DNA from: Longimicrobiales bacterium
GTDB lineage: Bacteria; Gemmatimonadota; Gemmatimonadetes; Longimicrobiales; Gaopeijiaceae
Direction: 5' to 3'
DNA: 64,000 bases
Assembly: GCA_965203485.1 (NCBI GenBank)
Contig: OZ241892.1
Coordinates: forward strand, 1,824,001-1,888,000
The notes under the pieces are model-generated. The model saw only the letters and a program-made list of their open reading frames with translations, was not told the origin of the DNA and ran no database searches. Below, one piece after another: positions 1 through 64,000 of the stretch. A program made the position numbers and the translations under genes. Position 1 is the stretch's first letter, and each line of letters begins with the position of its first letter.

Positions 1-1949
1 TCGTCGGGGCGGCCGAGAAGCAGGAGATTCTGGAGACGGGCGACGTCGGCCGGCGCTTCGGGGCGCTGCGCGAGATCCTGGTCCGGGAAGTGGAGATCCT
101 GCGCATCCAGGCCAAGCTGAGCGGGCGTCTCGGCTTGCGCGGCGAACGCGGAGGACCCGAGCTGTTCCTGGAGGAGCTGGGCGAGATCGCGAGCGCGCCC
201 CCGCCCGAGTGGAAGGAACTCGCGCGGGCCGTGGCGGAGGCCGACCTGCCCCCGCACGCCAGGGAACGGGCGGACCGGGAGATCGAGCGGCTGGGGAAGC
301 TGAACCCGGTCGCCCCCGAGGCGTCGGTCGTGCGCGCTTACCTAGAGTGGATCACGGAGTTGCCGTGGCGCCGCGAGACCGACGACAACCAGGACATCGG
401 CCACGCCGCCGCCGTGCTGGACGCGGAGCACTACGGACTGCGCGAAGTCAAGGAACGCATCCTCGACCACATCGCAGTGCTGTCGCTCGCCGGCACGTTG
501 CCCGGACCGATCCTGTTTCTGGTGGGGCCTCCAGGGGTGGGCAAGACCTCGCTCGGGCGCAGCATAGCCAACTGCCTGGAGCGCAAGTTCGCGCGCGTGA
601 GCTTGGGCGGCGTGCGCGACGAGGCGGAGATCCGAGGTCACCGGCGTACCTACGTGGGCGCGCTGCCGGGGCGCATCGTCCAGGGGATTCGCAAGGCCCG
701 GTCGCGCAACCCGGTCTTCTTGCTGGACGAAGTGGACAAGCTGGCCCGCGACTTCCACGGCGACCCGGCGGCGGCGTTGCTGGAGGTGCTCGATCCCGAG
801 CAGAACCGGACGTTCGCGGACCACTACCTGGAGCTGGAGTTCGACCTCTCGCAAGTGCTGTTCATCGCCACGGCCAACACCCTGAGCGAAGTGCCGGGAC
901 CGTTGCGCGACCGAATGGAGGTCATTCGCCTGCCCGGCTACCTCGACACGGAGAAGAAGGCGATCGCGCGCCAGTTCCTGTGGCCGAAGCTGGTGTCGCG
1001 CCACGGAATAGCGCCCTATTCGCCCGAAGTCTCCGACGGCGCGATCGAGGAGATCGTCGCCAGCTACACCCGCGAGGCTGGAGTGCGCGAGCTGGAGAGG
1101 CGGCTGTCGCGCGTCGCCCGCAAGCTGGCGCGCAGAGTCGCAGACGAGGCGTCCGCCCGGTGGCCAAGCGGCGCGGGCGCGGCCAAAGCCCGTCCCGAGC
1201 GCGTGGAGGCGTCGGCGCCGACGTCCGCCAGCCGCTCGAGCGCCGAGGCCCGCCCCGAGCGCGTGGAGGCGTCCCATCTTGCGAAGCTTCTCGGGCCGCC
1301 CGCCTACGTCCCGGCCGAGGCCGGCGGAGGATCGGACCGGCGCGGAATCGCCAGGGGGCTGTCCTGGACGGCGGCGGGCGGCGAGGTGATCGACGTGGAG
1401 GTGGCCGTCGTGCCCGGGTCGGGCAAGATCCAGCTGACCGGCACGCTGGGCGAGGTGATGAAGGAGTCGGCGTTCGCGGCCGTCACGTACGCCCGGTCCA
1501 GGGCCCGCGTCCTGGGGCTCTCGGAACGCTTCCACAAGGCGATGGATCTGCACATTCACATCCCCGAAGGGGCCACGCCGAAGGACGGGCCGTCGGCGGG
1601 CATAACGATCGCGGTCGCGCTCGTCTCGGCGCTCACCAACACGCCTACGCGGGCCGACGTGGCCATGACGGGCGAGATCACGCTGCGCGGGCGGGTGCTG
1701 GTCGTGGGCGGCGTCCGCGAGAAGGCCGTCGCGGCGTTGCGGGCGGGGGTGAAGCGGGTGCTGCTGCCCGTCGCGAACGCCCCGGACGCTGGTCGGTTGC
1801 CGTCGGAGGTGCGCGAGCAGGTGGAGCTTGTGCCGGTCGAGACGATGGAGCATGTGCTGCGCGAGGCGTTGGGGGCGCGGATGGAGGCGGCGCGGCCGGG
1901 GCGGGACAGCGTGGCGCTCGGGGCCGGCGTCGCGGCGGGCGTGTCGTGA
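1..1949 (+). CDS. lon: ATP-dependent Lon protease (5' end outside window)
   Basis: Frame open from nt 3; Walker A GPPGVGKTS, GGVRDEAEIRGHRRTYVGA, LLDEVDK, catalytic PKDGPSAG and AMTGEITLRG motifs. Confidence 0.97.
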   Translation, partial: VGAAEKQEILETGDVGRRFGALREILVREVEILRIQAKLSGRLGLRGERGGPELFLEELGEIASAPPPEWKELARAVAEADLPPHARERADREIERLGKLNPVAPEASVVRAYLEWITELPWRRETDDNQDIGHAAAVLDAEHYGLREVKERILDHIAVLSLAGTLPGPILFLVGPPGVGKTSLGRSIANCLERKFARVSLGGVRDEAEIRGHRRTYVGALPGRIVQGIRKARSRNPVFLLDEVDKLARDFHGDPAAALLEVLDPEQNRTFADHYLELEFDLSQVLFIATANTLSEVPGPLRDRMEVIRLPGYLDTEKKAIARQFLWPKLVSRHGIAPYSPEVSDGAIEEIVASYTREAGVRELERRLSRVARKLARRVADEASARWPSGAGAAKARPERVEASAPTSASRSSAEARPERVEASHLAKLLGPPAYVPAEAGGGSDRRGIARGLSWTAAGGEVIDVEVAVVPGSGKIQLTGTLGEVMKESAFAAVTYARSRARVLGLSERFHKAMDLHIHIPEGATPKDGPSAGITIAVALVSALTNTPTRADVAMTGEITLRGRVLVVGGVREKAVAALRAGVKRVLLPVANAPDAGRLPSEVREQVELVPVETMEHVLREALGARMEAARPGRDSVALGAGVAAGVS

Positions 1950-2041
1950 CCGGTGCGAGCGGGGCGCGAGTCGCGCGAGGAGCCGCGTCGCGCGGCAGGC
2001 GTCGCGGTGGGCATGTCGTGGTCGGCGCGAGCGGGGCGTGA
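1926..2041 (+). repeat. 44-nt imperfect direct repeat (1926-1969 / 1998-2041) at the lon-engB junction
   Basis: ggcgtcgcggcgggcgtgtcgtgaccggtgcgagcggggcgcga vs ggcgtcgcggtgggcatgtcgtggtcggcgcgagcggggcgtga; 6 mismatches, 72-nt period. Confidence 0.85.
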
Positions 2042-2637
2042 TCGTCCGAAGCGTGGAGTTCGCGGGCTCCGTCGCGGCGGAGGGTCAGCCGCCGCCGGGC
2101 GAGTTGCCGCAGGTCGCCTTCGCGGGACGCTCCAACGTGGGCAAGTCTTCGCTGATCAACCGCTTGCTGGGGAGACCGCGGCGCAAAATCGCCCGCGTGT
2201 CGGCCGTGCCCGGCAAGACGCAGACGCTGAACTTCTACCGCGTGAACGACGCCTTCTTCCTCGTGGACATGCCCGGGCTGGGGTACGCGAAGGCGCCCGC
2301 GGCCGCGCGCGAGTCCTGGCTGCGGCTGGTGCGAAGCTACGTGACGGGCAGCGCGGCCTTGCGGGGCGTCGCCTACTTGGTGGACTCGCGGCATCGGCCC
2401 ATGGCGGCCGACCGCGAATTCATGGGTTGCTTGGCCGTATCCGGGGTACCGACGCTACTGGTGCTCACCAAGGTGGACAAGCTGAAGCGGCGGGACCGGG
2501 AGAAGGGCTTGGCCGCGCCGGTCTGCGAGGAACTCGGCGTCGAAGAGGAGCAGGTGGTCGGGAGTTCGGCCCGCACGGGCGAGGGGATGGACGTCCTGCT
2601 TGCTGCGGTCGGCCAGTTGCTGGAGGGAGAGGCTTGA
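2038..2637 (+). CDS. engB: Ribosome biogenesis GTPase EngB/YihA
   Basis: GTG start at 2038; AFAGRSNVGKSSLIN, PGKTQ, LVDMPGLGY, TKVD motifs; usual position after lon. Confidence 0.95.
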   Translation: MIVRSVEFAGSVAAEGQPPPGELPQVAFAGRSNVGKSSLINRLLGRPRRKIARVSAVPGKTQTLNFYRVNDAFFLVDMPGLGYAKAPAAARESWLRLVRSYVTGSAALRGVAYLVDSRHRPMAADREFMGCLAVSGVPTLLVLTKVDKLKRRDREKGLAAPVCEELGVEEEQVVGSSARTGEGMDVLLAAVGQLLEGEA

Positions 2638-3458
2638 GGCGGCTCGGGACGCGCGGGCGTCGCGGAGGACGGGTCGAGGCCTGTGCGTCCGCGCAAGCTT
2701 GGGCGCGCGTCCGCCGCCGAGAGCGAACCGATGGGCAGGCCGCCGGCGCCCGGGGACCGACACGCTTCCTTGCGCCGACCGTGCTTGCGGCGATCACGGC
2801 GGCTTGCGGACCGGCTCTTGCGCCCGGAAGCGCCCGCGCGCCCGCCGCCGCCGACTTCCGGCCCGACAGCGTCGCGGACCGGGCCCGTCCGTCCCGCTCG
2901 GGCGCCCTCAGGCAGGAGCAGATTTCCGTGCGGACGATGGTCGGCTCCTTGAGGATCGAGATCACGCCGCTCGACGACTGGGCGCTCGACGCCGCGGCTC
3001 CCGACACGCGCGCGCGCCTGATGCGCATTCGGGAAGAGCGCGGCCGCGAAGCCGCTCGCCGTTCCGGGTTGAGGGATCCCGGTCTCTTCCTGGTGTCGTT
3101 CTCGAGTGCCCGGACGTCCACCGACTTTCGGCCCGAGGACCTGCACCTGGTTGCCCTCGGCCTGCGCGAACGGCCGTTGGCCATACTGCCCCTCAGTCCC
3201 GCGTGGGGCAGCCATCGGCTGGAGCCGCAGACCAGCGCCGTGGCCCTGTACGCCTACGACGCCGTCGACGTCAAGCGAGAATTCGTCGTGGCATACCAGG
3301 GACACGAAGACCGCTCCTGGGCCGGCAAAGTGCCCGTGATCGAAGCGGAGCGAAGCCGGATCAGCGGCGCGGCGCGGGACCCAACACTTTCAACAGCTCG
3401 GCCACGAAGTCAGGTAGAACCGGCGGCGGTCCCTTGCCCGAGAATGATTGAGATGTAG
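2634..3458 (+). CDS. Hypothetical protein, probable lipoprotein (start uncertain)
   Basis: TTG overlaps engB stop; VLAAITAAC lipobox-like segment near 2781 followed by globular-looking sequence; 3' end overlaps res by 49 nt. Confidence 0.55.
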   Translation: MRRLGTRGRRGGRVEACASAQAWARVRRRERTDGQAAGARGPTRFLAPTVLAAITAACGPALAPGSARAPAAADFRPDSVADRARPSRSGALRQEQISVRTMVGSLRIEITPLDDWALDAAAPDTRARLMRIREERGREAARRSGLRDPGLFLVSFSSARTSTDFRPEDLHLVALGLRERPLAILPLSPAWGSHRLEPQTSAVALYAYDAVDVKREFVVAYQGHEDRSWAGKVPVIEAERSRISGAARDPTLSTARPRSQVEPAAVPCPRMIEM

Positions 3459-6400
3459 TTGTACTCGTCCGTGCATTCTGGAAAGAGGATATGGGCCTGC
3501 GCAAACCGTTTGCGCGTCCATGTGCCGTCGTCGTACGACCTGCGAAGGTCCTCGTAGGGCGTATTCGAGACGATGTAGGAGTCCAAGGAAACGTTATTCA
3601 TTCGGGATCTGTCGGCGGCCTTCTGCGCCAGCGCGGGCAGGCGCTCGTGCAAACGGGCCTTGTCGTCGTGCCGGTACGCCTCTGCATGGACCATGCCGTG
3701 GGGTTCCACAAACACCACCCGTTGCGTCGGCCCTTCCTTGATCCACAGGATGAAGTCCGGGTAGAAGCCGCGTGTGTCAAAGAAACCGATTCCCCTTCCT
3801 CGAGTTAGGTTCCGCAACAGAAAGAGTTCTCTTCCTCTGCCGAAGTCGTCCGCGTGAGCTTCGCACCGGGCCCGCAGGTCTTCGATGAACCGCACTTCGC
3901 CGACGTTGAGCCCCGGAGGCGTCGTCTCGATGCGAGCGTCCCGATCAACCAGCAACGGCTGATACAAATGCCGGTCGAAGTAGATGCCTGGAAGATCCGT
4001 CGTGGCCATTCGGTAGATCCGATCGCCTTCGGCAATTAGCTCCCGGATCGCCTCCACCAGTGCCGTCTCGTTGCGCGGAACACGAACCGTGTAACGGGGA
4101 AAATTCGCATCTCGCTCGCTCACTTTGGTATACACGACCTTTTCCGCGTCCCACTGATCTCGGCGGACACGGCAGAACTTGTCCACGTACTTCTTCAGAA
4201 TCGTCAGCACAGCTTCTTCGAGAAGCCGCGTGTCTTTGTAGCTCTGAGGGGCAGCAATGTCGTCGTCCGCGATCAAGTCATAGAGTTCGTTGCCTTCCGC
4301 CGCCTTGACGATCCGCATCATTGCTTTGGGTGTGAGGGCAAGATTAGTCAGTCCCTGGCTATCCGCATACTCGACGAGCTCCAGATATACGTTCTGCCAG
4401 TTAACCAGTGTGAGGCTCGTCGCCGGGATTGGCCGGGGCTGGCCCGACCGTGCGTTACGATCATATATGTGATTCCCATCGCTCTCCAGAGTGCGGACGC
4501 GCACGGACTTGTCCACGCGCACGCGGATATCCTCGTCGCGGTCAAGCAACACATCCTCCTCGTCTACGAAGGATCCCTCGTCGGGCATGGTCGGAACGAG
4601 TAGGCCCCGGTTCAAGAACGCGCGGTTGGGTTCCGCGTCCAGGCGGAGTTCCAGCACGTCCCGCGTGTCCACGCCTTCCTGCTCCAAGTAGTTGCGGAAT
4701 TGGAACATGTAGTCGGCGCGGACGGCGAAGATGTCCAGCGTTTCCAGGAGCTTCACGTCGGGCGGGTGCTCGCCGTCCAGGGCGGAGCTCCGCTTGAGGC
4801 CGAAGCCCTTGCCGCGCAGGCGGACCCCGCGTCCGAAGAGCTGGATGATCTGCGAACCCTCGGTGCGACCGATGTTCATCAGCCCCATGTTCGCGACCCG
4901 CCAGGAGTTCCATCCCTCCATGAACTTCCTGGCACCGACCAGGATGTTGACGCCGCCCTCGGGATCGGCGATGCCATCGAAGAGCGAATCGCCAACGACG
5001 TCGTGCTCGAAGACGAAGCCCGGGGCGTCCTGCCGGGCAAGCTTGACGAAGTCCCCGACGTCGCCGATGTAGATCACGCCGAAGCACCGGTCGGCCGTGC
5101 TCGCCCGAAGACCGATCTCGCCCCGGCTACCGCGCATCTGCCCCAGGTGAAGGCCGCCCGAAGCCGATGCGTGAAACACTCGCGCCAGCACGTCGCGGTA
5201 CAGGGCCTCTCCCGACAGGCCGGACTTCCGGAGGGACGCGAACCTGTCCGCGAACACATCCCGCCCGTCGGCCCTTCGCAGGCCGCTACCGCCCTTCAAT
5301 AGCCTGGACGCCGTCTCGACCGCCCAGCCTTCCCGGTTCGCGAGCACGCGATGAAAGAAGCGAGCCACCGTCAGCACGTCGCTTCTCTTCTGCTTTCGCA
5401 GGGAGTAGACGGCCTTAACGGTGCCCCCGACGAACACCCACAGCGGATGCTCGACGTTGTAGGACCGAATCGCGGCCTCGTGCTCGTCAAAGACCCGCAT
5501 CTGCTGGTAGAACGACAGCAGGTTGCCGAGAAGCAACGTGTCCGTCGCGTCCTGCTCGACTTCCTCTCGCAGGTTCAGGATGCGGAAGTCCTTGCCGTAC
5601 CCGTCTCCGTGGAAGTATCGGTACGAATAGTCGAAGCCGATCGACTTGCCGTACTCCCCCGTCAGCTCCTGGTTCCGCGCCGACGCCAGGGCTTGGCCGA
5701 AAGTGGCGCTGTACTCGAAGGTGAAGCCGCCCTTCCCGACCGATTCGCGCGCCCTCCGCCACGCCTCGCCGCCCGTGCCTCGGTGCCCTTCGTCGACGAA
5801 GACCAAGTTGACGCCCTCGAACGCCTTCACGGGGACGCTGGCGCCGCCGCCCCGCTTCTTCTCGACGAGCTTGGTGATCTCGACCACCTGCACGGTGTCC
5901 CGGTCGAGCGCCAGAAGGCCGCTGTCGTCCAGGTCGAAGCGCCGGCAAGGGATGCCCGACGCGCGCATCTCGGCGATGTGCTGGCGCGTCAGGCCCTCGT
6001 TGGGCGTGACGAGCACGATGTTGTCGAGCGGCCGGGCGTTGTAGTGCACGAACTGACGGTAGTTGACGTGCATGATCAGCGTCTTGCCGCTGCCCGTCGC
6101 CATCCAGTAGGCAAGTCTGTGAAGGTCCGACGCCTGGACCGTCGGAAATCGGTCGTCGTACGCCTTGTGCTGGTTGTGCTTGTAGGCCGCTTCGTTCAGC
6201 GACTCGACCAGCTCCGCGGGACGCCGAAGGGCCCAGTCCAAGTAGAGCTCCGTGTACAACGCCGCCGCGTGCTGAAAGTAGCGGAACACGATCGGGCGGC
6301 CGCGCCCCGCGTTCACGGCCCGCAGATGGGCTCGGATGTTCTGGTCGTAGCGGACGAAGTCCTCCAAGGGCACCTTCGCGCGCCGTCCCCGCGACTCCAA

Positions 6401-6562
6401 GCGTCGGTGGACGTAGCTCATTCCGGTGTCGTCGTAGCCTTCGGCGCACTCCTTCAGGTCCGCGAGCATTTCTTGATTGGTCTTGTAGCCGAATTGCTCG
6501 TGAAGCCACGCAAGAAGGACCAGCCGCCGATCCAGCTTCGCTTTCGAGGCCCGGTTCGCCAT
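3410..6562 (-). CDS. res: Type III restriction endonuclease subunit (Res; SF2 helicase + PD-(D/E)xK nuclease), 1050 aa
   Basis: ATG at 6562 overlaps mod stop (TGATG); YWMATGSGKT, FVDEGH, EYSATF, QLFGRGVR, FYPDFILW..VEPHG. Confidence 0.92.
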   Translation of the reverse strand: MANRASKAKLDRRLVLLAWLHEQFGYKTNQEMLADLKECAEGYDDTGMSYVHRRLESRGRRAKVPLEDFVRYDQNIRAHLRAVNAGRGRPIVFRYFQHAAALYTELYLDWALRRPAELVESLNEAAYKHNQHKAYDDRFPTVQASDLHRLAYWMATGSGKTLIMHVNYRQFVHYNARPLDNIVLVTPNEGLTRQHIAEMRASGIPCRRFDLDDSGLLALDRDTVQVVEITKLVEKKRGGGASVPVKAFEGVNLVFVDEGHRGTGGEAWRRARESVGKGGFTFEYSATFGQALASARNQELTGEYGKSIGFDYSYRYFHGDGYGKDFRILNLREEVEQDATDTLLLGNLLSFYQQMRVFDEHEAAIRSYNVEHPLWVFVGGTVKAVYSLRKQKRSDVLTVARFFHRVLANREGWAVETASRLLKGGSGLRRADGRDVFADRFASLRKSGLSGEALYRDVLARVFHASASGGLHLGQMRGSRGEIGLRASTADRCFGVIYIGDVGDFVKLARQDAPGFVFEHDVVGDSLFDGIADPEGGVNILVGARKFMEGWNSWRVANMGLMNIGRTEGSQIIQLFGRGVRLRGKGFGLKRSSALDGEHPPDVKLLETLDIFAVRADYMFQFRNYLEQEGVDTRDVLELRLDAEPNRAFLNRGLLVPTMPDEGSFVDEEDVLLDRDEDIRVRVDKSVRVRTLESDGNHIYDRNARSGQPRPIPATSLTLVNWQNVYLELVEYADSQGLTNLALTPKAMMRIVKAAEGNELYDLIADDDIAAPQSYKDTRLLEEAVLTILKKYVDKFCRVRRDQWDAEKVVYTKVSERDANFPRYTVRVPRNETALVEAIRELIAEGDRIYRMATTDLPGIYFDRHLYQPLLVDRDARIETTPPGLNVGEVRFIEDLRARCEAHADDFGRGRELFLLRNLTRGRGIGFFDTRGFYPDFILWIKEGPTQRVVFVEPHGMVHAEAYRHDDKARLHERLPALAQKAADRSRMNNVSLDSYIVSNTPYEDLRRSYDDGTWTRKRFAQAHILFPECTDEYNYISIILGQGTAAGST

Positions 6563-9500
6563 CACGCGCCCCCCGATCGGAACATGCGCCTCTTGAAGAT
6601 CGGATCCAGCGCCGTCGCTTCGCGGATGAGGGAACTTCCGTTCACGAACACTTGGTCGGCCCCGTCGACGAACCCCTGGGCTGCCACGAACTCCTTGTCC
6701 CGCACGAAATCCGCCCTGCCCCAGCCCTCCGTGTCCCGCCAGATGACGACGGTCCGCCGCCTGTCGACGGTTCCGGCGTGCACAAGGTACCGCCGTCCGT
6801 CGTCGTGGTGGACACGTCGCGTGGCCACGCGAAGGCCCAGCAGGTAGGCGAACGTCTCCGGGAGGTCCGCGACGACCTCGCGCACTTGGCCGTTCGCCCC
6901 CGCGCGAAGCTTGTACGAGAAGGGCTTGTCCAGATCGAACACGTTCAAGAGGGTCGCGCTGTCCTTCGTCTCCCACCGTAGCATGTACCTGAGGACGTAG
7001 CCTTCGAGCTCCAACGCGCGCTGGCCCGCCTCGCCGTCGAAGCTGATGTTGCTCAGGGCGTCCTCGTAGCTCTCCAGCCGTACGTACTTCACGACCTGCG
7101 GTCCCCTCGTCGCTTCCTCCGGGGTTGCCACTCGCTTCGGCTTGCCGTCCTTCCACTCGGGCGCGAAGACGATCTTCTTCAGCCGAGGCAACAACATCTG
7201 GTCGAAGTATTCCCCCATCTCCACCAGAACGAACCGCCGTCTGCCTCCGTCGCGGCGGTTGAGATCGACGACCGCATGAGCCGTGGTGCCGGAGCCGGCG
7301 AAGTAGTCCAGCACCGTTCCGTCGTGACGGGCCAGCAACACGGCACACCGGTCCACGAGTTGCGTCGGCTTGGGCTTGATCTCGTCGATCAGCCCCCTCA
7401 TCTCGCCGTTTCCGAAGAGGTTCAGCAAGAGCTTGGTGGCGTCAGTCGTCGTCTTGACGTCGTCCCACAGCGTCGTGGGCACCATGCCCTTGGCGCGCGC
7501 GTGCCGGAGGTAGCGCTTGCACATCGGCTTGCCCTCGCCCGATCGCCCGAACACAATCTGGCCGCCAGCGAGCAGCCGCTTCGTCTTGGCCTCGTCGAAC
7601 CGCCAGTGGCGGCCCTCCGGCGGCCAGTGCTCCTCGCCCGTCTCGGGGTTGACGATCGAATAATGGAGGTTCTCTCGGACGTTGGGCGCGTCCATGGGGT
7701 CCAGGACCCAAGGCCCCTGCGGATCGTCGTCCCGGTTGGAGAACTTCGTGTCGACGTGCGGCAGCCTGAACTCCGTCTTCTTGGACTCCAGGAACGCCCT
7801 GTCGGCCGCGAAGAAGGTCGTGTGGTTGGTGGAGATCGAGATCAGCGCGTCGTTCGACACCGACTTGCGACTGTTCCAGATGACGTCGGCCACGAAGTTC
7901 TCCCGGCCCCACGTCTGCTCGAGGACCCCTCGAAGCACGGCGTACTCCCCGTCGTCGGTGCTGACGAAGATGCCCGCGCGCCGGGAAGCCAGTCTCCGCG
8001 AGGCGGCCAAGCGGTCGTTCATCATCGACAGCCACGAGCTGTGCCTATAGTTGTCCTTGTAGACGAACTTCTCGTTCTGGCCGGTGTTGTAGGGCGGGTC
8101 AATGTAGATGCAGTCCACTTCGTCTCTGTGTCGTTCCTCCAGCAGGCCGAGCGCCTGCCAGTTCTCGCCGTGCACCAACGTGCCTGCGGTCATGCCGTCC
8201 AGGTCCTCCCACGAGCCGAGAAGCCGGTCGACGAACGATTGGGAGAAGTGCCTGGTGTCGAGGACGAGCGTCGGATGCTGCCGGAGGAAGGCCAGCCGCG
8301 CGCCCGCCTTGTCTCGGGCCGAGTTGAAGAGGTCGACGCGTTCTTCGTCCACGCACAGCAGCTCGCGCCATTCGTTCCACTGTTCTTCGCACTCGGCGAT
8401 CTCCGGGTGGAACGCCTCGCCTATGCACATCAGGGTGACGCAGTACTGGGTATCCGTTACGAACTTGCGCTTCTCCCACAGCATCTTCTGAAAGGACTCG
8501 ATCTGGTCCAAGAAGTCGATGATCCTATGGCCCACGGTTCTGATTACGCGCACCGTCTGAAACCAGCCTTCCGATCTTTCCTCGCCAGCCGTCACGACGT
8601 TCGCCACGTTCATGACTTCGTTCTTGAGATAGAAGTCGAGTTCGCCGGTCAGAAACCTCTTCAGGTCCTTGTGAACAAAGTAGTCCGACGTGTTGCGCCT
8701 GGTGTACCGCCGAAGATGGTGCTCGAGAACCGTCACCACTTCCCCGCTCGCCGTGGTTCGGCGCTCCGCGGTCAGGGCGGCGTGCGCGCGTTCGGCGTTG
8801 CTCGTCTTTGCCAGGTGCTCCGGTATCGCGACGAGCGCCCGAGCGACGATCTCTTCCTGTGTGCCGTTGACGCCCCTCTTGCTGTTGCCGGGGCTCTCGT
8901 CCTTCGTCAGCGGGCGGTACTCGAACGAAACCGCAAGGTGGGAGGCTTGGTCGTCCCATGCGATCTGGTCGAACCGGGGCACGAAGAAGCGCCGGTCCCC
9001 CTTGACGTTGTCCTGTTCGACGTCGGCGGCCGCCAGGCGGAAATCGACACTGACGCCCTTGGCGCTGAAGGCGTAGTCGCGGAATACCTCCGTCGTCTTG
9101 ACGTAATACTGATCCTTGTTGGACCAGTGCAGAAGGACCTCTTCGCCGTTGTACGGGACGGCGTAGCGCTGGCGCATCGAGTACCGACGCTGGGACATGA
9201 AGTCGCCGCGGTCGTAGTACCGGCCGAAGAAGGTGAGCAAGTGGTTGTAGATGTCGCGTTCAATCGCCGTCCGACTTCTGGTGCCGCTGGACGACAACGC
9301 CCGAAAGCGCAGGTACTTGCGTCCAATCTCAGTGTCGCCGTGAGGTGACTTAAGCGATCCGTCTGGCGTGACAGCGTCGGGTGCAAGGTATTTTTTGATC
9401 TGCGTGGCCGCCTCTTGCATCTCCTTGGCCGCCCAAGCTTGCTCTCGAAGGATGCCTTGGTCGAGTTCCTCTGCGACGGCGGCGGGCAGGTCATTAACGA

Positions 9501-9657
9501 CGAAGTTTTCAATTACGTCGCGCTTGTGGTTCAGTATGCGATAGACGCCGAAGTCAAGGTCCGCCGAGTCGAATTGAAACAGCTCCCGTAACAGGTTATG
9601 AAACTTCGCGCAAGCACGGATGGGTTGCCCACCGACCGGCTCTTCCGCGGCCGTCAT
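6562..9657 (-). CDS. mod: Type III DNA methyltransferase subunit (Mod), long N-terminal variant
   Basis: CIYIDPPYNTG (motif IV) before VLDYFAGSGTT (motif I) = beta-class N6/N4 MTase; DLDFGVYRI N-terminus; LESYEDAL; coupled to res. Confidence 0.93.
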   Translation of the reverse strand: MTAAEEPVGGQPIRACAKFHNLLRELFQFDSADLDFGVYRILNHKRDVIENFVVNDLPAAVAEELDQGILREQAWAAKEMQEAATQIKKYLAPDAVTPDGSLKSPHGDTEIGRKYLRFRALSSSGTRSRTAIERDIYNHLLTFFGRYYDRGDFMSQRRYSMRQRYAVPYNGEEVLLHWSNKDQYYVKTTEVFRDYAFSAKGVSVDFRLAAADVEQDNVKGDRRFFVPRFDQIAWDDQASHLAVSFEYRPLTKDESPGNSKRGVNGTQEEIVARALVAIPEHLAKTSNAERAHAALTAERRTTASGEVVTVLEHHLRRYTRRNTSDYFVHKDLKRFLTGELDFYLKNEVMNVANVVTAGEERSEGWFQTVRVIRTVGHRIIDFLDQIESFQKMLWEKRKFVTDTQYCVTLMCIGEAFHPEIAECEEQWNEWRELLCVDEERVDLFNSARDKAGARLAFLRQHPTLVLDTRHFSQSFVDRLLGSWEDLDGMTAGTLVHGENWQALGLLEERHRDEVDCIYIDPPYNTGQNEKFVYKDNYRHSSWLSMMNDRLAASRRLASRRAGIFVSTDDGEYAVLRGVLEQTWGRENFVADVIWNSRKSVSNDALISISTNHTTFFAADRAFLESKKTEFRLPHVDTKFSNRDDDPQGPWVLDPMDAPNVRENLHYSIVNPETGEEHWPPEGRHWRFDEAKTKRLLAGGQIVFGRSGEGKPMCKRYLRHARAKGMVPTTLWDDVKTTTDATKLLLNLFGNGEMRGLIDEIKPKPTQLVDRCAVLLARHDGTVLDYFAGSGTTAHAVVDLNRRDGGRRRFVLVEMGEYFDQMLLPRLKKIVFAPEWKDGKPKRVATPEEATRGPQVVKYVRLESYEDALSNISFDGEAGQRALELEGYVLRYMLRWETKDSATLLNVFDLDKPFSYKLRAGANGQVREVVADLPETFAYLLGLRVATRRVHHDDGRRYLVHAGTVDRRRTVVIWRDTEGWGRADFVRDKEFVAAQGFVDGADQVFVNGSSLIREATALDPIFKRRMFRSGGA

Positions 9658-9848
9658 TCGTTTTTCGTCTCCGTCATTTTGTGTATTCGATGTGACATAT
9701 TCAAGTCCATCGAGAAGAGAAGGGGTCCACGATGCCTATCCAAGTGCCAACAACCAATCACCTAAAGCTCGCCGCCGCTCGCACGTGGCACTCGCCGAGC
9801 CACGGCTCGTGACCGAAATCTTGTCCGCTGACAGCCGCCGCACCGAGA

Positions 9849-10589
9849 CTAAAGAGCCATCTTAAGCGACAGTGCAAGGCCGGCTTGCCCGTGCCCCCAG
9901 GGAACAGAAAGGCCACCGTTGTCAAAGCAAGCGGTACAAAGAAGGCCGTTGTTCTGGGGCTTCAGGGTCACCACGTAAATGCTCCGGCTGTCTGAAGATA
10001 TGACCAAATGGCCGTCTGGGGTAGCACAAATTGCAACTTCGGGCGGCAGGTACATATCCTTTCTCTTCCGCAACGGCTTGGCGACATACGGGCCGAAATG
10101 ACTCGGTGCGGGATCAATAGACCACGCGATGACACTACAGCCACCGGGTGGTACCGTAGATTCATTCGATAAGACGTGGTAACTCGAACTGAATGCGAGT
10201 TCGGCGCACCAGTACTGTCTTTGGAGCTCGTGCAACCTAGCTCGTCCGCGATCGGTGAGAGTGTAGCGGGCAGGGATTGCGATCGTTCCATCGGATTTCG
10301 TATATCTCTGGTGGAAAGCCAACAAACCATTGTCCTTCCACAACTCCGCAATCTCTCGGCTAGCAAGCTTGCGTCCAAGGACGTGATCCTCCAGCATAAA
10401 GAGTTCCGTCCGTGATTTATCCGGGAGATCAGTCTCGCGTGCCGACGTTGCTACTACCTGGGGATTCTCCACCGGTCTTCTCCGCTGAAGGGGTCCGTCT
10501 GTATCGATCGAGAGGAGAGCTGCCGGACACCACCGACCGAGCCATCTCGCTACCCTAGCAAGATACAACGAGTTGGAAGGGGTGTCCAT
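9849..10589 (-). CDS. Orphan hypothetical protein with a possible winged-helix wing motif
   Basis: 246-codon ORF in visibly AT-richer DNA, same strand as mod/res; YTLTDRGRARLHEL resembles a PadR/MarR-type wing. Confidence 0.55.
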   Translation of the reverse strand: MDTPSNSLYLARVARWLGRWCPAALLSIDTDGPLQRRRPVENPQVVATSARETDLPDKSRTELFMLEDHVLGRKLASREIAELWKDNGLLAFHQRYTKSDGTIAIPARYTLTDRGRARLHELQRQYWCAELAFSSSYHVLSNESTVPPGGCSVIAWSIDPAPSHFGPYVAKPLRKRKDMYLPPEVAICATPDGHLVISSDSRSIYVVTLKPQNNGLLCTACFDNGGLSVPWGHGQAGLALSLKMAL

Positions 10590-10691
10590 GAGGGGAGCAC
10601 GCCGAAGCGACGATCCGGCGCATGAATCGAAGCGACCGTCGCATGGGGTCAGTGCGGTCGCGGTCCTGGCGGATCCGGCGACAGCGACGTC

Positions 10692-10907
10692 CTAGACACC
10701 AGAAAGGGGCGTTGGCGTGAGCTTGGCACACGCAGGCTCCGGTAAGATCTCACGATGGCGCTCCTCGCGGGGCGACTGGTGGTCCGTGTATTCGAGATGG
10801 ACCAGGTGGAGCCGCCCGGCTACGCCGTCGTAGGGCTCCACGGCGGCCACGACGCCGCGGCGGTTGCGGACGGTGGCCAGCATTCCGGGGCGCGGGACGG
10901 CGGTCAC
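10692..10907 (-). pseudogene. 5' remnant of a DISARM DrmD-like SNF2 helicase
   Basis: GTG overlaps upstream stop (GTGA); VTAVPRPGMLATVRNRRGVVAAVEPYDGVAGRLHLVHLEYTDHQSPREER resembles DrmD-type N-termini as I recall them; similarity ends near 10757 where composition changes; stop at 10692. Confidence 0.6.
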
Positions 10908-12484
10908 ATTCCCCAGACCGCGATCTCGGCGCCGCTCTCGGCGGTGCGGCTGTCTCGGAAGGTCTTGTCGTCCCAGCTGCGCTCCTCGCTGCGGTCGAAG
11001 ACGACCAAGTGCCCGGCTTCGGCCTCGCAGCGATCCATGTAGGCCGCAGTCTGCTCCACGCCTTCGGCCACCACGCGCTCCAGGCCGCCGCCCGCTTGGC
11101 GCACCTTGCACTCGACCACGTACTTGCGCACCGCCTCGCCCTCGGGCCACTCGATCAGCAGCTCCGCGCGGCGCCGGCCCATGCCGTGTTCGCGCTGGAC
11201 CCGGCCGCCGCTGTTCACCACGCGCTGCAAGAACGCCTGCAGCAGAAGGTGCGGGCCCGCCTCCTTGTAGTCGAACCGCTCCACCCAGCTCTCGGCGTTC
11301 TCGCGGAAGAACTCCTGAAAGCGGGCAAGGAGCTTCTCCAGCCGCAACGCGCCGGCGGCGTCCACGTACCACGCCGGGTCGTCCTGAATCTTGAGCTGGG
11401 CCGCCCGCGTCAGTTGGCGGGGCACGACCTCCGCGTAGATCGGATTCGCGATGCGCAACGGCTCGTCCTGGGCGATCAGTCCCAGGTCTCGGACGTACTC
11501 GATGTCGTCGACAGTGGACTCCAGGCCGTCCCCGCCGACCAGAAGGGGCTCGATCACGCGCCGAACGCGGTCCTCCTCGAGCTTGTCGGCGAGCTGGTCG
11601 AGGTGCGTGTCGCGGCGCAGGATCAGCGCCTCCTCCGCGTCCAGAACGTCGGCGGCGGTCACCGGGCGCGACCGGTCCGCCTCCGACGGGCAGCGGAAGC
11701 AGGCTTCGTAGGCCAGGGCGTTCACCAGCCAGGGCTGGCCCCGGGTTTGCGTCCAAACGGCGTCCAGCGCGGCGGCGGCGAACGCTTGGCCGGTCTCGTC
11801 GGTGTGCTGTCCGAGCAAGGCGAGCGTCTCGTCCCGCGAGAAGTCGCCCAAGCGCACGGACTCGGCCTTGATGTTGAAGGCGCTGCCGCCCGCGACCATG
11901 GTGCCGGCCGAGCGGGACGAGATGCGGTAGTCTCGGATGTCCCGGACGCCGCACAGGATCACGCTTTGGGGGAAGCCGTCGGGGCGCATGTCGTAGCCCG
12001 CCCGAAGCTGCCTCAGCACTGCCAGCAACGAATCGCCCACCAGCGCGTCGATCTCGTCGATCAACAGCACGATCGGCCGCTCGCCGGCTTGAGCCCATTG
12101 GGTGAGAGCTGCGCCGAGCGCACCGTCGCCGAACTCGGCCGCAATGCGACACCACGCGCCCAGCAAGAGGTCGTCGCCGGTCGCTCGCCGAGACCGCAGC
12201 GCCAGCTGGCCCAAGACGACCCGAGTCGCCCGCTCCACGTCTTCCCGCATCGCCTGGGCGCCTTCCACGTTCACGTAGACGCACCTGTGGCGGCCTTCCG
12301 CGTTCAACAAGTCCTGAAGGGCCAGGAGGGCCGACGTCTTCCCTGTCTGGCGCGGCGCATGGAGCACGAAGTAGCGCTTGCGGTCGATCAGTCGCCGGAC
12401 GTCGGCAAGGTCCACGCGAGCGAGCGGCGGGACACGGTAGTGGTCGGCCGCCACCACCGGGCCGGACGTGTTGAAGAAGCGCAT
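10904..12484 (-). CDS. AAA-like ATPase with C-terminal PD-(D/E)xK-like nuclease domain, 526 aa
   Basis: MRFFNTSGPV start; LHAPRQTGKTS (Walker A), LLIDEID (Walker B), TRGQPWLVNAL; C-terminal REHGMGRRRAELLI..VVECK. Confidence 0.85.
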   Translation of the reverse strand: MRFFNTSGPVVAADHYRVPPLARVDLADVRRLIDRKRYFVLHAPRQTGKTSALLALQDLLNAEGRHRCVYVNVEGAQAMREDVERATRVVLGQLALRSRRATGDDLLLGAWCRIAAEFGDGALGAALTQWAQAGERPIVLLIDEIDALVGDSLLAVLRQLRAGYDMRPDGFPQSVILCGVRDIRDYRISSRSAGTMVAGGSAFNIKAESVRLGDFSRDETLALLGQHTDETGQAFAAAALDAVWTQTRGQPWLVNALAYEACFRCPSEADRSRPVTAADVLDAEEALILRRDTHLDQLADKLEEDRVRRVIEPLLVGGDGLESTVDDIEYVRDLGLIAQDEPLRIANPIYAEVVPRQLTRAAQLKIQDDPAWYVDAAGALRLEKLLARFQEFFRENAESWVERFDYKEAGPHLLLQAFLQRVVNSGGRVQREHGMGRRRAELLIEWPEGEAVRKYVVECKVRQAGGGLERVVAEGVEQTAAYMDRCEAEAGHLVVFDRSEERSWDDKTFRDSRTAESGAEIAVWGM

Positions 12485-12656
12485 CACCGTGTCTCCGCGA
12501 CTGTTGGGCGGACCGTCGGCTCTCGGCATCTCCCCCGCCCCCTTTTGCTTGCCGAGGGTTGCGTGGGCGTTCCGGCATCCGCGAATCCTGCGGGCCGCGC
12601 CCGCCCCGAGTCAAGCGCGCTTCCCCGGCGTCGGCCGGCGGCGGACGGGCAGCGCG

Positions 12657-14417
12657 TCAGACCTCCAAGCCCAGCGTGTCGATCTTGCGGTAGAGGGTGC
12701 GCTCGCCGATTCCCAGGGACTCGGCCGCGATGCGGCGGTTGCCGGACGCGGATTCCAAGGCCGCGGCGATCGTGGCGCGCTCGGCCTCCTCCAGCGTCAT
12801 TCCGGCGCGGTACACAACGGGGTCTAGGGGCGGCTCTGGAACGGCCGGGCCGGGCTGGCCGGACGCGGCAAGGACGGGGGCCTCGGCATCGTCGGCGGTT
12901 TCCGGCCCAGGACGGGCGACCGGAGACGAAGCGGGCGCCGTGGCGGCGGGCGCGGCGGCAACGATGTCCGCGGGCTTGGGACGGGCGGCCGGACGCGAGG
13001 CGGGCGCGGCTGTGGCAGGGGGCTCGGCGGCGGCGGCTTCGGTCGCGGAATCGGCGTCCCCGGCGGCGCGGTCGTACACGATCTCGCCGTCCTCGCGTGC
13101 GCCGGCGCCGTCCAGTTGGGGCGCGGGCGGGGTTCGCGCAACGAGGATGCCTCCTTCGGCGCGGGCTTCGGAGCGGCGGAACGCCTCGAACTCGGCGCGC
13201 AGGTCCTCGATGTCCACCTTCATCTGCATCATGGAGCGGAAGACGAACTCGAGCTGCGGACGGAGCACGCCGGTCTTGTCGAAGGAGGCGGCGCCCGTGG
13301 CGGGCGCCAGCGCGGTCGAGGGCTCGCGTTCCGCGAAGTCGGACGGGATGTCTTCGGCGCGGATCTCCCTGCCGGGCGCCAGCACGACCATGCTCTCGAT
13401 CAAGTTGCGGAGCTCGCGGACGTTGCCGGGCCAGCGGTGGCGGACGAGGATGTCCATCGCTGCCGCCGAGATGCCGGCGAAAGGGCCGCGGTCGTGCCTC
13501 TTGCTCGCGTCGCGCACGAAGGCGTCGACCAGAAGGGGGATGTCCTCGCGGCGCCGGCGCAGCGGCGGGAGCGGGATGTGCAGGACGTTGAGGCGGTAGT
13601 AGAGATCCCTGCGGAACGTGCCCTGGGCGACCATGTCGCGCAGGCGCTGATTCGTGGCCGCGACGATGCGCACGTCGACGTGCACGACCTTCTGGCCGCC
13701 GACCCGCAGGAACTCCCGCTGCTCCAGCACGCGCAGCAGCTTGGTCTGCGTCTGGAGGGGCATCTCGCCGATTTCGTCCAGGAAGATGGTGCCGCCGGAA
13801 GCCAGCTCGAACAGGCCGCGGCGCGAATCGATCGCGCCCGTGAAGGCGCCCTTCTCGTGCCCGAACAACTCGCTCTCGAGCAGCGTCTCGGTCAAGGCGG
13901 CGACGTTGACGGCCACGAACGCCTTGCGGCGGCGCTTGGACAGCGCGTGGAGACCGCGTGCCACGAGTTCCTTGCCGGTGCCGGACTCGCCGGTCACGAG
14001 CACGGTGACGTCCACGGGAGCGATCTGGACGACGCGCTCGAGCACTTCGATCATCGGGTCCGTCTCGCCGATGATGCCGGTGGCTTCCCGCAACTTGCCG
14101 CGGTCCACTGCCCGACACCCCATGAGCACGATCTCGTCGGCGTCGGCCGGCGCCGGGAACGCGGCGGCCAGCCCGGGAGCCGGAGCGGCGCCGACGGCGA
14201 ACACCGGCACGCCGTTCTTGCGGCCCGCTTCGGCGAGCGCGGGGGCCCCCTTCGCCTCGGCGCCTCCGGTCAGGACCAGGAGCGCCGCGTCGGCGACGGC
14301 GTCGGGGTCGTCGTAGGCGGTGACCAGCTCCACGCGATGCCCGGCCGCCTCGAAGCCGGTCCGCAACTCGCCCGCCAGCGGCAGGTCGTCAGTCGTGACG
14401 ACGACGGTCTCCGCCAT
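12657..14417 (-). CDS. Sigma-54-dependent transcriptional activator (NtrC/Fis family) with degenerate receiver domain
   Basis: GESGTGKE, ESELFGHEKGAFTGA, FLDEIGE, WPGNVREL, C-terminal HTH (GNRRIAAESLGIGERTLYRK). Confidence 0.95.
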   Translation of the reverse strand: MAETVVVTTDDLPLAGELRTGFEAAGHRVELVTAYDDPDAVADAALLVLTGGAEAKGAPALAEAGRKNGVPVFAVGAAPAPGLAAAFPAPADADEIVLMGCRAVDRGKLREATGIIGETDPMIEVLERVVQIAPVDVTVLVTGESGTGKELVARGLHALSKRRRKAFVAVNVAALTETLLESELFGHEKGAFTGAIDSRRGLFELASGGTIFLDEIGEMPLQTQTKLLRVLEQREFLRVGGQKVVHVDVRIVAATNQRLRDMVAQGTFRRDLYYRLNVLHIPLPPLRRRREDIPLLVDAFVRDASKRHDRGPFAGISAAAMDILVRHRWPGNVRELRNLIESMVVLAPGREIRAEDIPSDFAEREPSTALAPATGAASFDKTGVLRPQLEFVFRSMMQMKVDIEDLRAEFEAFRRSEARAEGGILVARTPPAPQLDGAGAREDGEIVYDRAAGDADSATEAAAAEPPATAAPASRPAARPKPADIVAAAPAATAPASSPVARPGPETADDAEAPVLAASGQPGPAVPEPPLDPVVYRAGMTLEEAERATIAAALESASGNRRIAAESLGIGERTLYRKIDTLGLEV

Positions 14418-14432
14418 GGCGTCCGGGCCCCT

Positions 14433-15542
14433 TCAGCGGCGGATGGAGCCTTCGGTGTAGAAGGGCGGCCGCTGCGTGAGGCCGGGCACGACCTTGTCGC
14501 GTATGCGAATGCCGACCTCCGTGCCGGGCTTGGCGGCCGCCTCGGGCAACCGCGCAAGGGCGATTCCGGCGCCCAGGGACGGGCTGGCGACGCCGGAAGT
14601 GACGACCCCGGCATCCTCGCCGCGATGGACCACGGGATATCCGGGCCGGGGAAAGCCCCGTTCGGTCAGCCGGATGCCCGTCAGCCGGCGCGCGACGCCT
14701 CGCTCCTTCTGCTCCGCCAGCGCCGCTCGTCCCACGAAGTCGCCCGCGTCCAGCTTGACGATCCATCCCAGCGCGGATTCCAGGGCCGTGTGCCGCTCGT
14801 CCAGGTCGTTCCCGTACAATGCGTACCCCATCTCCAGCCGCAGCGAGTCCCGCGCCCCGAGGCCCGCCGGGACGGCGCGCGCCTCCCCGCTCTCGGTAAC
14901 CGCCCGCCAGACCGCCTCGGCCCCCGACGCGGGAACGTAGAGCTCGAACCCGTCTTCGCCCGTGTAGCCGGTGCGGCTGATCACGGCTTCCACGCCGGCC
15001 ACCGTTCCTTCGGCGAACCTGTAGTAGCCGATTCCGTCGAGGCACGGCTCCGCCAGCGGCTCCAGGACCTGCCGGCAAGCCGGACCCTGCACGGCCACAA
15101 GCGCCGTGGCGTCCGAGTCGTCGGCCAAGTCCACCTCGTAACCGGCGGCGTGACCGGCGATCCACTGCCAGTCCTTGGCGCGGTTCGCGGCGTTGACGAC
15201 CAGCATGAAGCGGTCGTCGAAGCGATAAACGAGCAGGTCGTCGAGCACGCGGCCGTCTTCGTCGCACAGGGCGGAGTACTGCGCTTGGCCCGGCGTCGCG
15301 CGCGTCGCGTCGTTGACCGTCAAGTACTGGACGAGCGCCTCGGCCTGGGGACCTCCGACGGTGAACTCGCCCATGTGCGACACGTCGAAGACGACGCACG
15401 ACTCGCGGGCCGCCACGTGTTCCGCCCGGATTCCCGAGGGGTAGTGGATGGGCATCTCGTAGCCGGCGAACGCGACCATGCGGGCGCCCAGGGCGAGGTG
15501 GACGTCGTGGAGCGGCGTGCGGAGGCTGGGCTTGGCGTCCAT
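14433..15542 (-). CDS. gcvT: Glycine cleavage system aminomethyltransferase T
   Basis: LRTPLHDVH, FDVSHMGE, RTGYTGEDGFE, GLGARDSLRLEMG. Confidence 0.97.
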   Translation of the reverse strand: MDAKPSLRTPLHDVHLALGARMVAFAGYEMPIHYPSGIRAEHVAARESCVVFDVSHMGEFTVGGPQAEALVQYLTVNDATRATPGQAQYSALCDEDGRVLDDLLVYRFDDRFMLVVNAANRAKDWQWIAGHAAGYEVDLADDSDATALVAVQGPACRQVLEPLAEPCLDGIGYYRFAEGTVAGVEAVISRTGYTGEDGFELYVPASGAEAVWRAVTESGEARAVPAGLGARDSLRLEMGYALYGNDLDERHTALESALGWIVKLDAGDFVGRAALAEQKERGVARRLTGIRLTERGFPRPGYPVVHRGEDAGVVTSGVASPSLGAGIALARLPEAAAKPGTEVGIRIRDKVVPGLTQRPPFYTEGSIRR

Positions 15543-15590
15543 TTGTCTTCTCCCGGTGCTCCGAGGGGAGCAGAGGCTCCCGCCGGCGGT

Positions 15591-16496
15591 TCAGCCGATG
15601 AGGTCGAGGAAGAGAGCCTGGGCGACGTGCAGACGGTTCTCCGCCTCGCGGAACACGCGCGAACGAGGGCCGTCGATGACCGCGGCAGCGACTTCCTCGC
15701 CCCGGTGGGCGGGCAGGCAATGCAGGAATATGGCGTCCGGGCGCGCCCGTGCCATGAGCGGTTCGTCCACCTGGAAGCCCGCGAACGCGGCGGCGCGGGC
15801 ATGTTGCTCTTCCTCCTGTCCCATCGACGCCCAGACGTCGGTCGCCACCACGTCGGCGCCCGTCACCGCGTCGGCCGGGCTGCGGACAAGCTCGGCGTCC
15901 GCCGCCGCCGCGGCTTGCAGAATCGCGGGATCGGGGTCGTATCCCTCGGGACAAGCCAGGCGCAACGAGAAGCCCAGCCGGCTCGATGCGTTGATCCACG
16001 AGTTGGCCATGTTGTTGCCGTCGCCGACCCAGGCCACGCGGCGCTCCTCGAGGCGCGGACCGAACTCTTCGCGAACGGTGAGGAGGTCGGCCATGACTTG
16101 GCACGGGTGCAGCAGGTCGGTGAGGCCGTTGACGACGGGCACGGCGGACGCGGCGGCGAAGTCGAGCAGGTCCTCGTGGGCGAAGGTGCGCAGCAGAACG
16201 GCATCCGCGTAGCGGCTCAGGACGCGCGCCGTGTCGGCGACGCTCTCGCCTCGGCTCATTTGAGAGTCGGCGCGGGCGATCATGAGGGCGTGGCCGCCAA
16301 GGCGCGTCATGGCGACTTCGGCGCTGGCGCGCGTCCGGGTCGAGGCCTTCTGGAAGATCATCGCCAGAGAGCGTCCCTCCAGCGGCCGGTTGCCAGGCGG
16401 GTCGGCCTTGACGCGCTGCGCGAGGTCGAGCAACCGAATCAAGTCGTCCGGATCGCGGCTCGCCAGGTCGAGGAAGTCGCGGGAAGAAGGCGCCAT
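15591..16496 (-). CDS. argF: Ornithine carbamoyltransferase
   Basis: STRTR, HPCQ, GDGNNMANS, DVWASMG, FLHCLP motifs. Confidence 0.97.
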   Translation of the reverse strand: MAPSSRDFLDLASRDPDDLIRLLDLAQRVKADPPGNRPLEGRSLAMIFQKASTRTRASAEVAMTRLGGHALMIARADSQMSRGESVADTARVLSRYADAVLLRTFAHEDLLDFAAASAVPVVNGLTDLLHPCQVMADLLTVREEFGPRLEERRVAWVGDGNNMANSWINASSRLGFSLRLACPEGYDPDPAILQAAAAADAELVRSPADAVTGADVVATDVWASMGQEEEQHARAAAFAGFQVDEPLMARARPDAIFLHCLPAHRGEEVAAAVIDGPRSRVFREAENRLHVAQALFLDLIG

Positions 16497-16503
16497 CTCC
16501 GCC

Positions 16504-18543
16504 CTAAAGGATGTAGCGGCTCAGGTCGGAGTCGGACACGACCGGTTGCAGGCGTGCTCTCACGAACGCGGCGTCCACCTCCCAGTCGGACGCTTCCTCG
16601 GGCAGGCCGAACATCATCTTCTCCATGACGGAGATGAGGACGGTCTGCAATCTGCGGGCGCCGATGTTCTCCATGCGCTCGTTGAGCTCGGCCGCAACCC
16701 GCGCGATCTCCTCCAAGCCGTCGTCCGTGAACGTGACCGTCGCGTCTTCGACCTGGATGAGCGCGGCGTACTGTCGGATCAGCGAGTTGTGCGGTTCCTT
16801 GAGAATCCGCACGAAGTCGGTCGCGTCGAGGCTTCTGAGCTCCACTCGGATGGGAAAGCGGCCCTGGATCTCGGGAATGAGGTCCGAGGGCTTGGAGACG
16901 TGGAACGCGCCCGCCGCGATGAAGAGGATGTGCTCGGTGGAGATGAGGCCGTACTTCGTCTGCACGTTGCAACCTTCGACGACCGGAAGCAGGTCGCGCT
17001 GAACCCCTTCCCTGCTTACGTCGGGCCCCGCCCCGCGCTGGGGCGCGGCGATCTTGTCGATTTCGTCGAGGAAGACGATGCCGCTCTCCTCTACCCTGTC
17101 CATGGCGTCGAAGATCACGTCCTGGGTGTCCACCAGCTGGTCCAGTTCGTCCGAGAACAGGAACCGCCTCGCCTCGGCGACGGTGACCGTGCGCTGCTTC
17201 GTCTGCTTGGGAAGCATGTCGCGCAACGTTTCGGTGAAATGGACGTCGACGTCCTCCATGCGGCCGCCCGGGTTGGTCATCGCGTCGAAGAGCGGCGAAG
17301 TATGCCGAGTTTCCATCTCCACCATGCGGTTCTCGAGTTCCCCCTTTCTGAGGAGGGCCCGAAGCTTCTCGCGGGTGCGCGCGAGGCGGTCGGTCATGGG
17401 CCGGTCGTCGGACTCCGGCTCGTCGGCGTCAGCGGGCGCCTCGGCGGCATTCGCCGACTGCTCGTCCCCGGCCCCCGCTTCACCGGGCGGCAGAGGAGAT
17501 TCGGACGACGCGCCGCTTCGCGGAGCTGCCGTATCCTCGCCGCCGCCGGTCCGCCGCGCCACGCCGTCCTTGCCCGCCAGAAACGCCGCCGCCGATTCCT
17601 CGTCCAGCGCCGCCGCGCCGCGCCGTTCCGCGTCGCCGTCGCCGCCGCCCGCCGCGCCGGGAGCTTCCTTGTCGCCGCCCTTGTCCGGCCGCTCCGGATC
17701 CGGATCGGCGCGGCGGCCGGCCCGCTTGCGGGGCTTCTCGGCAGAGTCGGGGAGGAGCAGGTCGAGCAGCCGCTCTTCCGCGCGCCTGCGCGCTTCGGGC
17801 GCCATCTCTTCTTCGCGCTCGTTGCGCACCATGTTGACCGCGGTGTCCGCCAAGTCCCGTATCATGGCCTCTGCGTCGCGGCCCACGTAGCCCACCTCCG
17901 TGAACTTCGACGCCTCCACCTTGACGAAGGGAGATCCCGACAACCGCGCCATCCGCCGGGCGATCTCGGTCTTCCCCACGCCGGTCGGCCCGATCATGAT
18001 GAGGTTGTTGGGGAAGATTTCTTCGCGAAGCTGCGTGTCCTTGACCTTCTGGCGCCGCCAGCGGTTGCGGAGGGCGACTGCAACAGCCTTCTTGGCCTCG
18101 GACTGGCCGACGATGTACTTGTCGAGTTCGGCTACGATCTCGGCCGGCGTCAGGTTGATCAGCCAGTCGAGGAGTTCGTCGGAGAATTCGTCGTCGTCAA
18201 TGCCGTCTTCGTCGTCGTCGCACTCCGCGCTGGTCTCGTCGCGAGCGGCGCCGTGCCCTTCGCCGTTGTCGTCGCCGACGGCGCCCGCGTCGTCCGCATC
18301 TTCGCCGTCGCCGGCCTCGGCGGCAGGGGCGGGCGCGCGGCCGGCGAGCCGGGGAAGCTCGGGAGAGGAAGCGATGCTGGGCCTGCGCGCTCGTCCTCGT
18401 CCGGGGGCGTGGGCGGAGGAGGACAGCTGGCCGGCGGACCACCCTTGTTCAGGCGCGTGGCCGGCGACGGGCCGAGGCTTGGCGGCACCGCCTGGCCGGG
18501 CATGGAGAGACGCGGGAGTTGCGGGCGCGTCGGTGGGACTCAT
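16504..18543 (-). CDS. hslU: ATP-dependent protease ATPase subunit HslU with long N-terminal extension and I-domain insertion
   Basis: ATG overlaps hslV stop (ATGA); [55 protein letters not shown], terminal SRYIL. Confidence 0.95.
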
Positions 18544-19103
18544 GACGGTTTCAGTTCCTCGACCGTGATCTGGGAGTTGGTGTAGACGCAGATGTCGGCG
18601 GCGATCTCCAGCGCCCGGCGCGCGATGGTGGGAGCGTTCATGTTGGTGGATTCGTGCAACGCTCGCGCCGCGGCCAGCGCATAGCCGCCTCCCGATCCGA
18701 TGGCCAGTACCGGGACATCCGGCTCGATGACGTTGCCGTCGCCTCCGACCAGCAGCAACCGCTTGCGGTCGGCGACCGCCAACACAGCTTCGAGGCGGCG
18801 GAGGTAGCGGTCGGTCCGCCATTCCTTGGCCAGTTCCACGCAGGCCCGGGGAAGGTTCGAGGGCCAGCGGTCCAACATCGAATCCAGCTTGGCGAACAGC
18901 GTCACTGCGTCCGCCAACGCACCCGCGAAGCCTGCGAGTATCTGGCCGTTGCCCAAGCGCCGAACCTTCTGAGCGGCGGCCTTGACGACCATGTCGCCCA
19001 TCGTAACCTGGCCGTCTCCGGCCATGGCGACGCGTCCGCCCTTGGAAACCGCGATCACGGTGGTGGCCCGGACGTCGGAAGCAGGGCGAAAGGGAGACGT
19101 CAT
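18540..19103 (-). CDS. hslV: ATP-dependent protease peptidase subunit HslV
   Basis: ATTVIAV (catalytic Thr after short propeptide), [20 protein letters not shown]. Confidence 0.96.
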
Positions 19104-19168
19104 GGAAGCGGCGCTGGAAGGAGACCGGACGGAACTGCACGCTCGAATCGGCGTCGGGAAGACGAACA

Positions 19169-19199
19169 AGTTTAACCCCGAAGCCGGGGCTGGTCTCAA
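19169..19199 (-). promoter_or_regulatory. Possible sigma70-like promoter for hslVU
   Basis: Minus strand TTGAGA-19 nt-TAAACT; spacer longer than ideal and contains a ccccg/cgggg inverted repeat. Confidence 0.3.
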
Positions 19200-19350
19200 G
19201 TCGTCATAAGCCGAATCGCTTCGGCACGGAGACGCCGGCGTCCGCGAATTGCCGTTCGGAGCGCCGGGGCGTCGTGAAGAGCTGGTTGGCCGGGCATCGA
19301 CGGATGCGGCGGCGCGGATATCAAAGTTGGGCGAATGCGAAGCGCGGCAG

Positions 19351-19388
19351 GCCTCCCCGACGCCGGGGACTGTTGCGGCGGGGAGGCT
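19351..19388. terminator. GC-rich stem-loop just downstream of the giant gene
   Basis: gcctccccg ... cggggaggc 9-bp inverted repeat ~40 nt after the stop; no U-tract on the minus strand. Confidence 0.3.
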
Positions 19389-19426
19389 TGGCGCGCTTTT
19401 TGGCCGGCGGAGCCGTGCCGGGGGGT

Positions 19427-22400
19427 CTACCTGAGCTGGATGGCGCCTGCGATGCCGAGGCGGCGTTGCGGGGGTTCGAGCGGCGAGGAGGCGTGCTCGC
19501 CGTAGAGGTGGAGGAGGAAGCGCAGGCTCTGGGCGGGGTCTGCGGGCGAGTGCACGCCCGTGCCGGACTGGGCGGACGGGCCGAGCAACGAGAAGCGCGC
19601 GCCGGCGTTGAAGCGCTGGCCGGCGCCTGCGTCCTGGCTCCAGCGTCCGAAGGGCGTGATCGTGGCGCCGTTGTCGAGCGCGACGCCCCAGCCGAGTTCC
19701 ATGGCCATGCGCCCGGGCGCCCAGCCGGACGGCGCGGCCGTCGGCGCCGTTTGCACGGCGGGTTCGAGCGCGGCGGCGCCTTGGCGCCAGAGTTCGCCCG
19801 TGGCGCCCGCGCCGGCGCCCCATGCCGGCTCGACGGAGAGCGACAGGCCGTCCTCGGCGCCGCCGCCGGGCTGGAGCCGGAGCGAGACGCCGGCGCCCCA
19901 TTCGCGCAAGCCCTCGGCCTGGTGCGCGAGCAGCGCGCGCCCGCGCATCGCGACGGACAGGCCGGTGGGCGCGTGGTCGAACGACGCTTCGCCGCCCGCC
20001 TCGGCGCCGAGGCCGGTCTCGGCGTCGCCGGCGTCGAGGCGCGCGCCGAGCTCGAGCCGCGTGCGCAGCGACGCTTCGCCGCCGAGCGCCCAGGTCTTCG
20101 CGACTTCGGGCGCGAGCCGGACGCGGTGCGCGCGCGCGGTCACGCCTGCCAGGTCGGCCGCGTCGTCGGAGCGCACGCGCACGGAGAACGCGTCGGCCTT
20201 GAGCGCGATGCCGCCCGCCAGCTCGCGGCGCGCGCCGAGCGCGCCCATCAGCATCGCGATGTCGGCGCCGAACCGGCCGCCGGCCGTCTCCTCGAGCGTC
20301 GCGTCGCCGGTTCCGGCGCCTGCGAGGGCCCAGAGGCCGAGCCCGCCGGTGGGCGACCAGTGCACGTAGGGATGCACGCTGGTCAGGCTCGCGGCGACGG
20401 AGCCCGCGCCGTTGACGGCGCTCTCGAACTCGGTCTCGAAGCTGCTGCGCGCGCCGGCGACGCCGACGAGCAGGCCGGACGCGAAGCGGTAGTCGGCGCC
20501 GAGGTGCGCCGAGCGCGCGCGCCCGCCGTCGAAGCGCAGGCCGTCGGCCGGGCGGCCCTCGTAGCCGCCCATGCCGGCGCGGCCCCAGACGGTCCAGCCG
20601 GGACGCAGGCCGGCGGCGTCCTGCGCGCCGAACGCGCCCGAGTCGCTGGCCGCGCCGCCGCCGAGCGAGAGCTGGAACGAGCTGCGCTCGAGCAGGTCGC
20701 CGCCCGACAGCGGATTGAGCGTCACGCCGCCCGGCGTGGCCGCCGCCGGCTCCTGCTGGCCCCGGTAGTCGCCGCCCATGCCGAGGCCGCCGCCTGCCGG
20801 ACCGCCGAGTCCGCCTGCTCCCGCGCCCGGGCCGCCGAACAGCAGCGCGGCCGGGTCGAGCGCGCCAGCGGACGGCGCGCCGCCCAGGCCGCCGGCGCTC
20901 GGCAACGCGACTTGGACGCCGAGCAGGCCGGACGCGGCGCGCGCCAGCGCCTGCCAGCCGCACGCTCGAGCGCCCGTTTCGGCGCCCGCCCCCGCCTGCG
21001 CGGCCGCCCCGGCGGCTCCAACCCGGTCCTCCGCCCGTTGCGCGAAGCCGCCGTCGCACCCCACGGCGCGTCCTCCGAGCTGGAGGTGCGAGCGTCCGAG
21101 TCCGCCGGCCGACTCGATCCCGAGCCTGCCGCCGATCACGTCGACGGCCTCGGCGCCGAGCGAGCGCCCGAACGCGGCCAGCGCGCCCTCGAGCACGCGC
21201 GCTCGCTCGGAGCGCGACGCCTCGACGACGACGGCGACGGTCTGCTCGGCGGCCAGCCCGCCGGGATCGGTCGCCGTCACCGTCACGCTCGCCGTGCCGA
21301 TAGCGAACGGCTGGATGGTCAGCACGCCGCCCGCAACGCTCGCCGCCGCCACCGCCGTGTCGGACGACTCGGCGGCGTACGCGAGCGCGTCGCCGTCCGG
21401 GTCCCGGAAGTACGCGTCCAGCGTCTCCTGCACGGCCGCGCCGTGCGCGTCGAGCGCCGCGACGGCGATCTGCGCCGTCGCTTCGGGCGCCTCGTTGACG
21501 TCGGTCACGACGACGGTCGCGTTCGCCGTCGCCGCCAGGCCGCCCCTGTCCGTCGCGGCGACGACGAGCGCGTGCTCGCGCGGACCCGTCTCGTAATCCT
21601 CGCCGGCGCCGACGTAGCGCACGGCGCCGCTCGATGCGTCCAGCTCGAACAGGCCGCCGCCGTCCGAGACGAGGCTGTACGACAGCACGTCGCCCTCGTC
21701 CTCGTCGGCGGCGGCGACGGCGCCGACGGCGAGCGGGCCGGCCGCGTTCTCGGCCAGCTCGAACGTCCAGCTCGCCTGCTCGAACACGGGCGCCTCGTTC
21801 ACGTCGGCGACCGTCACGACGACGGCCGCCTGCGCGGCGAGGCCGTCGGCGCCCGTCGCGGCGACGACGAGCGCGTGCTCGCGCGGGCCCGTCTCGTAGT
21901 CCTCGCCCGCGCCCACGTAGCTGACCGCGCCGCTCGACGCGTCCAGCTCAAACAACCCGCCGCCGCCCGAGACCAGGCTGTACGACAGCGCCTCGCCCTC
22001 GTCCGGGTCGGTCGCGCTGACCGTGCCCAGCACGACTGGGCCGGCCGCGTTCTCGGCCAGCTCGAACGTCCAGCTCGCCTGCTCGAACACGGGCGCCTCG
22101 TCGGCGTCGGCGACGGCTATCACGACGCCGGCCGCCGCTCGCAATCCACCAGCGTCGGCGACGGCGACGGCCAGCGCGTGCTCGCGCGGACCCGTCTCGT
22201 AGTCTTCGCCGGCGCCGACGTAGCGCACGGCGCCGCTCGATGCGTCCAGCTCGAACAGCCCGCCGCCGCCCGAGACGAGGCTGTACGACAGCGCCTCGCC
22301 CTCGTCCGGGTCGGTCGCGCTGACCGTGCCCAGCACTATGGGCCCGGCCGCGTTCTCGGCCAGCTCGAACGTCCAGCTCGCCCGCTCGAACGCCGGCGCC

Positions 22401-25400
22401 TCGTTCGCGTTCGTCACCTTCACCGTCACGCGGACGGTCGACGCGAGGCCGCCGACGTCGGCGGCCGACACGACGAGCGCGTGCTCGCGCGGGCCGGCTT
22501 CGTAGTCTTCGCCCGCGCCGACGTAGCTGACCTCGCCGCTCGTCTCGTCCACCTCGAACAGGCCGCCGCCGCCCTCGCGCAGCCGGTAGTACACCTCGTC
22601 GCCCTCGTCCGGGTCCACGGCGCTCACGGCGCCCACGACGACGGCGCCCGCCACGTTCTCGGCCAGCTCGAACGCGTACGACTCGGCCCCGAACTTCGGC
22701 GGCCGCCCCGGCTCCGGCTCGCCGCCGCCGCCCTCGACCCTGCGCGTCGGATCGCTTGCGAACGCATGGCTGCCCAGCGACAGCGCGGCCGGCGTCGAAC
22801 CGTCGGCGGCCGACACGATCGCGGCGCCGCTCGCGTCCAGCGCGCCGGCGGCCAGCGCGATCCCGTTCGGCGCGCGGTCGTGAGGACGCACCTCGTACGC
22901 GAACTCGACGCGCCGCCCGCTCGCCGACGCCAGCGCGGCGTGAACCGTGCGCGTGCCCATCGCCAGCGCCAGACGCGGGCCGCCCGTCACGCTCACCGGC
23001 CGGTCGAACACGACGGCGATCTCGATCGTCTGGCCGGCGCGCCACCGGCCGCCCGACTGCGGACGGCTCGCTTCGACGCCCGCGACCGCAGGCGGCGACA
23101 CGACGCTGCCGTCCACCAAGTGGCCGCCGACGTTCGTCAGCGCGTGGCCGCCCAGCGACAGTCCAGCCGCCGCCGTGCCGCCCAGCAGCGTGATCGCGCC
23201 GCCGTTCAGCGACAGCGCGCCCGCGCCCACGCTCAATCCGTCCGCGTCGGCGTCCGCCGCCTGAACGGCGTACGCGAACTCGAGCGCCGCGCCCTGCGTC
23301 GCGCCCAACGCGCCGGCGGAACCGCCTGCGCCGCCCGCCGACCCGCCGGCCCAGCGCGCGCCTGCATAGCCCGCCGCGACGCCGGCCCAGCCCGCGCGCG
23401 CGGCGGCGCCGTAGCCGACGACGCGCACGAAGCGCGCCGTGCGCGTCTGCGCGCCGATCGTCAGCGCCAGCTGCGGCGAGCCCGTCACGGCGACGGCGCG
23501 GTCGAAGCGCACGTGCACGCGGATCTCCTCGCCCAGCTCGTAGCGCCCGCCGCCGATCGGCGCGCTCGCCAGCGTCACGCCCGCCACGGCAGGCGCCGTC
23601 TCGGCGCTCCCGTCCACCAGGTGGCCCGCGACGTTCGACAGCGCGTGCGTGCCCAGCGACAGCACCGCCGCCACGCGCCCGCCCGCGATCACGATCGTCC
23701 CGCCGTTCAAGGCCAGCGCGCCCGCCGCGACGCTCACGCCGTCGGCGTCGGCGTCGCCGCCCGCGACGACGTAGCCGAACACCAGCTCGGCCGTGCCGCT
23801 CCCGCTCGCGTAGCCCGCCTGCCGCGTCGCGCTCCCGATGCCCAGCGCCAGCTGCGGCGCGCCCGCAACGTCGACCGGACGGCTGAACGCCAGCGCGACG
23901 GCGATCCGCTCGCTCAACCCGTACGCGCTCCCGTTCGCAGGCGACGAGACCAGCCGCGCGCCCGTCACTACCGGCGCCGCCTCGAGCGTGCCGGCGACGG
24001 CGTGGCCGCTCGCGTTCACTATCGCGTGGCTGCCCAGCGACAGAACCGCCGCCGCCGTGCCGCCCGCGACCACCAGCGTCCCGCCGCTCAGCGACAGCGC
24101 GCCCGCGCCAACGCTGATCCCGTCCCTGTCGGCGTCCGCCGCCTGAACCACGTACGCGAACTCGAGCTCGGACGTGCCGCTCCCGCTCGCGTAGCCCGCC
24201 TGCCGCGTCGCAGCGCCGATGCCGAGCGCCAGCTCGGGCGTGCCCGTCACCGCCACCGCGCGGTCGAAGCGCACCGCCACCCGTATCTCCTCGCCCAGTC
24301 CGTACGACCCGCCGCCCGACGGCGCGCTCGCCAGCCGAGCGCCCGCAACCGCCGGCGCGCCCTCGACGCTGCCGTCCACCTTGTGCGCGCCAGCGTTCGC
24401 AATCGCGCTCGAGCCCAGGCCCAGGCCGGCCGCCGTCGACCCGTCGCGCGCGTCGGCTATCGCGCCGCCGTTCAACGACAGCGCGCTCGCGCCCACGCTG
24501 ATCCCGTCGGCGTCCGCGTCCGCGGATGCGACCACGTAGCCGAACACCAGCGCGCGCGTCCCGCTGCCGCCAGCGTAGCCCGCCTGCTTCGTCGCAGCGC
24601 CGATGCCCAGCGCCAGCTGCGGCGCGCCCGTCACGACGACCGGGCGCGCGAACGTCACCCGTACCTCGATGCGCTCGCTCAACCCGTACGTGTCGCCGCT
24701 CGCCGGCGCGCTCGTCACCGACGCCGCGCTCGGCGACGACGCCGTGAACGTCCCGCCCGCCACCTTGTGGCCCGCGCTGTTCGCCACCGCGTGCGCGCCC
24801 AGGCCCAGCAAAGCGTCGGCCGTGCCGCCCGACACCTTGATCGTCCCGCCGTTCAGCGCCAAAGCGCCCGCCGCGACGCTGATCCCGTCGGCGTCCGCGT
24901 CGGCGGACACGACCACGTACCGGAACGCCAGCGCAGCCGTGCCGCTCCCGCCCGCGTAGCCCGCCTGCTTCGTCGCAGCGCCGATGCCCAGCGCCAGCTG
25001 CGGCGCGCCCGTCACCGCCACCGGCTTGTTGAACTCGACCTCGACCTCGACCGTGTCGCCGCGCTCGAACGTGTCGCCCACCTGCGGCGACCCGATCGTC
25101 ACGCCCATCACCCCCGGCGGGCCGCGCGTCGCGTCCACGCGGTGGCCCGCAGCGTCCGCGACCGCGCTCGACCCCAGGCCCAGCGCCGCCGCCGTCGAAC
25201 CGTCGCGTCCGTCCGCGATCGTCCCGCCGTTCAGCGCCAAAGCGCTCGCGCCGATGCTGAGCCCGTCGGAGTCGGCGTCGCCCGCGACGACCACGTAGCC
25301 GAACGACAGCTGCGGCGTCCCCGTGCCGCCCGCGTAGTCCGCCTGCCGCGTCGCAGCGCCGAACGACAGCGCCAGCTGCGGCGTGCCCGTCACCGCCACA

Positions 25401-28400
25401 GCGCGCGCAAACGTCACCCGAACCTCGATCCGCTCGCCCAACCCGTACGTCGCGCCGCTCGCAGGACTGCTCGCGACCGCCACCCCCGTCACGCCAGACG
25501 CCGTGAACGTCCCGCCCGCCACCTTGTGGCCCGCGCTGTTCGATATCGCGTGCGTGCCCAACCCCAAAGTCGCGTCCAGCGTGCCGCCGGCCAGCCGAAC
25601 CGTACCGCCGTTCAATCCCAGCGCCGTCGTCGCGACGCTCAACCCGTCGGCGTCCACGTCCGCCGTCACCACCACGTAGCGGAACTCGAGCGACGACGTG
25701 CCGCTCCCGCTCGCGTAGACCGCCTGCTTCGTCGCGCTCCCGATCCCCAGCGCCAGCTGCGGCGCGCCCGTCACCGCCACCGCCCGGTTGAACGCCAGCG
25801 TCGCCACGATCGTGTCGCCCCGCTCGAACGTCGTGCCCACCGGCGGCGAGCCGAGCGTCACGCCCGTCACCCCGGGCGGCCCCAGGCTCCCGTTCACCTT
25901 GTGCGCCAAAGCGTTCGATATCGCATGGCTCCCCAGGCCCAGGCCCGCAGCCTCGCTCGCGTCGCGCGCGTCGTCGATCGCACCGCCGTTCAACGCCAGC
26001 GCGGCCGGCCCGACGCTCAAACCGTTCGCGTCGGAGTCCGCAGCCACCACCACGTAGCCGAACGCCAGCGTCTTCGTGCCGCTCCCGCTCGCGTACGACG
26101 CCTGGCGCGTCGAGTCGCCGATCGTCAACGCCAGCTGCGGCGTGCCCGTCACCGCCACGTTGCGGTCGAACGTCACCTCGACCTCGATCCGCTCCGTGCG
26201 ACCGTACGTGCTGTCGCTCGCTGGACTGCTCGATATCGACACCCCGCTCACCGACGACGCCGTGAACGTCGCGCCCGACACGCGCAACGCGCCGTCGTTG
26301 CCGATCGCATGGCGCTCCAGGCTCAGCAACGCGTCCGTCGTCCCGCCCGCAACGTCGATCGTGCCGCCGTTCAGCGCCAGCGCGCTCGCGCCCACGCTCA
26401 ACCCGTCGGCGTCAGCGTCCGCCGTCGCCACCACGTACCGGAACACCAGCGCCGCCGTGCCCGTCCCGCTCGCGTACGCCGCCTGCCGCGTCTGCGCCCC
26501 GATCCCCAGCGCCAGCTGCGGCGTCCCCGTCACGTCCACCGCCTTGTTGAACCGCACCGTCGCAACAATCGTGTCGCCGCGCTCGAACACCGCGCCCGCC
26601 GGCGGCGGCGCCACCGCCAACCCCGTCACCCCAGGCGGGCCCAACCCGCCGTTCACCTTGTGCGACGCAGCGTTCGTTATCGCGTTCGACCCCAAATCCA
26701 GGCTCGCAGCCGTCGCGCCCGGACGCGCGTCGTTGATCGTCCCGCCGTTCAACGCCAGCGCGCCCGCCGCGATGCTGAGCCCGTCCGCGTCCACGTCGGT
26801 CGGACGGACCGCGTACCCGAACACCAGCGTGTCCGCACTGCTCGACGCCGAATCGTAGTCCGCCTGGCGCGTCGCCGTCCCGATCCCCAAAGCCAGTCGC
26901 GGCGTCCCCGTCACCGCCACCGGACGGCTGAACGCCACCTTCACCTCGATAGACTCGCCCAGCTGGTACGTGCTCGCGCTCGCTGGCGCGCTCGACACCG
27001 TCACCGCGCTCACCGAAGGCGTCGTGAACGTCCCGCCCGCAACCTTGTGACCCGCGCTGTTCGTCACCACCACGCCCGCGCCCAGCCCCAGCGTCGCGTC
27101 CAGCACCCCGCCGGCGACCTTGATCGTTCCGCCGCTGAGCGCCAATGCGCTCGCTGCGATGCTGATCCCGTCCGCGTCGGCGTCGCCCGCCGCCACCACG
27201 TACCGGAACACCAGCGTGTCCGTGCCCGTCCCGCTCGCGTAGTCCGCCTGCCTGGTCGCGCTCCCGATGCCCAGCGCCAGTTGCGGCGTCCCCCCCACGT
27301 CCACCGGCCGGCTGAACACCACCGACACCTCGATCGTCTCGCCGCGCTCGAACGTCGTGCCCGCCACCGGCGAGCCGATCGACAGCGACGCCACGCCCGG
27401 CGGGCCCAGGCTCCCGTTCACCTTGTGCGAACGATCGTTCGCGACCGCATGGCTGCCCAAACCCAGGCTCGCCGCCGCCGTGCCGTCGCGCGCGTCGTTG
27501 ATCGCGCCGCCGTTCAACGCCAGCGCGCTCGCTCCGATGCTGATCCCCGTCGAGTCCGCGTCCGCAGCCACCACCACGTACCGGAACACGAGCGTCCGCG
27601 TCCCGCTCCCGCTCGCGTACGCCGCCTGCCGCGTCGCCGTCCCGATCCCCAGCGCCAGCTGCGGCGTCCCCGTCACCGTCACCGCGCGCACGAACTCGAC
27701 GGCCACCTCGATCCGCTCCGTGCGTCCGTACGTGCTGTCGCTCGACGGCGCGCTCGTGATCGCCACCCCGCTCACCGACGCCGCCGTCAGCGTCCCGCCG
27801 TCCACCTTGTGGCCCGAGCTGTTCGTCACCGCGTGGCCGCCCAACCCCAGCACCGCGTTCGTCGTCCCGCCCGCCTGCCGTATCGTCCCGCCGTTCAAGC
27901 TCAAAGCGTTCGCCGCTATGCTGATCCCCAGCGTGTCCGCGTCCGCAGCCACCACCACGTACCGGAACACCAGCGTGTCCGTCCCCGTCCCGCTCGCGTA
28001 CGACGCCTGCCTGGTCAGCGTGTCGACCGCCAGCGCCAGCTGCGGCGTCCCCGCAACGTCCACCGCCCGGTTGAACGCCACCGCCACCTCGATCGCGTCG
28101 CCTCGCTCGAACACGTCGCCCGACGGCGGCGACCCGATCGACAGACCGCTCACCACCGCACCAAGGCTCCCGTCCACCTTGCGCATCCCGTCGTTCGCAA
28201 TCGCCAACCGCCCCAACCCCCAAAACGGCGGCCGCACCGAATGCTGCGACTGCACGTTGCCGCCCGTGATCGCGTTCGCCGCGATGCTGATCCCGTCCGC
28301 GTCAGCGTCCGCCGCCTGTACCACGTAACGGAACCTCAGCGGGTTGTAGGTGTTGCCGCCCCCGAGCACCATCGACGCCTGCCGCGTCTGCGTCCCGATC

Positions 28401-31400
28401 CCCAGCGCCAACTGCGGCCCCGCGCCGCTGACCAGGACGGCCGTGTGGCTCAACGACACCGTCACCTCGATCGTCTCGCCCACACCGTACGTGCCACCCG
28501 AACCCGGACTGCTCACCGCAATCCCGCTCACGCCCGCCCTGTGCGTCGGATTCGTCGCCGTGCCCGTGTAGGCGCGCCCAAAGTCCAGCAACGCCGCATC
28601 GCTGCTCCCCGCACGCCGGATCGTGCCGCCGTTCAGAGCCAGAGCATCGCGCGCCACGCCGATCCCGTCGTCGTCCCTCGGGTCGTAGCCGTGCATCTGA
28701 TAACGAAAAACCAGCGTCGCCGTCCCCGTCCCGCTCGCATACGCCGCCTGCCTAGTCGCCGTCCCGATCACGATCGCCACCTGCGGCGTGCCCACAACGT
28801 CCACCGCCGCGCTGAACTCGACCGTCACCTGCATCCAGTCGCCCGCCACGAACTGATTCCATTGGCTCGTCGGCGGAACGGTGTTCAACGTCACCGACAG
28901 CACGCGAGCCGGCCGCACGCGGCTCCCGTCCACCTTGTGGCCCGTACTGTTCGAAACCGCGCTCGATCCCAAACCCAGACCCGCAGCAACCGAAACGTCG
29001 CGCGCGTCCGCTACCGTGCCGCCGTTCAGCCCCAGCGCGCCCGCCCCGATGCTCAACCCGTTCGTGTCCGCGTCCGCAGCCACCACAGCGTACCGGAACA
29101 ACAGCGTGTCCGTCCCCGTCCCGCTCGCGTACGACGCCTGCCGCGTCGAGCTCCCGATCCCGATCGCCAGCTGCGGCGTCCCCGTCACCGCCACCAGCCG
29201 CGTGAACGCCACCGCCACGTCGATCGTGTCGCCCAGCAAGTACGTGTCGCCGCCCGACGGAACGCTCGCCACCGACACACCGCTCACCGACGCCGCCGTC
29301 AGCGTCCCGCCGTCCACCTTGTGCCCGGCGCTGTTCGTGATCACGTGCCACGTCTGCAACTCCAGCAATGCGTTCGCCGTGCCGCCCGTCACCGCAATCG
29401 TGCCTCCGTTCAAGCCCAATGCGCCCGCGCCCACGCTCAACCCGTCCGCGTCAGCGTCCCCGGACGCCACCACGTACCGGAACGCCAGCGACCCCGACCC
29501 GCTGCCAGACGCGTAGCTCGCCTGCCGCGTCGCCGTCCCGATCGTCAGCGCCAGCTGCGGCGTCCCCGTCACCGTCACCCACCGCCCGAAACTCACCCTC
29601 GCCTCGATCGTGTCGCCCCGCTCGAACACGTCGCCCGTCACCGGCGACCCCAACGACACCCCCGTCACCACCGGCCGGTCGCCCGCCACCTTGTGCGCCG
29701 CCGCGTTCGCAATCGCATGGCTGCCCAATCCCAGCGCCGCCGCCGCCGAGCCGCCCGCTATCTCGATCGTCCCGCCGTTCAATGCCAACGCGCTCGTCCC
29801 GATGCTCACCCCGTCCGCGTCGCTGTCCGACGGCCCCACAGAATACTGGAACGTCAGCGTGCTCGTGCCCGTCCCGCTCGCGTACCCCGCCTGCCGAGTC
29901 GCCGCCCCGATCCCCAATGCCAACTGCGGCGTGCCCACAACGTCCACCGCACGGTCGAACGCCACCTCGACTCGGATCGCCTCGAACCGGTGGTACGTCG
30001 AATCCGTACCCGCGTCGCTCGCAATCGCCACACCGCTCACCCCAGGCGCCACCTCCTTCGTCCCGTCCACCTGGAACAACGCCGAGTTCGCGAAGTTCCA
30101 CGGCGCCAACGACAAGTTCGCGCCCGTCGTGCTCCCCGTCGCTCGAAGCGTCGCGCCGCCCGGCAACGTCAATGCGTTCGCGCCGACGCTGATCCCGTCC
30201 GAATCGCTGTCCGCAGCCACCACCGTGTAGCAGAACACCAACACGTTGGCTCCTGTCGTATCGCACAGCACAGCGCTCCGCGTCTGCGTGCCAATCCCCA
30301 ATGCCAAACGCGGCGTCCCCGTCGCCGTCACCGCCACGCCGAAGCTGACCGCCGCGCGTATCTCGTCGCCAAGACCGAACACGCTGTCCGTGCTCGCATA
30401 CGTCAACCCCGTGTTCGCCGGCGTCACGAAGAACACGCCCGACACCGTCGGCGGGCCGCCCAACACCTTGTGCGCCGCCGCGTTCGCGATCGTGTGAACC
30501 TGCAAACCCAAGTACGCGTTCACCGTCGCCGACCCCGCCCGCCGGATCGTCCCGCCGTTCAGAGCCAACGCGCCCGCGCTCACGCTCAATCCGTCCACGT
30601 CCTCGTCCCCAGGCGCCACCACGTACCGGAACACCAGCGAATCGCCCCCCGTCCCCGTCGCGTAGCCCGCCTGCTTCACCGCCGACCCGATCCCCAATGC
30701 CAGCTGCGGCGTGCCCGTCACGTCCACGTTCTCGTTGAACACCAACCCGACCTCGATCGTGTCGCCCGACGCATACGTGCTGTCGTTCCCCGCGTCGCTC
30801 GCAATCACCGTGCCCGTCACGTGAGGCACCGCCTGAGCGCCGTTCACCTTGTGCGCCGCCGCGTTCGCGATCGCGTGGCTGCCCAGACCAAGGTTCGCGA
30901 CCGCCGATCCGCCTGCTATCTCGATCGTCCCACCGTTCAGAGCCAAAGCGCTCGCGCCGATGCTCAACCCGTCCGAGTCGCTGTCCGTCAGCACAACCGT
31001 GTAGCGGAACCTCAAGGAGCGAGTTCCGGTGCCCGCCGCGTAGCCAGCCTGTCGCGTCTGCGTCCCGATCCCCAGCGCCACCTGCGGCGTCCCCGTCGCG
31101 TCCACCGGGCGGTCGAAGTCGACCTTGACCTCGATCGTGTCGCTTGCCCCGTACGTCGAGTCGGCGCCCGCGTCGCTGCTGATCGTCACGCCGCTCACGT
31201 TCGGCGCCGCCTCCTGGGCGCCGTCAACCTGGAAAGCTATGTCGTTCGTGACCTCGAATCCGGCCAGCGACACGTTCGCGTCCGTCGTCGTCCCCTGCCG
31301 CCGAATGTAGGCCCCCGACCCGGTAGGAAACGTCAGCGCGTTCGCGCCGATGCTGATCCCGTCCGAGTCCATGTCCGCCGCCACGACCGTGTAGCAGAAT

Positions 31401-34075
31401 AACGCAAACCTGGCGGCGCGGGCGCACCCCGGGGCCTGCCGCGTCTGCGTCCCGATCCCCAGCGCCAGTTCCGCATGTTGCGTCTGCGTCGTCAGAATAT
31501 CAACGTTCGTGTTGAACCCAACGGCCACCCAAATCTGGTCCCCAAGCCCGAACACGCTGTCCGTGCTCGCAAAGAACTTCTGCACCCCCAGCGGGGTCAC
31601 GAAAAACATGGCCGTCACGTAGGGCACGTCGCCCGTCACCTTGTGCCCCGACGCGTTCGAGATCGCGTTCGTCCCCAACCCCAAGTTCGCGGCCGTCGTG
31701 CCGCCCGCGATCCGGATCGTCCCGCCGTTCAGCGCCAGCGCGCTCGCGCCGATGCTGATCCCGTTCGCGTCGCTGTCCGTCAGCACAACCGTGTAGCGGA
31801 ACCTCAAAGACTTGGTGCCCGAGCCCGCCGCGTAGTCCGCCTGCCGCGTCAGCGTGTCGATCCCCAGCGCCACACGCGGCGTTCCCGTCACGTCCACCGG
31901 ACGGTCGAAGTCGACCTTGACCTCGATCGTGTTGTCTTCGGCGTACGCGCTGTCAGCGCCCGGGTCGCTGCTGATCGTCACGCCGCTGACGTTCGGCGCC
32001 ACCTCCACGGTGCCGTCCACCTTGTAGGCCACATTGTTCGTGAACGTGTGGTCAGCCAGCGACACGTTCGCGTCCGTCGTCGTCCCCTGCCGCCGAATGT
32101 AGGCCCCGGACCCGGCAGGAAACGTCAGCGCGTTCGCGCCGATGCTGATGCCGTCCGCGTCCACGTCCGCCGCCACGACCGTGTAGCAGAAGAACGCAAA
32201 CCTGACGTTCTGGCCGCACAGCGGGGCCTGCCGCGTCTGCGTCCCGATCCCCAGCGCCAGTTGCGCCTGCGTCTGCGTCGTCGACGCAATCCTAATGTTC
32301 GTGTTGAACCCAACGATCACGCGAACCACATCCCCCGATCCGTAGACGCTGTCCGTGCCGGCATGGAATATCTGCACCCCCTGCGGGTTCGCGAAAAAGA
32401 TGGTCGTCACGTAGGGCACGTCGCCCGTCACCTTGTGCCCCGTCGCGTTCGAGATCGCGTGGCCGCCCAGACCAAGGTTCGCGTTCGCCGATCCGCCCTT
32501 GAGCTCGATCGTCCCGCCGTTCAGCGCCAGCGCGCTCGCGCCGATGCTGATGCCGTCCGCGTCCGCGTCCGCCACGACCACTGCATAGCGGAACCTCAAA
32601 GACTTGGTGCCCGTGCCCGCCGCGTAGTCCGCCTGCCGCGTCTGCGTCCCGATCCCCAGCGCCACCTGCGGCGTTCCCGTCACGTCCACCGGACGGTCGA
32701 AGTCGACCTTGACCTCGATCGTGTTGCCTTCGGCGTACGCGCTGTCAGCGCCCGGGTCGCTGGAAATCGACACGCCGCTCACGTTCGGCGCCACCTCCTT
32801 CGTGCCGTCCACCTTGAAAGCGGCATTGTCCGTGTTGTCGTGCGCCGCCAGCGACAGGATGGCGTTCGTCGACGTGCCATGCCGCCGGATCGCGCCCCCG
32901 GGTATGGTCAGCGCGTTCGCCCCGATGCTGATCCCCGTCGAGTCCCTGTCCGCCGCCACGACCGTGTAGTTGAAGTACAGTGAGTGGGCGGTAAACGCGT
33001 AGAAGGTCGCGGTTCTCGTGTTCGCCCCGATGGTCAAGGCCAGCCGCGGCCACTGAGTGTGCCAGCTGATCGACCTGTCGAACGTCACCTTCACCCTGAT
33101 GACGTCTTCCAGCCCGAAGGTGCTGTCCGCCGCCGCCTGCGTCATGACAGCGCCGTGTTCGGTGATGTATTCCACGGCGGATACGACCGGCGGCGTCACC
33201 TTGGTGCCGTCCACCTTGAAGGCCACATTGTTCGTGACCTGGTGGTCAGCCAGCGACAGGTCGGCGTTCGTCGTCGTCCCCGCGGCAACGACCCGGGCTC
33301 CGCCAGGCAGCGTCAGCGCGTTCGCGCCGATGCTCAACCCGTCCGAGTCGCTGTCCGCCGCCACGACCGTGTAGCAGAAGATCAAGAAGGACGCCACTGA
33401 GTTGCACAGCGGCGCACTCCGCGTCTGCGACCCGATGTTCAGCGCCAGCTGCGGCGTTCCCGAGCCCCTCACGTCCCTGCTGAATCGGACGGCCACCCTG
33501 ATCCGGTCGCCCACCCCGTAGACGCTGTCGGCCTGTTCGAGGTTCGCTAGGAGGATCTGGACTCCGCGGGTCGGATGAAGGAACCAAACGGACGCCACGG
33601 CGGGAACGTCGCCCTGCACCTTGTGGGCCGTCGCATTCGAGATTGCATGGGTGCCCAGCCCCAGGTTCGCGGCCGTCGCGCCGCCCGCGATCTGGATCGT
33701 ACCGCTGTTGAGCGCCAGCGCGCTCGCGCCGATGCTGATCCCGTCCGCATCGACGTCCGTGGTCGCTACCGTGTAGCGGAAAGTCAGCGTGCTCGTGCCC
33801 GTCCCGCTTGCGTAATTCGCCTGCTGCGTCGCCGCGCCGATCGTCAGCGCCAACTGCGGCGTGCCCGTCACGTCCACCGACTGGTCGAAACGAACTTCGA
33901 CCCCGATCACGTCGGTCGCGGCGTACGTCGAGTCGACGCCCGCGTTGCTGCTGATCGACACGCCGCTCACGTTCGGCGCCTGGGCGCTCGCGGCGACCGG
34001 CAACCCGGCGGCAACCAGCCCGGCGACCACCAGCGCCAGGCCGAGAGCCGAAAGAAGCCTTCGCGCTACCGGCAT
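19427..34075 (-). CDS. Giant repetitive surface protein / autotransporter-like adhesin (~4,880 aa): signal peptide, 29 Ig-like repeats, 4 cadherin repeats, 1 CADG-like Ig domain, C-terminal beta-barrel
   Basis: Uninterrupted 14.6-kb ORF; signal [32 protein letters not shown]; repeated [12 protein letters not shown]..TRQAxY..GT..LxFRY.V...DxDxDGISI; helical linker then amphipathic strands (WTVWGRA, LLVGVAG, VHPYVHW). Start may be 34075, 34093 or (slipped) 34170. Confidence 0.9.
21490..22702 (-). repeat. Four tandem cadherin-like repeats, 303-nt period
   Basis: [47 protein letters not shown] with Ca-binding AEN, DxD, DYE and DxNE motifs; shared DNA at 21738, 22041, 22344. Confidence 0.9.
22705..33979 (-). 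repeat. Array of 29 Ig-like ~125-aa repeats with higher-order dimer structure
   Basis: Counted by eye from the translation; 792-nt near-identical duplication (e.g. 31621 vs 32413); alternating FERG-type and DARD-type units in the middle. Confidence 0.88.
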
Positions 34076-34134
34076 GGCGGCTTTGCCGCGCACGCCGTGG
34101 CCGTCGCACGGGTAATGTCGAGTCGAAGGAGAAC

Positions 34135-34154
34135 GGGGGGGGGGGGGGGGGGGG
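34135..34154 (-). repeat. Homopolymer G20 (C20 on the coding strand) at the 5' end of the giant gene
   Basis: 20 consecutive G at 34135-34154; the only run of such length seen in the window. Confidence 0.93.
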
Positions 34155-34303
34155 CTTGGGTCCGATCCATTGCTATGCCGACCTTGGTTCTAGGTTGCCT
34201 TCCTGCATGTTCGGCGACAATCGCACCACGAGCGGCCGACCCGGCACCGAATCTCCACGACGATCGCCGGAAGATAACCGGTCAATCAAGATTCCGACCA
34301 AAG

Positions 34304-35203
34304 CTACGCTCGCGGATGGGCGTTCAGGTAGACCCGGCGGAGCCGATCCTTGGACGTATGGGCGTAGATCTGCGTCGTGTCGAGCGAGACGTGGCCCAAG
34401 AGGTCCTTGACGGCCATGATGTCGGCGCCGGCGTCGAGGAGATGGGTCGCGAAGCTGTGCCGAAGCGAGTGGACCGACAAGCCGGCGGCGGCGGAGAAGT
34501 CGGCGAGGGCCGCTTGCACTGCCCGCTGGATGTAGCGCGTCGAGATGCGCCCCCCCCGGAGGTTCACGAAAAGCGCCCGGCAATGCGGAGGGGCCACTTC
34601 CGCCCGGCGCAACAGGTAGTTTTCGACGGCTTTCGCAGCGGGCGGCGTGACCGGGACGATGCGCTCCTTGGACCCCTTGCCCACGACCCGGATTTGGTCG
34701 TCCAGAAAGGAGTTGACGTTCAGCGAGCGAAGCTCCGATACGCGCAGGCCGCTGCCGTAAAGCAGTTCCAGCCACGCCAGGAGGCGCGCGCAAGCAAAGT
34801 CGTTCTCCCGGGCGGCGCGCGTTTCCGCCCACTCGAGGAGCGCCTCGATCTCGTCCAAGCTGGCGTGGCCGGGCAGGATGCGGTCCAGCTTCGGGCCGCG
34901 CATGGCGGCGGCGGGGTTGGACTCGATCTCGCCGGTGCGATGCAAGTGCCGGAAGAGGCTGCGCACGGCCGACAGCTTGCGGGCGACGGTGCGACGGGAG
35001 AGTCCGCGGCGCCCGGCTTCCCCGAGGAACGCCCGCAAGACCGGCCTGTCCACGTCGGCCCATGCGAAGTCGGGACGCCCCAGATAGCCGCCGACGAATT
35101 CCTCGAGGTCGGCCAGGTCGCGACGGTAGGCGGCGATGGTGTGGGCCGAGAGCCGACGGACGGTCTCGATGTGTTCGAGGAACCGAGCGGTGTCCGTCCT
35201 CAT
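34304..35203 (-). CDS. xerC: Tyrosine recombinase XerC
   Basis: LSAHTIAAYRRDL, LLYGSGLRVSEL, GKGSKER, HSLRHSFATHLL, LLGHVSLDTTQIY, HPRA end; topA-trmFO-xerC-hslVU context. Confidence 0.93.
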   Translation of the reverse strand: MRTDTARFLEHIETVRRLSAHTIAAYRRDLADLEEFVGGYLGRPDFAWADVDRPVLRAFLGEAGRRGLSRRTVARKLSAVRSLFRHLHRTGEIESNPAAAMRGPKLDRILPGHASLDEIEALLEWAETRAARENDFACARLLAWLELLYGSGLRVSELRSLNVNSFLDDQIRVVGKGSKERIVPVTPPAAKAVENYLLRRAEVAPPHCRALFVNLRGGRISTRYIQRAVQAALADFSAAAGLSVHSLRHSFATHLLDAGADIMAVKDLLGHVSLDTTQIYAHTSKDRLRRVYLNAHPRA

Positions 35204-36567
35204 GATGAAGCGGCGTCGCCGACCGCGGCGGCGAGGGGCTGGGCGGCGGGCGTCCGCTCGAACACGACGCCCGCATCCGCCGCCCATCGGCGGAAGCGAT
35301 CGAGGGCGCGGGCCGCCAGCGCCTCGCGCCTCGCGGCCTTGCCGCCGCGCACCGGCGGCATCGGATCGACAAGGCCCCAGTTGGAGTTCATGGGCTGGAA
35401 GGCGCAGGGGTCGGCCTCCCTCAAGTAGCGGCAGAGACCGCCGAGCATCGACTCGGGCGGCGGCGTCACCGGCTCCTTCCCTCTCAGCGCCCGGTCCAGG
35501 TTGATGCCGGCCAGCAGGCCCGACGCCGCGGACTCCGTGTATCCCTCGACGCCCGTCAACTGTCCCGCGAAGAACAGGCGGGGGCGCCGGCGGGAGGCGC
35601 CGTGGGGCGTCAGGCATCCCGGAAAGTTGAGGTACGTGTTGCGGTGGATGGAGCCCCAGCGAAGGAATTCCGCGCGCTCCAGTCCGGGGATCATTCCGAA
35701 CACGCGCCGTTGCTCGCCGGTGCGAAGCCGCGTCTGGAAGCCCACCAGGTTCCACATCTGGCCCGCCCGGTCCTCGCGGCGCAGCTGCACGACGGCGTAG
35801 GGGCGTCTGTTCGTGCGCGGGTCGCGAAGGCCGACCGGCCTCATGGGGCCGAAGCGCGGCGTGTCCCGGCCGCGGGCGGCGAGGACTTCGATCGGAAGGC
35901 AACCGTCGAAGTAGGGGACGGCGTCCCAGTCGGGGCCCTCGCGCACCTCGGCGGCGCGAAGCGCGTCCACGAAGCCGGCGTAGCGGGCCTCGTCCATGGG
36001 GCAGTTCAAGTAGTCGGACTCCTGCGCCCATCGTCCGGCGGAGAACGCGACGTCGCGATCCAGCGAATCTCCGTGCACGATGGGCGCGATCGCGTCGTAG
36101 AAGGCCAAGCCGTCGTGGCCGAGCTCTTCCGTCACGGCATCGGCCAACGCAGCTGAAGTCAGCGGTCCGGTCGCCACGACGGCCGGTTCATCCGGCAGGC
36201 GCGGCATCTCCTCGCGAACCACTCGGATGCCCGCCTGGGCCGTCACCCGCCGCTCCAGCGCCTCGGCGAAGAGGGTCCGGTCCACCGCCAGCGCGGAGCC
36301 GGCCGGGACCCGGGACTCCTCGGCGGCCTCCAGCAGCACGGAGCCCAGCAATGCCATTTCGCGCTTGAGCTCTCCGTGCGCCGTGGACGGAATCTCGCTC
36401 TTGAACGAGTTCGTGCACACGAGTTCGCCCAAGGCGCCCGTCTGGTGGGCCGGAGTCTGCGTGTCCGGCCGCATCTCGACGAGCGCGACCTCGTGGCCGC
36501 GGCGAGCCAGAGCGACGGCCGCCTCGCACCCCGCGAGCCCGCCGCCCACCACCGTCACGGCGCTCAC
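35200..36567 (-). CDS. trmFO: tRNA (uracil-5)-methyltransferase TrmFO (Gid)
   Basis: VVGGGLAGCEAA, ELVCTNSF, FYDAIAPIV, NLVGFQTRL, AGQLTGVEGYTESAA. Confidence 0.96.
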   Translation of the reverse strand: MSAVTVVGGGLAGCEAAVALARRGHEVALVEMRPDTQTPAHQTGALGELVCTNSFKSEIPSTAHGELKREMALLGSVLLEAAEESRVPAGSALAVDRTLFAEALERRVTAQAGIRVVREEMPRLPDEPAVVATGPLTSAALADAVTEELGHDGLAFYDAIAPIVHGDSLDRDVAFSAGRWAQESDYLNCPMDEARYAGFVDALRAAEVREGPDWDAVPYFDGCLPIEVLAARGRDTPRFGPMRPVGLRDPRTNRRPYAVVQLRREDRAGQMWNLVGFQTRLRTGEQRRVFGMIPGLERAEFLRWGSIHRNTYLNFPGCLTPHGASRRRPRLFFAGQLTGVEGYTESAASGLLAGINLDRALRGKEPVTPPPESMLGGLCRYLREADPCAFQPMNSNWGLVDPMPPVRGGKAARREALAARALDRFRRWAADAGVVFERTPAAQPLAAAVGDAASS

Positions 36568-36592
36568 GCGGACATGGCGCCAGGACGCGGCA

Positions 36593-39244
36593 TCATCGCC
36601 GTCTGGCGCCTGCCGCTCGGCGTGGCCGCGACTGCTTGCGCCGCGACTGCTTGCGCCCGCGCGCGTCGGCGAGGAGAGCGACCGCCTCCTCCATCGTCGT
36701 TTCCCCGGGCTCCCTGCCGTCCTTGGGCGTGGACGCGTTGACCTGCCCGTCGGTGACGTACGGCCCGTAGCGGCCGCTCCGCACCTCGATCTCCGCACCC
36801 GTCTCGGGATGGGGCCCGAGCTCCTTGAGCACGTTGGCGCGCTTCGCGGTCGCAAGAAGCTCCAATGCCTCGTCGAGCGCGACCGAGAACAGGCGGTCCG
36901 AATCCAAGTTGCGGTACTCGCCGCCGCGCGACACGTAGGGCCCGTACCGTCCCAGCCCGGCGATCACGCGCTTGCCCGTCTTCGGATCCTTGCCCAAGTC
37001 GCGGGGGAGCGACAGCAGGCGCAGGGCGTACTCCAGCGTCACCTCGCTCACGTCCACGCCGTCCGGGAGCCGGGTCCGCCGCGGCTTCTCGCGGATGCGG
37101 CCTTCGCCCAGCTGGACGTACGGACCGTAGGGACCGACCCGCGCGTACACGGGCTTGCCCGTTTCCGGGTCCTTGCCCAACACCGCGTCTCCGGCGGCGC
37201 GGGCGTCGAGCAGTTCCATGGCCTTGTCGGGCGAGAGCTCGTCGATGAGGAGTTCGGCCGGAATCGTGGCGCGCCTCTCTCCGTCGCCCGATCCCCGCAC
37301 GGCGATGGCCGAGTTGCGGCCGATCCGCACCCCGATTTCCTCGCCGGTCTCCGGGTCGGAGCCGATGCGGACGACGGGAAAGGCGATGTCGGGGAGCCGC
37401 GACTCGATCATTCGGACGAGGCCCATTCGCCTGCCGTCTCCGACCCCCTCTCCGTCTTCGCGCCCGTCCTCGTCTCCGTTGTAGAAGGCGCCGAGGAACC
37501 TCTGCGGCTGGGTGCCGCCCGCGGCGATGTCGTCGAGCGCTTCCTCCATGCGCGCCGTGAACCGCAGATCGACGTACTCGCCGAAGTGCTCGCAGAGCAA
37601 CTGGTTTACCGCCAAGCCCACGTAGGTGGGCACCAAGTTGCCGTTGCGCTTGCGGACGTAGTCGCGGTCCTGGATCGTCGAGATCGTGGGCGTGTACGTG
37701 GACGGGCGCCCGATTCCCTCGTCCTCCAGCTTCTTGACCAGCGACGCCTCCGTGTAGCGGGGCGGCGGCTTCGTCTCCCCCGCCTCGGACTCGACGCCCG
37801 CCAGCGTCGCGGCGGAGCCCTCGGGGCCGACGAGGTCGCCTTCGTCCAGCGCGGGGAGGAACTGGTCGCTGCGCCGGGTTCCGTAGACCTTGAGGAAGCC
37901 GGGGAAGCGAAGCACCGAACCGGTCGCCCGAAACACGTGCGTCTTGCCGTCGGCGTCCGCCTCCAGATCGGCGGTCGCCCGTTCAAGGCGGGCGTCGGCC
38001 ATCTGCGAAGCGACGGCGCGGCTCCAGATGAGGCCGTACAGGGCCAGCGCGTCCTTGTCGAGGGCGAGCCGCTTGGCCATCTCGGGAGTGCGCGACATCT
38101 CGGTGGGACGAATGGCCTCGTGCGCTTCCTGGGCCGCCTTGGACTTGGTGCGGTAGCGCCTGGGCCCGTCGTGGTACTCGGGACCGAACGCTTCGCGGAC
38201 GTAGCGCCCGGCGTCGGACAGCGCCTTCTGGGAAAGCGTGACCGAGTCCGTCCTCATGTACGTGATCAGGCCCTCGCGGTCGCCTCCGCCCAAGTCGACC
38301 CCCTCGTAGAGACGTTGCGCGAGCCGCATGGCCTTCTTCGGACTCATGCGCAGGCGGCTGCTCGCGGCCTGCTGCAGCGTGGACGTCGTGAACGGAGGCG
38401 CGGGCCGCTGCTTGACCGACTTCGTCTCGGTCGAGCCGACGCGCCAGGGCACCGCCTCAAGCGTTCGTTCGCGGATCGCCGCGGCGGCGGCTTCGTCGAG
38501 CACGATGGCCTTCGATTCCGGGAGGCGCTCGCCGGTCGTGGCGTCGAAGTCGCGGCCCGTCGCCACGCGCGCGTCGCCGACGCGGTGCAGGACGGCGGTG
38601 AACGATTCGTCGCCGGATGCGAAGGTGGCCTTGACCCGCCAGTAGACGGACTTCTTGAATCGCCGGCGCTCCTCCTCGCGGTCCGCGACGAGGCGCAGGG
38701 CCGCGCTCTGGACCCGCCCCGCGCTGAGCCTGGAGCGCACCTTGCGCCAGAGGACGGGCGAAAGGGTGTATCCGTAGAGCCGGTCGAGGATGCGGCGCGC
38801 TTCCTGGGCGCGCACGAGCCGGTCGTCTACTCCGCGAGGACTGGCCAGCGCCCGCTTGATGGCGGTGCGCGTGATCTCGTGAAACGCGATGCGCTTGACC
38901 GGTATCTTGGGCTTCAGGACTTCGAGGACGTGCCAGCTGATGGCCTCTCCCTCTCGGTCCTCGTCGGTGGCGAGGACGATCTCCTCCGCGCCGGCGACGA
39001 TCCGCCGCAACTCGCGCACGCGCTTCTGGCTCTCGGGCGGCACGACGTAGACGGGCTCGAACCCGTTCTCGACGTCCACCGCCATTCGCGCCCAGTCCTT
39101 GTTTCGCACGGCCTTGGGGATCTCGCCGGCCGACTTCGGGAGGTCGCGGATGTGTCCGAAGGAAGCCTCGACACGATACCCCGGACCGAGGAACTTCTCG
39201 ATCGTCTTGGCCTTCGCGGGCGATTCCACGATCACGAGCTTCAC
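36593..39244 (-). CDS. topA: DNA topoisomerase I
   Basis: LVIVESPAKAKTI, ATDEDREGEAI, SAGRVQS, ITYMRTDS, GIGRPSTY; C-terminal GRYGPYV (non-zinc-finger) repeats. Confidence 0.97.
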   Translation of the reverse strand: MKLVIVESPAKAKTIEKFLGPGYRVEASFGHIRDLPKSAGEIPKAVRNKDWARMAVDVENGFEPVYVVPPESQKRVRELRRIVAGAEEIVLATDEDREGEAISWHVLEVLKPKIPVKRIAFHEITRTAIKRALASPRGVDDRLVRAQEARRILDRLYGYTLSPVLWRKVRSRLSAGRVQSAALRLVADREEERRRFKKSVYWRVKATFASGDESFTAVLHRVGDARVATGRDFDATTGERLPESKAIVLDEAAAAAIRERTLEAVPWRVGSTETKSVKQRPAPPFTTSTLQQAASSRLRMSPKKAMRLAQRLYEGVDLGGGDREGLITYMRTDSVTLSQKALSDAGRYVREAFGPEYHDGPRRYRTKSKAAQEAHEAIRPTEMSRTPEMAKRLALDKDALALYGLIWSRAVASQMADARLERATADLEADADGKTHVFRATGSVLRFPGFLKVYGTRRSDQFLPALDEGDLVGPEGSAATLAGVESEAGETKPPPRYTEASLVKKLEDEGIGRPSTYTPTISTIQDRDYVRKRNGNLVPTYVGLAVNQLLCEHFGEYVDLRFTARMEEALDDIAAGGTQPQRFLGAFYNGDEDGREDGEGVGDGRRMGLVRMIESRLPDIAFPVVRIGSDPETGEEIGVRIGRNSAIAVRGSGDGERRATIPAELLIDELSPDKAMELLDARAAGDAVLGKDPETGKPVYARVGPYGPYVQLGEGRIREKPRRTRLPDGVDVSEVTLEYALRLLSLPRDLGKDPKTGKRVIAGLGRYGPYVSRGGEYRNLDSDRLFSVALDEALELLATAKRANVLKELGPHPETGAEIEVRSGRYGPYVTDGQVNASTPKDGREPGETTMEEAVALLADARGRKQSRRKQSRPRRAAGARRR

Positions 39245-39906
39245 GGCGATGCGTCTCCCTCGCTTGTTGCGCTCAAAGGCGCCGTCGGCGGCCGCGATCC
39301 GGGATCAGGCCGAGGTTGCGCGCAAGCCGAAATGTCCAGGCGGCGGAGAATCTCGGCAGCGACTTGTCCGGGCGCCAGTTCGTCGGTGTCGATTCTAATG
39401 CCGCACCGCGCGTAGAAGGGAGTCCGCTCGTCCAGGAGGACGCGCGCCGCGGCAAGCGGATCGGGCACGTCGAGCAGCGGCCGGTCTCGCAGTCCATCGC
39501 CGATGCGGGCGAGCACCGTTCGCGGACGAACGCGCAACCACACGCAACGCGCCCGCCGGGCGAGCGCGTCCACGCGGCCCGGGCGGGCCGCCCATCCGCC
39601 TCCCGTGGCCAGCACCACCGGCGGCCCGACCAGGATCCGGGCGGCCGTCTCGGACTCCGCGCGGCGGAAGAAGGACAGCCCCCGGTCGCGAACGATGGCC
39701 GGCACGGGACGGCCGAGGCGCCGCTCGACGGCGGCGTCCAAGTCGACGAAGCCGCACCCGAGCGCGCGCGCCAGGATGGGGCCGACGGTGGACTTGCCCG
39801 CGCCCATGAAGCCGACGAGCAACACCGGGAGACGCGGGTTCGGCGGAAGTGGGTTCGCCTGCGCGGGACCCGGGACGGGGCGCGCATGGCCGGTTGCCGG
39901 GTTCAT
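39241..39906 (-). CDS. aroK: Shikimate kinase
   Basis: LVGFMGAGKSTVG, FVDLD, FRRAE, LATGGG, RPLL; overlaps aroC stop and topA start. Confidence 0.92.
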   Translation of the reverse strand: MNPATGHARPVPGPAQANPLPPNPRLPVLLVGFMGAGKSTVGPILARALGCGFVDLDAAVERRLGRPVPAIVRDRGLSFFRRAESETAARILVGPPVVLATGGGWAARPGRVDALARRARCVWLRVRPRTVLARIGDGLRDRPLLDVPDPLAAARVLLDERTPFYARCGIRIDTDELAPGQVAAEILRRLDISACAQPRPDPGSRPPTAPLSATSEGDASP

Positions 39907-41147
39907 GCGGGGGCCGGGACGGGAGCCGGGGCCGAACGCCCTCGAAAGCCGCGTTTCGACAGGCGGGTCAAGTACGATTCGAGGTTGCGCGCGAGTTCGT
40001 CGATCGAATCGCCGCCGAACTTCTCCAGGAGCGCGTCGGCCGCCACCAGCGCCACCATCGACTCGGCCACCACGGCCGCCGCGGGAACGGCGCACACGTC
40101 GCTGCGTTCGACCGCGGCGTCCTTCGCCCGCCCGTCTCGGAGATCCACGCTCGGAAGCCGCTTGCGGAGCGTGGAAATCGGCTTCATCGCGCCGCGCACG
40201 ACGAGCGGGGCGCCGGTCGTGATGCCGCCTTCGAGGCCGCCGGCGCGGTTCCCGGACCGCACGAACCCGCCGCTCCTCGCAGACGCCTCGTCCCTTGCGA
40301 TGGCGTCGTGAACTCGAGACCCGGGCCGTCCGGCGTTCGCGAAGGCGGGACCAATCTCGACGCCCTTCACGGCGTGCACCGACATCACCGCCTGAGCCAG
40401 CCGGCCGTCGAGCTTGCGGTCCCACGAGACGTGACTCCCCAAGCCGACGGGAAGGCCTCGCGCCACCACTTCGAAGCAACCGCCAAGCGTGTCGCCCGCG
40501 TCGCGCGCGTCGTCGATCGCCGCCTTCATCGCCGCTTCGGCGTCTCGGTCGAGGGTGCGCAGGGGCGAGGCGTCGGCTCGGCCGTTCAAGTCGTCCGGCA
40601 ACCGATCCGGCGCGCGGGCCTCCACGGGGCCGACTCGGGTGACGTGGCTGCCGATCGTCACACCGAGCCGTTGCAGCAGCGTTCGGGCCACGGCTCCGCA
40701 GGCGACGCGGGCGGCGGTTTCGCGGGCGGATGCGCGCTCCAGGACGTCGCGGGCGTCGCGCCGGTCGTACTTGAGGACTCCGGCCAAGTCGGCGTGGCCC
40801 GGGCGCGGGAGGTACACGGGGCGCAACGCCCTCGGGTTGGCGTCCGCGGCCGGGGCCTCGTGAGCCATGGCGGTCGTCCAGTTTCGCCAGTCGCGGTTCC
40901 AGATGATCAGCGAGATCGGCGAGCCCAGCGTGGAGCCCAGGCGAACGCCGGAGACCAGCTCCGCCCGGTCGGACTCGATCTGCATGCGCCGGCCGCGTCC
41001 GTAGCCTCCCATCCGCCGGGCGAGTTCGGGATCGATGTCGGACGCGGCGGCCAGAGGCAGGCCGGCCGGGACGCCCTCCAGCACGGCGACAAGGCCCCGG
41101 CCGTGCGATTCGCCCGCAGTGCGGAACGACAGGTTGCGAAGCGGCAT
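39903..41147 (-). CDS. aroC: Chorismate synthase
   Basis: TAGESHG, PRPGHADL, ERASARETAARVA, NRAGGLEGG, MKPISTL, ERSDVC. Confidence 0.97.
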   Translation of the reverse strand: MPLRNLSFRTAGESHGRGLVAVLEGVPAGLPLAAASDIDPELARRMGGYGRGRRMQIESDRAELVSGVRLGSTLGSPISLIIWNRDWRNWTTAMAHEAPAADANPRALRPVYLPRPGHADLAGVLKYDRRDARDVLERASARETAARVACGAVARTLLQRLGVTIGSHVTRVGPVEARAPDRLPDDLNGRADASPLRTLDRDAEAAMKAAIDDARDAGDTLGGCFEVVARGLPVGLGSHVSWDRKLDGRLAQAVMSVHAVKGVEIGPAFANAGRPGSRVHDAIARDEASARSGGFVRSGNRAGGLEGGITTGAPLVVRGAMKPISTLRKRLPSVDLRDGRAKDAAVERSDVCAVPAAAVVAESMVALVAADALLEKFGGDSIDELARNLESYLTRLSKRGFRGRSAPAPVPAPA

Positions 41148-41332
41148 GTCTTCCTGGCGGCATTGGGCGGCGGCGGTGCGCCGGACGGGCGGCCTTCGAC
41201 GCTCGGCGGCGTGCGTTCCGCCGGCGCGCCTTCGCGTCAGCCGCGCGCCCGGACCGACGCCAGCGGCCGGTCCGGTCTCCTCGGTGCGGCGGCTGTTGGC
41301 CGGCGCATCCGCGCGCCCGGCGCACAATAATA

Positions 41333-42727
41333 TCAGCTCGGGCCGGGACCCGGGCCTACCAGCGTCGGACGGACGAGAATCAGGAGGTCGCGCTCGGTCA
41401 GAGACTCCGACCGGTTGCTGAAGAGCCGGCCCAGCAACGGAAGGTCCATGAGCAACGGGACGCCCGAACGCACTTCGCCTTGCTCCTTGACGGTCAGACC
41501 ACCGATGACCACTACCTCTCCGTTCCGAACCAGCACCTGCGACTCCGCCTTCTGCCGGCGAAAGACGACGCCGACGTCCGAGGGCGCGAGGTCGGCCGAA
41601 GAGCGCTCCGCGACGAGTTCCAGCAGGATTTCGTCGTCCGACGCGACGCGCGGCGTGACCTCGAGGATGACGCCCGTTTCCTTGTAGTCCACCGTCGCGA
41701 GCGGAACGGCGCTGCCCCGGCCCTCGCCGGCGGCGACGCCGAGTTGGGCGCCCGCGTCGATGACGCGGACCGGCGTCTCCTCGCCGACCACGATCTTGGC
41801 CGTCCGGTTGTCCATGACGCGGACCGACGGCTGCGCTTCGACGTCGGTGAGCTGCAGCGATTCCAGCGCGTCCACGAAACCGACGAGGGTGTGGCGGCCG
41901 ACGACCAGCGACGCGAGCACGGACAGCGTTGGGTTCGCGATGCGCCGGGTGGCGTTGCCCAGCGCGGCGATCGAGGACCCGTACAGACTGACCACGTCCA
42001 CGCCCCGCGGCACGTCCTGGTCCTCGCCCTCGACCTCGCGGACACCGGGCGTGAGCAGGTTGAGCTGGTTGCCCTCTCGATCGGTGAGATCGTACGTGAT
42101 CCCGAGACCCTCCATCGCGGTGCGGTTCACGAAGACGATCTTGGCCGCGATGTCGATCTGGCGGACGCGCACGTCCAGCGCGGCGACCAGCCGGCGGACC
42201 GATTCGACGACGCGCGGAACGTCGGTGACCACGATCGTGTTGGCGCCCCGCCCCGCCGACACGCGGCCGCGCTCGCTGAGCAGGGCGGCGACCAGCTCCA
42301 GGATCTCGTCGGCCCGCGCGTACCGGATGCGAAAGGGCGCCGCTTCGAGAGGGACGACGGCTTCGCGGGCGAAGAGCGCCGACGCCGAGGCGACGCGGAC
42401 GATGCCGTGCTCGTCCGCTCGGGCGACGAGCCCGTGCGCTTCCAGGATGGCGTCGAGGGCCACCTCCCACGGCTGGTCGCGTATTTCCGCCGACACCAGC
42501 CCGGCGACGTCGGCGCCCGCGACGATCGATTGCCCCGAGATGTCGGCGAATGCGAAGAGCACTTCTCGGATCGGCGCGTCGAAGAAGGACACGGTGACGG
42601 CTTCGCCAGCGCCGGCCGCGGGCGGAGCCTGCAAGCCGAATCCCGCAACGGCCGCGGCGGCGGGAGGCGGCCACGCGGCGGCGGCGCAGGCCGTGGCCGC
42701 GCCCAGGAGTCCGGCGCGGACCGTCAT
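41333..42727 (-). CDS. pilQ: Type IV pilus secretin (compact, no evident AMIN domain)
   Basis: FFDAPIREVL, DQPWEVALDAIL, LDVRVRQIDIAAKIV, TGVILEVTP, SGVPLLMDLPLLGRLFS. Confidence 0.9.
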   Translation of the reverse strand: MTVRAGLLGAATACAAAAWPPPAAAAVAGFGLQAPPAAGAGEAVTVSFFDAPIREVLFAFADISGQSIVAGADVAGLVSAEIRDQPWEVALDAILEAHGLVARADEHGIVRVASASALFAREAVVPLEAAPFRIRYARADEILELVAALLSERGRVSAGRGANTIVVTDVPRVVESVRRLVAALDVRVRQIDIAAKIVFVNRTAMEGLGITYDLTDREGNQLNLLTPGVREVEGEDQDVPRGVDVVSLYGSSIAALGNATRRIANPTLSVLASLVVGRHTLVGFVDALESLQLTDVEAQPSVRVMDNRTAKIVVGEETPVRVIDAGAQLGVAAGEGRGSAVPLATVDYKETGVILEVTPRVASDDEILLELVAERSSADLAPSDVGVVFRRQKAESQVLVRNGEVVVIGGLTVKEQGEVRSGVPLLMDLPLLGRLFSNRSESLTERDLLILVRPTLVGPGPGPS

Positions 42728-43860
42728 CGGGGAAACCGCGGGCGTGGTCGCGGCGCCGGCAGCGTTTGGACGACCGGGCCGCGCGGCCCGCCGATTTCCA
42801 CCAGCACGCCGTTCCAGGCGGCATCGAGGAGCCGCACGAGGCCGTGCCTCTCGCCGACGCGCAGGCGAAGCGGGCGGGTGGGCGGGGCCGCTCCGGTCAC
42901 CGGAGCCCGGGCCAGCAACGCCAAGCCAAGGCGCGGGTCGTCGCTCGCGACGACCCCCAGCAGGCGGAGGGTTCCGCGCGCAGTTTCGGTCGGCTGGGCG
43001 CCGCCGGGGACGGCAAACGGATTGCGCCGCCCCGTCGCGGGATAGCGAAACACTTCTCGCTCGAACACGAGCGGCGGCGGGGCGTCCTCCTGCGGCGCAG
43101 GCCGGTTCGGGGAGCAGCACGCAACCGCGACCGCGCGCGCCAGCGGCAGGGCCTTCGGAGCGTGGCCGGCGGAAAGGGCGGAGGAGAGCGACATCGTCGG
43201 CGCGGGTGGTGGAGTCGGCCGCGGGACGCTCGGAGCGTGGCCGGCGCCGCCGGGCCGCGTGCCGCGAGGCGCTCCTTCAGTAGCGTCGTCCGCCTCGGGA
43301 GCGGCCGCAGCGAAGACGTACGTGCGAATCTCCAGCGTAGCGAGCACTTTGCCGTCTGCCTCCGATCCGGGCAGGGACGCGACGACGAGATTGTCGGGAA
43401 CGACGATCCGCTCCAGCGAGGCCACGCGCGAGAGAAAGGCCCCGACGGCGTGGTAGCCGCCCTGCACGGCGATCTCGTAGCTCCACTGCTCGTAGAACTC
43501 GCCCGAGACCCGGGGCTGCGGGCGCATCACCGTCATCGCCACGCCGGCCCGGCGTTCCTCCCGCGACACGGCTTCGAGCAGCTGCGGGACCTCGCCGCTG
43601 CCCGGGATGAGCGTCTCGAGCCGGGCGACATAGCGCTCGTAGCGGCCCAGACGCTCCCCGAGGCCGCCGCCGCCGAGTTCCGTTGCCGCCTCGGCCCGCC
43701 GGTTGCGCTCGCGCATCTCCATCACTCGGGCCGCGACGGCGTCCGTGCGCTCCGCCCTGGGAGCGTGAAGGCGCGCCCGGAAGAGGTAGAGAGCGGCCAG
43801 AGCGAGCGCCGCGACGAGGACCGACCTGCGGCGGACCGGATCGGCGGAGAGCCGGCGCAT
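42724..43860 (-). CDS. pilO: PilO fused in frame to a PilP-like domain
   Basis: N-terminal TM and coiled coil, LIPGSGEVPQLLEAV, GGYHAVGAFL, LERIV; then internal ATG (43194), AVAVAC and RRNPF..LRLLGVV..LRVGE. Confidence 0.8.
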   Translation of the reverse strand: MRRLSADPVRRRSVLVAALALAALYLFRARLHAPRAERTDAVAARVMEMRERNRRAEAATELGGGGLGERLGRYERYVARLETLIPGSGEVPQLLEAVSREERRAGVAMTVMRPQPRVSGEFYEQWSYEIAVQGGYHAVGAFLSRVASLERIVVPDNLVVASLPGSEADGKVLATLEIRTYVFAAAAPEADDATEGAPRGTRPGGAGHAPSVPRPTPPPAPTMSLSSALSAGHAPKALPLARAVAVACCSPNRPAPQEDAPPPLVFEREVFRYPATGRRNPFAVPGGAQPTETARGTLRLLGVVASDDPRLGLALLARAPVTGAAPPTRPLRLRVGERHGLVRLLDAAWNGVLVEIGGPRGPVVQTLPAPRPRPRFPR

Positions 43861-43900
43861 CAGCGGTTCCTGCGACCGAGACCGGCGGGCGGGCGGTGCA

Positions 43901-44575
43901 TCAACGGCCCCTGCCGGTGGATGTCCCGAACAGCACGACCATGTCCAGCTCGGCCGGCGGAGGGGGCACTTGGTGGGCCTCCAGCACGAAGTAGTAGACT
44001 TCGGCCGCAGCCTCTCCGTCGGCGCGCGGCTCCACCACGTGTTCCGTGCTCACCAAGCGCACGTCGGCGATGGAGCGCGACGCCTCGAGCCCGTTCCAGA
44101 ACCGGGTGAGCGCGAAGTTGCTCGACGCCTTGCCCTCCACGCGAAACCGCGCCGGCTCGGACGGCTCGATCTGCTCCAAGTGCGTGAGCCATGCCTCGGC
44201 GGGAAGCGCGGCCGCCACTTCGTCGAGGGTGCGCGGCCAAGCATGGCGGCGGGCGTCGATCTTCCGGATCGCCTCGGCCCTGCCGGCTATCGAGTCGCGG
44301 CGAGCAGCGAGCGTCTCGGTCTGGGCGATGAGCGCCGCGAGGCGCACGGAATCTTCGGTCGCGGCCCGCAAGTCGTTCTGCGCGCGCCCCGCCCTTCTCG
44401 CCTCGGCGGCGAACATCGCCACCGCCGCGGCCAGCGACAGCAACGACGCCAAGCTGGCCACTGCGACCCACGGATCGGCAGCCAAGCCGCGGACGTAGGC
44501 CATGCGCAACGACCTCGGCCGGACTTCGTCCGCGGCAGGCTGGCGCCCCTTGGGCAGCAAGTTGACTTCGATCAT
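43901..44575 (-). CDS. pilN: Type IV pilus assembly protein PilN
   Basis: MIEVNLLP motif, TM helix, coiled coil, LDEVAAALPAEAWLT. Confidence 0.9.
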   Translation of the reverse strand: MIEVNLLPKGRQPAADEVRPRSLRMAYVRGLAADPWVAVASLASLLSLAAAVAMFAAEARRAGRAQNDLRAATEDSVRLAALIAQTETLAARRDSIAGRAEAIRKIDARRHAWPRTLDEVAAALPAEAWLTHLEQIEPSEPARFRVEGKASSNFALTRFWNGLEASRSIADVRLVSTEHVVEPRADGEAAAEVYYFVLEAHQVPPPPAELDMVVLFGTSTGRGR

Positions 44576-44609
44576 GGTCCGGGCCCATCCGGGTTCTTGG
44601 CTGGTGCGC

Positions 44610-45653
44610 TCACGGGGCACGCAACGCCAGCCCCACTGCCAGCAACAGCATCGCCGGAGCCTCCGACAGCCAGGCGCTGCCGCCCGCCAAGCCGGGCCGG
44701 ATCGCGACGCGCTCGAACGGATTCGCCACGCGGGTCTCGGCGCGGAGCCGGTCGGCCACGCCCTCGGCCATCCCGGGGATGCTCGCCCCGCCCCCGCCCA
44801 AGTAGACCCGGCCCAGGCCGGCCGACGATCCGTGCACCGTCAGGAAGGCGGTGGCGCGTTCGATCTCGGCCGCGATCTGCTCGGCCGTCTCGCGGACCCG
44901 CCGGTCGGCTTCGGGCGGACGGCTCGATCCGTACACTAGTTCCGGCGCTTGCTCGCCGGGCACGCCCGATCCTCGCTGAAGCGCCGTCTCGACCGCCTTG
45001 GACCCGACCGGCAGGTTCGCCCAAGCAACCGGGACTCCGTTGTCGACGACGCTCAGGTTGGTGACTTGGTGGCCGATGTCGGCCAGCGCCGCAGTCCCCT
45101 CGCTCGCACCGGGATAGTTGTGGCAGAACGCGTTGTGGAGCGCGAGCGCCTCGACCTCCAGCACGGACGGGGCGATTCCCGCTTGGGCCAGGAGCGCAGC
45201 CCTCGCGTCCACGACCTCGTTCTTGGCAGCCACGAGGAGAACCTGAACCCTGCCGCCAGCCGCCGAGGAGAGGACGTGATGGTCCACCTGCACGCCGCCG
45301 ATGTCGAAGGGCACGCGGCGCTGCGCCTCCAGGCGGACGGCGCCTGCGATCTCCGACCCGTCCGCGGCCGCGACTTCGATTCTCTTCAGGAAGACGTCGT
45401 GTCCGCCCACCGCCGCGACCATGTCGGGGAGCCGGCCGCCATCCCGGTCCGTCAAGGCGCCGAGCGCCTTCGCGACCTCGTCGGCTTGGACGACCGCCCC
45501 CTCCACCACCGCCCCGGGACTCAGGGCCCGGACGTCGACGCGAACTACCTCGGGCCGGTCGCCCGCGTGGTCGATCTCCACCAGCTTCGCGAAGCGGCTT
45601 CCGATGTCCAGCCCTGCGACGGTCCTCGGCCGCTGGAACCATTCGATGCTCAT
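44610..45653 (-). CDS. pilM: Type IV pilus assembly protein PilM
   Basis: GLDIGS, EAQRRVPF, VLLVAAK, ADIGH, YLGGGGA, NPF, AVGLALR. Confidence 0.92.
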   Translation of the reverse strand: MSIEWFQRPRTVAGLDIGSRFAKLVEIDHAGDRPEVVRVDVRALSPGAVVEGAVVQADEVAKALGALTDRDGGRLPDMVAAVGGHDVFLKRIEVAAADGSEIAGAVRLEAQRRVPFDIGGVQVDHHVLSSAAGGRVQVLLVAAKNEVVDARAALLAQAGIAPSVLEVEALALHNAFCHNYPGASEGTAALADIGHQVTNLSVVDNGVPVAWANLPVGSKAVETALQRGSGVPGEQAPELVYGSSRPPEADRRVRETAEQIAAEIERATAFLTVHGSSAGLGRVYLGGGGASIPGMAEGVADRLRAETRVANPFERVAIRPGLAGGSAWLSEAPAMLLLAVGLALRAP

Positions 45654-46771
45654 GGGGCGCCGGGCAGAAGCGGCCCCGCCCCGGAGCGTCTCGGCAAGGA
45701 GACCGGCCGACGCAACGCAGGCGCGTTCGACAGGCTGGCCAGCGCCGCGCACGGCGATCCGTCCACCACGGCGCCCGGGGCAACCGTCACGGCACCGCCG
45801 GTGCGAAGAAGTCCGAGCAAGCGAGAGGAGTCCAGCAACGCAACGGATCCGGAGACGAGCACCAAGCCGGTCCACGAGCCGCCCGAATTCAGCGTGAGAT
45901 CGCCGTCCACGACCAGCACGCCCGCCCCGGCTCCGCTCACGACAACGTTGCCGCGGCCGGCCACCAAGCCCTGCCACGAGGGCCCGCCCGGCGGCATTCC
46001 CGGCGGCGGCGCAATCCCGGGCTCGGCTCGGTCGGCCATGGCGAGCAACTGAGATGCGCCGAACCAGCCCAGCCGCACGGCTTCGTAGCCCGACCCTGGG
46101 CGCCCACCCCATTCCGGCGGTCCCGGCGCCGCCCGCCGCAACGGGACGCCGCCGCCGAACGCCTGGGCGATCGCGGCTTCCCGGGCACAGCCCGTCATCC
46201 CGGCCCGCGCCGCCAGCAGAGAATCGGCTTCGATCGTCGCGCCCGGCGTCACCGCAGGGCTCTCAACGACGGCGCCGTGGCCCGCCACCCGCGTCGCCGG
46301 ATCCATCCACCACGCGACGCGCCCTTCCCGCCACGGAGGCAACGCGTCCACCGCGGCCTCGCCGATCAGCAAGTGCAGCTCGGCCGACACGCGGACCGAG
46401 GCGACGCTCCAGGCCACGCCGGTCGAGAACACGCCCGCCGCAAGCCGAACGGCGGAGTCGCCGGCCACGGCCGCCGACGCGCCGCGCGTCGAGGCCAACG
46501 CGCTCTCGATGCCCGCCCGCGCCGCGGCCCGCGCCTCGACCACCCGGCCCGCCGCGGCCGCGGCCCGGACTTGGCCGACGGCGCCCGCGACCGCCGCTGA
46601 CGCGATCCCGAGGGCAACCAGCATTCCAAGCAGCACGAACACAAGCGCGAACCCGGCCTCGGCTCCTCCGTCCGCATGGCCCGGCGCGGTGGCGCAGCCG
46701 CCCCCGCCTGCTGGGCCGACGAGCTCCATGCGCCGCGGCGCCGCGGCGGTCTCGGTGGCCGACCAACTCAT
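45650..46771 (-). CDS. PilX-like minor pilin
   Basis: G-FALVFVLLGMLV prepilin site without Glu5, ARAAARAGIESAL, C-terminal GVLVVDGDL beta motif; last gene in the pilin run. Confidence 0.7.
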   Translation of the reverse strand: MSWSATETAAAPRRMELVGPAGGGGCATAPGHADGGAEAGFALVFVLLGMLVALGIASAAVAGAVGQVRAAAAAGRVVEARAAARAGIESALASTRGASAAVAGDSAVRLAAGVFSTGVAWSVASVRVSAELHLLIGEAAVDALPPWREGRVAWWMDPATRVAGHGAVVESPAVTPGATIEADSLLAARAGMTGCAREAAIAQAFGGGVPLRRAAPGPPEWGGRPGSGYEAVRLGWFGASQLLAMADRAEPGIAPPPGMPPGGPSWQGLVAGRGNVVVSGAGAGVLVVDGDLTLNSGGSWTGLVLVSGSVALLDSSRLLGLLRTGGAVTVAPGAVVDGSPCAALASLSNAPALRRPVSLPRRSGAGPLLPGAP

Positions 46772-47499
46772 TCGCGCCCCCAGACGGTCCATTGGAACGA
46801 GTCCGTCAGCACGCCGCCCGTCCACTTCACGCGTGCCCGCAGGCCGCCTCCCGGCGCCGACTCCAGCGCCGTGGAATCGAGGTCCACGTTCTCGCTCGTG
46901 AGGGGCTGCGCTCCAGGGCGGCGGGCGCGCCCGGGCAGGCGGTCGCCTTGATAGCGAAACGCGCCCTCGGAGAACCGATACCCTCCTCGCTCGAAGAGGA
47001 GACCGACGGCCGGGCTCTGCGGCGCCGGATCGAGCACCCACGCCTGCCGCTCGAATCCGCGCATCTCCGGGCAGTCCAGCTGCTTCCGCGAACCGGCGCG
47101 CGCCAACCTCGCCGCCTGCCAGAGACCGTCGCCGGAGAGCACCAGCACGGAGTCCTTGCGGGAGCTGGGATCGCGATGCCCGGACCAGGCGACGCCCCAT
47201 CCTTGGGTCGGCTGGCCGCGGCAAGCGACGGCCACGCCGCGAAAGGCTCGCAGACGCAACTCGCCGTCGACGAGCGCCCAGTCCTCGCCTTGCTTGCCGA
47301 CTCCCGTCTCGGCGACGAGCACGTGGCGGACCAGCCGCGTCTCGTCCAGGACGCGGGCAACCTCCGACGCCCGGACCGCCACCGACGCCTGCACGGCGAT
47401 CATCCACCAGCCCGCCTGAACGAGCAGCAGGAGCAGCGCCGCGCTCACGACCGCCTCGGCCAGCATGAAGCCGCCCCTCCCCGTCCGGCCGCGCTTCAT
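46768..47499 (-). CDS. PilW-like minor pilin
   Basis: G-FMLAEAVV prepilin site plus hydrophobic helix; ATGA-coupled on both sides. Confidence 0.7.
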   Translation of the reverse strand: MKRGRTGRGGFMLAEAVVSAALLLLLVQAGWWMIAVQASVAVRASEVARVLDETRLVRHVLVAETGVGKQGEDWALVDGELRLRAFRGVAVACRGQPTQGWGVAWSGHRDPSSRKDSVLVLSGDGLWQAARLARAGSRKQLDCPEMRGFERQAWVLDPAPQSPAVGLLFERGGYRFSEGAFRYQGDRLPGRARRPGAQPLTSENVDLDSTALESAPGGGLRARVKWTGGVLTDSFQWTVWGRE

Positions 47500-47846
47500 G
47501 GGGCCACCCGCACCGCAAAGGCGAACTCGACCGGCGCCGAAAGCGCGTGGTGCTCGAAGCGAGCCGTGGCCTCCGCCCCAGGAGCCGCGGGCACGTTCCA
47601 CGCGAGCCTGCCGAAGCGCGTTTCGCGGACCCCGGCCGACGGCCGGGCCCCCGAGGCGCTCGCCGAGTCCATGAAGCTCTGCAACGCGGCGTGGGTCTCG
47701 TCGAGCGCGCGCACGCGCACGAGCGCCGCCACCGACATCCGCGTAAGCGAGGCCACGCTCGCCAGCCCAACGCCAAGGACGACGAGGGCGACGAGCACCT
47801 CCGGCAACGAAGCGCCCGTCCGGTCGCTTGCGCGCTTCCGGGTCAT
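47496..47846 (-). CDS. PilV-like minor pilin
   Basis: G-ASLPEVLVALVVLGVGL prepilin-like site; 116 aa; ATGA-coupled. Confidence 0.7.
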   Translation of the reverse strand: MTRKRASDRTGASLPEVLVALVVLGVGLASVASLTRMSVAALVRVRALDETHAALQSFMDSASASGARPSAGVRETRFGRLAWNVPAAPGAEATARFEHHALSAPVEFAFAVRVAP

Positions 47847-48307
47847 CGCCGCAACACCCTTCCGTACGACGAGACGACGAGTTGCCGACTCTGGCCCCGA
47901 AGCGAGAAGGTCAGCGTCCGGGCGGCCATCTTCCCCAGTCCGAGCGGCCCGAAGGACACGGCGTCCCGCCCGGTCCAGGCAACCGACACGCCGCCCAGCC
48001 CCAAGTCCGCGAACGCCACCGTGTCGCCAGCGTCCGAGACGACCAGCCCCGAAGGCGGGTCTTGCACCAGCAAGACCTTCGCGCCGCCGTCGGCGACCGC
48101 CGCCCACCGCGCCTCGGCGAACAGGCGCGCGGCCTGCTCGCGGGCCTCGCGCACCATGAACGCGTCGAGCATCTCGGCGGCCGCGGTCCACACGGGCGGC
48201 GCCAGCACGGCCAGCAGCGCGAGCACCAGCGCTATCTCGACAATCGCGAACCCGGATCGCGGATCCCGGGGCGCGGCGGCCGGTCGCCGCGAACTCAGTT
48301 CGTGCAT
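47843..48307 (-). CDS. FimT/GspH-like minor pilin
   Basis: G-FAIVEIALVLALL, ARWAAV, VSFGPLG, LVVSSYGRV C-terminus. Confidence 0.75.
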   Translation of the reverse strand: MHELSSRRPAAAPRDPRSGFAIVEIALVLALLAVLAPPVWTAAAEMLDAFMVREAREQAARLFAEARWAAVADGGAKVLLVQDPPSGLVVSDAGDTVAFADLGLGGVSVAWTGRDAVSFGPLGLGKMAARTLTFSLRGQSRQLVVSSYGRVLRR

Positions 48308-48693
48308 GCAACGACCCCGGGGTCCGCCGGATCGCCTCGCAGGCCGGCCTTGCTGGCGTCCCCGAAGAAGATGCCGCACCCCATCGCGACGTTGCCCAGC
48401 CCCTTGTGCGTCGCCGTGGCGGACCAGCCGGACGACGCAACCTTCAAGGCAAGGCTGTCCACTCCCTCGGAGCGGACGAACCCCAAGCTGTCTTCGAACG
48501 CCGAGTACTGATAGTTGGTCGCGTAGTGGAGTTCCTGCTGGGCCGCCAAGTTCTTCAGATCGGACTTGAGGGCCGCATAGTAGGCCATCTCGCGAGTCTC
48601 GGAGAACTGCGGCAACGCGATCGACGCAATGACGCCGATGATCACGAGCACGACCAGCAGCTCGATGAGCGTGAACCCTCTTTCGTCGTTCAT
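48295..48693 (-). CDS. Type IV major-type pilin (PilA/PilE-like)
   Basis: RG-FTLIELLVVLVIIGVIASIALP; AGGAGA RBS; C-terminal Cys pair. Confidence 0.93.
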   Translation of the reverse strand: MNDERGFTLIELLVVLVIIGVIASIALPQFSETREMAYYAALKSDLKNLAAQQELHYATNYQYSAFEDSLGFVRSEGVDSLALKVASSGWSATATHKGLGNVAMGCGIFFGDASKAGLRGDPADPGVVACTN

Positions 48694-49207
48694 GTTTCAG
48701 TCTCCTGTGGGCGACAGCGATTGCAACCAGGCGCTCGGCCGGCGGCGCCCAAGTCGGACTTCCGGGTGTCCGTCGCGGTTGTTTCCGTGACACGTTGGGC
48801 GGGCCGGGGCGCGGCGAGAGAGAACGGTCGCACCGATTCGCGGGCGTTGGCATGGCCGGATCGGACCGCTTATTGGACGCCCCGGGGAGTCGCCGAAAAC
48901 CCGATTCGCCTAGAAAAGCAAGGAGATTTCGACAACTCGGCAACGGCGTAGGCGCCCACGCAACCACGCGCACCGAGGCTCGAGAAACGCGCATCGCCTC
49001 TGCGACCGGAAGCCGTCGCGCGGCCGGCGGTCGGCCCCGCGAGACGCATGCAACGCCGGCGGAGCCCACCGCGCACGGCCCCCCGCAACAAACCGACACG
49101 CGGCCAGGCCCAAGGCCGACGGGCCGACACGGCGCGCACGCCGGCCTCCAACCGCAAGCGAACCGGCATGCGGCCGGTCGCGCGATCGGCGAACTACCTG
49201 CTGCGCG

Positions 49208-49978
49208 TCAGCGGTCCGGCAGCGCGGGCCCAGAGCCGGGCCCCCGCCTGCCGCTCGCGTCCGGCCGCTCCGGCTCCCAACGGGGCGCGCGGGGCCCGGA
49301 CACGCGGCACCGGGCGATGTGCCACACGGTCGCGACGCCGTCCTTCCAGCCGATCTTCTTGCCCGCCGCGCGGTTGCGGCCCTCGTAGCTGACGGAAACC
49401 TCGGCGAAGCGGGCGCCCGCTTGGGCTAGGCGCGCGGTGATCTCGGCCTCGACGGCGAATCCGTCGCACTCGAGCGGGAGCGTCCGCAACAGGTCGGCGC
49501 GCATCGCCTTGTAGCACGTCTCCATGTCGGTCAGGCGGAGCCCGGTGGCCGCGTTGCTGAGAAGCGTGAGCGCGCGGTTGCCCAGCGCGTGCCAGGACAT
49601 CCGTGTCCGCCGGGACGCCGCCGCGAAGCGGGAGCCGTAGACGGCGTCGGCGGTCCCGGAGACGATCGGCCGAACAAGGCGGGGGAGGTCCGCCGGATCA
49701 TATTCCAGGTCGGCGTCCTGCAACACGACGATGTCGCCGCTTGCCCGCGCGAAGCCTGTCCGCAACGCGGCGCCCTTGCCTCGGTTCCGGGCGTGGAGCA
49801 CGAGATGGGAGATCAAGCGCCCGGACCTGCGCAGGCGAACAAGGATGTCCCGCGTCCCGTCCGTGGATCCGTCGTCCACGACGATCACTTCCTTGTCGAG
49901 CGGGACTTCGGCGACCCGTTGGAGCAACCGCTCCGCCGTGGCCCGCTCGTTGTAGGCCGGCACGACGATCGACACCAC
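49208..49978 (-). CDS. Glycosyltransferase family 2 (DPM-synthase-like)
   Basis: SIVVPAYNE, VDDGSTDGT, NRGKGAA, QDADLEYDP, YGSRF, TDMETCYK. Confidence 0.93.
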   Translation of the reverse strand: MVSIVVPAYNERATAERLLQRVAEVPLDKEVIVVDDGSTDGTRDILVRLRRSGRLISHLVLHARNRGKGAALRTGFARASGDIVVLQDADLEYDPADLPRLVRPIVSGTADAVYGSRFAAASRRTRMSWHALGNRALTLLSNAATGLRLTDMETCYKAMRADLLRTLPLECDGFAVEAEITARLAQAGARFAEVSVSYEGRNRAAGKKIGWKDGVATVWHIARCRVSGPRAPRWEPERPDASGRRGPGSGPALPDR

Positions 49979-50072
49979 GCCCGCGCCAGCCGGCTTGTCG
50001 CCGACGGCAACGGACCCCGCAGAGCGACCGCCCTCGGTTCCGGGCCTCGCCGGCGCTGGACGTCCGATGGCT

Positions 50073-50837
50073 CTAGGATCCGTTGAGGGGCACTTCCAGC
50101 GTCTGGCCGGGATAGATGCGCGAGCCCCGGATGTTGTTGGCCGACTTCAGCCGTTCAACTGTAGTGCCATAGGACCGAGCGATCCCCCACAGGGAGTCGC
50201 CGTTGCGCACCTTGTGCCTCGCCACGCGCGGCTCGGCCGGCTCCCCGGCCGCCAACCGCGCCGCCCGCGCGCTGACCAAGCGGTCCACGTACCGCCCGTA
50301 CTGCTGGGGATACAGCGCGATGTGATAGTGCGGGGGCCGGCGCTCGCGCGTCGCTTGAAGCACGCCGGTTCCCTCAAGGTCGAGCAGGACGCCCTCTAGC
50401 CAAGACCGGCAAGCCGGCGAGTTGCTGCGCCTAAGGTCCACGGCCATTCCCGTCGGGTGCACCGAGAGGTCGGACGCGTTGCGGGGCTGGCGCGACTTGG
50501 GGCGGGTCAAGCTGGTCACCACAAGCTGCTCGCCGCAGGCCCGGCGGTACTGGCCGGCGAGACGCTCGACGAACAGCCGCACTTCCGGCCGCGCGTACTT
50601 GAACGACACGCCCGCGTGCACGGTGTAGTCGGCGTTCCCCCGGAGGCGCACCAGCAATCCCAGGTCGACGAAGCGGCTCACGTGGGACGAGTTCCGAAGG
50701 AACGTGAAGTCGTGCGTCAGGGCTTGGTTGTACTGCTCCCGCATCGCCCCGTGGCTGCCCCTCAGGCTCTGCGCCCACCCGGGCGCCGGCGCGCAAGCAC
50801 CCAAAACGACCATGGCCACGAGAGTCCTGCTCCGCAT
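50073..50837 (-). CDS. Secreted DUF5715-like / M15-type metallopeptidase-fold protein with C-terminal LysM
   Basis: Signal peptide; SVHPTGMAVDL (H-x6-D) and PPHYHI (HxH); LysM HKVRNGDSLWGIARSYGTTVERLKSANNI. Confidence 0.82.
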   Translation of the reverse strand: MRSRTLVAMVVLGACAPAPGWAQSLRGSHGAMREQYNQALTHDFTFLRNSSHVSRFVDLGLLVRLRGNADYTVHAGVSFKYARPEVRLFVERLAGQYRRACGEQLVVTSLTRPKSRQPRNASDLSVHPTGMAVDLRRSNSPACRSWLEGVLLDLEGTGVLQATRERRPPHYHIALYPQQYGRYVDRLVSARAARLAAGEPAEPRVARHKVRNGDSLWGIARSYGTTVERLKSANNIRGSRIYPGQTLEVPLNGS

Positions 50838-51089
50838 GCGCGCGCCTCCTCGGCCCAAGGACCTCAAGTCGCCGAATCCAAGCCCGGCCGTGCGGCCGGC
50901 CCGGACAAGGTAATGCATCCTGCCGACGATGTAAACATTTGGCTACACTGTCGTTGTCCTATCAAAATAGAAATGTCCGGGGGTAGGCCAAAGCAGAAAT
51001 GTCCCGTCTTGGGGGTGGCCAGTGGGGTCCTTTCGCCTGCGGCGCGGGCGCGTTCGTGGTGACCGCCGGGCACCGGGTGGCGGACGTCC

Positions 51090-51731
51090 CTACAAGCCGC
51101 CCCGCGACGCGAGCACGCCGGTTGCGCCGTCGATGACGAACTGCACGCCGACCACCATCACCAGCAACCCCATGATCCGCACGACCACGTTCAGCGTAGT
51201 CCGTCCCAATGCGCCCAACAGCGTCGGCGCGAGCAGCAGCAGGGGCAACGTCACGCCGCCCACCAGCACCGCCGCAACGTGGACCGAGACGATCTGCACC
51301 GCGTTGGCCGCCTCGCCGGTCAGCGCGATCATCGTCACGATCGTGCCGGGTCCGGACAGCGTCGGCAGGCCCAGCGGAATGATCGCCGTCGTGTTGCGCT
51401 GGGCGGCTTCGTCCTGTTCCTGGCGCGTGGTCTTCAGGCGCGACCGCTTGGCCTGGAGCATGTCCGTGCCGACGCCGAAGAAGATGATCCCGGCGGCGAT
51501 CTGAAACGCCTCGGTGGTGATGCCGAAGAACGTCAGGATCGCCGGACCGGCCGCGCCGAACGCCACCATCACGACGACCGACGCCACAACCCCGATCACG
51601 GCGGTGATGCGCCGGTCCCGGTTGCTGTCCTCCTCCGTGAGCGACACGAAGATCGGCATCGCGCTGACGGGATTGTACACGACCAGCAACGACGTGAACG
51701 CGATGACCGCGAAGGCGAGATCGTCTTGCAT
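51090..51731 (-). CDS. MarC family membrane protein
   Basis: YNPVSAMPIF, FQIAAGIIF, IPLGLPTLSGPGTI, RIMGLL. Confidence 0.92.
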   Translation of the reverse strand: MQDDLAFAVIAFTSLLVVYNPVSAMPIFVSLTEEDSNRDRRITAVIGVVASVVVMVAFGAAGPAILTFFGITTEAFQIAAGIIFFGVGTDMLQAKRSRLKTTRQEQDEAAQRNTTAIIPLGLPTLSGPGTIVTMIALTGEAANAVQIVSVHVAAVLVGGVTLPLLLLAPTLLGALGRTTLNVVVRIMGLLVMVVGVQFVIDGATGVLASRGGL

Positions 51732-51769
51732 GGCGCTCGGGCGGCGCTGCGGCCGCTCCCGGGTTGCGG

Positions 51770-52381
51770 CTAGGCGCCGAAGTTCTCCCCGGCGACTGTC
51801 CAGTTAACCACGTTCCAGAAGGCGGCCACGTAGTCCGGGCGGCGGTTCTGGTACTTCAGATAGTAGGCGTGCTCCCATACGTCCACGCCTACCACCGGGA
51901 TTCGGCCTTCCATCGCCGGCGTGTCCTGGTTGGCCGTCGAAGATACCGCAAGCGAGCCGTCCGGGCCGCGGGAGAGCCACGCCCAGCCCGATCCGAAGCG
52001 CGTGGCGGCCGCCTTCGCGAACTCGCTCTTGAAGTCGTCGAGGCTCCCGAAGGTTCGGTCGATCGCCCCCGCCAGCGCACCCGTGGGCTCGCCCGCTCCG
52101 CCGGGCGCGAGCAACTTCCAGAAGAAGGCGTGGTTGACGCAGCCGCCGCCGTTGTTGCGCACGGCGGTGCGAATCGCGTCCGGGAGCGCGCCGAGATCGC
52201 TCACGAGCTCGCCGGCGGACTTGCCGTGCAGGTCGGGGCGGCCCTCCAGCGCGGCGTTCAGGTTGGCCGTGTAGGCGGCGTGGTGCTTGCCGTGGTGGAT
52301 CTCCATGGTGCGGGCGTCGATGTGCGGCTCGAGCGCGTCGTGAGCGTAGCCCAGGTCGGGAAGCTGGAACGGGTAGGCCAT
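51770..52381 (-). CDS. sodA: Superoxide dismutase, Mn-type signature
   Basis: [43 protein letters not shown]. Confidence 0.95.
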
Positions 52382-52472
52382 GAGGCGTGCGTCTCCATCT
52401 GGAGGGGGGAAGAACGGGCGAGGGACGGGCCGGCCCCGCGTTAGGTTTGCGGAGCGAGCACGGAGGTGGAAC

Positions 52473-53720
52473 CTGTCGAATTCAGCCCCCCGCCGGCAAG
52501 GCCCCAAGCGCATCCTGCTGGCCGACTGCGACGCCTTCTTCGTGCAGGTCGCGCGCCTGGAGAACCCGGACGGCGCCGGCCGGGAGCCCTTTCTGCTCGT
52601 GGGCGGATCGAGCGCCCGCGGCGTGGTCACTTCGGCGTCGTACCGAGCGCGGGCCAAGGGCGTGCGGTCGGGGATGCCGACGGCCAGGGCGAGGAAGCTG
52701 TGTCCGGAGGCCGTCGTGGTCCCGGTGCCGCGGGCCGCGTGCGTCGAGCGCAGCCGAGCGGTGCGGGGCGTCCTGTCCGAACATGCTCCCGTCGTGCAGC
52801 CTGCCTCCATCGACGAGTTCTACCTCGACATGAGCGGGACCGAGCGGATGCTGGGCGACGAGGAACTGGCGGCCACGGCGGACCGCATCCGGCGGGCGGT
52901 GCGGGCGGGCGCGGGGGTGTCGGTGTCGGTGGGGGGCGGAACGCAGAGGGTCGTCGCCAAGATGGCGGCGGGCGTGGCGAAGCCCGGCGGGGTGCACGTG
53001 GTGCCGCCGGGCGGCGAGGCGGCGTTCATGGCCGGGTTCGACCTCGAGGATCTGCCGGGCGTGGGGCCGGCGTTCGCGGCGCGGCTGGAGCGGCGCGGAC
53101 TGCGCGCGGTGGCGGACGCCGCCGCCGTGGAGCGGGAGTGGCTGGTGCGGTGGTTCGGCGAGCCGCGCGGGCAGTGGCTCTGGGAGCGGGCGCGCGGAAT
53201 CGATCCCAGCGAAGTCGACGCCGCCGAGCGCAGGAAGTCGGTCAGCTCGGAGCGAACGTTCTTCGAGGACGTGCACGACGACGACGAGCTGGAGCGGCGG
53301 TTGCTGGCTCTGTGCTGCTCGGTAGGACGCCAGCTGCGCGCAGGGGACCTCCGGGCCCGCACCGTCACCGTCAAGATTCGCGATCACGACTTCAAGACGC
53401 GCCAAGCAGCCAGCACGCAGCCGGAAGGGGGCGAGACCGACCGCGGCCTCTTCGCGATCGCCGCGTCCCTGTTGCGCGAACTCAGAAGCCGGCGCCGCGC
53501 CGGCGTCCGCCTCGTGGGCGTGGGCGCCACCAACCTCGTGCGCCAATCCGAGGGACGGCAGACGGAAATCTTCCGCCGCGAAGGCGGCCGGGAGTCCGAC
53601 AAGGAACGCGACGCCGCGCGCGCCGCCGACCGAATCCGTTCCCGCTACGGACGGAGCGCGCTGGCTCCCGCCCGGGTCCTGGAGAAGCCGGGCCGCGGCA
53701 ACCGAGGACGGCCGGCCTAG
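52473..53720 (+). CDS. dinB: DNA polymerase IV (start uncertain: CTG 52473 or ATG 52380)
   Basis: [54 protein letters not shown]. Confidence 0.93.
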
Positions 53721-53724
53721 CGCG

Positions 53725-55458
53725 TCACTCCTTCTCGTTCAGCCACGGCTTGCGCTCGAAGTAGTCGCGCGTCATCTCCACCACCTTCGGCGCCAGCAGG
53801 GCCAACGCGATCAGGTTGGGCCAGATGACGATCGCCAGCAGCACGTCGCCCAAGTCCCACACTGCGTCCAGCGACGCGCGGGCTCCGAGGAAGTGGAACA
53901 GGACGAACAGCACCTTGTACGGCACGATGGCCTTCGCGCCGAACAGGTAGTTCGCGCAACGGTCCCCGTAGTAGCTCCAGGCGATCGCCGTCGATATGCC
54001 GAACAGCAGCACCGAGAGGATGACGATGTAGTGGCCCCAGTCGCCCAGCGGCGAGAGGCCGCGACGGAACGCCGCCATGGTCATGGGCGCGCCGCTTTCG
54101 ACCGCCAGTCCGTGAAGCGCCGCGTGGGTTCGTCCGTCGTCGCCTCGGGCCATGCCCGCCACCGGATCGATCGCGCCGGTGAACGGCTCGGCGTGCTCCG
54201 CGTCCACGAACAGCCGCTCGACCGGCACCTCGTGCCACGACACCTGCGGATCCGCGGGGCCGGTGGCCGCGTGGAGGCCGTCCTCGATGCGGATTTCGGC
54301 GACCGGCGTCACCTCCAGGTAGTTCCCGTCCAGCTGGACCGCCCGGTACGACAAGTCTCCGCCCTCCAACGTGATCTCGGTCTCGAAGCGCGCGTTCCAG
54401 ACGCCCGTCATGACGACCAGGAGACCCGTCAGGGTGCATATCACCAACGTGTCGATGAACGGCTCGAGGAGCGCCACCACGCCCTCGGACACCGGCTCGT
54501 CGGTCTTGGCCGCCGAGTGCGCGATCGGCGCGGACCCCTGGCCGGCCTCGTTGGAGAAGAGGCCGCGCCGCACGCCCCACATGAGCGTCACCAAGAAGGC
54601 GCCGGCCCCGGTTCCGGCCACGCCCGCGGTCGGGTTGAACGCCTCGCTGAAGATCAGCCCGAAGGTGGGAAGGACGTCGCCCGCGTTGAAGATCAGCACC
54701 ACCAGCGCGCCGGTGACGTAGACGACGGCCATCATCGGCGAAAGGATGGCGGTCACGCGCCCGATCCGCTTGATCCCGCCCAGGATCACGGCGCCCACCA
54801 AGCTGGCCGTCACCAGTCCCGTCACCCAAGTGGGGATGCCGAACTGGGTCTCCATGCTGTCGGCCACGGTGTTGGCCTGCACGCCGTTGCCGGTAGCGAA
54901 CGCGGTGAGCCCCAGGACCACGGCGAAGAAGACGGCCATCCACTTCCACCTCGGCCCCAGCCCGCGCTCGATGTAGTACATGGGGCCGCCCGACACCGTG
55001 CCCGCCCTCAACCCCTCGTGCTCGGTCACGCGGTACTTCTGCGCGAGCGTCACCTCGGCGTACTTGGTGGCCATGCCCAGGGCCGCGGTCACCCACATCC
55101 AGAACAAGGCTCCGGGGCCGCCCCAGTGAATCGCCAACGCCACGCCGGCGATGTTGCCGATGCCGACCGTCGCGGACAGGGCCGTCGAAAGCGCCTGGAA
55201 GTGCGTGACGTCGCCTTCGTCGTTCGGGTCGTCGTACTTGCCCGTGGCCACCGCCGCGCCGTGGCGCAGACGCTTGACCTGCACGAAGCCCAGCCGGAGC
55301 GTGAGGTATCCGCCGATCCCCAGCAGCAGAATCACCATGAAGGGGATGTTCTCGCCGCCGATGGAGATTCCGCGCTCGACGACATGTCGTCCGAGGAAGT
55401 CGGTCAGGCGCCCGATTTGGTCGGCGAGGAGGCCGGTGATGCGTCCGTAAAGCTCCAT
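53725..55458 (-). CDS. Alanine/glycine:cation symporter (AGCS family) with a large soluble insertion
   Basis: ATVGIGNIAGVA, GGPGALFWMW, GGPMYYI, RGLFSNEAGQGS, FIDTLVIC, WSYYG. Confidence 0.95.
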   Translation of the reverse strand: MELYGRITGLLADQIGRLTDFLGRHVVERGISIGGENIPFMVILLLGIGGYLTLRLGFVQVKRLRHGAAVATGKYDDPNDEGDVTHFQALSTALSATVGIGNIAGVALAIHWGGPGALFWMWVTAALGMATKYAEVTLAQKYRVTEHEGLRAGTVSGGPMYYIERGLGPRWKWMAVFFAVVLGLTAFATGNGVQANTVADSMETQFGIPTWVTGLVTASLVGAVILGGIKRIGRVTAILSPMMAVVYVTGALVVLIFNAGDVLPTFGLIFSEAFNPTAGVAGTGAGAFLVTLMWGVRRGLFSNEAGQGSAPIAHSAAKTDEPVSEGVVALLEPFIDTLVICTLTGLLVVMTGVWNARFETEITLEGGDLSYRAVQLDGNYLEVTPVAEIRIEDGLHAATGPADPQVSWHEVPVERLFVDAEHAEPFTGAIDPVAGMARGDDGRTHAALHGLAVESGAPMTMAAFRRGLSPLGDWGHYIVILSVLLFGISTAIAWSYYGDRCANYLFGAKAIVPYKVLFVLFHFLGARASLDAVWDLGDVLLAIVIWPNLIALALLAPKVVEMTRDYFERKPWLNEKE

Positions 55459-55815
55459 TGGCCGGGAAGCTCCTTGGGGGTAACGTGCGGCGGGAGGACG
55501 GTTCGGCCGCTGCCCCGGCGGGGCACGGCGCGAGCAACCCGGGGAAGCTACCGCAACCGACCCACTGCGGACAGGCCAGGGACCGGCGGAAACGGAGAGC
55601 GACCCTCGCAACGGACGGGCGGCATCTTCGGGCGGCAACCTGCCTCGGCGCCGTGCCGCGAATCACGAAGGCGCTGTCGCCCCGCGGCGGGCACGGGCGG
55701 GACTTTCGGGCGGAGCCCCGAAACCGCCGTTGGAGTTGGAGCGTAGGATGAGCAGCGGCGCCCGCCTCTTGCCGTGGTCCTTCTCGGCCCTCCCCGGTCC
55801 GCGCCGCCGCCAGTC

Positions 55816-57294
55816 ATGCCGCCGCCTCGCCATCCTGCTCTTCGTCGCCGGCCCCGTTGCCGCATCCGGCCCTCGTCCGCGGGGAAGTCGGCCTGCTCGG
55901 CCGCGCGCCGCGCGGCGGCGTGCGCGCTCGCTCTGGCCGCCTTGGCGACCCCCGCGCCAACGCTCGCCGCCCAAGCGCGGGACCGCGAGAGCGCGCCGGG
56001 CGCCGAGGTCGCGGCGGACCGCATCTGGGGACGCGTCCACACACGCGACGGAGGCGAGTACGAGGGCTTCATCGTATGGCGGGGTCGGGGCGTCGGCGAC
56101 GGCGCCTGGACGGACGTGCTCGAAGGCTTCCGGGAAGTTCCCGGCGGATTCCACGAGGCGTGGTTGTCGGCGACCGAACGGACGCGGCCCGTACGGACGA
56201 TCGAGCTGAAGGGATACCGGATATCGTGGGACGAGGAGGATCCCGAGTTCCCTTCGTCCGCCGCGGCGGGCGTCCGCTTTGGACACGTGGCCGAGGTCGA
56301 GGTGGACGGCGACCGATTCCTGGCGAGGCTCCGTCCCGCCGACGGAGAATCCGAGGCGCCGTCCGTCCGCTTCGGCGTCCCGTCGCGGCGTCGCGCGGCT
56401 CTCCAGGTGTTCGATCGGCACGCGGGCGAACGCGAAGTCCCTTGGCGCGATCTGCGGCGGGCGGAGTTCTTTGCGCCGCCGGCGGGCGTCGTCGCGCCGT
56501 CGCGGCGGCTGCACGGCGCCGTCGAGGACCGCTCCGGGCGGACGTTCACCGGCTACGTGGCCTGGGACTCCGACGAAATCCTGGACTCGGAGGCGCTGGA
56601 CGGCTGGGACGAGGACGGCGACGATCGGGAAATCCCCTTCAAGGACGTGCTCTCGATCGAGCGGGACCTGGGGACGACGCGGGTGGCGCTGGCCTCGGGC
56701 GGCGAGCTGGCCCTGTCGGGCACCAACGACGTCGGCAGGGGCAACCGGGGCGCCAGGGTCTTTGATCCGGCTCTCGGGATGGTGCATGTGGAATGGGACG
56801 AGCTGGCGTCTTTGCGTCTGGAGGCGCCATCCGGGGCGACGGCCGCGTACGAGGACTTCGCGGGAAGCTGGCGGCTCGAGGGCAGGGTGGTGACCGAGCA
56901 GGGCGACACGCTCTCGGGGCTCCTGCGGTGGAACGCCGAGCACGAGTGGTCGTGGGAGCTGCTGAGGGGGACCTCGCGGGGCGTGGGGCTCGCGATCGAG
57001 TTCGGCGCCGTGGCGCGCATCGAACGGAAAGCGGCGGGCGCGGCGGTGACGCTGGCCGACGGAAGGGTCTTCGATCTCGAGGCCCCGGCCGACTTGGACT
57101 GGGAGAGCCGCGGCATCTTCGTGCGCGTGAAGAGCGAACCGGGGGCGGCGCAACGAAAGGGTCGCGCCGAAAGCACGGCCGCGCGCGCGGAAAGCGACCC
57201 GGTCGCGGACGGCGCCGACTGGCTCTACGTGCCCTGGAACGAGTTCCGGGAGGCGCAGTTCGTGGCGCCGGCGCCTGGAGGGGACGAGTCTTGA
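55816..57294 (+). CDS. Exported hypothetical protein with three internal beta-rich repeats (start uncertain)
   Basis: Signal-like ACALALAALATPAPTLAAQ; three GxVxxxxG..xxGxxxW units. Confidence 0.7.
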   Translation: MPPPRHPALRRRPRCRIRPSSAGKSACSAARRAAACALALAALATPAPTLAAQARDRESAPGAEVAADRIWGRVHTRDGGEYEGFIVWRGRGVGDGAWTDVLEGFREVPGGFHEAWLSATERTRPVRTIELKGYRISWDEEDPEFPSSAAAGVRFGHVAEVEVDGDRFLARLRPADGESEAPSVRFGVPSRRRAALQVFDRHAGEREVPWRDLRRAEFFAPPAGVVAPSRRLHGAVEDRSGRTFTGYVAWDSDEILDSEALDGWDEDGDDREIPFKDVLSIERDLGTTRVALASGGELALSGTNDVGRGNRGARVFDPALGMVHVEWDELASLRLEAPSGATAAYEDFAGSWRLEGRVVTEQGDTLSGLLRWNAEHEWSWELLRGTSRGVGLAIEFGAVARIERKAAGAAVTLADGRVFDLEAPADLDWESRGIFVRVKSEPGAAQRKGRAESTAARAESDPVADGADWLYVPWNEFREAQFVAPAPGGDES

Positions 57295-59801
57295 CACGTG
57301 CCGCCCGGCCCAGGCGCCCGCGTTGCGGCCGGCGGCCGTCTCGACCGCTCGCGCGCAACCAGCTCCGGCGCGCGGGAGGCCGCGGCCGGCGGCGCACCCG
57401 AAGTCCGCTCCGCGGGCCAGGCGCCGCGACGGCAACGGCCCTCGCGGCCCTCCTCGCGGCTCCATCTCGTTCCGCCGCCCAAACGGACCCCGCGGCCCCG
57501 GCGTTCGACTCGACCGCGTTTCTCGACCCGGCCGCGCGCCGCCTGCATGCCGCGGCGGCGGCGAACTGGGCCTCGTTGGACGAGTCCGTCGTGCGCTACA
57601 CCGCCCTCGTGGAGCAACGGCTGGCGGCCGCGATCCGCACGCCCCTCAAGGACCGAGTCCTGTACCGAAGCGAGGCCGCCGTCAGAGCGTTCTGGGACCG
57701 CGACCACGATCCCGTCGTGCAGGTGCTCGGCAGCCGCTCGCGATACCCCGGGCGGGACATCGCCATGCGGGAGGGCGACCTCGACTGGCTCGAGGACCTC
57801 CCGTTCGACCGGCCGTTCGAGCCCGGGGGCGACCGGCTCGCGTTCGGCGTCGCCGACGGCGGCGACGAGATGTTCCGCGCGGACGCCGACGACCCGGACG
57901 CGGACCCCGAGAACCCGTTCTGGTTCGCCCATCCGCTGGCGCCCAGGGCCGCCGAGTACTACCAGTTCCGCAGCGGCGACACGCTGACCTTGTCTCTGCC
58001 CGACGGGCGCGCGTTGTCGACGGTGCGGTTGGACGTGCTTCCGCGCGAGGCCGACGTCCACCGAATCGCCGGCGTGCTGTGGATCGAGCCGGAATCGGGA
58101 GCGCTGGTGCGGGCGGTCTACCGGATGAGCCGCAACTTCGACGCGATGCGCGACGTTCCCGAGTTGCAGCGCGAAGACGAAGAGGGCTCCTTCCGCTTCG
58201 TGCCGGGCGTGTTCAAGCCGTGGACGTTCGAACTCGATATGATCGCCGTGAACTACGCGCTGTGGGACTTTCGCGTGTGGTTGCCGCGCAGCATGAGGGT
58301 GGAGGGCGAGGCGGCGGCGGGCATCCTCAAGGTGCCGGTGTCGATGGACGTGGCGTACCGGATGGAATCGGTGACGACGGACGAGGACGAAGCCGCGGAG
58401 GCGGAAGCCGGCAGGACGGAGGCGGAGGCCGGCGCGGCGCGCGAAGCCCGAGGCGGAGAGGGCGGGGCGGGCGAGCCCATGGAGCACGTGCACTTCGCGA
58501 CCCGGGCCGAGGCGTTGCGGTTCATCGGCGAGCTGTTGGCGGAAGACGGCGCCGCCTACGAGCCGCTGGACGATTCCGAAGAAGCCGCGCGGGCCAGAAT
58601 GGCGGTCCTGCTGGCTCCCGCGGATCGCGCGCGCGTGGACGACAGCCCGCATCTCCCACCCCCCATCTGGGACGAGGCGCCCGGCTTCGCGTCGGAGGCC
58701 GAACTCGAGGCGCAGGTGCGGAGCTTGGCGCAGCTGCCGGCCGCTCCGGTCGAGGGAACGGCGTGGTCGGCGGGGCTGGGATGGCTGGGAGGGAGCGGAC
58801 TGCGCTACAACCGGGTCGAAGGACCGGCAGCCGGCGGGGCGGTCGCCGCGGACCTGGGGCGCCGCTTCTCGCTCAAGGCGAACGGGGTGTTCGGGCTGGC
58901 CAACCTGCGGCCCGACGTTCAGGTGGAGTTCGAGCGCTCCACGGCGCTGCGCCGACTGTCGCTGGAGCTGTTCTACGAGTTGCGGGCCACCGACCGAGAG
59001 GGGACCTACCTGGGCCTGGGGAACTCCATGAAGGCCTTCTTTCTGGGCACGGACGAAGGCGACTACTACCGGGCGGCGGGAGCCGCGCTCGCATGGCGTC
59101 CTCCTGCCCTGTCGCGCGAGTCCTTCTCGCTGCGCGTGTTCGGCGAGCGTCATTGGTCGGTCGGGAAGGAGACGAACTTCGCCCTCTTCAAGGCGTTCTC
59201 CGACGGGTGGGCGTTTCGGCCGAACCCGGCGGTGGAGGAGGTCCGCGAGGCAGGCGGCGACTTGCGGCTGGCCCCGTGGTGGGGACGCGATCCGACCGAG
59301 GCGCAAGTGGGGCTGGAAGCGCGGTTGCGCGCGGCCGCGTGGGACGCCGCCGGCCGCGACGGGGCCCCGGGCGACCGCTACGCCGACGCCAGCATGGTCG
59401 TGCGCGCGGCGTTCCCTCTGTCGGGCGGCGAATGGAACGCTTGGAGGCTCGGCGTGGAAGCGGGCGGAGGGACGACTTGGGGCCGGGCGCCGCGGCAACG
59501 CCGCTTCTTCGTTGGAGGACCGCCGACCCTGCGGGGCCACCCGAGAGCCGTCGCGTCGGGAAGATCGTTCCTTCGAGGCCGGCTGGAAGTGGCCCGCACC
59601 TACCACGCGGTCGCTGCCGCCGTCTTCGCGGACGCGGCCTGGGCGGGCGATCGGTCGGGCTTCGACGCGGGCGACTTGCTCTATAGTCTCGGAATTGGCG
59701 CGAGCCTGATGGACGGACTGGTGCGCCTGGACTTTGCCCGCGGACTCAACGGCCCCGATCCGGGGTTCCGGGTGCATCTGACCCTGGATTCGATCCTGTA
59801 G
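57291..59801 (+). CDS. Probable outer-membrane protein with C-terminal beta-barrel
   Basis: TTG overlaps upstream stop; signal-like segment; LRYNRVEG motif, GGPPTLRG, FADAAWAG, SLGIGASLMDGLVRLDFARG. Confidence 0.72.
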   Translation: MTRAARPRRPRCGRRPSRPLARNQLRRAGGRGRRRTRSPLRGPGAATATALAALLAAPSRSAAQTDPAAPAFDSTAFLDPAARRLHAAAAANWASLDESVVRYTALVEQRLAAAIRTPLKDRVLYRSEAAVRAFWDRDHDPVVQVLGSRSRYPGRDIAMREGDLDWLEDLPFDRPFEPGGDRLAFGVADGGDEMFRADADDPDADPENPFWFAHPLAPRAAEYYQFRSGDTLTLSLPDGRALSTVRLDVLPREADVHRIAGVLWIEPESGALVRAVYRMSRNFDAMRDVPELQREDEEGSFRFVPGVFKPWTFELDMIAVNYALWDFRVWLPRSMRVEGEAAAGILKVPVSMDVAYRMESVTTDEDEAAEAEAGRTEAEAGAAREARGGEGGAGEPMEHVHFATRAEALRFIGELLAEDGAAYEPLDDSEEAARARMAVLLAPADRARVDDSPHLPPPIWDEAPGFASEAELEAQVRSLAQLPAAPVEGTAWSAGLGWLGGSGLRYNRVEGPAAGGAVAADLGRRFSLKANGVFGLANLRPDVQVEFERSTALRRLSLELFYELRATDREGTYLGLGNSMKAFFLGTDEGDYYRAAGAALAWRPPALSRESFSLRVFGERHWSVGKETNFALFKAFSDGWAFRPNPAVEEVREAGGDLRLAPWWGRDPTEAQVGLEARLRAAAWDAAGRDGAPGDRYADASMVVRAAFPLSGGEWNAWRLGVEAGGGTTWGRAPRQRRFFVGGPPTLRGHPRAVASGRSFLRGRLEVARTYHAVAAAVFADAAWAGDRSGFDAGDLLYSLGIGASLMDGLVRLDFARGLNGPDPGFRVHLTLDSIL

Positions 59802-59853
59802 GGGAGGCGGGCGCCGCCTGCGCCGGTCCGCCGTCCCGGCGCGCAAGTCGGCG

Positions 59854-61962
59854 TCATGGGGTCGGCCGCGCGCGGCGCACGAGCTTGGCCACGGCGGCGA
59901 CCTGGGCCTGGAAGTCCATGGCGGTGGTGTCCAGCAGGACGGCGTCCGCGGGCCGCGTCAGCGGAGCCGCCCGGCGCGACGAGTCGACTTGGTCGCGGCG
60001 GGCCAGGCGGGCGGCCTCCGCGGCAATCTCCGCGGTCGCGGGGTCGCGGCGGCCTTCCTGCAGGAGGCGGCGGAGAGCCCGCGTCCGCGCGTCCGCCACC
60101 AGGAAGACCTTCACGGGCGCGGCCGGGAACACGACGGTGCCCATGTCGCGGCCGTCGGCGACCAAGCCCGGACCCCGCGCCGATCCGCGCTGAAGGGCGA
60201 GCAGTCGGTCGCGCGCGGCGGGCACGGCGGATACTTGGGAGACGAGCGCGTTGACTCTCGCCGTCCGGATCGCGCCGTCGGCCACGCGACGTCCGTTCAG
60301 GCGGACGTGCATGGCGGAACCGTCCCAACCGGCGGCCACGTCCAGCCGAGCCAACTCCGCTCGGGTCAGGCCCTCGACGTCCGCGGCGGAGCGCCCGGCG
60401 TCCAGCAGCGCCAGCGTGATCGCCCGGTACAGCGCTCCCGAATCGAGGTGGCGGAAGCCCAACTCGTCCGCAACCGCCTTGGCCGTCGCGGACTTGCCCG
60501 CCCCGGCCGGTCCGTCGATCGTCACGACGAGACAGGCTTCACGAGGGTTCGGAGCATCCGCGGCGCCGGGGGCGTCCGCTGGGCGGCGAGCGCCCGCGGC
60601 CGTCGGGACGCTGCCGTGCCGAGCGCCGGACCGAGCGGACGCATGGACCCGCGCCGTCCCGGCCGCGCCCGCCTTCGTCCGCTCGAGAAGCCGCCAGAAG
60701 CCGGGGAAGCTCACGTCGGACACGGTGGGATCGTCGATGCGGACGTCGCACTCCGGCGTCGCGCCGAGGACGCCGAAGGCCATGGCCACCCGGTGGTCGC
60801 CGAAGCTCTTGACCGTGCCCGCGAGGGGGCGCCGCGTGCCCTCGATCTCGAGCCCGTCCCTCCCTTCCTCAACGCGCGCGCCGATCTCGCGCAGATTGGC
60901 GGCCAGGGCGGCCAGCCGGTCGGACTCCTTGAGGCGCAACTCGGCGGCGCCCGTGATCCGCGTGACCCCTTCGGCGCGGACCGCCGTCACCGCCAGCGCC
61001 GGCAGCTCGTCGATCATGCCGGGGACCTCGTCTCCCCCGACTTCCACGGCCCTCAGGCCGCCAGAGCCGACGACCCGCGCGTCGCCCAGCGTCTCACCGC
61101 CCGCCTGCGAGCGGCGCGCCACGGTCACCTCCGCTCCCATGCGCTCCAAGACGCGGAGAAACCCGGTGCGCGTCTCGTTCAGGCCCACGCCGGGCGCATT
61201 GACGGCGAGGCGCTCCGACAGGGCCGCCAGCGCGAAGAAGAAGGACGCGGAGGACACGTCGCCCGGCACGCGCAGGTCCAACGGCGCCAGCTCGCCGGCC
61301 GGCACGCCCACGCGCACGACCCAGCGGCCGCCGCGCTGCTCTTCGCGGACGGGCACGCCCATCGCCGCCAGCATTCGCTCCGTGTGGTCGCGCGACCGGC
61401 GGGGCTCGGACACCACGGCCTCGACGCCCGCGCCAACCGCCGCGAGCAACACCGCGCTCTTGACCTGGGCGCTGGCCACGGGGCTCTCGAACTCCACCGC
61501 TCCGAGCGCCCCGCCCCGCACGCGCATCGGAAGCAAGCCGTGCCGGTCCAAGTACGACACGGACGCGCCCATCCCCCGGAGCGGAGCCGCGACCCTCTCC
61601 ATGGGACGGCGCCGCAGCGACTCGTCGCCGTCGAGCACCACGTCCAGCGGCTGCGCGGCCAGCGCGCCCGCGAGCAGCCGAACGCCCGTGCCGCTGTTCC
61701 GGAGATCGAGCGGAGCGGCAGGCGCCGTCCACGAGCGGAGCCCCCGGCCGCGAACGCGGACCATGTCGCCCACGCCCCCGTCCAAGCCGGCGATCTCTGC
61801 GCCCAGCGCCTGCACGGCGCGGCCGGTCGCCAGCGGGTCGGCGCTGCGGAGCATTCCGGCGAGGCGGCTCTCCCCGGCCGCGACCGCTCCAAGCAGCAGC
61901 GCCCGCTGGCTCACCGACTTGTCGCCGGGCATGGGGACCGTCAGTTCGCGGATGCCGCCCAC
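59854..61962 (-). CDS. aroA-cmk: Fused EPSP synthase (AroA) - cytidylate kinase (Cmk)
   Basis: PGDKS, NSGT, SAQVKSA, RDHTE, LKESDRL, DHRVAM, SFPGF; then TIDGPAGAGKS, LDSGALYRA, DGRDMGTVVFP, RRDQVDSSR in one frame. Confidence 0.93.
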   Translation of the reverse strand: MGGIRELTVPMPGDKSVSQRALLLGAVAAGESRLAGMLRSADPLATGRAVQALGAEIAGLDGGVGDMVRVRGRGLRSWTAPAAPLDLRNSGTGVRLLAGALAAQPLDVVLDGDESLRRRPMERVAAPLRGMGASVSYLDRHGLLPMRVRGGALGAVEFESPVASAQVKSAVLLAAVGAGVEAVVSEPRRSRDHTERMLAAMGVPVREEQRGGRWVVRVGVPAGELAPLDLRVPGDVSSASFFFALAALSERLAVNAPGVGLNETRTGFLRVLERMGAEVTVARRSQAGGETLGDARVVGSGGLRAVEVGGDEVPGMIDELPALAVTAVRAEGVTRITGAAELRLKESDRLAALAANLREIGARVEEGRDGLEIEGTRRPLAGTVKSFGDHRVAMAFGVLGATPECDVRIDDPTVSDVSFPGFWRLLERTKAGAAGTARVHASARSGARHGSVPTAAGARRPADAPGAADAPNPREACLVVTIDGPAGAGKSATAKAVADELGFRHLDSGALYRAITLALLDAGRSAADVEGLTRAELARLDVAAGWDGSAMHVRLNGRRVADGAIRTARVNALVSQVSAVPAARDRLLALQRGSARGPGLVADGRDMGTVVFPAAPVKVFLVADARTRALRRLLQEGRRDPATAEIAAEAARLARRDQVDSSRRAAPLTRPADAVLLDTTAMDFQAQVAAVAKLVRRARPTP

Positions 61963-62020
61963 TACTGCGACGCCCTCCGAATCGTCACGTCGCGACCCCT
62001 CGCGCCCGCTCAGCCAAACG

Positions 62021-62036
62021 TGATATCATGATACCA
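62021..62036 (-). promoter_or_regulatory. Possible extended -10 promoter / palindromic operator upstream of aroA-cmk
   Basis: Minus strand TGGTATCAT overlapping palindromes TATCATGATA (62024-62033) and TGATATCA (62021-62028) in an AT-rich patch. Confidence 0.35.
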
Positions 62037-62149
62037 TCTTCTTGCGGGCTGGCCTGGACATGCCCCGCGCGCATAGGCCAAGCCCTCGCCGCACGGATCG
62101 CTCGGCCGTGTGGCTCGACCGGACGCCAAGGCGTGCACGGCGGAGCGGG

Positions 62150-63037
62150 CTAAGGCGCGATCCAATGCCGCGCCTTTCCGATCGCTTGCCGCAACGTGTC
62201 CTCGTCGCCGGTCTCCAGCGACCGGCGCGCGTCGGCGAGCGCGCGCTCCAGGCGGGCCAGCGCGTCGGCATCCTCCTTCGCGGCCGACCGGAGCAACGGA
62301 ATCCAAACGTCGGGCGACGACGCGGCCAAGCGAGTCATGTCGCGACCGCCGGGCCCCAAGCGGTCGCGGGCCAGCCCGTCGTCGGCAAGCACCCCGGCCA
62401 AAGCCCAGGCGGCCAGCTGCGGCAAGTGGCTGGCCCGCGACATCATGTGGTCGTGCCGGGCCGGATCCACGACGCGGGGCTTGCCGCCCAGCGCCCGCCA
62501 GAACGCCTTGGCCCGTTCGAGGACCTCGGCGCCTGCCGCTTCTCCTTCGGCGGCCCCGCCGGCCGGGCACAGCCAGACGGTGGCGTCCTCGAACAAGTCC
62601 GCGTCCGCAGCGCCGTAGCCGGAGGACTCCGATCCGCACATCGGATGTGCGCCGACGAACGGCCCCGTCCCGGTCTGCTCGGCGACCGACACGACCGGCG
62701 CCTTCAGGCTCGCCACGTCCATGGCCAGCGCCGCGCGGCTCCAATGCGCGGCCTGCGACTCGACCAGCGACATCGTCGCGTCGAGCGGGAGCGCATAGAC
62801 CACGACCGATCCGGCGAGGCGGCGCCCCTCGATCCCGCTCACGATCTCGACGCCGTCGCGGGCCGCCTCTTTCGCGTTCGCCCGCGACGTGTCGATCCCC
62901 CGCACCGGAACCGCCGGAAACCGCTTCGCCACCGCCTTTGCCACCGAACCGCCCATGACGCCCAGACCCACTGCCATCACCGAGCCGCCGCCGGCCACGG
63001 GCACGGCAGGGCTCCTCACGTGCCGAGCCGACGGCAA
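62150..63037 (-). CDS. tyrA: Prephenate/arogenate dehydrogenase (start uncertain)
   Basis: VGLGVMGGS Rossmann motif, DVASLK, VGAHPMCGSE, HDHMMSRASHLPQ, RDMTRLA. Confidence 0.92.
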   Translation of the reverse strand: MPSARHVRSPAVPVAGGGSVMAVGLGVMGGSVAKAVAKRFPAVPVRGIDTSRANAKEAARDGVEIVSGIEGRRLAGSVVVYALPLDATMSLVESQAAHWSRAALAMDVASLKAPVVSVAEQTGTGPFVGAHPMCGSESSGYGAADADLFEDATVWLCPAGGAAEGEAAGAEVLERAKAFWRALGGKPRVVDPARHDHMMSRASHLPQLAAWALAGVLADDGLARDRLGPGGRDMTRLAASSPDVWIPLLRSAAKEDADALARLERALADARRSLETGDEDTLRQAIGKARHWIAP

Positions 63038-63049
63038 GCGGCGTCCTTG

Positions 63050-64000
63050 CTATGCACTGCGCGAGCCCGACCGGGCGATCGTGGCGGCTTCGAGCACGGC
63101 CCTGACTTGTCCGGCGTCGCCGGCGCTCCAGCAGTAGCACCAGGGCACGGCTGCCGCTCCGCACTCGTCTCGCACCCGCCTGCCGAAGTGAGTGCGAATG
63201 AAGCGCATGATGACGACGGCGTCGCATTCCTTCAACGCACCCCGCACGGCGTCCAGCGGCTTCTGCCAGTTCGCGCGCCATCCGCTCCGCACGAAACGCA
63301 CGACAACGGCGGCGTCCCGTTCTTTAATCGCGCGCTGTACTTGGGGTTCCCTCTTGGCTTGGCGCTCGTCCCCTCCGACCACCAGCACGGTCACGCGCCT
63401 CGGGTACTCGTCGGGCGTCTTCTCGGACACGACGGAATTGGACAACTGCGCCAGCCGTTGCTCCATGTGATCGTAGTACGAATTCGGCAGGCCGAGCTCC
63501 TTGATCTGTTCCAGAACGCCCTCCGCGTCGTACAGCTTTCGGCGCTTCGCCGCCTCGAAGAAGAGCGGCCCCAGCACGTCCGCCGCAGACTGAAAGCTCC
63601 CCTGGGCTTCCAGGCAGCCGGCATGGGCCACGCGGGCGTCCTCCGGCAACAACGGCGGGCAGTCGTAGTCGTCTCGGCGCAACAACTCGGTGAACTGGGC
63701 AGTCTCGATGCCCTGGGTAGCGTAGTCCTCGAGCATGTCGATCACGTCGAGGGCGGCCTCGTTGGTGTCCTCGAACGCGCCCATCGCCCGATAGCCGCGC
63801 AATGCGGTTACGAGGTCTCCGACCGCGTCCTTCTTCTTCCTGCCCGGCCGACAGGCCCGGCCGTACAAGGCCGGCGCCATCCACTTGCAGTGGTCCACGG
63901 CGGGCCCAGCAGCGAGCGTGTCGAAGGCGTCTTCATCGCCCGTCTTCTGAATCCATTCCGCGACGAGCTGCAGGTCCGACGTTGCTCCGACCAACTGCAG
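63050..64000 (-). CDS. 3' part of a hypothetical helical/TPR-like protein with C-terminal DUF2325-like domain
   Basis: Frame open to window edge; VLVVGGD...CDAVVIMRFIRTH...AAVPWCYC pattern resembles DUF2325. Confidence 0.6.
   Translation of the reverse strand: MQLVGATSDLQLVAEWIQKTGDEDAFDTLAAGPAVDHCKWMAPALYGRACRPGRKKKDAVGDLVTALRGYRAMGAFEDTNEAALDVIDMLEDYATQGIETAQFTELLRRDDYDCPPLLPEDARVAHAGCLEAQGSFQSAADVLGPLFFEAAKRRKLYDAEGVLEQIKELGLPNSYYDHMEQRLAQLSNSVVSEKTPDEYPRRVTVLVVGGDERQAKREPQVQRAIKERDAAVVVRFVRSGWRANWQKPLDAVRGALKECDAVVIMRFIRTHFGRRVRDECGAAAVPWCYCWSAGDAGQVRAVLEAATIARSGSRSA

Follow-up and report, generated by a model that had tools for sequence, protein, structure and literature searches.

A giant gene for a putative surface protein begins next to a run of 20 C that separates two possible start codons, in the window that we analysed (the whole stretch of DNA, 64,000 nucleotides). 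This layout raises the question of whether slippage of the run switches the gene and, if so, which state the assembled length represents. On the minus strand, where all features described here are located, the order is a weak Shine-Dalgarno (SD)-like AAGGT (34185-34181), 10 nt, an ATG (start 1; 34168..34170) that begins 16 nt before the tract, 13 nt, the C20 tract (34135..34154, read 34154-34135) and GTT. At C20, start 1 opens an upstream ORF of 34 aa (34066..34170), whose TAG (34068-34066) lies 7 nt past the A of a second AUG at 34075 (start 2). A sequence-only reading of this DNA had described the C20, the ATG at 34170, the 34-aa peptide and the TAG at 34066, all of which we confirmed. It had also proposed that 18 or 21 C would join ATG 34170 in frame to the giant ORF; frame arithmetic bore this out and added 24 C, the join being found at 18, 21 and 24 C only. 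The frame of the giant gene has no stop across the tract and up to MPVARRLL at 34075; translation of a C21 form adds approximately 38 residues ahead of the signal peptide, a Pro7 run among them. When translated from ATG 34170, lengths of 3n+2 C (e.g. C20) halt 7 nt beyond AUG 34075, and lengths of 3n+1 C continue for 295 codons out of frame. In silico, the frame in which ATG 34170 meets the giant gene is set by the length of the run. A 5′ G/C run of this length is more than chance would produce; both features are expected of a homopolymer phase-variable gene.

The giant ORF (19427..34075) encodes 4882 aa when counted from start 2. A Sec-type signal peptide of 31 aa (33983..34075) was recognised by eye in the translation from its basic n-region, hydrophobic core and terminal A-S-A. 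It is followed by approximately 29 tandem repeats of ~127 aa (22715..33973), predicted to fold as an Ig-like beta-sandwich (model pLDDT 92). Structural comparison of this repeat gave a best match of Z 8.1 and further matches of 6.6-5.6, including SbsC, an ice-binding adhesin, FdeC and invasin domains; Foldseek returned no match for it at E<=0.001, and its nearest Atlas clusters were unnamed or carried Big_5/Big_12 on 11-24% of their members. Pfam identified four cadherin domains (PF00028, E 5e-32, 4 stretches) and a weak Big_9 match (PF17963, below cut-off) at 21230..22680. The C-terminal region (19430..21226; model pLDDT 71.5) is predicted to form a linker helix and an autotransporter-like outer-membrane beta-barrel of 12 consecutive strands (domain 210-451) and about six more, with the BrkA beta-domain (3qq2) as the top Foldseek match (E 3e-6, TM to target 0.61). 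The barrel region had 4164 relatives at E<=1e-10; a search of 41 genomes found it in 6, three of which belong to this genus and carry 16, 12 and 4 matches.

Classical type Va autotransporters typically have an aromatic C-terminal residue. The giant protein ends in ...IQLR, and the whole protein gave no match to the Pfam Autotransporter family at E<=0.001. Its predicted architecture is autotransporter-like, and we do not assign it to type Va because two marks of that family fail. It shares with BrkA of Bordetella, a type Va protein, the signal peptide, the long passenger and, by prediction, the helix and C-terminal barrel; unlike BrkA, it has no Pfam Autotransporter match, about six extra predicted strands, a C-terminal Arg and a passenger of Ig-like and cadherin domains. 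The name adhesin, given in the sequence-only reading, is compatible with the Ig-like repeats, cadherins and predicted barrel, and it is from this architecture that we infer a role in adhesion. Upstream of the gene lies xerC (34304..35203), preceded by topA and trmFO and directly followed by a weak terminator-like hairpin (34278..34301; 1 found, 0.2 expected); hslV-hslU (16504..19100) lie downstream. In two genomes of the same genus (G001 and G002), hslV directly follows xerC, so that the giant gene is an insertion, which these two lack; no orthologous giant-gene locus was found in relatives. A scan with xerC returned three distant records, and Atlas taxa and cluster names were uninformative; a flank protein of a Longimicrobiales record shares 68% identity over 119 aa with a protein of this genome, which, together with gene order, tentatively places the lineage in Gemmatimonadota.

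No other homopolymer of comparable length had been seen. This held for the window, in which the next longest G/C run is 8, but not for the genome, a single contig of 3.56 Mb with 69% G+C, which contains 42 G/C runs of 14-30 nt. The numbers of such runs drop steeply to 2 of length 11 and 0 of 12-13 before these 42 appear, and the long runs are therefore a separate class and not a product of chance; A/T runs do not extend beyond 8. According to the gene calls made in this analysis, a run of at least 12 is present within 400 nt upstream of 9 of the 12 ORFs over 3000 aa, as compared to 11 of 2225 other genes. When 19 other tract-associated frames were scanned, six matched methylase or restriction families and three matched nothing; the rest matched TonB-receptor, sugar-transferase, deacetylase, SGNH, sulfotransferase, MutS and S1 families, with one weak match to AAA. 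Tracts are located within or ahead of methylase/restriction, TonB-receptor and glycan genes, and the class is targeted to giant surface genes and methylase/restriction genes. Among the relatives, runs of 12 or more number 42 in G001, 11 in G002 and 35 in G006 and G021; a tract at mutS was not found in G001, G002, G007 or G011.

These observations bear on the explanation that the run is a neutral expansion, or an artefact of sequencing or assembly, with no regulatory role. Its exact length is uncertain, long runs are error-prone, and one relative assembled in 830 contigs (G040) has 176 such runs. However, relatives assembled as single contigs (G007, G011 and G039) have 7, 3 and 0; the targeting to gene classes is strong; the same layout occurs in two other species; and in each of the three sequencing runs covering the tract, the flanking contigs terminate at the G run. 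With respect to the existence of the run, this explanation is already largely refuted, and overall we find it very improbable.

Contigs from three sequencing runs of one sample, possibly the source of the assembly, contained longer forms of the tract. In the first (X1), +1 C was present at depth 21, +2 at 13 and +5 at 3.2, with flanks at 90; in the second (X2), +1 C was present at depth 100 and +2 at 54, with flanks at 450-468; the third (X3) yielded a single contig, carrying C21. The contigs of this one sample thus carry C21, C22 and C25, which are inseparable from sequencing error; HiFi and Nanopore error increases with homopolymer length, according to the accessible text of PMC9713900. No deletions were listed at the tract in the run contigs, but contigs drop rare variants. 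Under symmetric error, a bias towards longer alleles would be unexpected, and the length variants are compatible with slipping, not proof of it. A run from another sample of the same study (X4) gave no contig across the tract and no cover at 34078-34165.

Differences in length also bear on the idea that the DNA is of fixed length and that either a fraction of the ribosomes slips on the C run, by tRNA-Pro re-pairing or polyproline stalling, or RNA polymerase stutters, resulting in a constant low level of the protein. A pure C run could be re-paired in all frames, EF-P is present, and both mutS and mutL are intact in this tract-bearing genome. This idea is nevertheless barely credible: lengths differ among the run contigs and between near-identical paralogues (C20 vs C18 in T06/T07; C14, C14 and C18 in L045, L095 and L043), and many tracts are non-coding.

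If the tract slips, its effect would depend on how the two starts are used. The sequence-only reading had contrasted them by their SD sequences, and this contrast proved weak. The SD duplex energy was -3.9 kcal/mol at 34170 and -2.9 kcal/mol at 34075, and stronger scores were found at 44% and 61%, respectively, of 528 internal ATGs, start 1 being no different from these; SD strength was therefore uninformative for telling start 1 from start 2. Predicted structure differs between them. AUG 34075 and a GUG at 34093 are enclosed in a predicted 12-bp hairpin (34070..34097; -22.2 kcal/mol, MFE and centroid), and, among 200 reliable starts, 96% are less closed in their predicted folds than AUG 34075. 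For start 1, typical accessibility is predicted, with 9.7 kcal/mol required for opening. Start 2 is both SD-weak and, by prediction, buried in structure, as is expected of the downstream start of a coupled pair, and the TAG at its +7 position falls within the 10 nt given as a coupling criterion in the available part of PMC3711429. This TAG rests on a GTA codon, which makes up 1.8% of Val codons and is retained in 6 of 6 MPVAR-type genes, in which adjacent codons vary. Locked in the predicted hairpin and without a useful SD, AUG 34075 would therefore rely on upstream ribosomes.

Alternatively, the tract might act on transcription or mRNA structure, by way of promoter spacing, DNA bending or the 5′ UTR, with translation always starting at 34075 and the upstream ORF being incidental. 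Consistent with this, there is no good SD at 34170, and promoter-type tracts exist in the genome: at T33 and L102, an upstream ATG is lacking and TTGACA directly follows the tract. The tracts upstream of mutS and rpsA are likewise without an ATG. At this locus, however, a scan found no sigma-70 consensus promoter near the tract or ahead of hslV, and a start used at all times would sit within the predicted hairpin of -22 kcal/mol. The enrichment of upstream start codons and the asymmetry of the three frames, both described below, also argue against an effect on transcription or mRNA structure, which we consider unlikely.

Poly-C tracts after a start codon, which the sequence-only reading had suggested looking for, were found in paralogous giant genes and in the related genomes G001 and G002. 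An ATG was present no more than 16 nt upstream of the tract in 5 of 8 other tract-bearing giants of this genome (G000), as compared to 12% expected (p 0.001, with the 16-nt threshold taken from this locus), and the leaders used from G001 and G002 had an ATG or GTG 8-19 nt upstream of the tract in 8 of 8 cases, several with a GAGG-type SD. Over all tracts, counted as 34 with one 8-tract tandem cluster left out, an upstream ATG was found at 10 on the C-reading strand and at 3 on the G-reading strand, and an ATG within 16 nt downstream was found at 7 (vs 10 upstream). In 42 loci fetched from relatives, the upstream ATG was present in 8 on the C-reading and in 2 on the G-reading strand.

For comparison of the frames, we used 16 leaders belonging to 10 sequence families: eight from this genome, seven from G001 and one from G002. 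T33, L102 and L050, which have no clear start pair, were excluded; L095, L096 and L098 were fetched after the idea had been noted, and all three fit, but they are kin to earlier leaders. In 15 of the 16, no stop interrupted the gene frame along the leader. The +1 frame, shifted by one base relative to the gene, was open from the tract and met its first stop at -2, +1 or +7 of start 2 in 14. In 13, the third frame closed ahead of start 2, at a distance of 19-289 nt; the others were this locus, T14 and T15 (827, 284 and 188 nt). Opening start 2 was predicted to cost more than opening start 1 in 15 leaders. Leaving this locus out, a stop on the second start was found in 8 of 9 families, as compared to 3.4 expected from 291 ordinary starts (p 0.002) or 4.4 expected from 206 secreted-like starts (p 0.014), and a closed third frame in 7 of 9, as compared to 2.9 expected (p 0.002); these tests are post hoc and of modest significance, chosen after the pattern had been seen, and the paralogues share ancestry. 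The background frequency of a stop on the start is 44% for ordinary and 60% for secreted-like starts, and tractless members of the families, with their starts guessed, had it in 2 of 9 genes. Openness of the gene frame and of the +1 frame was by itself not significant in leader shuffles (7 of 8 each, p 0.08). Counted from the tract, T06 and T07 do not follow the +1 rule; they have another +1-frame ATG 65 nt upstream. Among 10 non-giant tract genes, the picture was mixed: the stop on the start was clear at T04, T10, T29 and T32 but not at T00, T08, T35 and T41.

One paralogue bears directly on the meaning of the out-of-frame lengths. T11, an intact ORF of 5056 aa, has a gene-frame stop between the tract and start 2, making fusion impossible, whereas in its +1 frame 74 codons can be read up to a stop at +7. 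The sequence-only reading had taken C20 as OFF, with reinitiation at 34075 as a leak. As stated, this assignment is not supported, given that 14 of 16 leaders stop on start 2, that T11 cannot be fused and that start 2 is predicted to be closed. From sequence and predicted structure, C20 is probably not OFF and is more likely a coupled, expressing state, with C19 and C22 as the off state. As assembled, the 16 leaders are distributed over 5 fusion, 8 coupled and 3 third-frame states, a distribution for which uniformity was not rejected (p 0.30).

The older form of the argument is a two-state frameshift, in which translation starts only at 34170, lengths of C18, C21 and C24 are ON, all others including C20 are OFF, and the second ATG is an internal Met or a relic. 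The open gene frame in 15 of 16 leaders and the predicted closure of start 2 are what this would entail, nalP and mspA operate in this manner according to the portion of PMC3723659 at hand, and T14 lacks the MPVAR ATG altogether. It also agrees with a related allele present in X1-X3 at depths of 12, 31 and 8.6, with 28 substitutions and four gap letters. In this allele, the TAG at 34068 is gone and a single base has been added at 34048. Counting by hand, we found its second ATG outside the gene frame and the frame of the upstream ORF joined to the gene, which means that the allele must start upstream. Two states leave unexplained, however, why the +1 frame ends on start 2 in nearly all leaders and why the rare GTA is kept, and they do not accommodate the intact yet unfusable T11 or the finding that none of the seven fusable giants of this genome is in frame in the assembly. 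We therefore regard this explanation as rather doubtful.

That the switch is frame-dependent and operates from the upstream ATG, be it with two states or with three, we consider probable. The slippage switch of the sequence-only reading is in this respect upheld by the gene-class targeting, the start codons of the paralogues and the longer contig variants, and gives way in its assignment of C20 to OFF. Our preferred explanation, to which sequence and folding models together lead us to give slightly less than an even chance, is that the slipping C20 switches the giant gene among read-through, coupled restart and off. Replication slippage would change the C run by one base and thereby cause a heritable change of state. 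With 18, 21 or 24 C, ribosomes from 34170 would read straight into the giant gene. With 20 C, ribosomes arriving from upstream would melt the hairpin, terminate beside AUG 34075 and restart there, yielding the native preprotein at presumably less than the read-through level. With 19, 22 or 25 C, ribosomes would be diverted out of frame and the gene would be off. A population may thereby vary its display of a costly autotransporter-like adhesin. The use of 34170 and slipping in vivo are steps that we infer, as are coupling and the relative levels of the three states. Somewhat more tentatively still, we suggest that fusion, a restart hidden in a hairpin and an early stop make up a conserved switch that controls a family of giant autotransporter-like adhesins in an uncultured, mismatch-repair-proficient lineage, uniting phase variation and translational coupling in a single element and giving two differently headed products.

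Genome-based ON/OFF calls assume that every out-of-frame length is OFF. If the coupled second start is real, a third of alleles would be miscalled in this way, and a single element would provide three levels. Homopolymer phase variation, known mostly from mucosal pathogens, would also be extended to proteins of 3,000-13,000 aa in an uncultured high-GC bacterium that has mutS and mutL. Within its incomplete coverage, our literature search yielded nothing on phase variation in this bacterial group and no description of a homopolymer-gated coupled restart, including in the accessible parts of PMC6728339, PMC3711429 and PMC2831843.

The closest known systems are nalP and mspA (ausI) of Neisseria meningitidis, phase-variable autotransporters with poly-C tracts, as far as the available text of PMC3723659 describes them. 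As in these genes, the tract studied here is close to the 5′ end of a gene of autotransporter type, and its length modulo 3 sets the frame. In contrast, the nalP and mspA tracts, of 6-15 C, lie within a single coding sequence and act as ON/OFF switches (PMC3723659, same portion), whereas the tract here has 20 C (11-30 in paralogues), precedes the signal peptide, stands between two starts, and has one out-of-frame state that ends on the second start. Coupling by termination-reinitiation, or by initiation dependent on upstream translation, has been described in the sections of PMC6728339 available to us. The present layout resembles it in stops and starts that overlap or lie no more than 10 nt apart (ATGA, TGATG, GTGA, +7), in the weak SD and in a start buried in predicted structure. 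The coupling described there concerns fixed gene pairs, whereas here a slipping homopolymer would set the end of the upstream ORF; in the accessible text of PMC3711429, phase variation and coupling are classed as alternatives. Poly-C switching of autotransporters and translational coupling are thus each known, and the three-state layout that combines them is the new part: such a switch is in itself ordinary, while its arrangement with three states is unexpected and recurrent.

Campylobacter jejuni has poly-G contingency tracts and is not known to have mismatch repair. The genome studied here likewise carries dozens of G/C runs in genes for surface glycans and for restriction-modification, and differs in that the runs are about twice as long, the G+C content is 69%, mutS and mutL are intact, and nine giant surface genes are involved. 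In Haemophilus influenzae, lic1A obtains more than two levels of expression from one tetranucleotide repeat tract, with several starts upstream of the repeat. Here, in contrast to lic1A, the proposed restart would lie downstream of the tract.

In the genome containing the window (G000, single contig C1), a minus-strand paralogue of ~13,400 aa with ~90 repeats (C1:2971339-3011540) carries a poly-G run (G22) rather than poly-C as its putative switch tract, and in the same-genus genome G002 a C26 run accompanies a frame of 13,298 aa. Of the close paralogues, just one lacks a tract (C1:1477524-1508857, minus strand); its reading frame is interrupted near 1499690. Another giant paralogue has a C18 run (C1:1200221-1200238) that begins directly 3' of its stop codon, and in the window's gene the matching place, just past the stop codon, holds C6 (about 19420-19425). 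In a more distant giant-gene subfamily, TTGACA lies directly next to the C run; this promoter-type tract is kept between G000 (C22, C1:2790494-2790515) and the same-genus genome G001 (C10, positions 919-929 of locus L102, counted on the reverse strand), with a difference in length.

Sequencing runs of one sample yielded a second allele of the window's leader and signal peptide (33900-34153), 89% identical, with its own C run, a different upstream flank and a relative depth of 7-50%. This allele, which is not present in the assembly, probably represents a co-occurring strain or a paralogue. At the other end of the giant gene, the 330-nt spacer before hslV (window 19100-19426) shares a motif with the xerC-hslV spacer of G001. 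This motif is perhaps an hslVU promoter, which would shield these genes from polarity while the giant gene is off.

Tracts were also found in other settings. A tandem array of ~925-bp units in G000 (C1:2327773-2332623) contains eight tracts, some adjoined by CT repeats, and a C39 run in G001 (967-1005 of locus L110) lies in frame within a methylase-like gene, encoding 13 prolines. The fragmented assemblies G040, G006 and G021 contain 176, 35 and 35 C/G runs of 12 or more, respectively, which represent either real repertoires or platform artefacts.

In G000, a C19 run (C1:1037531-1037549) lies 89 nt 5' of rpsA, the essential gene for ribosomal protein S1. A C20 run (C1:2516940-2516959) ends 81 nt before the ATG of mutS and lacks a start codon on its upstream side; no mutS-associated tract was found in G001, G002, G007 or G011. 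The mutS tract could tune mismatch repair, and thus the rate of switching.
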